Source: Tetramitus jugosus (lineage: Eukaryota; Protista; Heterolobosea). Taken from it: 64,000 nt of DNA. The DNA is taken from assembly GCA_937625935.1 (NCBI GenBank), contig OW569381.1, forward strand, positions 124,001 through 188,000, written 5' to 3'. Of the stretch, positions 1-64,000 are shown one piece after another (position 1 is the stretch's first letter; every line of letters starts with the position of its first letter). Under the pieces are notes generated by a model, which made no database searches, was not told the DNA's origin, and saw only the letters and a list, made by a program, of their open reading frames with translations. The translations under genes and the position numbers were made by a program.

Positions 1-270
1 TTGTTGTTGTTGTTGTTCAAAAGCTGATGATGATGATGATGTAGAAGATGATACTGTCATGTTTCGATAAAATTGTTGAGTTTGTTGTTGCAAAAGCTCG
101 AATTGTTGTCGAAGGAATTGTTGTTGAAGAAGGAGTTGTTGTTGTTGTTTGAGCAGTGCTTCTTGTTGTTGCTCCCAACTTTGTTCATGTGCTTGCATGG
201 GATGATTGTTTTGTTGTTGTTCGTGTGGTTGAGTTGAAGGAGGTGGAACAGAATACATTGGAGGGAACAT
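1..270 (-). CDS. 5' part of a Gln/Ser-rich protein of unknown function (runs off the left edge)
   Basis: ATG at 270 opens MFPPMYSVPPPSTQPHEQQQ... with no stop to position 1. CAA-rich poly-Q resembles other genes here. This is a different frame from track ORF 57..365. Confidence 0.55.
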   Translation of the reverse strand, partial: MFPPMYSVPPPSTQPHEQQQNNHPMQAHEQSWEQQQEALLKQQQQLLLQQQFLRQQFELLQQQTQQFYRNMTVSSSTSSSSSAFEQQQQQ

Positions 271-394
271 GTTGTTGTTGGTGAGGATATTCTTTTTGAT
301 TGGTTTTTCAATGTAAGTTTGGCCACCAAGAACTTTTGAAGAATTGTTGCGCATGACAGGGTCAAATCGAATCAATTGTTTGGTTTACGCATTG

Positions 395-2608
395 TTAGTG
401 CGTGCAGTGAACCAAGCACTTTTTGTTGAAATCGTACAGCCTGGAGTAATAGAAATGTTTGTCACCAGATCCAGCAGATGCTTGGGATGATGTGTTATCT
501 TCACCAAACTTCCATTGAAGGTAGTCATCGTAGGTCATCACGTGCACCTTCTCAACAATGTTCCTCACATCAATACGCTCTAATTCGTTCGTTGAATAGA
601 GTTCATCTTCCCCGAATGGCTCTTGAGCCTGACGGTTAGACAAAATAATATCCCTTGACTGTGGATGCAGGAACTGTTTGACTTCAATCAAGCACTCACC
701 CTTGTCTTCGATCACAGAATGGATCTGACCAATGAATTCACCTTTTGTTCCCGGTTTCCGATACAAGACGCCTTCTTTCACTTCGTAGTTCACGCTACTT
801 ATCGTAACAGATGAATAGTATTCCAAACCATTGGATGTTGATTTACCTAACGAACCAAACAACAACCACGGTTTTCGGGCACTTCGTTTGTTCTCATTTT
901 TTGTTGTTCCTGTTGTTGTGCGGCTCAGAGCTGATTGAGCAGTTGATTCGGATGAAGTGCTTGCTTGTTGTGCGACATACTCTTCACCATCAGATTCAGA
1001 TACAGTTGATTGCTGAGAGTCTGCCTGAGCCAACTCGGTTGCAAACTTCAAATCAGCTTCCAGTTGCTCCTGCTCTCTTCTCCGTCGATCTTCAATGAAA
1101 GCATCATGGGAGTTGATGACACGGGCGGGCAATGATGGATTTGTCAATAGAAAACCCAGTCGATTGGTATCAATCAACGGTGTATCATCACGTGCAACGA
1201 GCTCATTGATTGCATCCTCAGACATGTGCCGCATCAGAAACGCACGTTGCTTTCTAATCTTTTTCTGCAATTGTTCATTTGATCGCTTTAAAATTTTCAA
1301 ATCCTGTTGCAACGATCTCCCATTCTGAACAATAGAATTCTTCCAGAATGAGAACAGAAATGATTGATACTGAGAACGGAGAAATATAGATTGAAGGCCA
1401 GTTTCGTTTGACGCATAAGGAGTCAATTCGTTCGGGCTATGGTTACATTGATGGCGACTATACTTTTTGTTCAAATTGATAAATGTTTCACAATTTTCCA
1501 AGAATGCAGTATGGAGTGTGTTTTGCATCTCGACACGAATCTCTGGCGTAATCAATGGCTGATGATTCACAGTGCACATGACACTAATCGCTTCCAATGA
1601 TTGTCGATCGCCATTGTCATTCACTCCGGCAGCACAAGTAGCACCTTGATCCATCACATTGCTACCTGTTTGCCGCGTTCGAAAACAGTTAAAATAAAAC
1701 GAATGCTTATCACTACTGTTACTACTCGTACTCTCATCATAATACGCCGAACAAATAATTCCAAGTGCATACGGTGCTTGCATTTGCATTTCATGTTGCA
1801 TATTCAAGTCTTTCACACTGGGGAATGGAGGTATGCGCGGATGAGAGTGATACCATCCCACAAAAATCAATCCCTTTTCTGAAAAATTGTTCTGAGCCTT
1901 GACAACTTCGTTTCCGTCACACTCTACACCATCAATAGCCATATTGTTCACATCTCTCACACTGGCACAATAATGTTTAATGTGAACAATGTTGTGTTCA
2001 GAATCATATGATCCACCCAACAATCCCAACACTTCATTCTTATCGTCTGAATACACGTGATCCACAATACCACACAACACATTCTGATCCACAATCGTTC
2101 TGTACGCTTCTCTCGGGACAAACTCCGCAGCCGTAGAGCTGTTCGGAGTTGTCGGACTCGGAGAAATATTTGTTTCAAAATCGTGAAACATGGAGCAGAG
2201 GGTGTTATCCTTGTGAAAATCACCTTTGGACTGGCGATTATGATCCGTCTTGTTAGTGTCACTTTGAGCCGAGTTACCACTACCACTACCACTACTCGAG
2301 GATGATGCAGTGGGACCGAATGAGCTCTGGTAGAGGGCCAATTGTAATTGTTCATCTTCGTCGTCGACGAGATTGATCACTGGTTGATTGGCCGAAGAAG
2401 TCTCATGTTGCTTAAATCGTTTGTTGCTATTGTTGTTGTTGTTGTTTTGATGACTATTTTTATTGTTGTTGGTTTTTTGTTGTTGTTGATTCAATGAAGC
2501 ACCCGTGGTTGAGGCCGAAGAAGTGGAATCGGTGGTGGTTGGTGGGTGACTGTCGGACTGCGATCTTTGGCGCTTTTTGTCGTGCACAGCCGTTGAGATC
2601 TCTTTCAT
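395..2608 (-). CDS. MPN+/JAMM metallo-deubiquitinase-like protein with UIM-like motifs and a C-terminal BAH-like domain
   Basis: JAMM motif EVLGLL...GWYHSHPRIPPFPSVKD; UIM-like DEDEQLQLALYQS and EQLEADLKFATEL; BAH-like C-terminus (FIGQIHSV...EDELYSTNE...IVEKVHV...FYYSRLYD). Confidence 0.8.
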   Translation of the reverse strand: MKEISTAVHDKKRQRSQSDSHPPTTTDSTSSASTTGASLNQQQQKTNNNKNSHQNNNNNNSNKRFKQHETSSANQPVINLVDDEDEQLQLALYQSSFGPTASSSSSGSGSGNSAQSDTNKTDHNRQSKGDFHKDNTLCSMFHDFETNISPSPTTPNSSTAAEFVPREAYRTIVDQNVLCGIVDHVYSDDKNEVLGLLGGSYDSEHNIVHIKHYCASVRDVNNMAIDGVECDGNEVVKAQNNFSEKGLIFVGWYHSHPRIPPFPSVKDLNMQHEMQMQAPYALGIICSAYYDESTSSNSSDKHSFYFNCFRTRQTGSNVMDQGATCAAGVNDNGDRQSLEAISVMCTVNHQPLITPEIRVEMQNTLHTAFLENCETFINLNKKYSRHQCNHSPNELTPYASNETGLQSIFLRSQYQSFLFSFWKNSIVQNGRSLQQDLKILKRSNEQLQKKIRKQRAFLMRHMSEDAINELVARDDTPLIDTNRLGFLLTNPSLPARVINSHDAFIEDRRRREQEQLEADLKFATELAQADSQQSTVSESDGEEYVAQQASTSSESTAQSALSRTTTGTTKNENKRSARKPWLLFGSLGKSTSNGLEYYSSVTISSVNYEVKEGVLYRKPGTKGEFIGQIHSVIEDKGECLIEVKQFLHPQSRDIILSNRQAQEPFGEDELYSTNELERIDVRNIVEKVHVMTYDDYLQWKFGEDNTSSQASAGSGDKHFYYSRLYDFNKKCLVHCTH

Positions 2609-2822
2609 TTTTTCTCCTTGAAAGTTTTGTTTGTGTTGAACAACAAAGAAAACGAACTTTCGACCAATTCTCCGTTACAAAAATTCGAGAAGGTTCAAGA
2701 TGTGATCGCGCCAAAAATTGTACCAACGGCCTATTCAAGAAAACACTCGCTAAAAAACAAAGACAAACGTCCATTCACAAAAACCAAATCACACACATAG
2801 ACAACATATATCGTTAGAGAGT

Positions 2823-5800
2823 ATGAAGGTAGCAATCAACGAAAAAACTTTCTCTCAACGATTCACAAAGATCATTGAGCACTACAAGAAGGAAAAGGTA
2901 TGTTGTATAACTAGTTTTCACTGTCTGATCGTAGCTACGATCCTATTCCTATCCAAAATGGCGGTTGGTGACTAACACTTTTTTTTCAACTATCATCATG
3001 AACAACAGTACAACTTGTGGAGAAGTGTCTCATGTCTCGAGATACCCATTGGCAAAGTCAGTGAAGAAGAAGATGAGAGCAGCAACTTGCTCTGCTCTTC
3101 CATTGGTGAATGGTTGTTGGGATACGAGTTTATTGATACACTGCTAGTGATTGATTTTACTCCAAACAATGAACAAATCATTTTCCTCACCAGTAGCAAG
3201 AAGGTGACTTATTTGAATGATCTGAAGGCAAATATGAAGAATGTTGAACCACAAGCCGGATCATCTTCAGTCCTACCAAAGAATATTGAAGTTTTGGATC
3301 GTAAGAACACTTCTTTGGAAGATGTGTTGTCCAAATTGAAGAAGATGGGAAAGAAGGTTGGTGTTGTCGAGAGTGAAAAGAAGAAGCACTTGGGCAAGTT
3401 TGTCAAGGAGTGGTATACTGCATTTGATAAGGAAGTGAGTGCTGCCGATAAATCGATTGAGCAAGTCGATGTAGAGAATGCTTTGCATGATATTTTGAGT
3501 ATTAAGAGTCAACAGGAGTTGGGCTACGTTACGGATTCATCAAAAATTGTGTCACGTGCTCTAGAGAAGATCTTTAAGCAGAAAATGGAGACTATTATTG
3601 ATGAGGACAAGCAAATCACTCATGCTAAATTGGCTTCTTCAGTCGAAGAGGCAATTGTGGGTATGAAACTGAAGAAGAAGAATGAGCAGGATGATGTGGA
3701 GATTGAAAGTCCATTTATGCCTGTGATTCAATCCGGTGGTCGCTACGACCTCAAAATTCACGCTGCCAACGACACTAACAATTTGCACTGTGGTACAATC
3801 TGCTGTATATTAGGCGCCAAATTCAAAGCATACTGCTCTACCATTGCTAGAACATATATGATTGATGCCTCGAAACAACAAATGACCAACTATCAACTCT
3901 TGTTGGAGATTTATAAGATGGTGATTCGTAAGTTGAAGCCTGGTGTGGAACTGAGCAGAATATACGAGAGTGCTCTGGATATTATTAGAAAGAAGAATCC
4001 TGCTTTGGAAAAGCACTTTTTACCAAGTGTTGGCTATGGAATTGGATTGGCACCTCAGGACGACTACATGTCCATTGGGCCCGACAATCGATTGGTTGCT
4101 GAGAAGGGAATGTCATTTGTTGTCTTTGTTGGCTTCCAGGACGTGGATGAAACAGCTCACAACAAGATTACCGATGAGAAGAGAAAGAAGTATTCTCTTG
4201 TGATTGGTGATACAGTCATTTTGCCTCTTAACGAAGTGAATGCCAAGGTCTTGACCACTGGTGACTTGGATTATGATGACGTGTCATACTCTCTTGAAGA
4301 TGAACACGAGGAGAAGCCGGCCAAGTCCAAGAAACCTGTCATCAACATTGAGGAGACAGAAGGTCCTACAAGCAGAACCAGAGACAGAAAAACTGTTCAA
4401 GCCAATGGTGAAGATGAGAGACGGAGAAAGCTGGACGAATTGATCAAGAGAAAGAGTGAGGAGTCTAGAAACCAGAAGAGTACAGGCAAGGGAAAGAGCA
4501 AGGACAAAGAGAGTTATTCCATCGACGCAAAGCTCGCCAAGGGAGATATTTTCTCATACAAATCTCCTTTGGATTATCCTACTGCCAAGCATAACAAGAT
4601 CTTGGTGGACAAGAAGAGAGACACTGTGCTTTTGCCAATCAACGGTACTCACATTCCATTCCATATTGCAACAATTAAGAATGTTGCAAAGACAGATGAA
4701 GCCGACTGCATGCACTTGAGAATTAACTTTAAGAATTCAAAGGCCAATTTTGGAAAGCCTTATGCGCCAGCAAAGATGTTCCCAGAAACATTCTTTATCA
4801 AGGAATTGTCATATAGATCAAAGGACCCAAGAAACCTAACCCTTGTCATGAGAGACATTCTCGACTTGAGAAAGAAGATATCTGATAAGGAGAAGGACAT
4901 CAACGAGAACCGCAAAGAGTTCCAGAAGGGTGATCTCGTTCTGACAAAGGGTGTTCGCCCTCCAAAACTTATCGATCTGTACATGAGACCAGGTAAGAAG
5001 GCCGTAGGTACTCTTGAGGCCCACGAAAACGGTCTTCGATTCGTGGCCCATAAGGGAGAGCGTGTCGATATCCTGTACGGAAACATCAAGAATGCCTTCT
5101 TCCAGGCCGCACAAAAGGACTTGATTGTGTTAATTCACTTCCATCTCCACAGTCCAATCATGATTGGTAAGAAGGCTCAGTATGATATTCAATTCTATAC
5201 CGATGTCACTGAAGAGTTTGATCACTTGGTTGGAAAGTATCGTAGAACGACAACCGACAGTGAATCTATTGAAGAAGAATATCGTGAACGTCAATTGAAG
5301 AAGAAGTTGAATGATGAGTTTGCTGCATTTGCAAAGAAGGTTGAAGAAAAGTCAAACATGGAATTCGATATTCCTTATCGTGACTTGGAATTTACTGGTA
5401 CTCCATTCAGATCCAACGTCAATCTCGTACCAACAGTTAACTGCTTGGTCAGTTTAACTGAAGCTCCATTCTTTGTTCTTACTTTGGACGAAGTTGAAAT
5501 GGTTGTCTTTGAAAGAATTTCATTCGGTCTGAAGAACTTTGACATGGTGTTCGTCATGAAGGATTACTCGAAACCTGTTGCTACCATCAACTGTATTCCA
5601 ACCGATAAGCTCGAAACATTGAAGGATTGGCTGCTTCAAGTCGATATTGTTTACTTTGAGAGTAAGATTAATCTTGTTTGGAGCAAGATTATAAAGATTA
5701 TGAAGGCTGATCCAGAGTGGAACCCTTGGGGTGAAGGAGGTTGGAGCCAGTATCTGGGCAACACAGATGACGTGGATGATGATGATGAACCACAAGAGGA

Positions 5801-6128
5801 AGATTATCAACCTGAGAGTGCATCTGAGGGCGAAGATTACAGCAGTGACGAATATGAGAGTGACGATTTCTCGGATGAATATGAATCTGAGTATGAGAGT
5901 GATGAATCTGAGGAAGAGGGTGAAGATTGGGACACTCTGCTAAAGAAGGCTCATGCATCTGATGAGAAGAAGAGAGACAGAGAAGAATTCTCGGATGATG
6001 AAGACCAACCAAAGAGCAAGAGACCTAGAAACGGTCCTGCCCCTACCAGAGGAGCTCCAGGAAGACAAACCAGGTTGCCATCCAATCCATCTGCAAGACC
6101 TCGTCCAGGCGCTAACCAACGAAGATAA
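2823..6128 (+). CDS. SPT16: FACT complex subunit Spt16; exons 2823-2897 and 3009-6128
   Basis: Motifs WLLGYEF, PVIQSGGRYDLK, LPINGTHIPFHIATIKN, GTLEAHENGLRF, FDIPYRDLEF and an acidic tail. A phase-0 intron (GTATGT...AACAG, 2898-3008) joins MKVAINEKTFSQRF... in frame. Confidence 0.96.
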
Positions 6129-6319
6129 ACACTATTTAATATGTAACCTTCATGTTGTTCACAGAGATTGTTACCTCTGTTCCTTCTATTGCATTTTGTT
6201 GGAAAGTTCCTTCTTGCTGTACTTGAAGCTCTCATTGTGGTAGAACCGACAATAAAGCTCCGCCAAACACAAACCAGAAAAAAAAACAAAATCGATCGTT
6301 CACAACAACAAACACAACA

Positions 6320-7012
6320 ATGTTACTGCACAACCAGGAAGTCAGAGACATATCATCTCTCCAACTGCTCACACAAGCACCCAGCAAATCCTTTGTCGAT
6401 CAGGTATTTCTCCGCGTTTTTCATTGCCGCCTAGACGGTTTTAGCGCCACTTTTATTCAATCCGTAGCACAAGAGCTTTTCAAACAACAACAACAACAGC
6501 AGCAAGAACAAGAACAACAAGATGCATCCAAAAACATGATAACCATTGAACAACAAAAACAAGTGCATGAAATGCTAGAATGTGCATTGTTTCTCATTCA
6601 ATTGGACCTCTTTCACAATGCTCACTCGCTGGAAAGCATGGAAGAAATGGCAAAGGTGATTTTTTCACCCAAGCGTGTCAAGAACATGAACCACGTGCCG
6701 TTGATGAAACTCATTGTCGGTGTAATTAAAAAGTATGGTCCACTGTGGAGAAGAATGACATCGGAGAGTCTCATTGGCCTACCCAAGCTTCAAGAAATGA
6801 AATGGAGAATTGATATGAAGGCAGCCTCCAATAGCATTGATTCTCTCAATGCTCCAACTGTGGTGGTCGATTTGGATATTCTGGATCAAGTCATGGATGC
6901 ACAGGCCATGCCAGAGAATCGAACAGTTCAGTTTGAGCTCAATCGTGAGACGTTGGAGATTATGCTTGGTGGATTAACCAAGATTCGTGATCAATTGTCA
7001 TCTGTAAAGTAA
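6320..7012 (+). CDS. COMMD9: COMM domain protein, COMMD9-like
   Basis: C-terminal COMM domain LPKLQEMKWRIDMKAASNSI...VQFELNRETLEIMLGGLTKIRDQLSSV, typical of COMMD9. Confidence 0.8.
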   Translation: MLLHNQEVRDISSLQLLTQAPSKSFVDQVFLRVFHCRLDGFSATFIQSVAQELFKQQQQQQQEQEQQDASKNMITIEQQKQVHEMLECALFLIQLDLFHNAHSLESMEEMAKVIFSPKRVKNMNHVPLMKLIVGVIKKYGPLWRRMTSESLIGLPKLQEMKWRIDMKAASNSIDSLNAPTVVVDLDILDQVMDAQAMPENRTVQFELNRETLEIMLGGLTKIRDQLSSVK

Positions 7013-7197
7013 ATTTTTGTTTTCTAAATTGGGTTTTACAATGAGTGAGGTGAATACAATCGGGAGAGGAGAAATAAAAGAAAAAAGAGACCGTTACTCC
7101 CAGAGGGCGCCAAAGAAAGAGACGAAAATTGGAACGAGCAACATCAAACCTTTCCAACAAACATAGGCCTTATTACCACACGACACACACATTACAA

Positions 7198-8559
7198 ATG
7201 ACAAGTGTCCCCTCTTTTGATCAGTTGCAATGGTCCACTCCACAACTGCACTATATTGCTTCTCTGTTACAAGAATTGAACGCTGCCAGACAATGCATTG
7301 CTGTTCTGAACAAATCCCACGAACATTTGCTGCACTTGCTGCAACAAAAGAACAATGTGGCATCTTCCATGGCCGCACAGTCCAAACTATTGTCAAGCAT
7401 GTTTCAACAAATGAATCTCTCAGAGAACAACACAACAATAACGACGACTAACGACGACGATGAATATGAACAAATTTACTTTGACAATAGCCCAGAAGAT
7501 GAGGAAGATGAACTCACGGAGAAAACTCACGTGGATGAGGAAGATGAGGAAGATGAGGAAGAAGAAGAAGAATATGTCTTGCCATTTGATGGACAGAGCG
7601 CCACGGATGACAATAGTGATTCTGCCATGTCACCACTCAATCTTCACAATAAGGAAAAGCACTTTAAGAGAAGAGTGAGAAGAGTTCAAATTGTACCAAA
7701 GTCAAATTGTGATGAACAGCAACAAGAACAAGCACTGCTGTTGAGTGAGTCATCTGAAATTCCAGGATTAGAGCTGCCAGAACAAACACCACAAGAGATG
7801 GTTTTTGAAGCGAAAACACCTATTATTTCAAGAAAACTGCGAGCAAAGCGAAGAAGAATGGTGACACCTAGTCCTGCCAAGCTAGTGAACGAAGCTGGGG
7901 AATCACCTGTACAGCAACCATCCACAGCTATAAAAGCAGTGCAAAAGAAGATGAAGCACGACAATGTTGATTTGTGTCTTGTTCCACTCCATGAATCAGT
8001 GATACTGAACCTGACAAGTGACTTTAGTGTCCAAGTGAATAAGCCAACAGAATCCAGAAGATTTGGCTGCTATCCTCACAACATACCACTATCCATTCAA
8101 ATGTTCAACGATGCACAATGGCAATCCAATGTTTTCTTTGGTTGTGACGAAGAATCGTTTGATCCTGAGAAGAACATGTCATTCCAGTCCACAATGTTCA
8201 AAGAGATGTTGCTAGATGAATGGGATACATTTGATTACTTGAAAGATAATGAAGATGCGTGTGTCATTGGTATTGGCACTGACATTATCGTGACGCACTT
8301 GGATCCTGTCAAGCATCGAGATATATCGAACTTTGATGTGTGGATCATTAGACCATCTCTGGATCAACGATTGGATGGTCCATTCTATATTGCCGATATC
8401 GTTCGAAACATGTATACATCGGAGGAGAACGCAAATGACGAGACAGACGTGGAGCACTTATTCATGGACAGTTCCTTACAACCTACTCCTTTCTCTGGCT
8501 TGGATCAAGATGAAATAGAGAAAATTGATGCCTTGCTCGGTGACTACGATGACCTATGA
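7198..8559 (+). CDS. Hypothetical protein (N-terminal coiled coil, acidic tract, basic NLS-like patches)
   Basis: Long ORF with first ATG at 7198. No family recognised. Confidence 0.7.
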   Translation: MTSVPSFDQLQWSTPQLHYIASLLQELNAARQCIAVLNKSHEHLLHLLQQKNNVASSMAAQSKLLSSMFQQMNLSENNTTITTTNDDDEYEQIYFDNSPEDEEDELTEKTHVDEEDEEDEEEEEEYVLPFDGQSATDDNSDSAMSPLNLHNKEKHFKRRVRRVQIVPKSNCDEQQQEQALLLSESSEIPGLELPEQTPQEMVFEAKTPIISRKLRAKRRRMVTPSPAKLVNEAGESPVQQPSTAIKAVQKKMKHDNVDLCLVPLHESVILNLTSDFSVQVNKPTESRRFGCYPHNIPLSIQMFNDAQWQSNVFFGCDEESFDPEKNMSFQSTMFKEMLLDEWDTFDYLKDNEDACVIGIGTDIIVTHLDPVKHRDISNFDVWIIRPSLDQRLDGPFYIADIVRNMYTSEENANDETDVEHLFMDSSLQPTPFSGLDQDEIEKIDALLGDYDDL

Positions 8560-8699
8560 ATGGATCCGAACAAAATTAACAACATGAACATGTCTTAATA
8601 TCAGCTGTGCTCTGTTCAGGAAACAAAGACCTGCCTAAAACATTCAAATGTTAATATCCTATAAAATAAATAAACCTATTTATTTAACTTGTACTGTCA

Positions 8700-9899
8700 T
8701 CACGAAGCATCGAATACATTTGCACTCGAAGTTCCGGCAGCACGTTTACAGTGAGTAATTGGTGTGTTGCACTCTGGACAATATGCTGATTCCATATCAC
8801 CCACATTCCTATAAATACAGTAATAGCAGAATACGTGACCACATGGATCACACACATAGGGCACTTGAATCGGATCCAACTTGCACAATGGGCACACAGT
8901 ATTGCCCAACACAGTACAGGCAACATCTCTGCTATTGTCCTTCCATCTCTTGAGCACTTGTTGTTTTTGTTGTTTTGCTTGTTCCTGTTGTTGTTTGTGA
9001 ACATCATGGCTTGCCACACTGCTCTTTGTACCCTTGTTCGCCCTGCTATAGCGATAAAGAAGTCTCGACCACAAGTGCTTCCATTTCTGGAACTGTATCA
9101 GTGGAATGAGAAAGAGAATCATTTCGGCAAAGCCGTTCCACACAAGCTCACGATTCATATAATCAAAGCTCACTTGCCGATTCATCAACTTTGATGAATA
9201 CACTAACCTCATGCCACACAACCTGTCAACAATACTCCTATACTTGCCTCTATTGAGAAAGAGAACAAAGTTGACAAGAGACAAAAGCTTATAGAACATT
9301 TCAGCAGTTTGCATGTGTTTCCACGTGAAATACTTTAGCTTTGAAACCATAAGCTTCAACCTTGACCGTTGTGATGAGATTTCATCATTATTTGTATCCA
9401 CTTGATTATTGTAAACATTGTGCATTTCTCCGCCCCAATTGTAATCCACTGTGATCCGATTGAGCCTTTGAAACAAATAGGGAAGTCCAATGCTCAAAAA
9501 TGCATGAGCCCACTTTTTTTGGCGCGAAACTTTGTGACCTGTCGTGCTGCACACATACTTTACATTCTGTATGCGATCACCAAACGACTGATCATTCTCC
9601 ATGATGGAAAAACGATAGATGCAGAATTGAAGAAGGGCTTGAAGCTCTGGTTGATATCGCTCGATAAATGATGGATCAAAAAATTGAAACATGCGCTTAA
9701 AGTATGAATTGAGTCCTATTGTGATCTCATAGTCCAATCGTTGTGCGTCTAGTTGATTTACGCGAAGAATCTGGAGGTGTGGTGAGAGAGAAGTAGATGT
9801 AGAGGATGGATCATTGGAAGATGGACTTGTTGATGTGGGTTGTTGTTGTTTGATCTGATGATAGGTGTTCAGCCATGTTGGCGTGTTTTGGTTTCGCAT
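8700..9899 (-). CDS. PEX2: Peroxin-2 RING E3 ligase
   Basis: LRVNQLDAQRLD, GKYRSIVDRL, RQVSFDYMNRELVWNGFAE and C-terminal C3HC4 RING (CPLC...CGHVFCYYC...CPEC). First ATG is at 9899. Confidence 0.93.
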   Translation of the reverse strand: MRNQNTPTWLNTYHQIKQQQPTSTSPSSNDPSSTSTSLSPHLQILRVNQLDAQRLDYEITIGLNSYFKRMFQFFDPSFIERYQPELQALLQFCIYRFSIMENDQSFGDRIQNVKYVCSTTGHKVSRQKKWAHAFLSIGLPYLFQRLNRITVDYNWGGEMHNVYNNQVDTNNDEISSQRSRLKLMVSKLKYFTWKHMQTAEMFYKLLSLVNFVLFLNRGKYRSIVDRLCGMRLVYSSKLMNRQVSFDYMNRELVWNGFAEMILFLIPLIQFQKWKHLWSRLLYRYSRANKGTKSSVASHDVHKQQQEQAKQQKQQVLKRWKDNSRDVACTVLGNTVCPLCKLDPIQVPYVCDPCGHVFCYYCIYRNVGDMESAYCPECNTPITHCKRAAGTSSANVFDAS

Positions 9900-10000
9900 C
9901 TGATGTTTTTGTGTTCGTTCCGCGCGTCGGAATAATGGCAAAATTGGGATATGTCTAATAATAGATATTTATTCCTTTCGGAAGGAATGCCAGTATCCCT

Positions 10001-10073
10001 CCTCTGATAGCTCAGATGGTAGAGCATGAGACTGTAGATCTTGTGGTCGCGTGTTCGAGTCACGCTCGGAGGA
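10001..10073 (+). tRNA. tRNA-Tyr (GTA), intronless
   Basis: Acceptor CCTCTGA/TCGGAGG+A, D arm GCTC-AGATGGTA-GAGC, anticodon loop CT-GTA-GA, T arm GCGTG-TTCGAGT-CACGC; TTTT Pol III terminator at 10077-10080. Confidence 0.95.
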
Positions 10074-10366
10074 ACCTTTTGGCTTTTCTTCTTAAGCCTT
10101 CCGGCGAGCAAGTCGATCAGAGTGTTACAGCCAATATGCAACAATTACATAGCTGTGACTTATATTGTTTCAATTCAAAAATATTTATTTCATGTTTGAT
10201 CGAGACAGAAACTGCACATGCAATAGACAGCCAACCATCAAATCATTCACTCACAAATTTGTTTTTCATTAATCGCTCATCATAGATCGTTATAATACAG
10301 CACAAGTTGGTTGATTCTTTGTTGCTTCAAAGAGTCAATGTGATTGGAGAGAGGAGATGCATGTGT

Positions 10367-10906
10367 TTAACCTCTAATGAATCTTCCATAAAAGTGCAAC
10401 AAGATGACAACGAAAATGAACACCAAACTTCCAACCAAGACAGTCATTGGGCCACTGCAACAAACAACAAACAACGAGAAAAAAAAGGTCAGTTTTTTGT
10501 TTTTTCAACAAGTCAAATCACATGATGACGCAACAACAAGATCAATCGAGAGAGAAAATAAAAAATGAGATGATGACACATACACCTTGATTCCAGGGGT
10601 ATCACTGTCGCCAAAGTAAGTCTTCATGATACCTGAATCACCAGTGGACATGGTGACTCTTTGTTGTTGTGGCTTTGCAGATGTTCTGTACGAGTGATCA
10701 TGATGACACGAGTGAAAAGAATCATTTCATTGTGAGAATTATTATTGATCCACGATAAACGTTTGAAATTTTTTCAATCGACAACAACACAGAGAAAGTG
10801 AAAAATTGACAATGTCGTTTTTTGTGGTTAGCTTTCAAGTTGTATTGACGAGATCATTTGGGAGAAAAAAAAGGAGGTGATGATGATCAAATTACCTTTG
10901 TCTCAT
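10367..10906 (-). CDS. SEC61B: Sec61 translocon subunit beta; exons 10906-10896, 10685-10584, 10454-10367 (66 aa)
   Basis: Hand-spliced at canonical GT-AG introns: MRQRTSAKPQQQRVTMSTGDSGIMKTYFGDSDTPGIKVGPMTVLVGSLVFIFVVILLHFYGRFIRG*. It has the PGxKVGP motif and a tail anchor with LH. Absent from the ORF track. Confidence 0.9.
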
Positions 10907-11661
10907 TTTTCACTTGTGTTGGTCAATGTTGATTGATAATTTTTCTTTCTTGGTGATGAATGTGTGAGGCGGAATTGGAGGCAACAATTTTTGGTGTTTG
11001 TGGATGACGTGGGCAAAGTTTTCAGATCGGATTAACTTCATTGAACATTCATTGAATCGATGGTTAAGAAACACGAACTGAACTCAAGTTTCCTTCAGGT
11101 CACTTTCTTTCTCGTAATTTTGGGTAGAGTGCTCGACAACGCTTCCACTATCTGATGGCAACATCTACAGATCTGCACCATGCAGTAGTTGACTTCAACA
11201 GTCAGGATCGGTATTGAGACATGCACTTTTGAAGTTCGAGTTCATATCTGGGGAAAATTATGCTCCAAATTGCTGAGAATCCCTCTGTATTCCAGCAAGC
11301 GGGAATTTCACCAGTTAAAAAACCCCTTCTTTGTAATACTCGGCAAATTTTGTTCGCATAATCCTCCAGGGAGAATTTGGATTTGGTGTCGTAGCAAGTT
11401 CAAATCAGAGGTGTTTTTCCACGTTAACGAATAACACGAAAATCATCCAACCAAAACAACAACTTTTTCCAAACCCACTCTCCACCAACAAACAACAACA
11501 ACTACTCTCTCTTGGAGTTCTGACTTGTGTTTTTTTTTGAACAACTACCACTCGACCAAAAAAAAGCAAACACTTTTCTCCAATTTACCAGCAGCTGTTT
11601 TTCACACACCCCATCGCCCAAACCAACAAAACAAAGCGAACAACAACAATAACAAAAAAAA

Positions 11662-12894
11662 ATGTCAGCCACTGTTTCCAAACAGCAAGCCAGACCCGTT
11701 CCAGAGCTCACTCCAGAACAACAACAAAAGCTTGACAATTCTCACGAAAACCAAGAATTCCTAGGTGAAAAGGAAATTCGTGTCTCTGTTCAAGCCATTA
11801 GACAAACCATCAAGAATGAAGAGATTAGACTGAGAAAAAAGTACACTTGGCTCAATAGACAAGACCTTCTCGGATTCCTATCCTTTATCCTATCAGTGAT
11901 TGCCCTTTGCTTTACTGCACTCTTTTATTTGAAGAAGAAGATTCATTGGAGTCTTGTGATTCCATTGATGGCACTCCCTGGTAGTATCATGCATGAACTT
12001 GAGCATGACTTGATTCACAATTTGTACTTTAAGAGCAAGCAATGGATGCAACATGTCATGTTTGTCTTTATTCACTTTACCAAGTGGAGTATTCCACCAT
12101 GGTACAGAAAGATGATTCACATTAGACATCATCAGGAATCTGGTACTGAAAAGGACATTGAAGAACGATTGATTGGACTGGGAAGACCATTGGACTTGTT
12201 GAGATGGGCACTCACTTTTTATCCATTTGCCAATGTGTTGGTATTGGACGAGTTGCAAGAAGACAATCAAAAGGACTGGAGCAAGCACAAGCTTGTTTTT
12301 GCTGCTCTCCCCTCTGTGATTCCATTTACCATTTTGTGGCACTTGTTTATGGGCTATTGTCGATTGAATTTGGGATTGACATTGACATCGTACGATCCTG
12401 TGCTCTATCTGCCAGAGTGGGGATGGCCTATTGTCAGAGATTTGAGTATTTTGATCTTGATGCCAAACGTGTTGAGACAGGCTTGTTTGAACATGATGGC
12501 CAGTTATTGCCACTACTATGGTGATATTCCACACAACTCGGTCTACTATCAGAATCAAATTATTGATCACTGGCTCATGTATCCACTCCAATTGTTCTCA
12601 TTCAACTTTGGAGCCACTCACATTATTCATCACTTTGTCCCTAATCAACCATTCTACTTGAGACAAATGTTGGCTCCAAAGTCCTTGGCTGCCATGATCA
12701 AGCACGGAATTCGTTACAATGACTGGGGTATCATCAAGAGAAACAATAGATTCTTTGATGAGTCTGGAAGCATCACCAAGAAGAGAGTTGATTTGAGTAT
12801 TGACGCTCCTGCCCCAGAACTCACTGAACCAGCCAGTGGAGGAGGCGATAACTCTGCCAACAGATCCCCATCTCGTCAATTCAAACAAGATTAA
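11662..12894 (+). CDS. Membrane di-iron fatty acid desaturase-family protein, UndB (fatty-acid decarboxylase)-like
   Basis: His boxes HELEHDLIH, HIRHH, HYYGD and HIIHH; transmembrane segments; motifs SGTEKDIEER, PNVLR, FNFGATH, PFYLRQM and RYND..NRF as I recall them in the Pseudomonas UndB subfamily. Confidence 0.8.
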   Translation: MSATVSKQQARPVPELTPEQQQKLDNSHENQEFLGEKEIRVSVQAIRQTIKNEEIRLRKKYTWLNRQDLLGFLSFILSVIALCFTALFYLKKKIHWSLVIPLMALPGSIMHELEHDLIHNLYFKSKQWMQHVMFVFIHFTKWSIPPWYRKMIHIRHHQESGTEKDIEERLIGLGRPLDLLRWALTFYPFANVLVLDELQEDNQKDWSKHKLVFAALPSVIPFTILWHLFMGYCRLNLGLTLTSYDPVLYLPEWGWPIVRDLSILILMPNVLRQACLNMMASYCHYYGDIPHNSVYYQNQIIDHWLMYPLQLFSFNFGATHIIHHFVPNQPFYLRQMLAPKSLAAMIKHGIRYNDWGIIKRNNRFFDESGSITKKRVDLSIDAPAPELTEPASGGGDNSANRSPSRQFKQD

Positions 12895-13002
12895 AGTTAA
12901 TCCTTATATTTTTTAAAAACTGCTCATTCTGAACAATGAAGAACTCACACATTTGCAGAAAATTTGATTGAATTACAACCTTTAATTGAAGCAAGCTTAT
13001 TA

Positions 13003-15453
13003 TTACTCATGTGCCTTTTCACGATGATACAGGGAGCCATTGTTTTGGTTGAAACAGGCAATGGTAGTACAGCTGTCACGGAAGTTGGACAAGTTAGCCT
13101 GGGTTTTGGCTCCTTCCCAAATAATACTGGAAGGCTTGCTGGTCCACTTTCTGATAGATTGTTCCTCCTCGTCATCGGCATCAACGTCGTCTTGAGTCAC
13201 TCCAAGTTGTACATTGAAATCAGTAAAGTGCTTGCTCAATTCCAACACCATTCTGGGCACCATGTTTTGAAGAGAGAAGTAAGGGCCACTTAAAGTAATC
13301 TTGTTCAAGAGTTCCTGTTTCACATTCTCATCACGTACAAGCTCGGCACATTGCACAATGAGGTCAATAATACCTGGTTCAGTACTTTCCTTCACAAGAT
13401 TGGGGTTAAAGATGATCTCGGGTGCCTTCACAGCCACTTCTGGGACTAAGGCAGAGCCATAGGAAGATGCGACATGTAGGGGTTCCACTGTCTTGACTTC
13501 TTCCTCATAGTTCATTGCTACGTACATTGATTCTCTTACTTGTTCTACATGAGATGAACTTACCCATCTCATTCCTCCATCCTTGACGCTATTGTGGATA
13601 TACTTTTTGATTACACTTCCATTGGACTTGGAAAATCGAAGTGCTTGCCTCAACAGGACATTGTTATGAATAGGTGCACAGTAGGCATCATTGTCATCAT
13701 AGCGTACGAGCAAACATGTTTCATCTTCGATAGCTGTCGAGTATGCTGTGGCTTCATCGACGAACTTGATTGCTGGTACCATAAACGAGTCGAAAAACAT
13801 GGTTGCAACTTTGTTCAATGCATTTGGATTCACATTTGGGGACACGGTGAACACCACTGGGTGCATACTTGGTTCAACATTCAACTTTCGATCATACAAG
13901 TAGTCCATGACGTTACGCAACAGGTGAATGTCAATTGTGTCTTCAACAAACACTTCCTCTCGAGAAATGTGGTAGCAATTCTCGGCCATATCACCAATGA
14001 CATAGTCATCAACACCAAATCCAGTCATACTAAAGTGAGGATGATCTGGACGACCAATCAACATTGGGATTGATTCTCTGGGACCATCCAAGTATCCATA
14101 GCTAATAGTTGTTGGGTTGATTGAAATAACGAGGGCTCTAAAATCAATAGAATTCGATGATCGAATTCTGTAGCTACGATACCAGTTGTGAGACTGTTGA
14201 TCTTGTTTGTTTCCACATGAGAGCAGCTCGAAATAGGACGTGGTTTCCAATGGCCAAGTCAATTGATAGTACTGGCGCCAAATTCTTGAATTTTGACACA
14301 AGTAGTAGAGATTTCGGTTGCATCTCATAAATTTGGCAGTGTCTTTTGCTTCCATATACTCTAGCAAGAGGATCATGGCATCATCAGGCACCTTTTCCAA
14401 ATGAGCAAGCTCACGTGACTCTACGTTTCTTGCATCGAGAACAGAAGAGGAAGGCATGCGTGCCTGCAGTGCTTGTGCCTCCAAATAGAGCTTGGTAGCT
14501 TCTTCGACGTTACCCTGTCGCTCCATCTCATCCGACTTTAACAACAATTGAACAGCTTGCTTGTACTCCTCACTTGTTTCATAATCATAGGGAGCCAACG
14601 TATCATTCATGATGGCTGTTGTAGTGTTCTCGACACGACGGAACATAATGTCCGTTCTCACAATGTACTTTGTTCCCTGGGTGACACTGGAGCCACAGTG
14701 AGGAAGATCTTGATTGAAAATGACAGCAGTTCCGGCCTTGACCTTTAGCTGAGCAATGCACTCCAATGGTGCATCGACTTGACTCAAATCTGTGACCTTG
14801 ACACTGTCGTCCATGGAGTACATCTCAAGCTCTCCGCCCTCATAATTGTCATTCAAGTAGACAATGATTGAGAAGATGCTTCTCTCATTACGATTTCTAA
14901 CAAACATACCATCAATGTGAGGTTTAAAGAACTCATCTTGTTGATATTTGCTAAAACGGAAGCATTCATTCAAGCCAATAGATACCCATCGACCATTGTT
15001 ATCAAATCCAAATGGTTTCACTTCCCAGTTCAACGAACCAGAAGAGGCAGAAGAATTGGCGCCATTTTGATTTTTTACAGTGGATTGAAGAGCGCTTGTC
15101 AAACGACTCCACAACCAATCTTTCCACGTTTCGCTCAACACAATGGCACGTGAGCTGTTACGATAGTGAGTAGGGTATTCTTGATCAATGGAATCATAAC
15201 CGTAATCCTCACTCCTCTTTATCAAGTATTGACATTCTTCCTGAGAGAGAAGATTATGAACGAGAAAGCATTGAGCAGAAGATGAAGACACTACTTTACT
15301 ATCAGCTGTCGTAGTTGTGGCTGTAGTAGCCTTGTTGGACGACTGCTGAGAAGGAGCAATGACGTACTCTGTGTGTACATTGTTCTGTTGATGATGTTGA
15401 CTGTCGTTGAGAAAGTGAGAGGGGAGAGGATCTGGACAGTGATGCTTCTGCAT
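13003..15453 (-). CDS. Fusion protein: 2OG-Fe(II) oxygenase + F-box + divergent actin-like domain
   Basis: P4H-like LNECFRFSKY..FFKPHID..IVYLND..GGEL..HCG..KYIVRTD; F-box LEKVPDDAMILLLEYM..CNRNLY..IWR; actin-like LIGRP, LNVEPSMHPVVFT, MFFDSFMVPA, APEIIFNP, WEGA. Confidence 0.85.
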   Translation of the reverse strand: MQKHHCPDPLPSHFLNDSQHHQQNNVHTEYVIAPSQQSSNKATTATTTTADSKVVSSSSAQCFLVHNLLSQEECQYLIKRSEDYGYDSIDQEYPTHYRNSSRAIVLSETWKDWLWSRLTSALQSTVKNQNGANSSASSGSLNWEVKPFGFDNNGRWVSIGLNECFRFSKYQQDEFFKPHIDGMFVRNRNERSIFSIIVYLNDNYEGGELEMYSMDDSVKVTDLSQVDAPLECIAQLKVKAGTAVIFNQDLPHCGSSVTQGTKYIVRTDIMFRRVENTTTAIMNDTLAPYDYETSEEYKQAVQLLLKSDEMERQGNVEEATKLYLEAQALQARMPSSSVLDARNVESRELAHLEKVPDDAMILLLEYMEAKDTAKFMRCNRNLYYLCQNSRIWRQYYQLTWPLETTSYFELLSCGNKQDQQSHNWYRSYRIRSSNSIDFRALVISINPTTISYGYLDGPRESIPMLIGRPDHPHFSMTGFGVDDYVIGDMAENCYHISREEVFVEDTIDIHLLRNVMDYLYDRKLNVEPSMHPVVFTVSPNVNPNALNKVATMFFDSFMVPAIKFVDEATAYSTAIEDETCLLVRYDDNDAYCAPIHNNVLLRQALRFSKSNGSVIKKYIHNSVKDGGMRWVSSSHVEQVRESMYVAMNYEEEVKTVEPLHVASSYGSALVPEVAVKAPEIIFNPNLVKESTEPGIIDLIVQCAELVRDENVKQELLNKITLSGPYFSLQNMVPRMVLELSKHFTDFNVQLGVTQDDVDADDEEEQSIRKWTSKPSSIIWEGAKTQANLSNFRDSCTTIACFNQNNGSLYHREKAHE

Positions 15454-15601
15454 TGGTGTGTTTGTGTGGTGGAGTTATTTTGAGGTAAATGTGTGACAAA
15501 ATGTCTTCTTTGTTTGTGTTGTTTGCCCTTGAACAAAAGTACAGTTCTTCCATGTCGAACTTGAACTAAACTTTCAATCAAAAACGATGTTGATAAAACA
15601 T

Positions 15602-15672
15602 CTCGATCACCGGGAATCGAACCCGGGTCGCCAGAGTGACAGTCTGGAATGCTACCCCTATACCATGACCGA
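15602..15672 (-). tRNA. tRNA-Asp (GTC)
   Basis: Reverse complement TCGGTCATGGTATAGGGGTAGCATTCCAGACT-GTC-ACTCTGGCGACCCGGGTTCGATTCCCGGTGATCGAG folds into a cloverleaf; TTTT follows. Confidence 0.95.
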
Positions 15673-15715
15673 TGTTGTTAACTCTCCCGATACGTACTTT
15701 TTGCCATTAAATTCA

Positions 15716-15838
15716 CTTCTGACTTGAAGTCGATAGGGAGTGATACAATACTCTGCACCGTGACGGTGCAGAGTAGAATCGCTTCTAAAATGTTGTAAAG
15801 AATAAAGTGGCTACGCCAGGTTGTATGGAAAAAAAAAA
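15716..15838 (+). mobile_element. Short (123 bp) retroposed insertion: 3'-UTR-only truncation or SINE-like element
   Basis: Flanked by exact 13-bp TSD GCCATTAAATTCA (15703-15715 and 15839-15851). Contains a 12-bp hairpin TACTCTGCACCG-TGA-CGGTGCAGAGTA, AATAAA, and ends GGTTGTATGG-A10. Confidence 0.85.
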
Positions 15839-15865
15839 GCCATTAAATTCATGGTTTTAAGGATG

Positions 15866-16278
15866 GGACCAACTGGTCCTGGACCACAAGCTCAAAAGTC
15901 TGAAGGAAATCAGAATTGAATTCCCGGGGTGCAAGATCGGGGCAAGATCTCACGAGATGCTGAACATCATGCTGTCACAAATGAACGAGTGTGGATGTCA
16001 GTTACTCAGAGAGGGTACCCCCAGCAGTAACGCAGAAACTCTTATGATGGGGGACTCCCATATCGAGAGTAGAGAGCAGCTACAGTCAATAATGAACCAA
16101 CAAAGGACTGAAAGAATCAAGGGATTTGGGCTCTACTGGTTGCAAGCTGACGCAATCTACGAGCGTCATTGTGAGAAATGAAAAGTAACAGAGGAGATAA
16201 CGCTCTTCGAGCGTTATCCAGTGTAAATCATCAGAAAATAAAATCGGAGCAGCCGAAATGGTTGTATTAAAAAAAAAA
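15866..16278 (+). mobile_element. 5'-truncated, internally deleted non-LTR retrotransposon copy (same lineage as the 61726-64000 element)
   Basis: Near-identical to the reverse complement of ~62690-62400 joined to 61849-61726. Exact 17-bp TSD TCATGGTTTTAAGGATG (15849-15865 and 16279-16295); poly(A). Confidence 0.92.
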
Positions 16279-16303
16279 TCATGGTTTTAAGGATGCAGAC
16301 ATG

Positions 16304-16788
16304 CACACAAGAGCCACGCTGTCTGTATGGCCGGGAAGTGATTGCACGATGTCGGTGCCACAAAGAGCCAGAGACAATTCAACATTGTCTCATCCGCTGT
16401 TCAAGAGCCATTCTGTACCGGAGAAGGCTGGCCCTGTCGGGCAAGAACTTTTCAAGCTGGGTATTCACCCAAAACAGCCTATCAACCTGTGGTTTGATAA
16501 TGTTGTGTGGCAGGATGGTAAATTGACTGTGCGGCAACACCAAAAAACTAGCAAAGACTTTCTTCTAGGCATGGTGGGCGTGGGGAATGAAACAGTGGAA
16601 CAAGTAACAAAAGGTTGAAGAATGAACGGAGTGAAGAACATCACGGCAGAGAAGAAAGCAAGAACATTCATGAACAGGTTGAAGAGGTGCATTGACTCCC
16701 TTCACTACCTTTTCATTTCCTACAAGCGTTATCCATTGTAAATAATCAGAAAATAAAATGGAGCAACCAAATGGTTGTATTAAAAAAA
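16304..16788 (+). mobile_element. Degenerate 5'-truncated non-LTR retrotransposon 3' fragment
   Basis: Frameshifted zinc knuckle (CRCHKEPETIQHCLIRC) and INLWFDN..KTSKDFLLGM extension; ends GAGCAACCAAATGGTTGTATT-A7. Confidence 0.85.
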
Positions 16789-16800
16789 CATGTCGGACAT

Positions 16801-16999
16801 GTGAAGGCAATGAAGAGCGGGAAGAGAGATGAGGATGCTAGGATTCTGTGGTACGACTCACTTGAGTATATCAAGAAACAAAATACGTTCAAATTGGAGG
16901 AACGTCTTCCAATCGGACCACAGAATTAATTGCGTCAAACATTCCTTCATGAAATGGTGTGTCGTTAGATTGCACGAGAAAGGAATCGTCATCACTGAC
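16801..16999 (+). mobile_element. Internal ORF2 fragment of the lineage of the 55287-60173 element
   Basis: DNA closely matches the reverse complement of ~56510-56313 (KRDEDA..WYDSLEYIK..NVFQSDHRINCVKHSFMKWC). The 3' part is lost. Confidence 0.85.
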
Positions 17000-17019
17000 C
17001 GCTCATGTGAATTACAGGC

Positions 17020-17982
17020 TCACCACATCTTGTGATCGAGCGTTGATAAATTCTTCATTCGAATGGATACTATGTGATGACCAATGACCGATATGGCTGG
17101 ATAGTACAATATTCCTTTTGTTGGAATGTCTTCTATGGTATGGAAGTACTCATTGTTCTTGAAGAGATGCATACATGCACTCTCTGAGCTCGACAAATTC
17201 TTCAAGTTGAGCACCGTAGCAATTGTGTCACCTGTGCTAAAGTTAAAGCTCGTCTCATGCCTAACAACATTAGCATACTGGCTACGTGAACCACTTCTGT
17301 GAACAGTATGCTGACCGATGTTAAAACCGATACCTTGAGTGTGATACCCGATAATATTGTAGTGTCTTTCTTTGGCAAACCCAAAATCACTTCTCTCAAT
17401 TCCAGCGAATATTCTATAGGCATTGTAACTTCCATTATCATGATCATCCAGAGTGTATTCCCAACAATGTACCATTCCCATTTCAAGTTTTCTATTGGCT
17501 CGAATGGTGTACCAAAGGTTAGTTTTCTCACACGAGATTGTCTTGTTACGATTGTGCATCTGAATATCAGAGTCTTCTGTTCTTGTATTGGGATCCCAAT
17601 AGATCATGTTCGAACGAACAAGTTCTCTCCACACACAATCGTTACGACATGTTGGATTTGTCTCTGTGGTCTTCTTCAACATTTTCAATTCTTCTTCTTG
17701 TTCATCCCGACCCTCTTCAATGTTGGCTACAGTGGTTTCTTCATGACTGTAGTCCAGTAGCCCAAGACGGCAGGCAATCCCTTTCCACAAATACCCATCA
17801 GTATCTGGACTCAGAACCAAGGACGATCCATGTTTACAACTCAACGTGACATGATACAGGTCTGTCAGTGTCATGAATGTCAACATGTACATTTGCAGGT
17901 CACATGACAACAATTCGAAAATATTGAGAGTCAGAAAGTCTTCCTCAGTTTCCTGCTCAAGTTTGGTAGTTGTGCTTGTCAT
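17020..17982 (-). CDS. F-box + SPRY/B30.2 domain protein
   Basis: F-box IFELLSCDLQMYMLTFMTLTDLYHVTLSCK; SPRY-like HCWEYTL..IFAGI..FSTGDTIATVLN..FKNNEY..YYPAISV. Start at MTSTTTK (17982) is preferred over the track's upstream start. Confidence 0.8.
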   Translation of the reverse strand: MTSTTTKLEQETEEDFLTLNIFELLSCDLQMYMLTFMTLTDLYHVTLSCKHGSSLVLSPDTDGYLWKGIACRLGLLDYSHEETTVANIEEGRDEQEEELKMLKKTTETNPTCRNDCVWRELVRSNMIYWDPNTRTEDSDIQMHNRNKTISCEKTNLWYTIRANRKLEMGMVHCWEYTLDDHDNGSYNAYRIFAGIERSDFGFAKERHYNIIGYHTQGIGFNIGQHTVHRSGSRSQYANVVRHETSFNFSTGDTIATVLNLKNLSSSESACMHLFKNNEYFHTIEDIPTKGILYYPAISVIGHHIVSIRMKNLSTLDHKMW

Positions 17983-19675
17983 GGTTTTGGACGTTGTTCT
18001 TGACCTGACCGTCCTGTCGGAGTAACAGGAAGTTCTGAGCTCGAGTCCCTGCCTACAATTCCGAATACACCAATTTAATCGACAAAGTGGCCAGTTCGAT
18101 GACAATGAAAACTGAATTGTCAAGCTGTACTCTGTAGAAGAGAACTGCTTCTCATTGAGCACTTGAAAACATGTAACATTAGCACTAGGACAACTCACAT
18201 TAACAAGAATAGGCTCAGGCAGATTGTTTCATTCTAGTAGTCACTGCCACGTCGCTTTATACTGAGATCAATGAAAGTAGTACGCCAGGATTGCTTCAAT
18301 GTTCCTAAGTTTGTTGGAGACACCGACTCCTATTCCTTCAACAACCAGGACATCAAAAATGATGAGACCAAACTTGTTCCTTACCAACACCTGGGTCCAA
18401 CACACAAGTTGATCTGAGAGAGGAAGTATTCTACAACCCAGGTATCTTAACCAAGATAGCGTTAGGTACAGTGAAAAAGTTCGCCATTTTCTAAGCAACT
18501 TGGCAAGAGACGCACTGAAAGGGTGAGATGTGTCGACCAGAGAACCATCTGGATTGAATATGTGTTAGAGTATAAGATTATGTTCTCACCACCGACAAGC
18601 CACCCATTGTATCCTAAAAAATCTGTAGAGCCAAAACTCGTCGGAGATTTCTCTGGTTGACAAAATTTTGTGCAATGTTCAACTTGCACGTGCGTTTTTC
18701 AATGACTTTCTATGCCGCACACAATTTGCATTTCATTTTCAAACAACAAATCTGAGGTTTTGGACAGCACAGGCACCACCAACCTTGATAACCAATAATG
18801 CAAGCATCTTGAATCACCTCACTCTTTTTTTCTCATTGATTTTTCTGTTTAGCATAGTCTCAAGAAGTCACACACTCATCATGAACATTCATGTGGGCCA
18901 CAGTTCAAGTGTTGAGAACAAACTAGGAACAACTCACAACACATCATGAATCATGTAGTACATAAAAATTCAGTCTTTGTGTCTATTGCAATTCGAAAAT
19001 GCAGCATGATGTCATGTCCATCCACTCTCTATTGTTGTTGTCAAATAATTGCACTCTCTGCTTTTGTTGTCATTTTATCGCTACTGTTCGTTGTCATTGT
19101 TGTGCATCACACAAACAAGGACTCTATTAGCAAGAGTATGAATCAAAAAACATTACCATCAAAACAACCCAAACCCTCGATACAAGGAAAAGGAAAAAAA
19201 CCAACACCATGCCAGGAAAAATGGATTGTTGTTTATTGTTGATAGAGAGAATGGAAGAAAGCATCAGCAATGCGACTGCTTTTGAGAAGGTATGAATGAT
19301 GACGCAGACGGCAGGGATTGGGGTCCTTTTCAGTGGTGACATACTTTGACAACAGCATACTCACAGCTCCTCGTGCAGCTGGCGCAATCTTCTTGTGTCT
19401 TTTCTCTTGTTGTCAGTGTGTTCACAATCCGCCCACACATTTTGTTTTTGCAAGTATGTCTCGCACACATGCACACTCCACACGCACCACTACCGATCGA
19501 TCACTCACACGACACTCGCCTATCAATGATGAAGATGGCCAAAGCATTCCAATTACTTTGCGTCTCTTATCAAAACACAGGAGCTATGTGGCGTGTGTGG
19601 GTGATCGGATTGCGAGTGGAGCTCGTGTGTGACGAAGCATGTACCCTCTGCAAAAAAAGCCAGATGTGTATCATT

Positions 19676-21066
19676 CTACAAATCATCAAAATACATGTCC
19701 TCGTCAGAGTCGTAGTAGTTTCTTGGGGCCATGTGCACGTTGGCATTCTTGGAATTGCTGTACGTCGTGTCATAGTCAGAGTCTGACATGTCATCAGAGT
19801 CCTCATTGTAGTACGCTTTGTTTCTGGCACTGCAGGCAAAGAAGAGACATCTCCGCAGCTTCTTACTGTAGAAAAAGTAGTTCCAGACCCATATTTTGCC
19901 ATTAGACAATGCAAGTGGATCACCTGTTGGATCATCCTGATTTCTATCAGGGTTATACGTGTAAATCTCACACTCATAGATGCTGACAATGCTATCAATG
20001 GCTCTCCACAGTTGATTCAGTTGATCACCATTGAGGGCATCTCTCAGACTGAGATTGATGGAATTGATGAGACGTTCCTTGTACATTTCACGTGAGAAAT
20101 CCTCTTGTTTAATGCCCGAAAAGTCATAGTCTGGATAGGACAAGTTCAACAAACTGATCAAATCAATGAACTTTTGAGTGTCGGATTTGGTGTCGCCAAA
20201 TGGATTCATGGGCACACTGAGGTCATGTGGACAAGGTGGAGACAGTGCAGGTGACAAGAAGCTTGATGTGGCAATGTTTCTCATGTAATCATTGCTCTTA
20301 ATGATGGGTATTCCATTCTCATCAATGCAACTCTCATTCTCTTGATCATCCATGCCTTCTTCCTGACTGTTTGGATCCTCTGGATCAAATTCATCAAAGT
20401 GATGATAATGATTTTGCTGCTGCTTTTGTTGTTGTTGTTGTTGTGCCTTGGATTGATAGTGATGATAGAAATGGGGAGCGGACACAGCTCTCGTCCTCGT
20501 ATTCATCGATGATTGAGGGTCAAATGGAGTAGTAGTCGTCAACAATTGTTGTTGTTGTGTTGTTACTGTTGTTGCTGCTTTTGCAGAGGAAGGAGAATGG
20601 GAGGTGGGTATCGATGTGGATAACATGTCACCATTTTGTTGCTCCTTCTTTATTCGTATGGCTTGTTCGACCTCCTTTGACAATTTTTTGTCTTGGGCCG
20701 TTCTCTTGCCTACAATCATAGTTGGGTCATGATAGACAAATGATGACGATGAGAATAACAACAAACAGAAAGAGAGAAATGGTCATGTGTCAGTGTAAAT
20801 GATAACAACAATCATTTGGCGAAAAAAAAAGTTGGCGGTTGGAAGCTTTTTTCTTCCAAACCTCCAATAGAGGATAATGACGACAAGTTAGGAACCCGAT
20901 GTGTTCATCATTATCATCATTGGATGTTGATAAACAAACGAGGAGATCTCAAGTAAGACATACAGTGATAAGCTTCGAGCTTTCCATGGATGATAAACGT
21001 TCCACAGTCGTAACCGTCGAGCAGACAGTTGAACATGCTAAGATCTTGACAGGACACAAACTTCAT
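19676..21066 (-). CDS. MAF1: Repressor of RNA polymerase III transcription Maf1; exons 21066-20964 and 20709-19676
   Basis: Exon 1 MKFVSCQDLSMFNCLLDGYDCGTFIIHGKLEAYH splices (T|GC) to CKRTAQDKKL. Box B LISLLNLSYPDYDFS and box C CEIYTYNPD..DP..IWVWNYFFYSKKLRR are present. Confidence 0.93.
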
Positions 21067-21363
21067 ATTATTTTACAAGTTGAAAGGGTGAGTAGGAACT
21101 GGGGATGTTTGTTGTTGTTGTGTATGTGTGAACGGGAGAGTCGGATGTTGTATTGAGATGCGTGTTTGGTGTGTGGTGTTTTGTGCAGCACGAAAAAAAA
21201 GTCGGTTGGTTGCGTCTGGGCAGTTTCAAAAAATTGACTTCAAAAATCGTCCCCAGGTCGGGCCTAGCAAGATATTTATAGTCTAAAGTTCGCCTGTCCA
21301 AACTGCGTGTTTTGGCGCTGTCATCTAACGGTTAAAAAGCGTCACTACGATTACAGTTTTGGA

Positions 21364-23404
21364 TTACTCAATAAAGCATAGTGAGCAACCCAGAGCATAC
21401 TCTTCACCATTTTCTCCATGATTTCCACCCACAGGGCATTTGCCAGGTCCTTTACACCTTGGTAGTTTGTCCTTTGATTTTTTTGTCAGTCTGCGTGTCG
21501 TGCATTGAATCTCGTGACATGATTGACAAAAGTGTGTGCTGCCCCAGCAGTACCAAACAGCAATGTTGCAACAGAATCGGCATTTGAACTCTATGAACTC
21601 AGTTCCATGAATGAAGCACGATTGGCTGTTTCCTAGTTCTCTTGTGAGACAACCACCACATATCAGCTCTTTTGGATCAAAGTTGTTGTTACCATCTCCT
21701 AGATCCATATCACATCTACTCCTGCCACCATAATAGGGATTCTTACAACGGTTACATTGATAATAAGCAAAGTTGTAGTAGGCCCATTTCAACTTGTCGA
21801 AATCTTCCTTGCCTTCTAGTTCGAGTATTTTGTCAGTTTGTATTCTTCTCCTGCACAAATTCAGTACTGTTCGACGAAGTTGTCTAAGTTGTTTTGTAAT
21901 GTCATCGAGGGATTCATGGTGAATCTCTTTCTTGCATATTGGACAATCCATGAATCCAAAAGTAATTCTTGCTCCTGGCCAACCACTGGTCAACTTCTTT
22001 CGGACGCAAGACTCGTGAAACACGTGTCCACAATCTAGTAGTAAACAAGGAGCTTCTCTTAAGGTTTCAACAAAACAAATATTACAAAAGTCATTCCCAG
22101 AAGGAAGAGGCTCTTCAACTGTCGTACAATCCAAGCAAGGCATGCAGAACCTCTCACCTCTTATGCCGTAGCATTCATGATTACAAATCAACACCTTGTT
22201 ACACGATCTGTTTTTCTTTTCAGTGCATTCTGGCTTTCCACAATTATTGAAGTCGAAGAATGGAGAGCGATTGTTTATGCTATCACTGCAGAAGCGACAG
22301 TGTTTCTCCAATGAATACAACCTATACTCTTCACAAGTTTTGTTCTCATGGTAGGGAATGCTGTTACACGAGGAACAAAACTCTGACCTGCAGCTTCGAC
22401 ACAAAAAGCGATTCATTTCCTTCTCAATCTCTGCTTCGGATACTCTTCGATTATCTTTCTTCAACTTTGCAATGACAGAGTCCCTATCCTCCTCAATCTT
22501 CTGAAATACGGTTTGACACTGAACATTAGGGCATGTAACACATGATTGATCATTCTTGAGAGCTCTATGAGCCAATACATCAAGCAGGATATGAACTTGA
22601 GATTCGGACAATACTTCTTTTATCATGGACATATTGACCACGGAATCACAATTGACAGACGGACAGGTTATCGATTTGAACACAGATTCCCCACTGATGA
22701 TACGTTTGAGATGGCTTTCTAAACAATTCATGCAAAAAGAATGTTCGCAATGCTAATATGTCTACTAGTTAGATCTTCATGGTCCTATGTTCATCAACTC
22801 TTTCAAAACAAACTGTAGTTCAAACACACCTCCATAAACATCACATTTTCCAGATCTAATTCCGCTTTGCATTTGCTACAAAAGATAATGTGCCGAGCTT
22901 CTTGTAGTGTCTTTTGTTCGGTATTCTGAGCGCATAGCTTCATTTCTTCCTCGTGAATTCGAATAGCAATATCCTCATCTCTCTAGAAGAGATTTCTTGT
23001 TAGAGCTTGCAAGAAACATAAATCGGCCAACCTACATAGATAGAGGCACATACCATTCCATAACTCCCAAAATCAAACTTGCCAGGACTCCATGGCGAAC
23101 AGTGGTTTTGATTCTTCCTGTTCTTCCTTCTTGGGAGTTTCTTTGGAGAAGAGTAAATAGCTAGATCTTCTTCCTCTATGTCCTGTAGGGTAAACGGACT
23201 GCGAATCATCTTTCCTTTCTTCATACATTTGGGGGAAGGAGTATAAACGAGTCTACATCTAGTGGTGTTCAGGGAGGCAGTTTCACGAAGAGACTGACCA
23301 TCTGTAAGAGAAGAAATCCCTAAAACACATTCCGAACAATGAGCTTCTATTGTGTGCGAAGAGAATAGGCCATGACACACAGGACATATCTCGTTTTCGT
23401 TCAT
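21364..23404 (-). CDS. E3 ligase: UBZ-like zinc finger + RING1 + IBR + MYCBP2-type RING/RCR domain; exons ~23404-23054, 22982-22830, 22752-21364
   Basis: Phase-0 GT-AG splices join CPVCHGLF..EAHCSEC, FCSKC..ME|HCEHSFCMNC..CPSVNC, an IBR, then the MYCBP2-like CNICF..CGHVFH..GWPGARITFGF..YYGGRSRCD..FKCRFCC..AVWYCWGSTHFC..GEEYALGCSLC. Confidence 0.85.
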
Positions 23405-23452
23405 TGTTGGACTGCGAGTGAATCAGAGATCCAGCAGATGTTTTCAAAAAGT

Positions 23453-23534
23453 CGCCCACTGTAGGATTCGAACCTACGCGGGATGAACCCAACGCATTAG
23501 CAGTGCGCCGCCTTAACCACTCGGCCAAATGAGC
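23453..23534 (-). tRNA. tRNA-Ser (GCT)
   Basis: Reverse complement GCTCATTTGGCCGAGTGGTTAAGGCGGCGCACT-GCT-AATGCGTTGGGTTCATCCCGCGTAGGTTCGAATCCTACAGTGGGCG; long variable arm; TTTTT terminator. Confidence 0.96.
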
Positions 23535-23582
23535 TTATATTTTGATATTACAACATTTTCGCCCATAAATAAAATATTTGCG

Positions 23583-25332
23583 CGGCATGCTCAGGATGGT
23601 CATGCACCCAAACAAACTGGAACTCTATGTCCGAAAGATGGGCAGGAATAGGTCTGAGCACAATATAGTGATCAACAATGTTGTCGTGCGAGCAAATGGC
23701 AGTGAAAAGACATTCAGAGCACTGGGACTCTTCACTAACTTGAACGGCTGTACAGCCAAACAAAAGGAGCAGGCGCAAGAAAAGGTTAAAAGGGTGGTCA
23801 ACCGTTTGAGAATCATGAAACTCACTCCGAGGCAAGTGGCTAGAATCGTCAACACATGCATCCATCCAGTGTTCCTCTACGCGTGTGAATTCACGCATTG
23901 GACACAAGGATGGATCATGAAAGTTAACCAGATGGGAAAGGCGCTCATCAAACAAGGCTCTGTTGCAATGAGGCGGTACCCGTCTGATTTGTTGCAGATC
24001 ACAAGTGAAAATGGTGGATTTGGGTTGCGCAAAATCGAGCAGTCAATTGTTGTGAGAACCGCCTGGTTCATCAAGGATATGATGAGAGGAAAGAGTGACA
24101 CCGAAGCTCACAAACTTATGTTGGACTCGCTTGAGGAGATCAAGCTTCAACAAACATTCCAAAGGGAGAATGTCTTTCAGTCGAACAATAGGTTGGAGTT
24201 GGTCAAGCACACTTACCTCAAATGGTGTGCGGAGCGCATGCACAACAACAGTTTGACTATCGCATATGGTGATGAGGTCAATTGTTTGAGCTGTAACCTT
24301 GCCCTGTCGCAGTCAAACGATGTGACCAAGAAGTTTTTTAAGATTGGTATCAGCCTGAAGGAGCAGCTGATAAGAAATGGTAAGTGGATCAAGCATGGAG
24401 AGCTTGTCAGAGCGCACGGTAGTTTTGGCATCAGTGCACAGAGATACGGATATATTCTCATGGACCTTGAACTCCTACAATGCAACGGCACACATGATAT
24501 TCCTGCTGTAGCCTTACCCATACTAATGTACAAGGACAATTTTGAAGTGGTTGAAAAAAAGCAGATCTGGGCTGCCTTCACTCGGCAGTATCGAGATCTG
24601 ATCGGTCGAGAGAAGTTGTGGTGGATTCAGAAGGCATGTTTGGGAGGTGTAACAGACTTCTCCTTTATGAAATGCCCGTTTAGGATTGACAGAAAGCTTG
24701 AATGGTTTGTTGCACAAGTCAAAAGCCAAACACTTCACACAAAGTCGGTGGTGAAGCATCTCTACGGTGTGGAAGATATGGACATGACGTGTCCCAAGTG
24801 CAACTTTGAGCAAGAGACGGTCCTTCACTGCCTTGTGAATTGTCCAGTTGCCAGAATGGCCAGGATTTTGCTCTCAAAGGAGGTCGCGAAAAAATTAAGC
24901 TCTATGGGTCTGCATAAGTCGCAATGTGTCGACATTTGGTTCGATAACCAGCAGTGGCGCAATGGAAAACGAACAATGAATGAGCAGAGAAAGATAAGCA
25001 AAGAATATTTGATAGGAATGTTAGGAGTAGAAACTCAAGCTGTTAAGCAAGTGGCCAAAGGGCTCAAGAAGAGTGGAATCAAGAAGGAGGTAGCCAATCT
25101 GAAAGCTAAGCAGTTTGTGGACAACACGAAGAGGAGATGTGTGGGGGTGATGCATCGCCTCTTCACAAGCTCCAAGAACATGGCTGGTTGCTGATGCTCT
25201 GCGAGCATCAACAACAAAAATAATTTAACAGTGACGGCATTCTGCCGCCACAGTCATACTAGTTACCTTACCTTGGTAAAGAGAAGAAACACAGATTAAA
25301 CAGCGCAACCACTGGTTGTATTTTAAAAAAAA
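23583..25332 (+). mobile_element. 5'-truncated non-LTR retrotransposon (open ORF2 C-terminal ~540 codons, 3' UTR, poly(A)), 49 bp upstream of tRNA-Ser
   Basis: Homologous to ORF2 55725-59213 from MHPxKLELYVR onward; CCHC CPKC..ETVLHCLVNC; hairpins then GGTTGTATTTT-A-tail; candidate 7-bp TSD ATTTGCG (23576-23582 and 25333-25339). Confidence 0.93.
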
Positions 25333-25339
25333 ATTTGCG

Positions 25340-26355
25340 AAAGCGCGGGGCTCACATAGACAGAGAGAGCAAGCTTGGCAAAAGGCACAGAGAGTTGTCG
25401 TAAGGCTCAGGCTGATGAGGCTGACTGCGAGGCAGGTGAGTAGGGTGGTCAATACATGCATACATCCAATATTCACCTATGCATCAGAGTTCACCGATTG
25501 GACTGCAGAGTGGCTTGACAAAGTCAACTTGTTGGGCAGATCGCTGGTGAAGTTTGGGTCAAAAGCGATGAAAAGATTCCCGACGGAGTTGCTCTCCGTC
25601 AGTTGTGATTTGGGATCAGTCGGACTCAAGGATATTGAGGAGTCAATCGCTGCTCAGACTGGTTGGTTCGTGTTCTCGATGGTCAATGGTAAAAAGGACA
25701 CAGAAGCACGAAGACTGTTCCTTGACACGCTTGAGGATATCAAGCATCATCAAACATTCCAACAAGAGAATATGTATCAGTCAAGGAACAGACTAGAGTG
25801 CATGAAACACTCCTACCATAAGTGGTGTGCCGACAGGATGCACTGTCACAACATTCAAATGACCTCTAGCGTGGTCAAACAGTGCGATGACTGTTGGCTC
25901 GCAAGATACATTCCAACCACTTTGCTCAAAAAACTTTATGTTGAGGGTATAGTTAGTCGTAAACAACTAGTGGTGGATGGTGAGCCTATGTGCTTCAATG
26001 CAATGTGTTTACAACACATCTGAGAAGCCCAAAAGTGTGTGTGGTGTCAAATTGAAACAGTAACTTATTCGCTGCCTCAGAGCAGTTAAAAGTCGAAGAT
26101 TACTTACAATGAGTTAGTGGAGCTAGGAGTGGCACGAGAGAGTTTTATCGACATCTGGTTTGACAATTTGCGACTGAGGGAAGGAAAATTGTCGCTAAGA
26201 CCTATCAAGAAAACCAGCAAAGAATACCTTCAAGGAATGATGGGCATCGATGTAGATGCCATAGAGCAGGTAACTGATGGATTGGTGCTTAACGGGATGA
26301 AGAAGTCAGTAGCCGCAAAGAACGCCAAAACATTCGTGAGCAGTGTGAAGCGGAG
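25340..26355 (+). mobile_element. Second, divergent 5'-truncated copy with an internal deletion and frameshifts
   Basis: RQVSRVVNTCIHPIFTYASEFTDW..QTFQQENMYQS, then a broken zinc knuckle and DIWFDN..KTSKEYLQGMMG..FVSSVKRR. Confidence 0.85.
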
Positions 26356-26389
26356 AGCAGAGAGCAAATCGCGAATGGATACGAGCGAC

Positions 26390-26589
26390 AGGAATGATGG
26401 GCATAGAAACGAATGCCATCATGGAGGTCGCTCAGGGCCTTATACTGGAGGAAGGAAGAAGCCACTGGCACAGAAGAAAGCCAAAACGTATGTGAACAGT
26501 GTCAAGAGAAGATGTCTTAAGACTCCACCACACCTGTTCACTACAACGAAGGATAAATGTAATCAACAGCTTTCGGTTGTATTTAAAAA
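26390..26589 (+). mobile_element. Third, degenerate 3' fragment (lineage of 54895-55261)
   Basis: ATGATGGGCATAGAAACGAATGCCATC (MMGIETNAI) and AKTYVNSVKRRCL..HLFTTTK match the 55020-55271 ORF; ends GGTTGTATTTAAAAA. Confidence 0.75.
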
Positions 26590-26886
26590 GAATTGACTTT
26601 GTTTTTTTACCCTACACGGTGGTCGTTCATACTTGGTACAAGCAAAGATATCATTGAGAGCTGCCAGAGTAGATTCATGAGCTGTGAGCTGGGCCAACAA
26701 GAGACAAAAATACAACCCAGCAGTGGTACCTGTAACCTGTTGTGCTACTCAGCAGCCACCATCAACCTTGAGTCCAATTTCAACCTTCGAATGTAATCAA
26801 GTTGTTTTTGTCCTCAATTGGCTGTGGCATGTGATCCTTTAGACCCCATCATCAATGATGGTCCATGTTTGACTGATATCTAACGG

Positions 26887-27234
26887 TCAGACGGGCCTAT
26901 TGACGTACTGTCTGTTCCCATTTCTGTTCACGTAATAGACTCCTCCTCTCGGACCAACACGATAATCGCGCTCACTTCCACTCATAGTACGCACGAACTG
27001 TACCGGCGCCATCACCAGAGCGGAAAAGAAAAGAACAATAATGTTGAACCACCATTGCCAGATGTTGGATGGAATTGGAGGTGCAGGAGGCGGAGGTGGA
27101 ATTGGAGGTGATGACAGTGATGCCAGATGAGTTTCTAACAGGCCAGCATGTTCTAGTTGTTCACGAGTGAAGGTTCTTGCCTCTTCTTCGAATTCTTGTA
27201 CACTCACGCGATTCACAACAAACTGTTGATTCAT
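26887..27234 (-). CDS. Small Pro-rich single-TM protein with a C-terminal GPRGG..Y..NGN..YV (basic adaptor-like) motif
   Basis: 115-aa ATG-initiated ORF; poly-Pro, hydrophobic WWFNIIVLFFSALVM, then VGPRGGVYYVNRNGNRQYV. Confidence 0.6.
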   Translation of the reverse strand: MNQQFVVNRVSVQEFEEEARTFTREQLEHAGLLETHLASLSSPPIPPPPPAPPIPSNIWQWWFNIIVLFFSALVMAPVQFVRTMSGSERDYRVGPRGGVYYVNRNGNRQYVNRPV

Positions 27235-27511
27235 TTGTCACAAGGAACTTCTTCTTTTTGCAGTTGCGGGGTATTCATGTCCCAGTTTTATCTCGTCTTT
27301 CTTCTGATCCCTATTTCTTCTGCCGAAACGTCAAAATATCCCGACGAAAAGTCACCATAAACAAGATGTCCTTGATGAAGAGTGTCAGCTTCGTTGTATC
27401 TTCCAATGAAGAATAGTAATCCCATAACGCACTCGCAACATGCAGCGACCATAATTTGATGTCATACAGACAGAACGGGTTCATCCGCTGTCAGTTTTTA
27501 CTAGATATTTG

Positions 27512-29764
27512 TTATTTACACTGAAGGTGTTGGCTTGATTGAATCACTCCAGACATTGCACTCAACACTACTTGACGGGTTATGTTCGCATCTTTGAGAC
27601 ATAAAAAGAGACAGCCTGATTTCAGAGAAAAATGATTCAGTTGCTCGTTCTTTGGAACTAACATCTCAGACAACCACTTCTTAGCCCCAGTTTGAGCATC
27701 GAGTGAGTAGACAACCAGACGATGAAGTTGTTCATTCATTTCGAGCTCATCACTGTGCTCACGTTCATAGACGCCATTGATCAACTGTCGCCTCTCCAAA
27801 TGTTGATACTCAAGAGATAAACTGTAACAGGCAGCAATAAACAATCGATCCGCATGCTGTACATAATGTCTGGTAATGCCCTGAGGTATCCAAATCACAG
27901 TGGACCAAACAAGTGCGGGCAGTACATTCTGCTTCAATACGAGCTTTTTCCTGCCGACAGGACCTTCATACTCCTCGATATATTCCCTCTTGATCGCAAC
28001 GAGGTCAATTGATGTAGGTTTCTCAATTAAGCGGCTCCTGAGAGATTCCAAAGGTAGGCTTGCAGCAAAACTGTCACTGATTTTCTCCTGAGTAGCTAGC
28101 GACGCTGCATAATATCCGTCAAAATAGTGAGAATTGTACGTCTCGTGAAATCCGAATACTTCACTATCTCTCAACTCCTCATCAGATGTAAATAATGAAC
28201 TCTTGAACAACAATTCTCCCTCTTCGACATCATACACGCTTAAGTCAGAAGTCATAATATTGGAGTTTGTTACAACAAGAGGATTACCATCGAATTTAGC
28301 CGTAAATTGTTGTAATTTGTGGTCAAAAATGGCATGCTTAGAATCTGACTGCTGTACGAGCAACCTCAACTCGTTATGAGCAAATTCACCAGGACAAAAA
28401 ACCTCGAGCGCATACTTGAAGGAGTGAATCGTGGAAGCTTGGGTATCAAGGATACTCACCGGATACAATGTGTACTTGTTGTACAGATAGATGAAATCTT
28501 TAACAGCAAGCGCTATGATTGGGCCCAAGATGATCATTCTTGCTGTAAATTTGGTCAATCTCGATTCAACAATATCAGCCTGTTCGTCCTCTCTATTCAA
28601 GTTTAATACAGAGTAAATATCATCAGGATCGATAAAACTAATCCGCTCTCCACTCTCTCCATTCAACACAATTACATATGTATCGTACTGTACAAACACA
28701 TGATTGGAGGAAACATCGTACCATGTCATCATATGGTTATCTTGGTAATCTTCGTTTGCTCTCCTATCATTCACGTTTTCAGGAACTGAATCTTCATCAT
28801 CGCTCTCTCCTCCCATCTCATCGTCTGAGACTTCATCCTCTGATAAATCATCTTGTCTCCTGTTCCTTCTCAGATATCGTTTGTAATGCTGTTGTTTGTT
28901 GACCATTTCAATTGGCTTAAGTTGATCAACAGGAACCCTCCACTTCTCGTGTCCTGTCATTGCATGCAGACAAACCAAATACTGAACTCTTGTAGAGTCG
29001 AATCGAGAATTTGCCTCTACAATTTGGAACAAGTATCGTATACCTGTGTACACGAGAGAGGGAACATTCGTTTCATCAGACTGCATATTATTTTCCCCAA
29101 GCTGCAAGGTAGTAAACTTCATGTTCACTAGATTTCTGTGCGTGTAAATCGAATCAAGTTGTTGATAGAGAAGACTCCAATGAAGAATAGGATGTTCTAA
29201 TCGATGAACATTTCGATGCAATAACATGTCATAAATGGTCTTCTTGTCACTCAATACACAGTAGCGATCAGGACTCTGATTGGTACCCTGAATAGCAAGT
29301 CTATTCCAATCACGACTCACACACTGACACAGACGAACTTCTCTCATGGTTAAGAAGCTAAAAATGAAAGATATTATATCAGTGATTGTTAACTCCTTAA
29401 GTTGAGCTTCCTTTGCCACCTGACCCATCACAGTAATCTGAATCACACCACTCTTGTTCGGAAGTTGTTCACTCTTCTTGCTTGCTTGTCGCTTTAGTGA
29501 CGTCGTCAACGTCTTTTTCGTCAGAGTACGAGGAGAGACTTGGGAGTCGTGGGAAACATGACGTTGATCCATTGTACAATCATCAGAGCACTTGATCACC
29601 TTGCCTCCTTCAATAAGCTTTTGGGCCTTGACAGGAATACCAAACTCCTCCCACAGAAAGTTCTTGATTTGTCCGAGAGTGACCTGAGTTGGATCAATCT
29701 GATCGATCGTATGTTTCTTTTTCAGAGATACGAGATTGAAGATAACCTTTGTCATGTGCACCAT
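27512..29764 (-). CDS. Ubiquitin-like + F-box + PQQ/beta-propeller-like protein
   Basis: Ubl TLGQIKNFLWEEFGIPVKAQKLIEGGKVI; F-box LTITDIISFIFSFLTMREVRLCQCVSRDWN; PQQ-type repeats LHAMTGHEKW and LDAQTGAKKW. Confidence 0.8.
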   Translation of the reverse strand: MVHMTKVIFNLVSLKKKHTIDQIDPTQVTLGQIKNFLWEEFGIPVKAQKLIEGGKVIKCSDDCTMDQRHVSHDSQVSPRTLTKKTLTTSLKRQASKKSEQLPNKSGVIQITVMGQVAKEAQLKELTITDIISFIFSFLTMREVRLCQCVSRDWNRLAIQGTNQSPDRYCVLSDKKTIYDMLLHRNVHRLEHPILHWSLLYQQLDSIYTHRNLVNMKFTTLQLGENNMQSDETNVPSLVYTGIRYLFQIVEANSRFDSTRVQYLVCLHAMTGHEKWRVPVDQLKPIEMVNKQQHYKRYLRRNRRQDDLSEDEVSDDEMGGESDDEDSVPENVNDRRANEDYQDNHMMTWYDVSSNHVFVQYDTYVIVLNGESGERISFIDPDDIYSVLNLNREDEQADIVESRLTKFTARMIILGPIIALAVKDFIYLYNKYTLYPVSILDTQASTIHSFKYALEVFCPGEFAHNELRLLVQQSDSKHAIFDHKLQQFTAKFDGNPLVVTNSNIMTSDLSVYDVEEGELLFKSSLFTSDEELRDSEVFGFHETYNSHYFDGYYAASLATQEKISDSFAASLPLESLRSRLIEKPTSIDLVAIKREYIEEYEGPVGRKKLVLKQNVLPALVWSTVIWIPQGITRHYVQHADRLFIAACYSLSLEYQHLERRQLINGVYEREHSDELEMNEQLHRLVVYSLDAQTGAKKWLSEMLVPKNEQLNHFSLKSGCLFLCLKDANITRQVVLSAMSGVIQSSQHLQCK

Positions 29765-29925
29765 TGGTTGTGATTTCTTTTCTGAAGTCTGGATGTGCGT
29801 TTTAGCTTTTTCAATCTGAGCTAAAAAAAATGGTTGAGCCTGGAATGGTGCGGGTCTTTGGCTTTACAAAACGGAAGTTCAAGTGGGAACACGAGGGAAA
29901 CATCTTGAACCTCAAGATAAATAAT

Positions 29926-30970
29926 TTATTCAAGGATCATGACATAGGTATACACAGCATGCAAGTGAACTGCAGCTGCAGCAGCTACAAACAGATGCCA
30001 AATGGCATGAGCAAAAGGAAGACGACCATCTGAATTGATACATACAAAGTTAGCTTACACTGGTTGTTGAACAACAAAATAAACGAAAAAATTTCTGGCA
30101 CGACATACCCATTTGGAAAATGATTGTTCCACCACTGTACAGCAATCCGCCGCCAGCAAGCTCTGCAACGCTTCGAAATAGTTTTAGCTCCGTTGTCATG
30201 CTGCCAGTGTTGACCTTATAAATGAGCACTGTCATGTAAATGAGAGAAACCCACCCCATTGATAAATAGAGCAACATGCTCGACAGATTTGGTAAAAAGC
30301 TTGAAATACAGCTCTTGAGTGTACCAAACACTGCAAACGCCCAAATAAACGTAGCAACAGCCTTTCCAAACACATTGTGATCACCAATGTCGATCAAAAT
30401 GGTCCAAGGCGTATAGCTCGCAGCAATAAACGTAAAAATGATCGTGTGATCCATTTTTTGAAACACACGATTCAAATTGTTGTCCTTACCCCACAGGAAC
30501 CCTGTCAAATGATAGGAGCTGCTAATGGAAAACAACAAGAAGAGGCAACCTCCATAGATGGATGCACTAATCATCTCCCGATGTGTGTTCACTTCCTTGA
30601 ACATGTAAAACGTGGCACAGATGGACAGGATAGCAGGAATGAAATGAGTAAAGAAATTGGCAAATTCCTCCCATGGTGTCGGCTCGTACTCCACTCCATC
30701 AGTAATTCCATTCATCAAGTGAAAAGGCCGTAGACCACATGGACATGAACAATAAACGCGCTTTTTTACATCTCCCGCCACTTCTGTAGTCAAATTTTGG
30801 GCGACGGCAAAATCCTTGTCCAACAACAATTCTTCAGTTTCCTGTTCGCTACTCTGCTTTTTTCGAAGTGTCAGTTGATTACTCTCATGCTCTGCATATG
30901 TGTTCTCTTGCGTGTTGTTCATCTTCATGTTTATCGTGTTTTGTGTTGAATTTCCACTAAAAAGCATCAT
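29926..30970 (-). CDS. PAQR/hemolysin-III family membrane protein (MMD-like); intron near 30107-30030
   Basis: [46 protein letters not shown]. The spliced last exon [16 protein letters not shown] completes the family motif. Start codon uncertain. Confidence 0.88.
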
Positions 30971-31210
30971 GCTGGAATATCTCAACGATGATTCATTCCT
31001 CCGCAAAGGACAATCGATTCTAACAAGAATCCCAAACAAAGAACTGTAGAAAAATTATCTGAGCTCTTGTAATGCAGGAAGATCCTTCAGAAAGCTATCA
31101 TTGTTCAGACAAAGGGTCCTCCAAAAAAAGCTTACAGAAGCCTTGAGTTTTTTCAAGGTGTTTTGTTCTACCGTGCCCAAAAGACAACAAAACAGACACG
31201 AAAACTTCGC

Positions 31211-33097
31211 ATGATGCTGCCCACTTTTCAACACTTGAGGAAAGAATTTAGCCTTGATCGGTGTGGCTCTCGAGGTGTGTCCGCCGAAGACAAGTTTCGT
31301 ACGCTTCTGACGAGCCAAGAACCTTTCTTCTTTGGCTCTCTGGTTCTTCTTCCAGATGACAATTCCCAATTGACCAAGGAACCAGTGCTCCACTTTACAG
31401 ATGAAGAGAATTCATTAGATGAAAATTACTCTGAGTGGTTGAAGAACCTTGATAACAAAATTGAAACATTCTCTGGACAGAAGAAGAAGCAATCTTGTGA
31501 GTCAATAACGAGGAAAGTGAAACGAATCCGATACAGTTTTGATAGTAGGATGGATCAGGTTCCCAACGAACAACTCCATTCGTTGCTGGAGTGTCCGAAT
31601 GAGATCTTCTTATCTATCTGTGCGTATCTTACCGTACCTGATCTGTCATCCTTGGCTTCTGCAAGTCAACTCATGTACAAAAAGGTAAATGCGGATCAGA
31701 GCCGGATATGGAAGATGTTGTTTGACAATTATGCAGGAAAACTTGTTCCTGGATTGTCTTGGCATAAGATCAATCCATATTGGGATGACTACTCCCCAGA
31801 GCAATGCTATCGACACTTGATCAATTCGAGAGTGATTCATCTCAATTCATTGGACAATATTCGAGTCGAAGAGACATTGCAAGAGATCAGACAGGAAACC
31901 TCTTCATCTCTGAAGTTTCTGTACTTTTTCTATGAAAGACTGAGAAGAGAAAGACCGAAGGGTGACAAACATGCCATCAAGTTTAAAAAACATCATGTGC
32001 ATTGTTTGGAAAGTAATGAATCCATTCAAGACTTCTATGGTAAAATGATAGTGAAGCAAGTAAGAGCTCCTCCAACTCGCGACCGTAGATCTAGGAACAG
32101 CTATGATATGTCACAATTGATACCATTCATCGAACAAATGATAGAGTTGATGGACAAAGTGGACGGATATAGCGAGTGGGTCATAAAACGTGCTATCCTG
32201 TTTTACAGTCTCTTTTCGATCTCAACAACTGAAGCCAAGGAGAAGTTGGTGCCTAGAGAGGATATTCTAATTGCTTTTTATCTGATTGGAGATTCACTTC
32301 CTATCCAAGTACGTGATGAAGGATTTCATCTCGGGATACTGCTGCACAAGTACTTCAACCACATGGAGAGTGATAGACTGCTGACGAAAGAACTGTGGCA
32401 AAGGTACTATGGAATGGACTATGATTCGATGGAAGTAACTCCCATCAAACAAATCAAGTATGATGACAATTTTGGTCCCGCTGTATCCTTTCTCACCTTG
32501 TGGAATCGTGTTGCTGATGATTTACCTTTTATGGTACCGATGCTCCGACACTTGCGAATATCCTTTCAGATAATGCCTAGATATGAACTTAATCCCTCGG
32601 TACCTCATAGTCCATCATCTGTACTGTCTGAAGTCGCCAACAATGTTTACAGACATATTCACTCGTCTGAAGTACGTGAGACGATATCAGACAGTGTGTT
32701 TCGATCGCTGTTCACTCCCCTTCGCAGGGCAGATAGATTTACGATTGCAATCTACTCTGACAATGAGGTGTACGCGCATTCTAACCAGCAAAACACACGA
32801 GTGTACTTGAGGGATGAACGAGACGCTGATGCACGCAACAGTTGTTGGCGAATGAATCATTATGGCCAAATAGAAACAATCAACAACCCGAATTTTGTTC
32901 TCGTGTTCACTGAGATGCTTCACTTGGAACTGCAAATGAAGGTTGACTGTTCATTCGCTGACCCAGGATATCTGAATCAATTATGGATCACTTCACAGGA
33001 ACCAGAAACGGGCATCACAACTATTAGTCCCCTCGCAAGTTGCCACCTATGCAGCATACCTTTTCGTTTGCGACACATGCTCACTAAAGAAAATTGA
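31211..33097 (+). CDS. F-box protein with unrecognised C-terminal region
   Basis: F-box LLECPNEIFLSICAYLTVPDLSSLASASQLM..IWK; long ORF. Confidence 0.75.
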   Translation: MMLPTFQHLRKEFSLDRCGSRGVSAEDKFRTLLTSQEPFFFGSLVLLPDDNSQLTKEPVLHFTDEENSLDENYSEWLKNLDNKIETFSGQKKKQSCESITRKVKRIRYSFDSRMDQVPNEQLHSLLECPNEIFLSICAYLTVPDLSSLASASQLMYKKVNADQSRIWKMLFDNYAGKLVPGLSWHKINPYWDDYSPEQCYRHLINSRVIHLNSLDNIRVEETLQEIRQETSSSLKFLYFFYERLRRERPKGDKHAIKFKKHHVHCLESNESIQDFYGKMIVKQVRAPPTRDRRSRNSYDMSQLIPFIEQMIELMDKVDGYSEWVIKRAILFYSLFSISTTEAKEKLVPREDILIAFYLIGDSLPIQVRDEGFHLGILLHKYFNHMESDRLLTKELWQRYYGMDYDSMEVTPIKQIKYDDNFGPAVSFLTLWNRVADDLPFMVPMLRHLRISFQIMPRYELNPSVPHSPSSVLSEVANNVYRHIHSSEVRETISDSVFRSLFTPLRRADRFTIAIYSDNEVYAHSNQQNTRVYLRDERDADARNSCWRMNHYGQIETINNPNFVLVFTEMLHLELQMKVDCSFADPGYLNQLWITSQEPETGITTISPLASCHLCSIPFRLRHMLTKEN

Positions 33098-33181
33098 AAC
33101 ATCTCTTGTAAATAAAAATTGTATTCGCAGGAGGTTGACCTCCACTTCAAAAAAAACTGCAAAAATGTCACCGTCCTGCAC

Positions 33182-34867
33182 CTAGGGCATTTGTTTTGCA
33201 AACTTCATGCTCAAGGATAAATCTGAACCAATCATCAAGTATCGACTCATATTTTGTTTCAACATTTGACAAATGGCAAGCAAGTCTCCATTCAACTCTG
33301 ATGACGACGGTGGTACACTCTCACTCAAGCGCTTCAGTCTCTGATCCACACGATTCATCTCTGACCGTAACCTTTTGAGAAGAGCTTCGATACTTGACTG
33401 TGTTGTGCTGACCAATAAGCTTAAACAACATTCGGAACGCACAAACTTGAACAGCTTTGCACATTCAGAGTCCACTTCCGACAACCTTGCATACACTCTG
33501 TCGTTTCTACTTGTAAATTCGCTAAAAACACTCTGAGGAGTCGATCCATTGAATTCTTGATGGTTTCCCGCAGAACGACGCAACAATGAACTCGATGGCG
33601 AAAGCAATTTTGCATTTCTATTGTTATTGTTTTGACTACCAGTATTCATATGAAATAGCTCCAACAGTTTGAGCTCCACTTGTTCCAGCATGGCCGACAA
33701 GAGTTTCCTTGCCGTGTTTGAACGTTCCTGATGGAAGAGAGTATTGATTGTGGGATGAACTGTTGTTGCCGCTCTTCTCAAACACTGAACATCTCCAAAA
33801 AAGTTGTCATGAAACAATTCTTCCATTGATTTCTTGGATGATCGATATTGGCAACGAGAGACTCTCTCTGCTGTCGTTTTGGAACGAAAAGACGATGAGA
33901 GACAAGGTCGTTTCAACGCACCAGGATCATCAAACGCGCCCACTTGCATTTTTAATCCGTTCAAAAAAGTTCTCCACCTCTGTTGCAACATTAGACTTGT
34001 TTGTAAATCAATTTCTGCTTGGTTCTGAGTCGTAAACAAATGATTCAATCCTCTGCCAGTGGTGCCAGTTTGATGATCATGGTTATCACTCATCTGTTCA
34101 CTATCACTATCATCTGAATCCTCTCCTGAAGATGACTCTTCCTTATCCGTCTCTATAAAATACTCGACATCAGTCGTTTCTAGTCCATTGCTGCTATACA
34201 CTCGAATATTCAATCGATTTCCACTTTCATTGTCACTGTCACTGTCACTGTCACTACTACTACTGTCATCATCATCATCATCATTTCCACCACTACCAGC
34301 ATTCAATGCATTTCGAATCGTGGCCAAAAAAGGATCATCATCATCACTACCATTTCGCCTATTATTATTATTATTAGTAAACATCATTTCATCATCATCA
34401 TCATCCTCTTCTTCTTCTTCATCGTCATCATCATCATTCGAACGATCCAAAACAATGTGAATATCTGCTTCTTCATCATCTTCATCATCATCGTCATCAT
34501 CTTCATTGTTATTGTTGTTATTCATAGTAGGATAACGCATATACAATTGATTCAAATACGTTTGATGTTGTTGTTGTTGTTCTTGTTGTTGTTCTTGTCG
34601 TGATAATTGACGATGAGATGTTGTTGTTGTTGTTGTTGAGTTTCTTGTTGATATGAGTGGTGGTGCTGCTTGTGCTTGTGGTGGTGCTACTTGTTGTCTT
34701 CGATTGACATGAGCTGAAATTTGTTGTTGGATCATGTTGAAATAATCAATAAAATCAAAATTGGCTGGTGCAGGTGATGATGATGATGAATGATTGTGAT
34801 TACCACTTCTTCGAAGAGGTGTGGTATTGTTATTGTTGTTGTTGTTGAATGGTGGAGGCGTGCTCAT
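33182..34867 (-). CDS. Hypothetical low-complexity (N/Q/D/S-rich) protein with C-terminal coiled coil
   Basis: 561-aa ATG ORF with homopolymer tracts typical of genes in this window. Confidence 0.65.
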   Translation of the reverse strand: MSTPPPFNNNNNNNTTPLRRSGNHNHSSSSSPAPANFDFIDYFNMIQQQISAHVNRRQQVAPPQAQAAPPLISTRNSTTTTTTSHRQLSRQEQQQEQQQQHQTYLNQLYMRYPTMNNNNNNEDDDDDDEDDEEADIHIVLDRSNDDDDDEEEEEDDDDDEMMFTNNNNNRRNGSDDDDPFLATIRNALNAGSGGNDDDDDDSSSSDSDSDSDNESGNRLNIRVYSSNGLETTDVEYFIETDKEESSSGEDSDDSDSEQMSDNHDHQTGTTGRGLNHLFTTQNQAEIDLQTSLMLQQRWRTFLNGLKMQVGAFDDPGALKRPCLSSSFRSKTTAERVSRCQYRSSKKSMEELFHDNFFGDVQCLRRAATTVHPTINTLFHQERSNTARKLLSAMLEQVELKLLELFHMNTGSQNNNNRNAKLLSPSSSLLRRSAGNHQEFNGSTPQSVFSEFTSRNDRVYARLSEVDSECAKLFKFVRSECCLSLLVSTTQSSIEALLKRLRSEMNRVDQRLKRLSESVPPSSSELNGDLLAICQMLKQNMSRYLMIGSDLSLSMKFAKQMP

Positions 34868-35256
34868 ATTTGCTAAGTGGGATGTTTTTTTTTGTTGTTG
34901 TTGTTGTTGTAGTTCTCTCTCTCAATTGATGAAGATCAGCGAAATTTTTGGGAGGAGAAAACAAAAAAAGTGGATCTGTGGATCTGATCAAGCAGTGTTG
35001 TCGTCGCTTTTCAACTTTGAAATTTGTTGTGGTTGATGTTGTTTGTGGTTGTTGTTCGTTGGATAACGCACGAAAAAAACATTTTGGCGCGTACGTTCAT
35101 CTATGATGGGACAAACGCTTTTTGTTCGTGCCCTGATTTGAATGTTCAATGCGTTTTCTGAACCAGATCGGAATAATTTTTGATAAAACACCGAGATTTC
35201 ATTTGTTGGTAATTTTGCGACTGACTGAAAAAACCTGGAAAGATCAACAAAAAGAA

Positions 35257-36771
35257 ATGTCCACTACGACGACGCGCCAAAAAGCTTCAACACCCAGAAA
35301 GAAACAACACTTTACAGTGTTTGTCTTGGGTGAGATTGGAAGATCGCCTCGTATGCAATATCATGCCCTATCGTTAGCTAACATGAACAAGAACAAAAAT
35401 GATCCAACTACTACGACAACAGTTGATCTCGTTGGTTTCAATGGCCCACCTCCTCATCAAGCCATTCTCTCCCAGCCTAATATCCATGTCTCTGGTATGG
35501 ATACTTATTGGTACAATTGGACGCAACCTCTGATGCGGAAACATTTTTTACTCTTCTTGGTGTTTGCTCCTGTTAAGCTCTTGATCCAATGGATGTGCAT
35601 TCTGGGTCATTTACTGTTTTGTATGAGCTCAGCTAGTGCTGTTGCTGAAGAGAATGTAGTGTTGGTGCAGAACCCTCCTGCGATACCAACTCTTGTGCTC
35701 ATTCCATTTTATTTGTTGATTCTACGGTTGTTCAGCTTTTTGACATTCCAACGAAACAAAAAGTATCGATTGGTAGTCGATTGGCACAATTATGCACACA
35801 CATTGATGGTCAATGTGAGTGGTGCAGATCAAGGCAGTGGTAATGGTGAAGCTCCTCCGAGACGTCTAGGCTTTCTCAAGAAGTGTGTACTGTCTGTAGC
35901 CACATTTTTAGAGGTCAAGTGTGCAAAATGGTTTGCCGATGCACACTTGTGTGTTTCTCAGGCGATGCAAAAAGATTTGAAGGAACGATTTCAGATTGAT
36001 GCCACTGTGCATTACGATCGACCTCCACAATCTGTTTTTAAGCGCCAACAGTTAACACTGGATGAGCAGCATGAACTGTATGGAAGAGTATTTGGTTACT
36101 GTGATGCTGTGGACGGTGATGATATGGAGGAGACTTTGTTCACATTGCGCAACAAGTCGACTGGTCATGCCGTGTTGAAGGACGATAGTCCAGCACTAGT
36201 TGTGAGTAGCACGAGTTGGACTCCCGACGAAGATTTTTCAATCCTGTTAAAGGCAGTCGAGTTGTACGATCAGAAGCAAACTGAGAAGAAACACAAGTGT
36301 CTTCAGTTGATTATTACTGGAAGTGGTCCATTGAAAGCCTATTATCAAGCAAAGATTCGCGAAATGGATTTGAAGTACTGCACAATTGATACCAAGTGGC
36401 TCGAAGCTGAAGATTATCCAAAATTGCTGTCGTGTTGTGATTTGGGTGTATGTTTACATTATTCGAGCTCAGGTGTCGATCTACCAATGAAAGTTGTTGA
36501 CATGTTTGGCAGTGGTGTGCCAGTTTGTGCCATCAACTTTGAAGCATTACCAGAGTTGGTGCAGGATAAGAAGAATGGATACATCTTCTCAGGTAGTCAA
36601 CAGCTGGCAGATCAATTGTACGAGTTGTTTGTTGAGGACAAAGGAAACACTAAGTTGAAGAATATGAAAGCTAACATCCTGGAACACTTCCACAAGCGAG
36701 ACTGGGACATTGAATGGAACGAGAAGGTGAGACCAATCATGGCTCAACAAGATCCACACAAAGAACAATAA
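35257..36771 (+). CDS. ALG1: Chitobiosyldiphosphodolichol beta-mannosyltransferase
   Basis: VLGEIGRSPRMQYHALSL, QNPPAIP, DWHNY, YDRPP, SSTSWTPDEDF, LGVCLHYSSSGVDLPMKVVDMFG. Confidence 0.97.
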   Translation: MSTTTTRQKASTPRKKQHFTVFVLGEIGRSPRMQYHALSLANMNKNKNDPTTTTTVDLVGFNGPPPHQAILSQPNIHVSGMDTYWYNWTQPLMRKHFLLFLVFAPVKLLIQWMCILGHLLFCMSSASAVAEENVVLVQNPPAIPTLVLIPFYLLILRLFSFLTFQRNKKYRLVVDWHNYAHTLMVNVSGADQGSGNGEAPPRRLGFLKKCVLSVATFLEVKCAKWFADAHLCVSQAMQKDLKERFQIDATVHYDRPPQSVFKRQQLTLDEQHELYGRVFGYCDAVDGDDMEETLFTLRNKSTGHAVLKDDSPALVVSSTSWTPDEDFSILLKAVELYDQKQTEKKHKCLQLIITGSGPLKAYYQAKIREMDLKYCTIDTKWLEAEDYPKLLSCCDLGVCLHYSSSGVDLPMKVVDMFGSGVPVCAINFEALPELVQDKKNGYIFSGSQQLADQLYELFVEDKGNTKLKNMKANILEHFHKRDWDIEWNEKVRPIMAQQDPHKEQ

Positions 36772-36817
36772 CAACAAGTAAATGCTACGTGTAACAATAT
36801 TTTAATGATACAATTGG

Positions 36818-37996
36818 TTAATCATATGCTGCATCGAAATCTCCTGAATCAGCAAAGCCGTCAGTCAACGAAGAAGCATCAATAGGCGAAAAGATTTGTT
36901 CCAAATTTTGAAGGGTTAACCGGAGGCACAACTGTTCCACCTTGGAACAACTCTGTTGCATGACACGGATTTTGTTGCTCATGTCCTTTCTAATCGATGG
37001 ACACTTATACTCGTAGTGCTTTAGTGCCAAAAAGTGAGCCAACATTGTTTGCATGAAATCCTTGAGTTCAAATGCCACAGTTCGATTGCCTGTGGACTGA
37101 GAATTCGTAGCAAATCGCATCAACTCACCAGTCAAATCAGAAATACCCAAAATATAGTCACTCGTCGACAATGGGAATCGAATGTGATCCACCTTTGTTC
37201 CATTCACCAGTTCAACATCATAGAATTGCAAGAATTCTTCTTCAATTTCTTCCTTTGATACCAATCGATTCTCTGCCAAATACTTGTAAAGAGACACTCC
37301 TTCAATAAATTCCTGCAAACCAAATGAATACTGATACGCATACTTGTAATAAAATTCATCCAAATCAACATAAAGTTCCTGAATAATCGGCAAGAAATAA
37401 TCATTCACAACGGCAACAATCGCCTCCTGTGCCTGCTGCAAAATGGCCGCTCTTTTCTCCGATGACAATTTCTCCGATGACTGTTCCTCCTTCTTCTCTT
37501 CAACTTCCATTGGCTCTCCTCCTTCATTCTCCACTCCTTCACGATTCTCCGCCAATTGTTTCTCCGACACCAAAAACTGATTATGTTTCTCAATTGCTTC
37601 AGTCGTTGTTCCAGCCTGTTGAAGTCTCAACAACAAAAACACAACTTTTTTGCTCTCTGCAGTCACATCACGACTCGCCTTATAAATACGTTCTTTTCTC
37701 TCATGACCCTCATCCAACAATTTTGCATAATTTGCAAATGTTTTTTGAAGTTCAGTCTGAGGTTCCATTTGTTGTTGCTGTTGAGCATGGTAGCCACCTC
37801 TTCCACCACCACCTCCTCCTCTGCCTCTTCCACCTCTACCACCACCTCTTGTTGGACCACCTGAACCACTACGAAAACGTTTTTGTTGAGTGTCGTCGGT
37901 AGAGCTACTATCCATGTTGGTTGATTCTTGATTTGTGGACATTCTGTGAAATGGTCTTTTTTGGGTGTAGTTGTGTTGTCGTTGTTGTTGATCCAT
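36818..37996 (-). CDS. TSNAX: Translin-associated factor X (TRAX) with RGG-rich N-terminus
   Basis: KERIYKASRDVTAESKKVVF, YSFGLQEFIEG, DYILGISDLTGELMR, SCSKVE (the catalytic acidic residues of TRAX). Confidence 0.9.
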   Translation of the reverse strand: MDQQQRQHNYTQKRPFHRMSTNQESTNMDSSSTDDTQQKRFRSGSGGPTRGGGRGGRGRGGGGGGRGGYHAQQQQQMEPQTELQKTFANYAKLLDEGHERKERIYKASRDVTAESKKVVFLLLRLQQAGTTTEAIEKHNQFLVSEKQLAENREGVENEGGEPMEVEEKKEEQSSEKLSSEKRAAILQQAQEAIVAVVNDYFLPIIQELYVDLDEFYYKYAYQYSFGLQEFIEGVSLYKYLAENRLVSKEEIEEEFLQFYDVELVNGTKVDHIRFPLSTSDYILGISDLTGELMRFATNSQSTGNRTVAFELKDFMQTMLAHFLALKHYEYKCPSIRKDMSNKIRVMQQSCSKVEQLCLRLTLQNLEQIFSPIDASSLTDGFADSGDFDAAYD

Positions 37997-38367
37997 GCTG
38001 AACAAGAAAAAAACTCTGTGATCTGATGATGTGATCGTCAAGCTTTTTTGTGCGCGAAAAAAATTGTACTGCAATTCTGGAAGAGAATTGGCGGGGAAAA
38101 GTAATTGCATCGGTATTCAATGAAACTTGACACTTGGGTTTCAGACGGGCATGAAAGGTAGGTCATTATTTTTGGGTTACAGAGGCAGATAGCTGGCCGT
38201 TGGAAAGAAGATTATGCTATTATTTAAGTTATATTGTCGGATTACAAAGTTAGAATTGAGATGTCCCATCACGCGTGTATCCCTGGGCTTAAAAACACTG
38301 TTTGTGTTATCTTATGTCATGCCTCACAACAGAAAACACCAATCACCAACATTACAATTACTATTAC

Positions 38368-39786
38368 ATGAACAAGATGACCCATCTATTGCTATACTAT
38401 TCAGTTGTCTTGGTCTTGTGTCTGATGACATGCAGCATGGCTGTAGCATTTGTCACCATTAACTCACAATTCTCTGAGAGCATAACAATGATTGCTAATA
38501 GTTCAATCACGACCAAGTATGCTTTCATTCAAACGAATGGCCTCGAATTCGACTTTGACATCATGAAGCCATCAAGAGATTTCACCTACATGATTCACCA
38601 GTACGGCACTGAGAACCCTCTCCCAGAGGCATCTGCACCGGCATCAGTCCCTCTTGCATTCTTCGGAATCGACACAGCTACTTTGACTGCTAAGCCCGAT
38701 TACAACTGTGTATTGAGATATTTTGTTGATCCAACTCAGTTGCCATCAGGTGTCACACTCAATTCCATCAAAATTACTCACTATATGGGTGAAAAGAATG
38801 GGTATAGAATTTTCCTTGATGAGCAACAGTATACTGACAGCATTGCAAACTATGTATCTCAAGGAACAAGCACAGAAACCAAGCTTGGTATTAGTCCTAC
38901 TTTTACTTATATTGGAATCTTTGGGGGTGCAGCAGTAGAGCAACCTCCAATCGATCTAGGGAATAATCAGTTCGATGACGTGTTGCACGTTGAACCGAAT
39001 ACACCTGTTGACTTTGTGTTTGATCTACCAAGCAGACCTAGTGCAACAGCCCAACAAAGACAATTACTTGAGTTGAGCATCGTTGGTGCTACAAAGGCAT
39101 TCAATTTTTCGATGACTTATCTCGGTACCACTAATCCAGCAAGCATTGCTCCTCAGACTCAAGCTCTGTACTTTTTCAGACTGAACATTCTTAGTACTGT
39201 GGCAAGCGGAGAGGATCCTCCTCAGTTTAATGCTGCTGTTCGTTACAAGTATGATACCTATATGATTCCAAACAGTGTTGAGTCAACCATCACATTCTAC
39301 TTGATGAAGCAACTAAATCAATGGACCGATTTCAATATTGATCCAGATAGAAACTTTGCAACAAACTACATTACACAAGGCACCGCAGGAGGAGTTGTGA
39401 ATTCAGATTTATTTGGTGGCCAAGAGTTCGTTCTAGGTTTGTTCTCAGATTATAAATCTGGAAATCCACCTCCTCCACCTGCTTCATCCTCACCTTCATC
39501 TCCACCTCCATCTGGATCGGGATCTACTAACCCAAAGCCATCCTCTTCCTCACCTCCCACCGAGCATTCTGTCTCTGCATCGACATCATCAACAGGACCT
39601 CAGACTTCTCAATCCGCCAAGCCTTCAACCAGTAAGTCGACTAAACCACAAACATCTGGAGGCACAGACGTTCCAAGGGGCTCTGACACGAAAGCAAATA
39701 CTGCCACTGGGTACAACATTCAACTTTGGACAGCAGCTTTGTGTCTCACAGCTACACTTTATGTCTTTATGCTCAATAGGCAATAA
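38368..39786 (+). CDS. Predicted secreted/GPI-anchored surface protein with two tandem domains and a Ser/Pro/Thr stalk
   Basis: N-terminal hydrophobic signal, internal duplication (NYVSQGT / NYITQGT), S/P/T-rich linker, C-terminal hydrophobic tail. Confidence 0.7.
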   Translation: MNKMTHLLLYYSVVLVLCLMTCSMAVAFVTINSQFSESITMIANSSITTKYAFIQTNGLEFDFDIMKPSRDFTYMIHQYGTENPLPEASAPASVPLAFFGIDTATLTAKPDYNCVLRYFVDPTQLPSGVTLNSIKITHYMGEKNGYRIFLDEQQYTDSIANYVSQGTSTETKLGISPTFTYIGIFGGAAVEQPPIDLGNNQFDDVLHVEPNTPVDFVFDLPSRPSATAQQRQLLELSIVGATKAFNFSMTYLGTTNPASIAPQTQALYFFRLNILSTVASGEDPPQFNAAVRYKYDTYMIPNSVESTITFYLMKQLNQWTDFNIDPDRNFATNYITQGTAGGVVNSDLFGGQEFVLGLFSDYKSGNPPPPPASSSPSSPPPSGSGSTNPKPSSSSPPTEHSVSASTSSTGPQTSQSAKPSTSKSTKPQTSGGTDVPRGSDTKANTATGYNIQLWTAALCLTATLYVFMLNRQ

Positions 39787-39849
39787 AAGAAATGTAATAT
39801 ATGTATAATTATCAACCTCCCTAAATATGAACGTATTCATTCGCATGTT

Positions 39850-41655
39850 TTACCATTGGATAGTCAGAGGATTGATCTGCATTTGCTGTCTCGCATGATA
39901 TTGAGTGTGGAACTTGCTCTTTGCGCTCTCAGAGTATACTCCTCCGTTGATCCAGTCGTCATACAATTGTTTCATAGAAGGCAATGATTGAGTGTTTGCT
40001 TGTTCTGCTGTTGATGACAAAGTATCTCTGTACAGATTCTTCACGGTTTGCAAGTACTCGCGCGGAATAATCGACTCTGGCGCAGGATTTTGTCCACCTC
40101 CATTCACACAACCACTAGGGCATGCCATAACTTCAATAAAGTCATAGTCGCATCTCGATGATTTCAACTTTCGAATAATGTTTTGAATGTTACGGAAACC
40201 GTTGGCAACTGCGAATTTCATCACAGACTTCTTTTGCTTCTGCGCATCTTCAATCTCCAATGTCACTTCCTTAAAGTCACTATTTCTACCCATCTTGTAC
40301 TGAAGAGGCTCATTGTGAGGAATCTCAACATTGAAAAACTTTTTGGCTGCATAGCGGAACAGTACCTCTGTATATCCTCCAGATTCCATGGACTCTAACA
40401 AACCATGACTCAACAAAGCTTCATTTTGAGTGAGAGAAAACAGGGGTGCATCCAATCCTCCATAACTCAAATGACCAACTGTATCAATACCCTCGCTCAT
40501 ACCCTTAAACTCTGCGCCTGAAACGACATTGAACTGCGATTTCAAAATTTGAACAACTTCGGAGCTCGTCAACACAATGTCCACTTCCTTGACGCCATTA
40601 TCGATTGTAAAGTCGTCTCTACTCGCTTCTAATTTCTTATCGAAACATGGCATGATGGACACATGATAAATCTCGCCACTCGATAACAAGTTTTCCTTGT
40701 TGTCTTCTCCTGCCTTTGCACTTGTCTGTTCGTTCAACAATCGACAAAAATATTGCTTGACAATAGATCCCATAATCTGTTGCGGAGATTTTGTCGTGGA
40801 AATATACGGTATAATAAATTCGCCAAATGATTTCTCGGCATAGCAAACAAATCCAGGGCATGCACTTGCAAGCATGGGAATACCTGTTACATCAGATTCA
40901 CTTTCCTTCTTTGCTGATCGTCTCGCCCGTCTATTACCACCCATAGGTATCACAGAAGATGGTTTCTTTATCGATGATGAAGCTTCCTCCTTGGTATCCG
41001 CTGAATCAGTCAAATTCTGAACGAGTCGCTGTTGTGCAATCAATGAAAATTTGCTTGCAAATTCATGACACATTTCCAAATGAGAAAAATGACGACTCCA
41101 CGTCGTATCAAACACCTTTTCAGCACCCATGGAATGAAACATGTGATGCAATCTTCGACTAGCTTCTTCAATCGAACAACCAAAGTGTGCTGCAATCGAT
41201 GCAAGAGACTGCGGAGAAATAGAAACCACAAAAACTTTGAATGGATTCGTGTTAATTTCATCATCATCACTCATCATCATCGCATTCACCTCATTTTCAT
41301 TATTATCATCACTCTTTTCTTCATTATGATAATCTTTCATGACATGACCAAAACAGTCTCTCATGACTCTCAAAAACTCAAAAACACTCTGTTGATTGAC
41401 CAAGACACTCTCTGCACTTGTTACACAACCAGAACAAGCCAAACAATCACTCAAATCAATCTTTGTTTTTTGTAGTTCCTTTCTACTGCCATCAATGTTC
41501 ACTTGATAGAATTGACCAGTGTCATTGTTGACTTCGATGCTTGAAATGTTGACAGAATCGGTTTGGTCGATTTTGACGGGTCGAACGCACGCTTGAGACG
41601 GTGTGATGAAATCGTTGAGATCGGTCAGTTGAAGCGCACCAGAGAATTTTGACAT
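39850..41655 (-). CDS. NAR1: Cytosolic Fe-S assembly factor Nar1/CIAO3 (Fe-hydrogenase-like)
   Basis: FSGALQLTDLNDFITPSQAC, LSDCLACSGCVTSAE, SACPG, MPCFDKKLEASR, EVMACPSGCVNGGGQ, FHTQYH and terminal Trp. Confidence 0.96.
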   Translation of the reverse strand: MSKFSGALQLTDLNDFITPSQACVRPVKIDQTDSVNISSIEVNNDTGQFYQVNIDGSRKELQKTKIDLSDCLACSGCVTSAESVLVNQQSVFEFLRVMRDCFGHVMKDYHNEEKSDDNNENEVNAMMMSDDDEINTNPFKVFVVSISPQSLASIAAHFGCSIEEASRRLHHMFHSMGAEKVFDTTWSRHFSHLEMCHEFASKFSLIAQQRLVQNLTDSADTKEEASSSIKKPSSVIPMGGNRRARRSAKKESESDVTGIPMLASACPGFVCYAEKSFGEFIIPYISTTKSPQQIMGSIVKQYFCRLLNEQTSAKAGEDNKENLLSSGEIYHVSIMPCFDKKLEASRDDFTIDNGVKEVDIVLTSSEVVQILKSQFNVVSGAEFKGMSEGIDTVGHLSYGGLDAPLFSLTQNEALLSHGLLESMESGGYTEVLFRYAAKKFFNVEIPHNEPLQYKMGRNSDFKEVTLEIEDAQKQKKSVMKFAVANGFRNIQNIIRKLKSSRCDYDFIEVMACPSGCVNGGGQNPAPESIIPREYLQTVKNLYRDTLSSTAEQANTQSLPSMKQLYDDWINGGVYSESAKSKFHTQYHARQQMQINPLTIQW

Positions 41656-42697
41656 GATTTTGTTGTTGTTTGCTTGTTTTTTTTGCGATTGTGAATTGCT
41701 TGCTGAAAAGATTGTTTGATCGTCGATTCTTTTCTGGAGCTGCGGACAAATTTGTGCGGAATATTCTGGCGGATACAACAGCCGAGAAGGAGGGACATTG
41801 TCTCTTGTAGCGCTAACGTAGAATCTTACTTACGGGAGATCGAAAGGCAATCCTTAAGTCACTTATGAAGCAAAAGAATGTGTTAGACACTTTTGGATAA
41901 AGAAGCTGCATTGAATTCGTTGATAGATGCCAATATTTTACCCCAAGACATTAGAATATTCAATGAATTTACTAGTTTATTGAGTTAAAATGCCCAATAA
42001 ACTGGTGTTTTGGGATACAAACTACTATCATATACAATCATACCATCTGGTGAACTGCTCTCCTTGCAACCACTCATCCTGAGACTGTGAACGCCAGTTA
42101 AATAAGAAATTCAAGGTATGTGATTTGATTGCAGCCACTCACGTTAAGGGTAAATGCCTCTCAGTATTGGAAATGCTCATCTCTCACAAAATGATTCTCA
42201 TGTAAGTCAACATTGAACAGTGTGCCTCCTCTCAATCGCCACCAGTGTTTAATCTCGAAAATCTCGAAAGTCCTCTAGTATTGTTAACTTTTTCTTTTTG
42301 TTGACCATGAGAGATTGGTTGAATTTGAATTGATTTAGCCCTTTGCAAGTGTAACTCAATCCATTCACGAGTGTCACAAAACTATGACTTTCGACCAATG
42401 TCATTGGTTTTACAATCTCTTCGAATGAAAAAGTCCAATCCACAATGGTCGAGCAAAGAGAGTACAAAGAATTTGAGCCATCCTCTTGCTGATCTTTCTT
42501 GGGTCGGGAATTTTCAACAAACGTTGGACCGGTTGTAAACATCATTTTCCCGCCTTCGGTGCAAGAACAAGACTCAACAACATTGCGAGTGGAGAATTAT
42601 CTTCGATTTGTAAACACAAGAGAAAAGTTCTGAATCTAAACCTCCTTCAGCTATCTATCCATCACTCTCTCCTATCAATTCAAACAACTCAAACTCA

Positions 42698-43569
<872 letters not shown>

Positions 43570-43722
43570 TCCACCTTTATTCTCTCTGAAGGTAAAAACA
43601 ACACGTGTGATCAATTGTTTCTTGCAAGCAAACTTGTACATTTTAGCTCAACCAATAAAAAACCAAAAAACAAGCGTGGGGTCAGAGCACAAAAAACACT
43701 ACCCATCAATCATACGAATCAC

Positions 43723-45735
43723 ATGAATCACATTTACAGGGACATGTCCAGTGCCCTCTCACTGGATGACTCCCGAAAATACAAGGAAGCCTACCACAAG
43801 TACTTGGACGTCATTGAGAAGAGTGTGACATTTCTGCGTCAGATTGAACAACAAAATCACCATAACCATCACAATAACAACAACAATATTTCAGTTGAAC
43901 AAGTCAATCAATTGTGCAACTATACGGACGAATGTCTCAAAAGAGTACAACACATTTATGCTCATCAAGTACGACCCTCCTCTTCATCACCATTACCATC
44001 ACCATCACCTACTACCAGCATCTCATCACCATCACCCACTAATACCACCACCACTCACAATCCATCAATCTACAATAGCTATGGCACGATCAATCAACAA
44101 CAACAACAACATACCCTGAAAAACAACAACAATAATAACAATGCAGCACGTGCATACACATCATCATTGTCTCAGCAACAGCAACAGCATTCACTCACTT
44201 CTCGTAATATACGTTCAACAACGAATCCTACTCCTAGTGCTGTTGTAGCGTCATCTCCCAGTTTAGCTTCTGTTCGAAAAATAGCGGAAGAAATGGCGCT
44301 GATTCAAATTCGCGCCCAAATGGAAAATCAAAAACAGTTGGCGCAAAGAAATCTTACAGTTCAACAATTTGAACGAACTCTGGTGTCGAACAGCAGACGG
44401 TTCAAATGGAGATCACAAGACACGTGGAGCAAATTCCTAGATGCAAAGTTTAATTATCTCAAGATGAATTCTGACTTGCTGCACCAAGATTCTCAATGGC
44501 TTCAATCACTTCGTGAACATGTGGTTTCTTCTTCTTCTTCTGTTCTGTCGGTGAATCACTCTACTATGATTGATAGTAGCTCGAATAAGAGTAGTCAAAA
44601 TGAACAAGCGTGTAAAATGATACAAGATCATGTGAGAGCTATTGTGAAGAAACCAGGGCATGCCATTCATAGCTTATTAGCTGAATTTACCAATGTTTTT
44701 ATGCAAAATTATGATTTGACAATGATTCGGAATCAAATAAGTTCGAATAGCAGCAGCAGCAGCAGCAGTAGCAGTTCAATGATGATGAGTATGATGATTA
44801 GTACGAGTGATAATGATAACGGGGATGGTGGTGATGAAGAAGCCTATGTGATCAAAGTCAAGGAATGCATAGCGAAAGCAGTGACTGATATTGACACATT
44901 TGTAGAAAAATTGGTTCAAGCGTTGTTTGGCAAGTATTGGATCGATACGATGAATGATGTGTGTGAAAGGGTGCCTGAATGTGAACGAATTGTTATCTCG
45001 TGCATACAGAGTCAATTGATGACAGAGACTGGAATTTATGTGAAAATGTTAAATTTGTATCATGTGGTGCATCAGGAGAGTGATGATCGATTGAATGAAA
45101 AGATTCAAAAATTGAATCGAAATCAATTGTTGTTGAAGCACTTCCATGTAAAGATCAAGTTTGTTCTAGGACAGGATGTGAATCGGTCATTGGAGCCTTA
45201 TCAGACAGCGATTGATCAGTTTATACAGTTTGATGTAGAAAGTAATGTACCGCTGGCAAAGTTGCAGTGCCTCACCGATTGCATCAGGGAAATTACGAGT
45301 TGCGTGACTCGATACTATAGAGAAAACGTTTCTATTCAAATGAACGCAACAAATTTGGAGTTGGGAGCCGATGATTTATTACCTCTATTCTCCTATGTGC
45401 TCGTGAAAGCTCGGCCCAGTTGTTTATTCTCAAAGTTAAACTTTTTGGCTGATTTTGTGGACGAGAATCATTTGTTGGGAGAGTTGGGATACAGTTTAGC
45501 TACTCTGGAGACTGCAATCAATTACATGTTAACATGTGAGATGCCTCTCCCAGACCCTCCTCTGAAACCACTGCCGCCAACACCATCAGATGACGAATCT
45601 CTTGACCAGCAAACGTATTATTCGTCAATATATTCCATGGATCTCACCTCGTCAGACTTTGATCCCGGATCACTAAATGACGATGACTTGGCGGATTTGA
45701 TGTCAGGGTACAAGTTTGATTCTGGTTCCAAATAA
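43723..45735 (+). CDS. MIT-like + VPS9 domain Rab GEF (VPS9D1-like)
   Basis: N-terminal ALSLDDSRKYKEAYHKYLDVI; VPS9 core PLAKLQCL..LGADDLLPLFSYVLVK..GELGYSLATLETA. Confidence 0.85.
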   Translation: MNHIYRDMSSALSLDDSRKYKEAYHKYLDVIEKSVTFLRQIEQQNHHNHHNNNNNISVEQVNQLCNYTDECLKRVQHIYAHQVRPSSSSPLPSPSPTTSISSPSPTNTTTTHNPSIYNSYGTINQQQQQHTLKNNNNNNNAARAYTSSLSQQQQQHSLTSRNIRSTTNPTPSAVVASSPSLASVRKIAEEMALIQIRAQMENQKQLAQRNLTVQQFERTLVSNSRRFKWRSQDTWSKFLDAKFNYLKMNSDLLHQDSQWLQSLREHVVSSSSSVLSVNHSTMIDSSSNKSSQNEQACKMIQDHVRAIVKKPGHAIHSLLAEFTNVFMQNYDLTMIRNQISSNSSSSSSSSSSMMMSMMISTSDNDNGDGGDEEAYVIKVKECIAKAVTDIDTFVEKLVQALFGKYWIDTMNDVCERVPECERIVISCIQSQLMTETGIYVKMLNLYHVVHQESDDRLNEKIQKLNRNQLLLKHFHVKIKFVLGQDVNRSLEPYQTAIDQFIQFDVESNVPLAKLQCLTDCIREITSCVTRYYRENVSIQMNATNLELGADDLLPLFSYVLVKARPSCLFSKLNFLADFVDENHLLGELGYSLATLETAINYMLTCEMPLPDPPLKPLPPTPSDDESLDQQTYYSSIYSMDLTSSDFDPGSLNDDDLADLMSGYKFDSGSK

Positions 45736-45802
45736 ATGTCACAGCCAAATATAAAACAAAATCCAAATGAACTAACATCAAAATGACATACAAATAGAGT
45801 GT

Positions 45803-47116
45803 TTACTTTGTGACATCGTGGATTGCCTTTGCGACAACTGGAATGTTATGCTCGTTCAAACCGGAAATGCTCATACGTCCGTCCTTTGTCATATAAATGT
45901 GATGTTCCTTTTGGAGTCTATCAACTTGTTCAGGAGTCAATCCAGAGAACGCAAACATACCAATCTGCTTAGTGATGTGAGACCAGTCCTTTGTGGAACC
46001 AACATCCTTCAATGCTTTCACCAATCCAGCTCTGCATGACTTGATACGATCAGCCATCTCCTTCACATCCTTCTCCCACACCTTCTTCAACTCAGCATCG
46101 TTCAACACTGTGGAAACAAGTCTTGCACCATAAATTGGTGGATTAGAGTACATGGAACGGATCAAGATTGCCAATTGACTGTTGACTGCTGTAGCTTCCT
46201 TCTTTGTTGCACATACTGCAGACAAGACACCAGTTCTCTCACCATAGAGACCAAAGTTCTTTGCAAATGATTGAACAACCAATGGCTTGTGACCATCTTG
46301 AATAAAGGATCGAACAGCTTGTGCGTCCTGCGCGGCATCACCACTAGCAAATGCCTGATAGGCGACATCAAAGAACACGACGTGATTCTTTTGAGCACAA
46401 ACCTCAGAGATTCTCTTCCATTGAGCAGCAGTTGGATCAACACCAGTTGGATTGTGAGCACATGCATGAAGAAGAACTACGCTCTTCTCTGGTGCATTCT
46501 TCAAATCAGTCAACAATCCTTCAATGTCCAATCCGTTAATCTTCTTGTCAAAGTACTTGTATGAACCAATGTCCTCAAATCCAGCATTCTTGAAAATGGC
46601 GACATGATTGGCCCATGTCGGATCAGGCATCAAAACTTTTGTGCCCTTTGGCAAAAATTTGTAAAGAAAATTGGCGCCAAGTCTCAAACCGCCAGTTCCA
46701 GACAAGGATTGAACACCAGCAATGGTGCCTTCCTTGAGCGCAGCTTGATCCTCACCAAAGACCAACTTTTGAGCAGCATCGATAAACGATTGAATACCAG
46801 TCACTGCAGCATACTCGTGATCCATATGCTTTTCAAACAAACGCTTCTCAGCTTCTCTCACAGACTTTAGCACAACAGGCTTGCCGTTATTGTCCTTGTA
46901 GACACCTTCACCCAATAGTACCTTGTTAGTCGAAGGATCTTGTTGGAAAGCAATGGTGAGTTGCTTGATGGCATCGAGACCCATTGGCTCCAATTGATCC
47001 CACAGGCCAACATTCTTGGAAGCACATCGTGTTGTTGTTTTCGTAGTAGTGAAAGCTTGTGATGTGAAGTTGGATCTTGGTGCAACGCCAGTGACAGTTC
47101 TTCTTAGATGGAACAT
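45803..47116 (-). CDS. GOT2: Aspartate aminotransferase, mitochondrial
   Basis: QSLSGTG, HACAHNPTG, QSFAKNFGLYGER (PLP-binding Lys), QIGMF, DGRMS; Arg/Thr-rich presequence. Confidence 0.93.
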   Translation of the reverse strand: MFHLRRTVTGVAPRSNFTSQAFTTTKTTTRCASKNVGLWDQLEPMGLDAIKQLTIAFQQDPSTNKVLLGEGVYKDNNGKPVVLKSVREAEKRLFEKHMDHEYAAVTGIQSFIDAAQKLVFGEDQAALKEGTIAGVQSLSGTGGLRLGANFLYKFLPKGTKVLMPDPTWANHVAIFKNAGFEDIGSYKYFDKKINGLDIEGLLTDLKNAPEKSVVLLHACAHNPTGVDPTAAQWKRISEVCAQKNHVVFFDVAYQAFASGDAAQDAQAVRSFIQDGHKPLVVQSFAKNFGLYGERTGVLSAVCATKKEATAVNSQLAILIRSMYSNPPIYGARLVSTVLNDAELKKVWEKDVKEMADRIKSCRAGLVKALKDVGSTKDWSHITKQIGMFAFSGLTPEQVDRLQKEHHIYMTKDGRMSISGLNEHNIPVVAKAIHDVTK

Positions 47117-47789
47117 TTGATATTGGTACAGAGAGAGGTTTGGTTGTGTTTGGTTGTGTTTGTGTTTTTTCAACAAGAAGCAACTTCGAAGGAAAGCGAG
47201 AAAAGCTTTGACGATGCGAAGGTTCTGGTTCTCGCTTGCTGAATGGAGAGAGGGATGACGCTTTTACGACAGGGAGGAAGATTTTATTGATCAACTGGCC
47301 AATCTATTTTTGCTGCTTCAGAAAAAACCCTGCTGAATGATGATCGGGACTTTTGCAGGAGAATAAAATTTGTCCAAGGAAAAATTCACAACTTGCTGCT
47401 GACTGATGAAAGTTACGGTTGGTTTGACTTCACAACTGCTTTGAATTTGGTTCTTGCTCCATTCTGTTGGGTTATCCTCCAGACGTGTTGTTGCGATATT
47501 CTTACTTGCCAAGTGAGTTCTTTCCATTCAAAGACCTCTTAGTCTTGTGAGACAATATGTTTGTGCATGGATTGTTCTGCCAAACCTGCCAATTGATTGA
47601 ACGATGTTTTGTGACTGGGATCCAACTAGATCTGGTGTTTCCAGACCTTGACGCTTAGAGTCGAGTCCTCAAGACAATTTCTGGATCTCCATCTGTGGTG
47701 CCACTGTGCCAATTTGGATGTCAACTCTGGGGCTCATGTTTGGTTTCGGATTTGCACGAGTTTGGAAAAGCATGCTCAAACAGCCATGT

Positions 47790-50700
47790 TTATTTTCGTG
47801 TTTTCTTTCTTCGTTTGCTGGAGTGCGTTCCATAAGACCTATCATCATCTTCATCATCGTCAGATTCAGAGTCTGCTTTCTTCTTTCTCTTTGTTGTTGG
47901 CTTCTTCTTTCCATTTTTCTTGTCCAGGAATCTGTTTGTGAGATCAATTAATGATTGGCTGCTCATTAATTCCAAAGGTGTTTTGCCATCCAAGTCCTTA
48001 ACTTCGGTGCTGGCCCCAAACTCAAGAAGTTCTTGAAGAATGGCTTGTGAATTGCGAACCGCAACATTATGGAGACAAGTTCTGCCTCTCTTGTTCTGAA
48101 TGTTGATAAAATTGGCGAATTCTTCCATCTTCATATTCTCAAGATAAGGTGGGTTTGTGTTGGTTCGCTTTGCTCTCTTTGGTGTTTCAACATTCTGAAC
48201 ATTATCTGCTCTAAATAGCTTAGCAATGGAGAGCAGGATAGAAGCAGATTCATTACCAACAAAGCTCAATTTAGAATTATTAGTCAGTAAATGCAAGAGC
48301 GTGTCTCCTGTTTTGAGGTACACAGACTTCATTGCACGATCCAAAAGTGGATCTTTGCTGTAATGACGGACAAGCCAATCGAGCATGTAACTGCCCATAC
48401 CAGAAACTAACAATTGCAAGGTACTGCGGTGATTGCAACTATTTGGTTCATCAGAATCGATATCCCCAGATGGTGTCTCAGTCATCAGTTCAAGCCAAGA
48501 TGGTTTAGCTTGTTTCTCTTCAGTAGCAATCATAAGAGTAACAAATTTACTCTCATGGTCTGCTTTCAGTTTATCCTGAGATAAGCATCTTCGAATGATT
48601 TGATGTAATTGATCTTTTGATGGAGCAATATTGTGTTCAATTACAGCGGCCAATGCAAAATCATGATGCTTATTTGCCAAAGCAATTTCAACTGGACAGT
48701 CGAATTGATCTGCAAAAGACCTGGCGTATGGCCAAAGAACTGCAAATACACCAATCAGATTCGCTTCACACGCAAGTATTGCAGCATTTCTTGGTTTTCT
48801 CCCATCAACTACGTCATTTTCTAGTGGTTGACTGATAATTTTTGCCAATTCTGTTTTTGTTTTAAGCTTCTTCTTCCAATGCTTGATTATACATTCACAT
48901 AGAGAGGCATCCCTCTCGGCTGCAATGTGCAAGAGATTGGGTTTAAAATCTTGAGATTCATCTCTTAGAAATACATTATGAGTTTGAATCATCAATTTGT
49001 CAAACAATGGAATGTCAATCGCCACTTCCAAGGCAAGGTACATCACTGGCACAGGGACAACTTCAGCTGGGTTTTTGCTTGCAAACACTGGCTTATTTGC
49101 AATATCACTTAGTTTGATTGAAAAGTCATTCAATAATTGAATTCCTTGAGCAGCTTCGAGCAACATTTGAAGGGGACCCAAACCAGAAATTTCCTCAAGG
49201 TCACTTTCTGTTGATGCCTCAGACTTTTCATAAAGCATCTCAGGATAATGCTTTAGACAGAGAAGTGCACAGTGTCGAGCCACAGGATAAGTTCCATATG
49301 TAAATACTTTCTGCCGTTTGTTCATTCCAGAAAGTTCATTCGTTATATCCACAATGGATTTGAACAAATAGTGCAATGGATTGAGACCATGCTTCATTCT
49401 TGGACTCAAGAGTTCTGATAGAGGTTTCGAGGAAATAGATGGATTCAACATCATGTAGTTAATCAATGGATAATTTCCGTTTCGAAGCGCTGCTGTAACA
49501 ACAGTATCTCCCTTGGTACTCTGAATATCAACTTTGGCACCAGCCTTGATCAATTCAATACCCATTTCATCTACATATTCTTTTTGGTTCTTACGGGAAT
49601 AGCTGTCCCAGGTATGAAACTGAATAAGTTGTGGATTCTCATGCTTCACAAAGAATAAGGAATTTTCTCCTTCCTCATTCAATGAGTTCGCATCGAAACC
49701 ATTGTTCAGCAGCCACCGAATTGTTGCTGGTCGGGAACGCATTAAGGCTGCATGGAGCAGAGTGCCACATGATGTGGGATAGTTTTGAAGTGATTGACTC
49801 CGAGAAAAACAAGACAACTTGGAAATTGCTTCCAGAAACTGTCCTTGAGGATTATGGCCAAGGGTAACAAAGGGACCAACTTCTTGTTGAGAAATGAAAA
49901 TATGTTGGAGGGGCGTCTCATTGTTCTTGTTCTTTGCATAAAGTAAATCTTCGGGACACTTTGAAATGAGGTATTCAAGAATGTCGAGTTGCATAGCAGA
50001 GCACGCTGAGTGAAGCACATTGTTACCAAATTTGTCCAAAACGGTGAGTGAGGCTCCCTTTTCCACCAAATATTCGATATCATCCAAACTAGAGACGGAC
50101 TTGGGATTCGATAGAATTAGTTGAATGAGTGGGAGCTCTTTTTGATCATTTCTGATTATTCCCTCAGAGTCGCCAAGGGATATTAAATCAGGCTTCAATG
50201 ATAATAAATATTGAACTAATTTGAATCGAACTGGCGAGCTTTCCTGTCCTTCAAGTGCCTCCAACAAAAGGTTTCGAACTCCATTGATTGCCAACTCAGG
50301 TTTAAAGTCCTCAATGATAGTTTTAATCATTGAGAGCAATCCCTCGGTGGAACAATCTGCAATAAAGAGACCCAAGAGGGTGCATGATCGCCCAGAAAAA
50401 TCTTCAAACGTCGTATTGATATCTAAAACTAACTCTGGATATTTCATTTGGATAGGATCTGTTAGTAACTCCAATGTCTTGATCACATTGAAGATCCCAC
50501 AAACAAACTTTGCGTCTAGCTTAATATAGGGCTTCAATTGGAACATATTCTTATTCTCCACCGATGAGGTGAGTAAAGGTTGGAAGGAAGGATATTCACG
50601 AACAAGAGTATCGACTGTCGTTTCGATCATTTCATCGGTTAAATCCCTCTCTCTTTGTTCGATGTGTGACAAGCAAACTCCCTCAACCTTTGACATATAG

Positions 50701-51812
50701 TTCAGATATTCAACATACGAAACAAGTGGTAAGTGCGAATCACCAAAACCGTGAATGGGATTGTTTTGTCTCTCAGGTTCTACGATCGACAATTCAAAGT
50801 GTGGGAATATGTCTTTGAGATTTTCTATGACCCTCATTTCGGCGTGTGAATATATAAAATCTAACCGAGAGTAGGGCAAAGTGAAACTTTGGATATCAAC
50901 ATGTATCGAATCTAGTTCAAAATCATAAAAGGCAGATGCGTCGACCTCATTCCTTCGCTTCTTTGAGAACAATTCGAAACACTCGGAGATATCTCCATAG
51001 GGTAGACACATGCCAATGAAGTTTAGGTTCTTTGTCGAACTGGGTAACGAGTGCGCAATAGCTGCCAGTTGGGTGTCACTTATTGAATAGTCATCCCGAT
51101 AGTGGCGGGGGCAATACGATTGTTTCGTTCCCAGAATATCCAATGTTTCGAGTTGATTCAACTTTGGCAACAAATGGTTCACACACAACACAAAGTCATC
51201 ACGTCCGTCAAAAAATGAACCTAAACTCAACTTTAAGTGCTTCACATTAGGGAACACATTTCCCAAGAAGTCAAAAATGGGACCTCTACGATAATAGGTT
51301 CTAAAGGGCACATGAGCTGGAAGAGAAGACATTTGATATCCCTTCCCAGTTCCACCAATGGGCTTAAACTGAACAATTTGATTGTCGTCTCTCACATAGA
51401 ACTTTGGTCTTCCATCATCCACCAGATTCAAATACGTTACATTGCCATACACTTGTTCTTGGAATTCATAGAGCCACTGTGAACACACTGATCTCAACAT
51501 GAAATAAAAGGGAAAAGCAGGAATGAATGACATGATTGAATGAAAAATGTCTCTTGGAATTGGTTGACCAGAGATTACAAAAAATCCCAAAAGCTTATCT
51601 CTTTCTTTCTCTGGATCTCTTTGCCAAACATTGAATTCACTATCTCCTCCATGTTGTTCCTCCTCATGTCTTACATTTTCCGTAGAATTTAATTCTTCTT
51701 CATGGTTATTATTCATTGGTACATCATCATCGTCAACATTGGTATGTTGTTGTTGGGAGGAGTTCTGATCCTCTTTGGTATTCTTTTTCAGAGTGGCAAC
51801 TTTACTCAACAT
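47790..51812 (-). CDS. F-box + LRR-like + ankyrin-repeat protein
   Basis: F-box IPRDIFHSIMSFIP..LRSVCSQW; ankyrin repeats GNNVLHSAC, NETPLQ, GDTVVTAAL, GDTLLH, GRTCLH, GKTPLE. Confidence 0.85.
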   Translation of the reverse strand: MLSKVATLKKNTKEDQNSSQQQHTNVDDDDVPMNNNHEEELNSTENVRHEEEQHGGDSEFNVWQRDPEKERDKLLGFFVISGQPIPRDIFHSIMSFIPAFPFYFMLRSVCSQWLYEFQEQVYGNVTYLNLVDDGRPKFYVRDDNQIVQFKPIGGTGKGYQMSSLPAHVPFRTYYRRGPIFDFLGNVFPNVKHLKLSLGSFFDGRDDFVLCVNHLLPKLNQLETLDILGTKQSYCPRHYRDDYSISDTQLAAIAHSLPSSTKNLNFIGMCLPYGDISECFELFSKKRRNEVDASAFYDFELDSIHVDIQSFTLPYSRLDFIYSHAEMRVIENLKDIFPHFELSIVEPERQNNPIHGFGDSHLPLVSYVEYLNYMSKVEGVCLSHIEQRERDLTDEMIETTVDTLVREYPSFQPLLTSSVENKNMFQLKPYIKLDAKFVCGIFNVIKTLELLTDPIQMKYPELVLDINTTFEDFSGRSCTLLGLFIADCSTEGLLSMIKTIIEDFKPELAINGVRNLLLEALEGQESSPVRFKLVQYLLSLKPDLISLGDSEGIIRNDQKELPLIQLILSNPKSVSSLDDIEYLVEKGASLTVLDKFGNNVLHSACSAMQLDILEYLISKCPEDLLYAKNKNNETPLQHIFISQQEVGPFVTLGHNPQGQFLEAISKLSCFSRSQSLQNYPTSCGTLLHAALMRSRPATIRWLLNNGFDANSLNEEGENSLFFVKHENPQLIQFHTWDSYSRKNQKEYVDEMGIELIKAGAKVDIQSTKGDTVVTAALRNGNYPLINYMMLNPSISSKPLSELLSPRMKHGLNPLHYLFKSIVDITNELSGMNKRQKVFTYGTYPVARHCALLCLKHYPEMLYEKSEASTESDLEEISGLGPLQMLLEAAQGIQLLNDFSIKLSDIANKPVFASKNPAEVVPVPVMYLALEVAIDIPLFDKLMIQTHNVFLRDESQDFKPNLLHIAAERDASLCECIIKHWKKKLKTKTELAKIISQPLENDVVDGRKPRNAAILACEANLIGVFAVLWPYARSFADQFDCPVEIALANKHHDFALAAVIEHNIAPSKDQLHQIIRRCLSQDKLKADHESKFVTLMIATEEKQAKPSWLELMTETPSGDIDSDEPNSCNHRSTLQLLVSGMGSYMLDWLVRHYSKDPLLDRAMKSVYLKTGDTLLHLLTNNSKLSFVGNESASILLSIAKLFRADNVQNVETPKRAKRTNTNPPYLENMKMEEFANFINIQNKRGRTCLHNVAVRNSQAILQELLEFGASTEVKDLDGKTPLELMSSQSLIDLTNRFLDKKNGKKKPTTKRKKKADSESDDDEDDDRSYGTHSSKRRKKTRK

Positions 51813-51970
51813 ATCCGAATGTTGTTTGTGTTATGTTGCGACAATACTAACACTCCATGCATGTTGAGTTTTGTGTTTAGGAAGTTTGCTCCATGGTTTT
51901 TCCGCTGAAGGACATTTCGCTGATTCCGATCACTTGTACTCCTATGACCTTCGAGCGAGTGTTCCTTCCG

Positions 51971-52945
51971 TTTTGTTTTTTTTTTCATATACAACCAATG
52001 GTTGCGCTGTTTATTCGTTGCTGATTCTCTTTACAACTGCTTCGCTTTTTTCTTGGCGATACCCTTCTTGATTCCATTTCTTTTGAGCCCTTTGGCAACT
52101 TGTCTCGCTGCTTGCGTTTCCACACCTAACATACCTAACATGTATTGTTTGCCAGCCTTCCTTTGCTCGTTAGTTGTGCGCCTGCCGTTGCACCACTGTT
52201 GATTATCAAACCATATGTCGACACATTGTGACTTGTGCAGTCCCATTGAGCTCAATTTCGCAGCAATCTCCTTTGTGAGCAATATTCTGGTCATCCTTGC
52301 GATTGGGGCAGTTGATGAGGCAGTGGAGAACCGTCTCTTGCTCGAAATTGCACTTAGGACATGTCGTATCCATATCCTCCACATTATAGAGGTTCTTCAC
52401 CACAGCCTTTGTGTGAAGTGTGTGGCTTTTAACTTGGACCACGAACCATTACAGCTGTCTGTTCATCCTAAAGGGACTCCTCATGAATGAAAAGTCACTA
52501 GCACCCCCCAAACACTCTTTTTGAATCCACCACATCTTCTCCATCCCAATTAAATCTCTGTACTGTCTGGTAAATACATTCCAGATGGAAGCTTCAAAAT
52601 TATCCCTGCACATAAGTATTGGCGGAGCTGCGCCAAGAGAATGTTCCGGTATCGCAGTGCGCTGATTCCGAAGTTGCCGTGAACTTTGACTAGCTCACTG
52701 TGCTTAATCCACTTACCTTCTCTTGTCAGCTATTTCCTCAAGCTTGATACCCATCTTGAAGAACTTCTTGATCACATCATTTGGTTGAGACAAAGAGAGG
52801 TTGCAACTCAAGCAATTGACTTCATCACCAAATGCAATGGTTCAATAGTTGTTGTGCATGCGCTCCGCACACCATATGAGGTAAGTGTGATTGACAAACT
52901 CCAGCCTATTGTTGGACTGAAAGACATTCTCCCTTTGGAATGTTT
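51971..52945 (-). mobile_element. Degraded 5'-truncated non-LTR retrotransposon (lineage of 23583-25332 and 60174-61717)
   Basis: Frameshifted and deleted copy of the same ORF2 C-terminus (CPKCNFEQETVLHCLINC); ends GCAACCATTGGTTGTATATG-poly(A). Confidence 0.88.
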
Positions 52946-53197
52946 ATGGCAGAACTGATCTGACTTTTGCCTCTGATCTGCAGATCTGGAGATCCCAATA
53001 AATGGAGGACATTCTTTGCTCGAAAATCAAGGATCAAGAACCAAGAATCAAGAACAAAGTAAATACAATGAGCACTGACACTAAGCATATTGAGCAACTT
53101 CTCAGAGCCAACATCAGTTACTTTGACAATCAAGATCCCTGCGCAATTGGTTAAAAAAACCAATCTCGATCCTCAGCTGATTAAATTCTCGGCCGTC

Positions 53198-54878
53198 TTT
53201 TTTTGTTTTTTTTAAATACAACCATTGGTTGCTCATTTTACTTTGTTGATTCTCTGTATCGGTTTCGTGACGGGAGAATGCCGTCATTATTGATTCAAGT
53301 AGTTGCTAATGCTCGTAGAGCATTAGCAACCAGCAATCTCCTTTGAGCTCGTGAAGAGGCGTCGCATCACCTCCACACATCTCCTCTTTGTATGATCGAC
53401 AAATTGTTGGGCCTTCTCCCTTGCCTTCTTTTTCTCTATTCCACTCTTCTTCAGTCCTTTGATCACTTGTTTCAGCGCCCTTGTTTCAATACCCAACATA
53501 CCAAGCATGTATTCCTTGCTTGTTTTCCTCCGCTTATTGACTAGTATTGCGCCGTTGCGCCATCGTTGATTGTCGAACCATATGTCTACTCTTTGGTCTT
53601 TGTGAAGACCCATTTTACTCAGCTTGGTGGCAACTTCCTTCACCAACAGCTTTCTGGCCATTATCGCCACCGGGCATCTAACGAGAAAATGCAACACAGT
53701 TTCCTGTTCAAATTTGCACTTGGGACATAGTGTGTCCATGTCCACTACTCCATAGAGATGTTGGACAACGGCCTTTGTGTGAATTGTGTGACTTTTCACC
53801 TGAGCCACAAACCATTCCAGAGCACGATCGACCCTGAAAGGGCATCTCATAAATTTAAAATCCACAGCACCTCCTAGACACTTCGACTGTATCCACCATA
53901 ACTTCTCCTCTTTCACTCTATCTCTATGTCGCCGCAAGAAGACTCGCCACAACTGTTCCTTCTCTACGACCTCAAAACTATCATTGTACATTAACCTTGG
54001 GGTAGTGTCGATTGAATGTTCATGTTTTCCATTGCACTGTAACATTTCAAGGTCACTTGTCAAGTACTTGTATCTGCGAGAACTAATCCCAAAATTTCCA
54101 TGTCTTTTGACCAATTCGCTATGCCTGATCCACTTTCCACCCACTGTCAATTGACTCCTCAGACCTATTCCCACCTTGAACAACCTTTTGATGATGTCAT
54201 TTGGTTGCGAGAGAGCCAGATTGCAACTTAGACAGTTAACTTCATTCCCACAAGAGATAGTGAGGTGGTTGGTGTGCATACGGACAGCACACCGCTTAAG
54301 ATAGCTATGTGTGACGAGCTCAATCCTGTTGTTGGATTGGAATACATTCTCTACCTGGAATGTTTGTAGATGCCTGATCTCCTCAAGCGTATCCAACAAC
54401 AGTCTGTGAGACTCGCCATCATGCTTCCCTTTCAGCATGTTGATGATGAACCAAGCAGTGTTCACCAGTAATGATTCTTCAAATTTACGGAGACCGAAGC
54501 CTCCATTATCACACGCCACATGCAATAATTCTGAGGGGTACCTCCGCATTGCAACAGAACCCCGTTTGATTAATGCTTTGCCTATATGATTCACTCGGTT
54601 GATCCATCCTACCCCCCACTCAGTGAACTCGGAAGCGTAGAGAAACACTGGGTGGATGCATGTGTTGACGATCCTCGCTACTTGTCTGGCGGTTAGTCTC
54701 ATTATGTGGAGTCGCTTGATGACCCTTGCCACCTTGTCTCGGGCTTGCTCTTTCTGTTTGACAGTGCAACCATTTAGGTTCGTGAAGAGTCCTAGTGCCC
54801 TGAAGACTTTCTTACTTCCATTTGCAGCCACAACCACTACATTGACCATTATATTATGGTCTGATGGTGTTTTTCCAT
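53198..54878 (-). mobile_element. 5'-truncated non-LTR retrotransposon (open ORF2 C-terminus, stop at 53323), divergent sublineage
   Basis: FRALGLFTNLNG..CIHPVFLYASEF..CPKC..ETVLH; hairpin GCTAATGCTC-TAC-GAGCATTAGC over the stop codon; GGTTGTATTT-poly(A). Confidence 0.92.
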
Positions 54879-54894
54879 TGGCCAACAACCAGTC

Positions 54895-55261
54895 TTTTTT
54901 TTTTTTTAATACAACCATTGCGGTTGCTCACTTTATTATCAATACATTTTCATCAGCCATCGCTCTTTGAGCGATGGCTCTTGGTCGTCTGATTAATTCC
55001 CAATGACGCTCGCAGAGCGTCATTGCTGTTGTTTCGCTTTTGTTGTGGTGAAGAGGTGAAGGAGAGTCGTGAGACATCTCCGTTTCACCCCATTCACATA
55101 GGTTCTTGCTTTCTTACCGGCTTCTGCTGTTTTGACCCCAATCGCTACCAGTCCGTTGGTGACATCTTCGATGGCATTTGTTTCTATGCCCATCATACCC
55201 TTCAGAAATTCTCTACTCGTCCATCGCAAAGGACGCTTTTCCATCTTGCCATCCTTCAGTC
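54895..55261 (-). mobile_element. Short 5'-truncated non-LTR retrotransposon
   Basis: Exact 16-bp TSD (plus strand TGGCCAACAACCAGTC at 54879-54894 and 55262-55277); ORF2 tail, hairpins and a ~13-nt A-tail. Confidence 0.93.
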
Positions 55262-55423
55262 TGGCCAACAACCAGTCCTCATGGACTTTTTTTGTTTTTT
55301 TTTTAATACAACGCGCAGTTGCTCACTTTATTGTATATCATTCTTTCAAATGGTTTCTCTTATTCTCACTGTGCCGCTCGAAGAGCGGCACTTATATTTT
55401 CTTTCAGTGACGCTCGGAGAGCG

Positions 55424-58400
55424 TTACTGCTGTTTGTGGTCTTTTGATTGCTGGTAGAGTGTGTGCAAAGTAATGATGCAGCGACTCTTTGCCCAACTAA
55501 CAAAGCTTCGTGCCTTGCGATGGGCTAATTCTAACTTCATTCCATTCTTCACCAATGCATCCATAACTTCGTCAAGAGCTTCACTCTCAATGCCCATCAT
55601 TCCCGAGAGGTACTCCCGACTGGTCTTCCGGAGTCTCGGGAAAAGTACCCCGTTTCTGAATGCCACCTTGTCAAACCACAAATTCACAGTCGATCCTCGA
55701 TGCAATGGGAGTCTGAGCAGTTTGTTATAAACTTCCAACACAAGTTTTCGACGAGTGAATGATGGTTTCTGACTCAGTGCCACACCTTGGACACTGATCC
55801 GGTTCGTCATAATCATACAAATCATTACACACTGATCTAGTGTGTAATGTACCGCTTCTGATCTGTGCATGGAACCATTCCAACTGACGATCTATCACAA
55901 AGGGGTTCTTGAGAAACTCGAATTGGTTCTTGTGCTCCATTGCGGCAGATTGTAACCACCACTCTGGATACTGATCAATTGTGGCCTTTCGTTCCCTGAA
56001 GAAAATTTCTTTAAGGTCATCTCGGCCTCTGGCGTATTGTCCATTACATCGGATTATGTGCAAAAACCCCTTTGAGGGATGTAAATCCTTACTCATACAT
56101 TCTGGCATTGCCTCGACAGTGAATATCAACTCCTGATAAGTTTTTAGGCCGAATCCTCTGCCAATCTCAGTTTTTAGTGCCTCGAAACTTCTAACTTTGC
56201 CTTCTTGCAGTAGTTGTTGCTTCTGATAGAGTCCCGCTCTGCTCAGTAACCTCAATTGTCGTGTTGTTAGGTAATTTGACAAATTACACCCCTCGCAACG
56301 ACTATGAGAGTCGTCAGTGATGATAACTCCTCTCTCGTGCAATCTAACAGCACACCATTTCATGAAGGAGTGTTTGACGCAGTTGATTCTGTGGTCCGAT
56401 TGGAAGACGTTCTCCAATTGGAACGTGTATTGTTGCTTGATATACTCAAGTGAGTCGTACCACAGAATCCCAGCATCCTCATCTCTCTTCCCTCTCATCA
56501 TAGCCTTCACAAACAGTGCAGTGCGAATCGTCACTGCTTCAGAGAAGTTCTCAAGACCGATAGAACCCCATTCTGGGCCTACATAGAGTAACTCACTAGG
56601 GTATCGCTTCATTGCGACTGACTCGTGCTTCACAAGTCTCTTTCCTATGCTCGAAACCTCATCCAGTTGTTTCTTAGTCCACTTGGTGAACTCACATGCA
56701 TATAGGAAGATGGGGTGGATGCACGCATTTACGATGCGTGCGACTTGTCTCGCACCCAGGTTCATGATTTTGAGTCGCTCAATGACTCTCTTCGCTTTGG
56801 CCATGGCCTGACTTACCTGCTGTTCCGTCTTACCATTTAGGTTGAGGAAAAGACCTAACGCACGGAAATACGCCTCGGGTCCCTTTGCTGGGACTCTCGT
56901 GTTGGCAACAACAATGTCGTGATCTTCGATTCGCTCTCCTGGCAGTCTCACGTAAAGTTCCAGTTTCTTGGGGTGCATCTGCATCTTCAAACTAGACAGG
57001 ACACTGTTCATGTCGTTGGCTGTTCTCTCAACATCCTCTTTTGATTCAGCAACAATGTTGCAGTCGTCGACGTAAGCGATGTTCCAGATGTTTTGGGACA
57101 TTGCTTGATAACCAATGGCCCGTTGAGATGCAAACATCAATACTGTTTGATGCACCAACACATACGTGGTGGGAGACAGTGAATCCCCCTGTCTTGTACC
57201 TTTGTTGATGAGGAAGGGTCTTGAAAGTTGTCCTGCGAGTACCTTATTTCCGGTGACCATATCGTTTACCAGTGTCACGATATTCGGTGGACAACCAAAG
57301 AACTCGTAGACTGTTTTGATTGCGTTGTGAGGAACGGAGTCAAACGCCTTGGTGATATCAGTAAGAAGCAGATACAGTTGTTTCTTCCTCCTATTCGCAT
57401 CGTCGATGATCCCCCTGATGATTGAGAGATTCTCTCTGATATCTCTCATACATCTTCCACCACCCTGTGTTTCTGTAAACACTTCACAGTTCTCTGCTGC
57501 TTGGGAGACCCTCTTGTTGAGCAGTCTCCTGTACACCTTTGACAGTGAACTCAGCAGGCAAATAGGTCTGTAGTTATCCAGATTCCTGTGATCTCCCTTT
57601 TTGTAGGCAGGGATAATGATGCTCTGCTTCCACTCTTCGGGAAATCTGCCAGTGCTCGTTATGCTATTGAAGAAGCATGCGAGAATCTCAGACAGTTCCC
57701 TTCTGTAGTTCCTGTTCTTGATGGTCGGTAGTTTCAGCATTTCGTTTTTTATACCGTCCACTCCTGGGGTCTTATTGTTCCTGAGCCAGCCCAGGGCTTC
57801 GTTCACCTCTTCGACAGTCATAGGGGTGAAGGCTTCCCTCATCTCCCTATCCTTCCTGTTGAACTTCAATGATGAGAGGAAGGACATATCCGCTGTTTCC
57901 GTTTTAAACGCACTTTCGAAGTGCAGGGCTGCTTTCTCCGAGACCACTTCTGGATCATGCGTGGTACCAAAATCTCCACAGTGCGAGGTGAATCTAACTC
58001 TTTTCGATTTCTTCGCAGTTGAAGAGGCGAAGAACATTCCAGGACTAATTTGTTCGGAAGTTCTTGCTCTCCATCGCCATTTTTGAAACTGTCTGCTACT
58101 TGTCTTTCTTCTCTCCATGTGCACACGCTTGTCTACTTCCTTAAGAGCAGATAGAGTTGCCATCAAATTGTCATCGTAACTTTGCCCGTATTTAAGACGT
58201 ATGTGAGCACCCTTTGTATGCTCTCCCACCCCATCAGTTAAATCCTTGATCAGCACCTTTCTATGTTGCAAAAGTCTCCTGATTCTTCGATTCTCTCTGA
58301 CGATGGTTTTGTCTTGGGTGGTTTTGAAGCACTCCGAATGCCGAATAATTGCAGTAGTGATAATATTACATTGAACATTGACATCTGCAAGGCTTGTGAC

Positions 58401-59213
58401 CCGTCTGTCTTTCAACTCCGACAGTAGACCTTCCGCATACTTGATCCACCTCGGGTCCTCTTTGTTTGCCGGGAAGCGATGACACTGAACTGCGGGTGTG
58501 TTCCTATCTTGTATGGTGTTGTCTGTTGCCAATCTGACTTCAATTGGCAGATAGTCGCTGCTGATACCATTTTGGGTATAGACTCCCATGCTTTCTATAT
58601 CACTGATCGCCAGTCGGTTGCACCACACGGAGTCGAGTCTGGATGATCCTTGACCTCTGAAGAATGTGTGGAACTTTGTCAAGCCTAGCACTTCCTGTAC
58701 ATCAAGTAAACCGCTTGATTTAGTGGTTGCCTCGAACAACTTTGGATTGGGGTCCAGCTTACCAGATGTTCTGTCCTCTATAGCGAGCACCGAATTGTGG
58801 TCGCCGCCAACAATGAGTTTTCCCTCGACACTACATGTTCCAAGGATCTGTGTCAGCATTTCATAGTGCTCTTCGTCTCTTACATGAGGACCATAATGAT
58901 TGACGAACGTGTACTTGCTCGTCCCCTTGCTCACGTTCACTGCCTGTATCCTGTCACTCGAATGAACCAATCCATAACAGTCAACTGATGTCACTCTAAC
59001 TATTGTAGCAAGATACTTACTGGGAGTCTCACTGATCATAGTGTAGTTTATCCTTGACCACATTCTGTTGGCCTTGGTGCTGAACAGTTCGTCCATGTTG
59101 TGCGCTTCTTGTATCATTAAAATGTCTATGTTGTCTGTTTGAAGAATATTTAGGATGTCACGGAACTTCCCCTTGATTCTGTTGACATTGTACCATACCA
59201 CTCGGAGACTCAT
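55424..59213 (-). pseudogene. ORF2: APE endonuclease, reverse transcriptase, CCHC region and C-terminal extension (frameshift near 55750)
   Basis: APE YNVNR, IQE, NHYGP, GGDHN, SRLD, SDY (for SDH); RT KTPGVDG, YRPICL, DITKAFDSV, GTRQGDSLSP, YVDD; CPRC..ETIIH then a frame switch to the VNLWFD..KTSREYLSGMMG tail (55424..55870 ORF). Confidence 0.92.
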
Positions 59214-60173
59214 AAGGTCGTATCATCATCCACCAAAGTTGTCTCTTGAGATTCCATTCTTGGAGTCACTTCAGCAACCTTTCTCACACTAGCCAATCTG
59301 GGAGGTGTCTTTCTTGTTTTCTTGATTGTGTATCTTGAGAGCCAATCAGATCTTGCTAATCGTTTACCGTTGTTGTTTTTAGGTGTCACGGCTTCCTTTT
59401 CAAGTGTTCTCTTCACAACGTTGGTGATGAATCTCTCTGCCTCTGGGCTGAGTCCGCTCTCAGTCGCACCAACTCCTTGCTTCTCCCTAGTTGGTGTGGA
59501 AGGTTCCGCGTCATTGCTTAAATCCATGGTTGATTCTTGCATTCCTCTGTTCTTTACCACTGTTTCTCGTTGTTCTTGCTTATCAAGCTCATTTTTACTT
59601 GCACCACGCTTGCCTTTCTTGTGTCTGTCACAGGATAGTTCCTTAATTGTTTTTTCTAGAGTTTCGACTTTCCTCATTAGGCTCCCGATCATTTCCATAA
59701 GTTCTTCTTTCATCTTGTACATTCTCTTTCTGTTGACCATTTGCATGTCAATAGGTCTTTCTTGATACTTGCTGACAAATCCATTCTTTTTATCCATTGT
59801 CTGACGGCTTGAGCATACGATGACGACTGCATCGTAACAACTGCAGTGCTGCTTCCACTGATAGCAACATGTTTAACCTTCTCTTCTCCTATCATTGATT
59901 TGATATCCTTCTCAGACTTTCCACTCACATTATGTACAACCAGCTTCTTGTCGTTATCGATTCCTCTTTTCACTGTTGCTTTCATATTCGGCCCACCTTC
60001 TTTGTTGAACATTTCAACAAATTCATACAAGTTATCATCTTTGACATTTGCCCAAGCGATAAATCTCTCCTTGTCCCTCTTGATGACTTGCACTCTCATC
60101 AACCACCCTTCGAACTTCATTCCAATTGCCTTCGCGATTGTACTGGCTGTCCTTTCTCTCTCAGACCCTCTAA
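59210..60173 (-). pseudogene. ORF1 (gag-like RRM/coiled-coil protein), 5'-truncated and split by a 1-nt frameshift near 59790
   Basis: KKLVVHNVSG..TAVVTM (RRM-like) in one frame and coiled-coil MKEELMEMIGSLMRKVETLEKTIKEL in the next. One extra A in TGGATAAAAAG would join them. Confidence 0.7.
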
Positions 60174-61717
60174 TTGCGTTGTTTATTCGTTGTTGTTTCT
60201 CTTCTACATGATGTAGCTGTTTATGACGGCAGAATGCCGTCACTGTTGCATTGTTTGTTGCTGGTGCTCGTAGAGCATCAGCAACCAGCCATCTCTTTGG
60301 AGCTTGTGAAGAGGCGAAGCATCACCTCAATACATCTCCTCTTAGTACTATCCACGAACTGTTTTGCTTTCTTCTTGGCGATATCCTGCTTGATTCCATT
60401 TTTTTTGAGCCCTTTGGCAACTTGTTTCGCAGCTTGCGTTTCTACGCCTAGTATACCCAACATGTATTGTTTCCCAGTCTTCCTTTGCTCGTTAGGTGTG
60501 CGCCTGCCGTTGCACCACTGTTGGTTATCAAACCATATGTCCACACATTGTGACTTGTGCAGTCCCATTGAACTCAGTTTCGCAGCAATTTCCTTTGTGA
60601 GCAAAATTCTGGCCATCCTTGCGACTGGGCAGTTGATAAGACAGTGAAGAACTGTTTCTTGCTCGAAATTCCACTTCGGACATGTCGTATCCATATCCTC
60701 CACGCTATATAGATTCTTCACTACTGCCTTTGTGTGAAGTGTGTGACTTTTAACTAGGGCAACGAACCATTCCAGCTGTCTGGTCACCCTGAACGGACAC
60801 CTCATAAATGAAAAATCAGTGACACCTCCCAAACACTCCTTTTGAATCCACCACATCTTCTCCATCCCAATTGTATCTCTGTACTGTCTGGTGAATACAT
60901 TCCAGAGCTGTTTTTTTTCCGTGACTTCAAAGTTATCCCTGTACATTAGTACCGGCGGAGCTGCGACCCTGTTCTCGTGCTTTTCATTGCACTGAAGCAT
61001 TTCTAGATCCAAGAGGATGTTCCTATAACGCAAAACACTGATTCCGAAGTTGCCGTGACCTTTAACTAGCTCACTGTGCTTAATCCACTTACCTTCTCTT
61101 GTCAGCTGTTTCCTCAGACTGATACCCATCTTGAAGAACTTCTTGGCCACATCATTTGGTTGAGACAAAGAGAGATTGCAACCAAGACAATCGACTTCAT
61201 CACCATATGAAATTGTCAAACAGTTATTGTGCATCCGCTCCGCACACCATCTGAGATATGTGTGCTTGACCAACTCCAACCTATTGTTGGACTGAAAGAC
61301 ATTCTCCTTTTGGAATGTTTGCTGAAACTTGATCTCCTCAAGCGAGTCCAACATAAGTTTGTGAGCTTCGGTGTCACTCTTACCTCTCACCATATCCTTG
61401 ATGGACCAGGCGGTTCTCACAAGGATTGACTGCTCGATTTTGCGCAGACCAAATCCACCATTTTCACTTGAGACCTGCAACAAATCAGACGGGTACCGCC
61501 TCATAACAACGGAGCCTTGTTTGATGAGCGCCTTCCCCATCTGGTTAACCTTCGTGATCCATCCTTTTGTCCAATGTGTGAATTCACACGCATAGAGGAA
61601 CACCGGATGGATGCATGTGTTGATGATTCTTGCCACTTGCCTCGGAGTGAGTTTCATGATACTCAAACGGTTGATCACCCTCTTAACCTTACCTTGCGCC
61701 TGCTCCTGAGCATTTTG
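60174..61717 (-). mobile_element. 5'-truncated non-LTR retrotransposon lacking its terminal hairpin and poly(A)
   Basis: Open ORF2 C-terminus (stop at 60278) closely similar to 23583-25194, but CPKW in place of CPKC. The 3' UTR stops at AATAAACAACGCAA. Confidence 0.92.
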
Positions 61718-61725
61718 AACCAGTC

Positions 61726-64000
61726 TTTTTTTTTTTAATACAACCATTCCGGCTGCTCCGATTTTATTTTCTGATGATTTACACTGGATAACGCTCGAAG
61801 AGCGTTATCTCCTCTGTTACTTTTCATTTCTCACAATGACGCTCGTAGAGCGTCATTGTTATGTGTCTTCCTTGTGGGAGATGAATAGGCGATGAAGGGT
61901 GTCGACGCTCCTCCTCTTCACCCTGTTCACGAATGATTTTGCTTTCTTTTCCGCCATGACCTTCTTCACACCGGTCATCCTCAAACCTTTTGTTACTTGT
62001 TCCACTGCTTCATTTTCCACCCCCATCATACCTGAGAGAAACTCCTTGCTTGTCTTTCGGGTTTCCCTCACCGTAATTTTACCATCCTTCCACACAACAT
62101 TATCAAACCATAAATTGATTTGATGCTTACGGTGAATGCCCAACTTGTCAAGGTCTTTACCTACTGACAATGCCAACCTTCTTCTACGCACGATGGCCCT
62201 TGGACAACGTATGAGACAGTGCTGTATCGTCTCTGGCTCTTTGAGACATCGCTCACATCTTTCCATCACTTCATCCTTGCCGTATAGACAGCGTTTTGTC
62301 TCTCTTGTGTGAAGAGTCCCGCTACGCACTTGAGCATAGAACCACTCCACTTGTCTATCTTGTGGGTACTTCATAAAGCTGAAGTCAGCGCCGCTCCGCA
62401 TTGCGTCAGCTTGCAACCAGTATAGCCCAAGTCCCTTGATTCTTTCAGTCCTTTGTTGGTTCATTATTGACTGTAGCTGCTCTCTACTCTCGATATGGGA
62501 GTCCCCCATCATAAGAGTTTCTGCATTACTGCTGGAGGTACCCTCCCTGAGTAACTGACATCCACACTCGTTCATTTGTGACAGCATGATGTTCAGCATC
62601 TCATGAGATCTTGCCCCGATCTTGCACCCCGGGAATTCGATTCTGGTTTCCTTCGGACTTTTGAGCTTGTGGTCCAGGACCAGTTGGTCCCTGTTTGTGA
62701 TACCACCAAGGTAGAGCTTTTTGAGGATAGCTGATGGCACATATCGTGCTATATTGCAGTCATCACAGTTTTTGTAGACCCGTTCCTTCCCTAGTTTGAT
62801 ATTGTATCTGTGCATTCTTAGCGCACACCACTTCAGGTAAGAGTGCTTAGCGTGTTCCAGCCTGTTGCTTGACTGAAATACATTCTCTGATTGGAATGTT
62901 TGTTTTTGCTTGATCTCCTCAAGCGTGTCAAGCAACAGCTGTTTCGCTTCGGTATCTCTTTTACCAGACACCATGGTACTGACAAACCATGCGGTTTGTG
63001 TCGTGATCGTTTCTTCTATATCGTTCAGACCGATCGATCCATGATCACTGCTGACAGGTAGCAGTTCGGAGGGGAAGCGTTTCATTGCTACCGATCCGTA
63101 CTTGACCAGCATCCTTCCCAATCTGTTCACCTTGAGTATCCATCCATCAGTCCAATCAGTGAACTTCATTAATTTCTTGCTAATTGTTTTCAACCAATTT
63201 TCATCTATGTTTGTGGCCTCCTGCAGCAGTAGTATGTCTATTTGCTCCGACTCCAGGAAGTCTACGACATCACTGGCCTTCCCTTTGATGCCGTTGATGT
63301 TGTACCACATCACTTTTAACATGGTGGCGTTTGTTCTAACTGGGGTTGATTCACTTCAGCATTGCGAGTCGTGTGTACATTAACTATTGTTGATGCAACC
63401 TCTTTGCTGGCTTGTACCAAGTCTTTCATCTGAGCCATTCTTTCGGGTGTTTTGAGGAGTGCTTTCTTCCTCGAGTTCTCCGAGAGCATTGTGTTGGTTC
63501 CATGCTTGCCACTCTCTTTTCTTGGCGTGTCCTCCCTTAGTACCGCGTAGTTGTAAATGAGTGCTTGGCTGTCCGAGAGAGCACACTCTCTCCTCTTAGC
63601 TCGTCTAGCACTTATTAAGAGCTTCTTTCGCTCTTCCATTGTGTGTTCATCGGACGGCTCACTGACACTTAGTGGCTGTGATTGATTATCCACGTTATTG
63701 TTGGGAATCAAGACTGTCTCTTGATGTGGAACTATCTCACCGTTCTATTCTAGCATGATTACATCATTTCTCTCTCCGCTTGCTGTCATGTCCCCGTCAA
63801 GGTTATGAGGAGAACCTTCACAGGGTATTTCTCGTAAATCTGTTATTTACAAGATTTAATGGAATTGTTGTAGTAGTTAGTATCGTAAGAATCGGTGCAG
63901 TATCGAGTAACTTTTCTGTCAGAATTATCTGAGGATCACGCAAAATTCAAAAGGAATGAGGTCAAATTACGTGTGCTGATTTTTGGGCGCGTGGCTGGTC
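61726..64000 (-). mobile_element. Internally deleted (non-autonomous) non-LTR retrotransposon; 5' end at or beyond the window edge
   Basis: ORF1-like 63316-~63845 (in-frame TAG at 63745-63747) overlaps the ATG of ORF2 61859-63322, in which ~53 aa of the APE N-terminus are fused in frame to the post-RT region; hairpins, A11, then target GACTGGTT. Confidence 0.9.

Follow-up and report, generated by a model that had tools for sequence, protein, structure and literature searches.

An array of eight LINE copies, 14.5 kb long and ending at a tRNA-Phe(GAA) gene, runs across the right-hand edge of the 64,000-nucleotide stretch of DNA analysed here (the window). The array is very probably a polarised stack of independent LINE insertions, each aimed at one short zone upstream of the tRNA gene. 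The original prediction, which was made from the window alone, described six same-orientation copies from several lineages. This description is accurate: copies A–F (n = 6) are all on the minus strand, and since they are only 64–84% identical to one another, they represent several lineages (at least five). All are APE+RT non-LTR retrotransposons, and all except copy E are poly(A)-tailed. The parts of the array within the window are as follows.

51971..52961, minus strand: copy A, an old 5′-truncated LINE belonging to the E lineage, its poly(A) tail at 51971-51985
52962..53197, no strand: spacer, 236 bp of single-copy DNA separating A from the other copies
53198..54878, minus strand: copy B, a 5′-truncated LINE comprising the C-terminal part of ORF2 and the 3′ UTR
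54879..54894, plus strand: left TSD copy of C, 16 bp, TGGCCAACAACCAGTC
54895..55261, minus strand: copy C, the 5′-truncated 3′ end of a LINE, 367 bp
55262..55286, plus strand: right TSD copy of C plus CTCATGGAC; ancestral target from -55 to -31 of tRNA-Phe, up to D's nick
55287..60173, minus strand: copy D, a near full-length LINE with its 5′ end short by ~105-120 bp
60174..61707, minus strand: copy E, a LINE truncated 5′ and 3′, lacking a poly(A) tail and ~35 nt of its 3′ end
61708..61717, minus strand: GAGCATTTTG, a probable leftover of D's own 5′ tip
61718..61725, plus strand: AACCAGTC, the putative start of D's right duplication (predicted at 17 bp, AACCAGTCCTCATGGAC), interrupted by F's nick
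61726..63825, minus strand: copy F, a LINE with an internal 2.35-kb deletion at 63165/63166, stopping inside ORF1 at 63825
63826..64000 and on to L009:989, no strand: insert X, composite, 1.16 kb in total

In the sequence past the edge (L009, corresponding to C38:188001-198000), insert X is followed by LINE copies G and H, the latter carrying a 147-bp inversion. The 5′ end of H, the last copy of the array, is 43 bp from the start of the plus-strand tRNA-Phe(GAA) gene at L009:2504-2577 (ARAGORN; Rfam 68.3 bits). A plus-strand tRNA to the right of position 64000, tens of bp past the last element, is what had been predicted; the lack of a Pol III gene at the end of the array would have counted against it, but one is present, and as far as the sequence goes there is no sign of an assembly artefact either, so the prediction stands. 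It had placed the gene just outside the window while allowing for extra copies, and because X and two further LINE copies intervene, the actual distance from the edge is 2.5 kb. A search of the stack, its surroundings and the unique spacer for further Pol III genes returned none.

Junctions and the shared target site

Within 66.5 kb, the plus-strand motif AACCAGTC has just three occurrences (54887-54894, 55270-55277 and 61718-61725), all of them at element junctions, with about one per strand expected by chance. It had been described as lying just after three poly(A) tails, which are on the minus strand and so read as T runs on the plus strand. The occurrences at 54887 and 61718 do run directly into T runs, but the one at 55270 does not do so directly, as nine target letters (CTCATGGAC, 55278-55286) lie between it and D's T run at 55287. 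The claim that the 16-bp TGGCCAACAACCAGTC is an exact TSD of copy C is borne out by its presence at 54879-54894 and 55262-55277. It is found in exact form nowhere else in the 26-Mb genome, where its matches at 1-2 mismatches equal those of a reversed-pattern control.

Other junctions extend the same string. D's left flank lengthens the 16-mer to ...CCAGTCCTCATGGAC, a 15-mer found in exact form at the tRNA-Phe locus only, and F's tail comes after AACCAGTC. The 5′ end of G is followed by G+CCAGTCCTCATGGACA, with CCAGTCCTCATGGACA at L009:1800-1815, and copy H is bounded on both sides by the 14-bp AGTCCTCATGGACA, whose right copy (L009:2461-2474) stops 29 bp before the tRNA. From these junction flanks, the ancestral site is rebuilt as TGGCCAACAACCAGTCCTCATGGACA plus 29 bp, then tRNA-Phe. 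The plus-strand AACCAGTC that was expected beside the tRNA survives there only as its last four letters, in AGTCCTCATGGACA, with CCAGTCCTCATGGACA one layer out. Since relatives of B, C, G and H are without the flank strings, these strings are target DNA rather than element DNA. Another LINE family has, in its 3′ UTR, a sequence similar to 20 nt of the target, a likeness that is taken as chance.

Duplications are not equally well preserved across the array. Copy B is flanked on the right by the 16-mer TGGCCAACAACCAGTC and on the left by CGGCCGTC, a degenerate match only, so that no clean duplication is seen. On the right of D, and at either end of the F/G interval, the flank no longer exists, and the duplications assigned there are reconstructions. 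The reading of GAGCATTTTG as D's tip is based on D-family 5′ tips at other loci, which have the form CTG(G)CATTTTT(T)G. Copies B, C, D, F, G and H all have flanks that trace to one site, and for these copies the earlier idea that a single site was struck repeatedly holds. It does not extend to E, which sits within D's 5′ region, or to A, which is off-site at ~290 bp upstream of tRNA-Phe. No target duplication of at least 6 bp was found around A, and its flank is without AACCAGTC. The spacer next to A returns only a self-match in a genome search and no Rfam family at E <= 1; it is probably ancestral intergenic DNA between an ankyrin-repeat gene (ATG 51812, minus strand) and tRNA-Phe.

Geometry at Pol III genes and competing explanations

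Every copy at tRNA-Phe, like every relative that was examined, runs opposite to the tRNA gene (head-to-head). First-strand nicks map ~39-40 nt upstream of tRNA-Phe for C and F, and 29-31 nt for D and H, while at the 5′ junctions H is 43 bp, G 46 bp, the D tip 47 bp, and B and C 55 bp upstream of the gene. The same head-to-head arrangement, in mirror image, is seen at the tRNA-Asp and tRNA-Ser genes within the window, and at tRNA-Asp a 13-bp duplication stops 29 nt from the gene. Elsewhere, the D, E, F and G lineages have relatives in head-to-head position ahead of tRNA-Val, Arg, Glu, Gly, Asn, Met and Gln genes and of a 5S rRNA gene. Most of their 5′ ends are 39-57 bp from the Pol III gene, with clean duplications of 16, 13 and 13 bp. 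For example, the D relative L020 ends 46 bp from tRNA-Asn, and for a G-lineage copy upstream of the 5S rRNA gene (Rfam 100.4 bits) the distance is 39 bp.

Resident elements, rather than the tRNA, might attract new copies through a Pol III-like promoter or a favoured internal LINE sequence, with the array growing by element-into-element insertion. Such growth is suggested by the location of E within D's 5′ end, by that of A away from the tRNA site, and by how common stacks are in this genome. It is nevertheless unlikely, given that copies C, D, F, G and H are flanked by target sequence from upstream of the tRNA rather than by element sequence, and that single insertions elsewhere keep the same distance from tRNA or 5S genes where no resident element exists.

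It is still less likely that the stack is an assembly artefact joining repeats from separate loci, even though the region is repeat-dense and the array is known from the assembly alone. The junctions join non-homologous sequences, and the locus-specific duplications rebuild one site continuous with the tRNA flank, an outcome that a misjoin within shared repeats would not yield. In addition, 61% of the words sampled from 52900-55400 are present in one sequencing run, though this run may be that of the source sample.

Amplification of one or two insertions through local tandem duplication or unequal crossing-over would account for the common orientation and the repeated junction strings, and F and G do appear recombined. 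The chance of this is very small, as truncation point and tail are individual to each copy, and the mutual identity of 64-84% compares with 95-99% to different copies elsewhere. Least probable of all is that the repeated motif is a shared 5′ leader of the elements or a template-switch product. It always adjoins element ends, and another family carries a 15-mer like the one at this locus (one mismatch) in its 3′ UTR. However, the motif is missing at the equivalent ends of relatives of B, C, D, G and H, whether full-length or truncated, the exact 15-mer and 16-mer are confined to the tRNA-Phe locus, and the motif continues directly into the unique 29 bp before the tRNA; a shared leader was accordingly rejected.

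Order of the layers and a proposed mechanism

Repeated, independent insertion beside the tRNA gene is also reflected in the age of the layers. From A to H, identity to the nearest genomic relative is 84% (A, to both E and L021), 95.6% (B, to L024/L025, both of which extend beyond B's 5′ end), 95.6% (C, to L023:1055-1417, where L023 runs on past C's 5′ end), 96.5% (D, to L020), 94.9% (E, to L021), 97.6% (F, to L026, with 97.6% and 96.7% on the two sides of the 2.35-kb gap), 99% (G) and 98% (H). This identity climbs toward the tRNA (Spearman 0.83, exact p 0.008), and the newest copies are therefore nearest to it, although nearest-relative identity is a noisy clock and without copy A the trend is marginal (rho 0.74, p 0.06). 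The order of insertion would then have been B, C, D, E, F, G and H, with A older and off-site. The G lineage looks recently active, with 99% identity among at least five copies. Two metagenome scans for an empty target beside tRNA-Phe (28-mer, 22-mer) yielded no empty allele.

A mechanism can be proposed from these junctions. The element machinery would take its position from the Pol III initiation complex at the tRNA gene, presumably in dependence on TFIIIB/TFIIIC, and the APE endonuclease would nick the tRNA-sense strand at a point 29-42 nt before the mature tRNA begins. The poly(A) tail may then prime reverse transcription at the nick. A second-strand cut 13-17 bp farther upstream would generate the TSD and leave the element's 5′ end 43-55 bp away, facing the tRNA. 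Each fresh insertion would shift older copies outward, and the site would stay a target because neither the tRNA nor the proximal duplication copy is disrupted.

Some copies appear to have a more complex history. Endonuclease-independent or otherwise atypical LINE-1 insertions have no poly(A) tail, a missing 3′ end, no duplication and a loss of target DNA. Copy E is similar in having no tail, a missing 3′ end, no duplication and ~105 bp of target replaced; it may have inserted tail-less into the 5′ end of D, displacing that ~105 bp. Alternatively, a later deletion could have run across a normal D/E junction, but the surviving 5′ tip of D would argue against this. F and G may have been joined at homologous ORF1 positions with the 1.16-kb filler X between them, and F-X-G looks like a repair product. 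X itself is a mosaic of pieces 92-99% identical to the C9 and C24 loci. It was considered as a transposon and rejected for want of terminal repeats; its largest relative (C24) showed no LTRs and no RT or integrase matches. The deletion in F removes the endonuclease core and RT, and its junction is private, being spanned by no other genomic copy, so F was rejected as a member of a spreading non-autonomous family. If stacks are read as fossil records, the inversion in H, the tail-less E and the F-X-G join could perhaps be attributed to later remodelling by break repair.

Element anatomy and known targeting systems

The best-preserved protein is the intact 1162-aa ORF2 of copy D (APE+RT). It matches RVT_1 at 1.1e-29 (Pfam) and Exo_endo_phos weakly, at 17.2 bits, under the Pfam cutoff of 24.5 bits; a search of it for RNase H gave no family at E <= 0.01. 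ORF1 is separate and overlaps the start of ORF2, and no Pfam family matched it. An ORF beside tRNA-Tyr was considered as a LINE ORF1 and proved unrelated. Element 3′ ends carry T runs of 9-18, with copy E lacking the tail. In copy G, ~26 nt of 5′ UTR separate the element end from the ORF1 ATG, and no module repeats were seen.

The closest functional parallel is with TRE5 elements, which insert 40-54 bp upstream of tRNA genes in opposite orientation (PMC5911963), and whose ORF1 protein interacts with TFIIIB, with a dependence on box B (PMC5911963, PMC5006619). TRE5-A of Dictyostelium discoideum shares with the stack elements APE+RT, a separate ORF1 and an oligo(A) tail, along with the 5′-end distance, the head-to-head arrangement, the use of 5S genes, and pile-ups at tRNA genes (PMC5911963). 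In contrast to TRE5, the host here appears to be a heterolobosean (Naegleria-related) amoeba rather than a dictyostelid, and the habit is common to at least five to seven diverged lineages. TRE5-A proper also has a 5′ UTR of A and B modules and a 3′ UTR of B and C modules; since the ~26-nt 5′ UTR is without A/B modules and module repeats were not seen, the elements are not filed as TRE5-A and are regarded only as working like it. NLTR-B of Polysphondylium pallidum, a non-LTR element unrelated to TREs, similarly inserts 39-64 bp upstream of tRNA genes (PMC5006619, PMC5911963), but has three ORFs and an RNase H after RT, the latter undetected here. Two LTR retrotransposons, Ty3 of yeast and DGLT-A of Dictyostelium, likewise rely on the Pol III initiation complex to reach the region in front of Pol III genes, which offers a safe haven where the genome is compact. 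They use an integrase and land 1-33 bp upstream, DGLT-A in either orientation, whereas the stack elements have poly(A) tails, a fixed orientation and target-primed reverse transcription.

The targeting habit is thus already known from TRE5, and is apparently met here in a different kind of amoeba. Among the amoebozoans examined, TRE-like elements are not reported outside dictyostelids (PMC5006619). A tentative reading is that several diverged heterolobosean LINE lineages gained TRE5-like targeting independently of dictyostelid TREs, and that stacks are ordered fossil records of lineage activity at one nick zone. Should the host fall outside Dictyostelia, the TRE5 strategy must be much older or have arisen more than once. 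The layers would also allow the activity of the LINE lineages in this genome to be placed in a relative time order, and the stack is a well-resolved instance of safe-haven targeting in a compact genome. Element anatomy alone located an unseen Pol III gene, and such arrays are therefore usable as markers of tRNA and 5S genes. With respect to affiliation, PDB matches are as distant from R2 as from L1, and the closest database relative, from GCA_037189345.1, is 49% identical.

Anatomy of the array beside tRNA-Phe

The window lies at G000:C38:124001-188000 in an assembly of 26.35 Mb and 56 contigs. Read on the plus strand, 51971-64000 holds six elements. With the exception of copy E, each opens on the left with a T run and, after it, a conserved terminus of the ATACAAC type; these are thus poly(A)-tailed elements on the minus strand. 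The boundaries of copies A to F were set by self-comparison and by comparison with relatives. Positions beyond the window are those of the adjoining 10 kb (L009), to which 64000 is added to obtain the window equivalent.

Elements of the array
51971-52961, minus strand: copy A
53198-54878, minus strand: copy B
54895-55261, minus strand: copy C
55287-60173, minus strand: copy D
60174-61707, minus strand: copy E
61726-63825, minus strand: copy F
63826 to L009:989: insert X, a 1.16-kb composite
L009:990-1798: copy G, 809 bp, the 5′ portion of an abundant lineage
L009:1816-2460: copy H, 645 bp, 5′-truncated

In keeping with the original observation of six same-orientation copies from several lineages, pairwise identity among the in-window copies is 64-84%, whereas each shares 95-99% (A only 84%) with a different copy at another place in the genome; they are therefore independent insertions of several lineages. 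Copy G shares 99% identity with at least five copies (157 candidates were found). A tRNA or other Pol III gene on the plus strand had also been expected right of 64000, a few tens of bp past the 5′ end of the last element and possibly after more copies. Such a gene, tRNA-Phe(GAA), is present at L009:2504-2577 (ARAGORN and Rfam, 68.3 bits) and is followed by a T run; X, G and H lie between the window edge and the gene, and the full array of 14.5 kb ends 43 bp short of it. No further Pol III genes were found in the stack or the unique spacer. The structure described is a reading of the assembly and of the internal logic of nested duplications. Among sampled words of 52900-55400, 61% were present in one sequencing run and 20-25% in groundwater, soil and freshwater metagenomes; two metagenome scans yielded no empty allele of the target.

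Reuse of a single target site

The motif AACCAGTC has exactly three plus-strand occurrences in 66.5 kb, each at an element junction and each where it had been reported (54887-54894, 55270-55277 and 61718-61725). The accompanying claim that it adjoins three tails needs amendment: the tails of C and F do come after ...AACCAGTC, but at 55270 nine further target letters, CTCATGGAC, separate the motif from D's T run, and D's tail comes after ...AACCAGTCCTCATGGAC. Copy C is flanked exactly by the 16-mer TGGCCAACAACCAGTC, the target site duplication proposed for it, which has no other exact occurrence in the genome and, with one or two mismatches, gives a match count equal to that of a reversed-pattern control. 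Copy H is bracketed on both sides by the 14-bp AGTCCTCATGGACA, the right copy being followed by 29 bp and then tRNA-Phe, while G's 5′ end, ...CTGCGTTTTT (set from relatives), is followed by an extra G residue and then CCAGTCCTCATGGACA. The 15-mer CCAGTCCTCATGGAC is exact at the tRNA-Phe locus only, and the junction strings are absent from relatives of B, C, G and H. Since they are confined to the locus and missing from relatives, these strings are target DNA and not parts of the elements. In sequence, all flanks are compatible with a single ancestor, TGGCCAACAACCAGTCCTCATGGACA plus 29 bp and then tRNA-Phe. The proposal that one site was hit repeatedly thus stands for B, C, D, F, G and H, with copy A not demonstrably included and E lying inside D.

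With one mismatch, CCAGTCCTCATGGAC also occurs in a different LINE family, whose 3′ UTR contains AACAAC-TA-CCAGTCC(C/T)CATGGAC and so resembles the tRNA-Phe target over ~20 nt (L010-L018, nine loci, e.g. G000:C12:205532). The likeness is treated as presumably due to chance, its repeated appearance reflecting the high copy number of that family.

Upstream of tRNA-Phe, first-strand nicks lie at about 39 nt (C, F) or about 29-30 nt (H, D), and 5′ junctions at 43 bp (H), 46 bp (G), 47 bp (D) and 55 bp (B, C). Were each new copy to land in the intact, tRNA-proximal duplication, older copies would be displaced outward, and the flanks agree with insertion in the sequence B, C, D, (E), F, G, H. Identity to the closest genomic relative climbs toward tRNA-Phe (Spearman 0.83, exact permutation p 0.008); the values are 84% for A, 95.6% for B and for C, 96.5% for D, 94.9% for E, 97.6% for F, 99% for G and 98% for H. 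The trend is weaker when A is left out (0.74, p 0.06). This gradient is supportive of the order but not decisive.

Some copies depart from the pattern. Copy A, ~290 bp from tRNA-Phe, is set apart by 236 bp of single-copy DNA and no duplication was found at it; it is old, and that it belongs to this targeting is not demonstrable. No clean duplication was found for B. Copy E has no poly(A) tail, is missing ~35 nt of its 3′ end, and adjoins D at a point where D is without ~105-120 bp of its 5′ end (reference L020, a relative of D). E and AACCAGTC are separated by 10 nt, GAGCATTTTG, which are like D-lineage 5′ tips elsewhere, CTG(G)CATTTTT(T)G. Copy E probably entered D's 5′ region by an atypical event, and D's duplication would have been the 17-mer AACCAGTCCTCATGGAC.

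Remodelling within the stack

Copy F carries an in-frame 2.35-kb internal deletion at 63165/63166, which leaves a 487-aa ORF with the endonuclease N-terminus fused to the ORF2 C-terminus. In homologous ORF1 coordinates the break points of F and G are separated by 3 nt, even though the two lineages differ. The favoured reading of F-X-G is that two stacked neighbours recombined or were joined by break repair, and that filler X was captured in the process; this is preferred to a single F-G hybrid element because the duplication of such a hybrid would be only 6 bp. That F represents a spreading non-autonomous family is ruled out by its deletion junction, which occurs in no other genome copy and marks a one-off.

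Insert X is a patchwork of pieces from loci on contigs C9 and C24. Three pieces are collinear with a 5-kb C24 stretch (452047-457040) whose two ORFs are skipped, and the end pieces are adjacent yet mutually inverted at two C9 loci. A chromodomain-like reading frame is present in X (L009:205-465, plus strand), and no terminal repeats were found there. Relative to at least ten relatives from several sublineages, H shows an exact in-place 147-bp inversion of its zinc-knuckle coding part (L009:2159-2305; window-equivalent 66159-66305), which could reflect a twin-priming-like event, an inversion that came later or a minor error of assembly.

Targeting elsewhere and coding capacity

Elements related to lineages D, E, F and G lie upstream of tRNA-Val, Arg, Glu, Gly, Asn, Met and Gln and a 5S rRNA gene in head-to-head orientation, with their 5′ ends mostly 39-57 bp from the gene. 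Head-to-head copies are likewise present at tRNA-Ser; none was found at tRNA-Tyr. At the 5S rRNA gene (L055:1342-1461; G000:C21, ~453226-453345; 100.4 bits), a G-lineage 5′ end lies 39 bp upstream, head-to-head, so targeting reaches type 1 Pol III genes. Single insertions are flanked by duplications of 16 bp (L020) and 13 bp (L026 and L021). The L021 duplication recurs one layer outward as an older, diverged copy, so stacking of the same sort is seen there. The in-window tRNA-Asp has a mirror-image arrangement, with a short LINE 3′ fragment between exact 13-bp copies of GCCATTAAATTCA (15702-15714 and 15840-15852), and the duplication ends 29 nt from the gene, the nick register of D and H at tRNA-Phe. 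About 13-15 kb to the left of the tRNA-Asp(GTC)/tRNA-Tyr(GTA) pair in the window (15602-15672 and 10000-10076) lies a second such pair (L028:1810-1880 and 4982-5058) in the same relative orientation, and the two may represent a local segmental duplication.

TRE5 elements insert 40-54 bp upstream in opposite orientation and also use 5S genes; their ORF1 protein binds TFIIIB, and box B is needed (PMC5911963; PMC5006619). The insertion geometry here matches TRE5 in upstream distance, opposite orientation and 5S use. The stack is a textbook-quality case of TRE5-like targeting upstream of a Pol III gene. Targeting of this kind is already known, and the stack does not represent a novel type of system; it is of value for its resolved stratigraphy and, should the host be confirmed, for a setting outside the dictyostelids.

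Copy D encodes a 1162-aa ORF (55725-59213) with RVT_1 at 1.1e-29, a weak N-terminal Exo_endo_phos match (17.2 bits, below the Pfam cutoff of 24.5 bits) and an ORF1 that overlaps its start. In comparison with PDB, its RT is about as distant from R2 as from LINE-1, and ORF2 has 49% identity with its best relative in the database. All lineages, even those with only 65% identity, have nearly the same 3′ terminus, which reads ATACAAC on the plus strand beside the tail and has GC-rich hairpins after it (51986-52000, 53215-53230, 54908-54925, 55305-55320, 61737-61755 and L009:1825-1840); this terminus may be a signal recognised by the RT.
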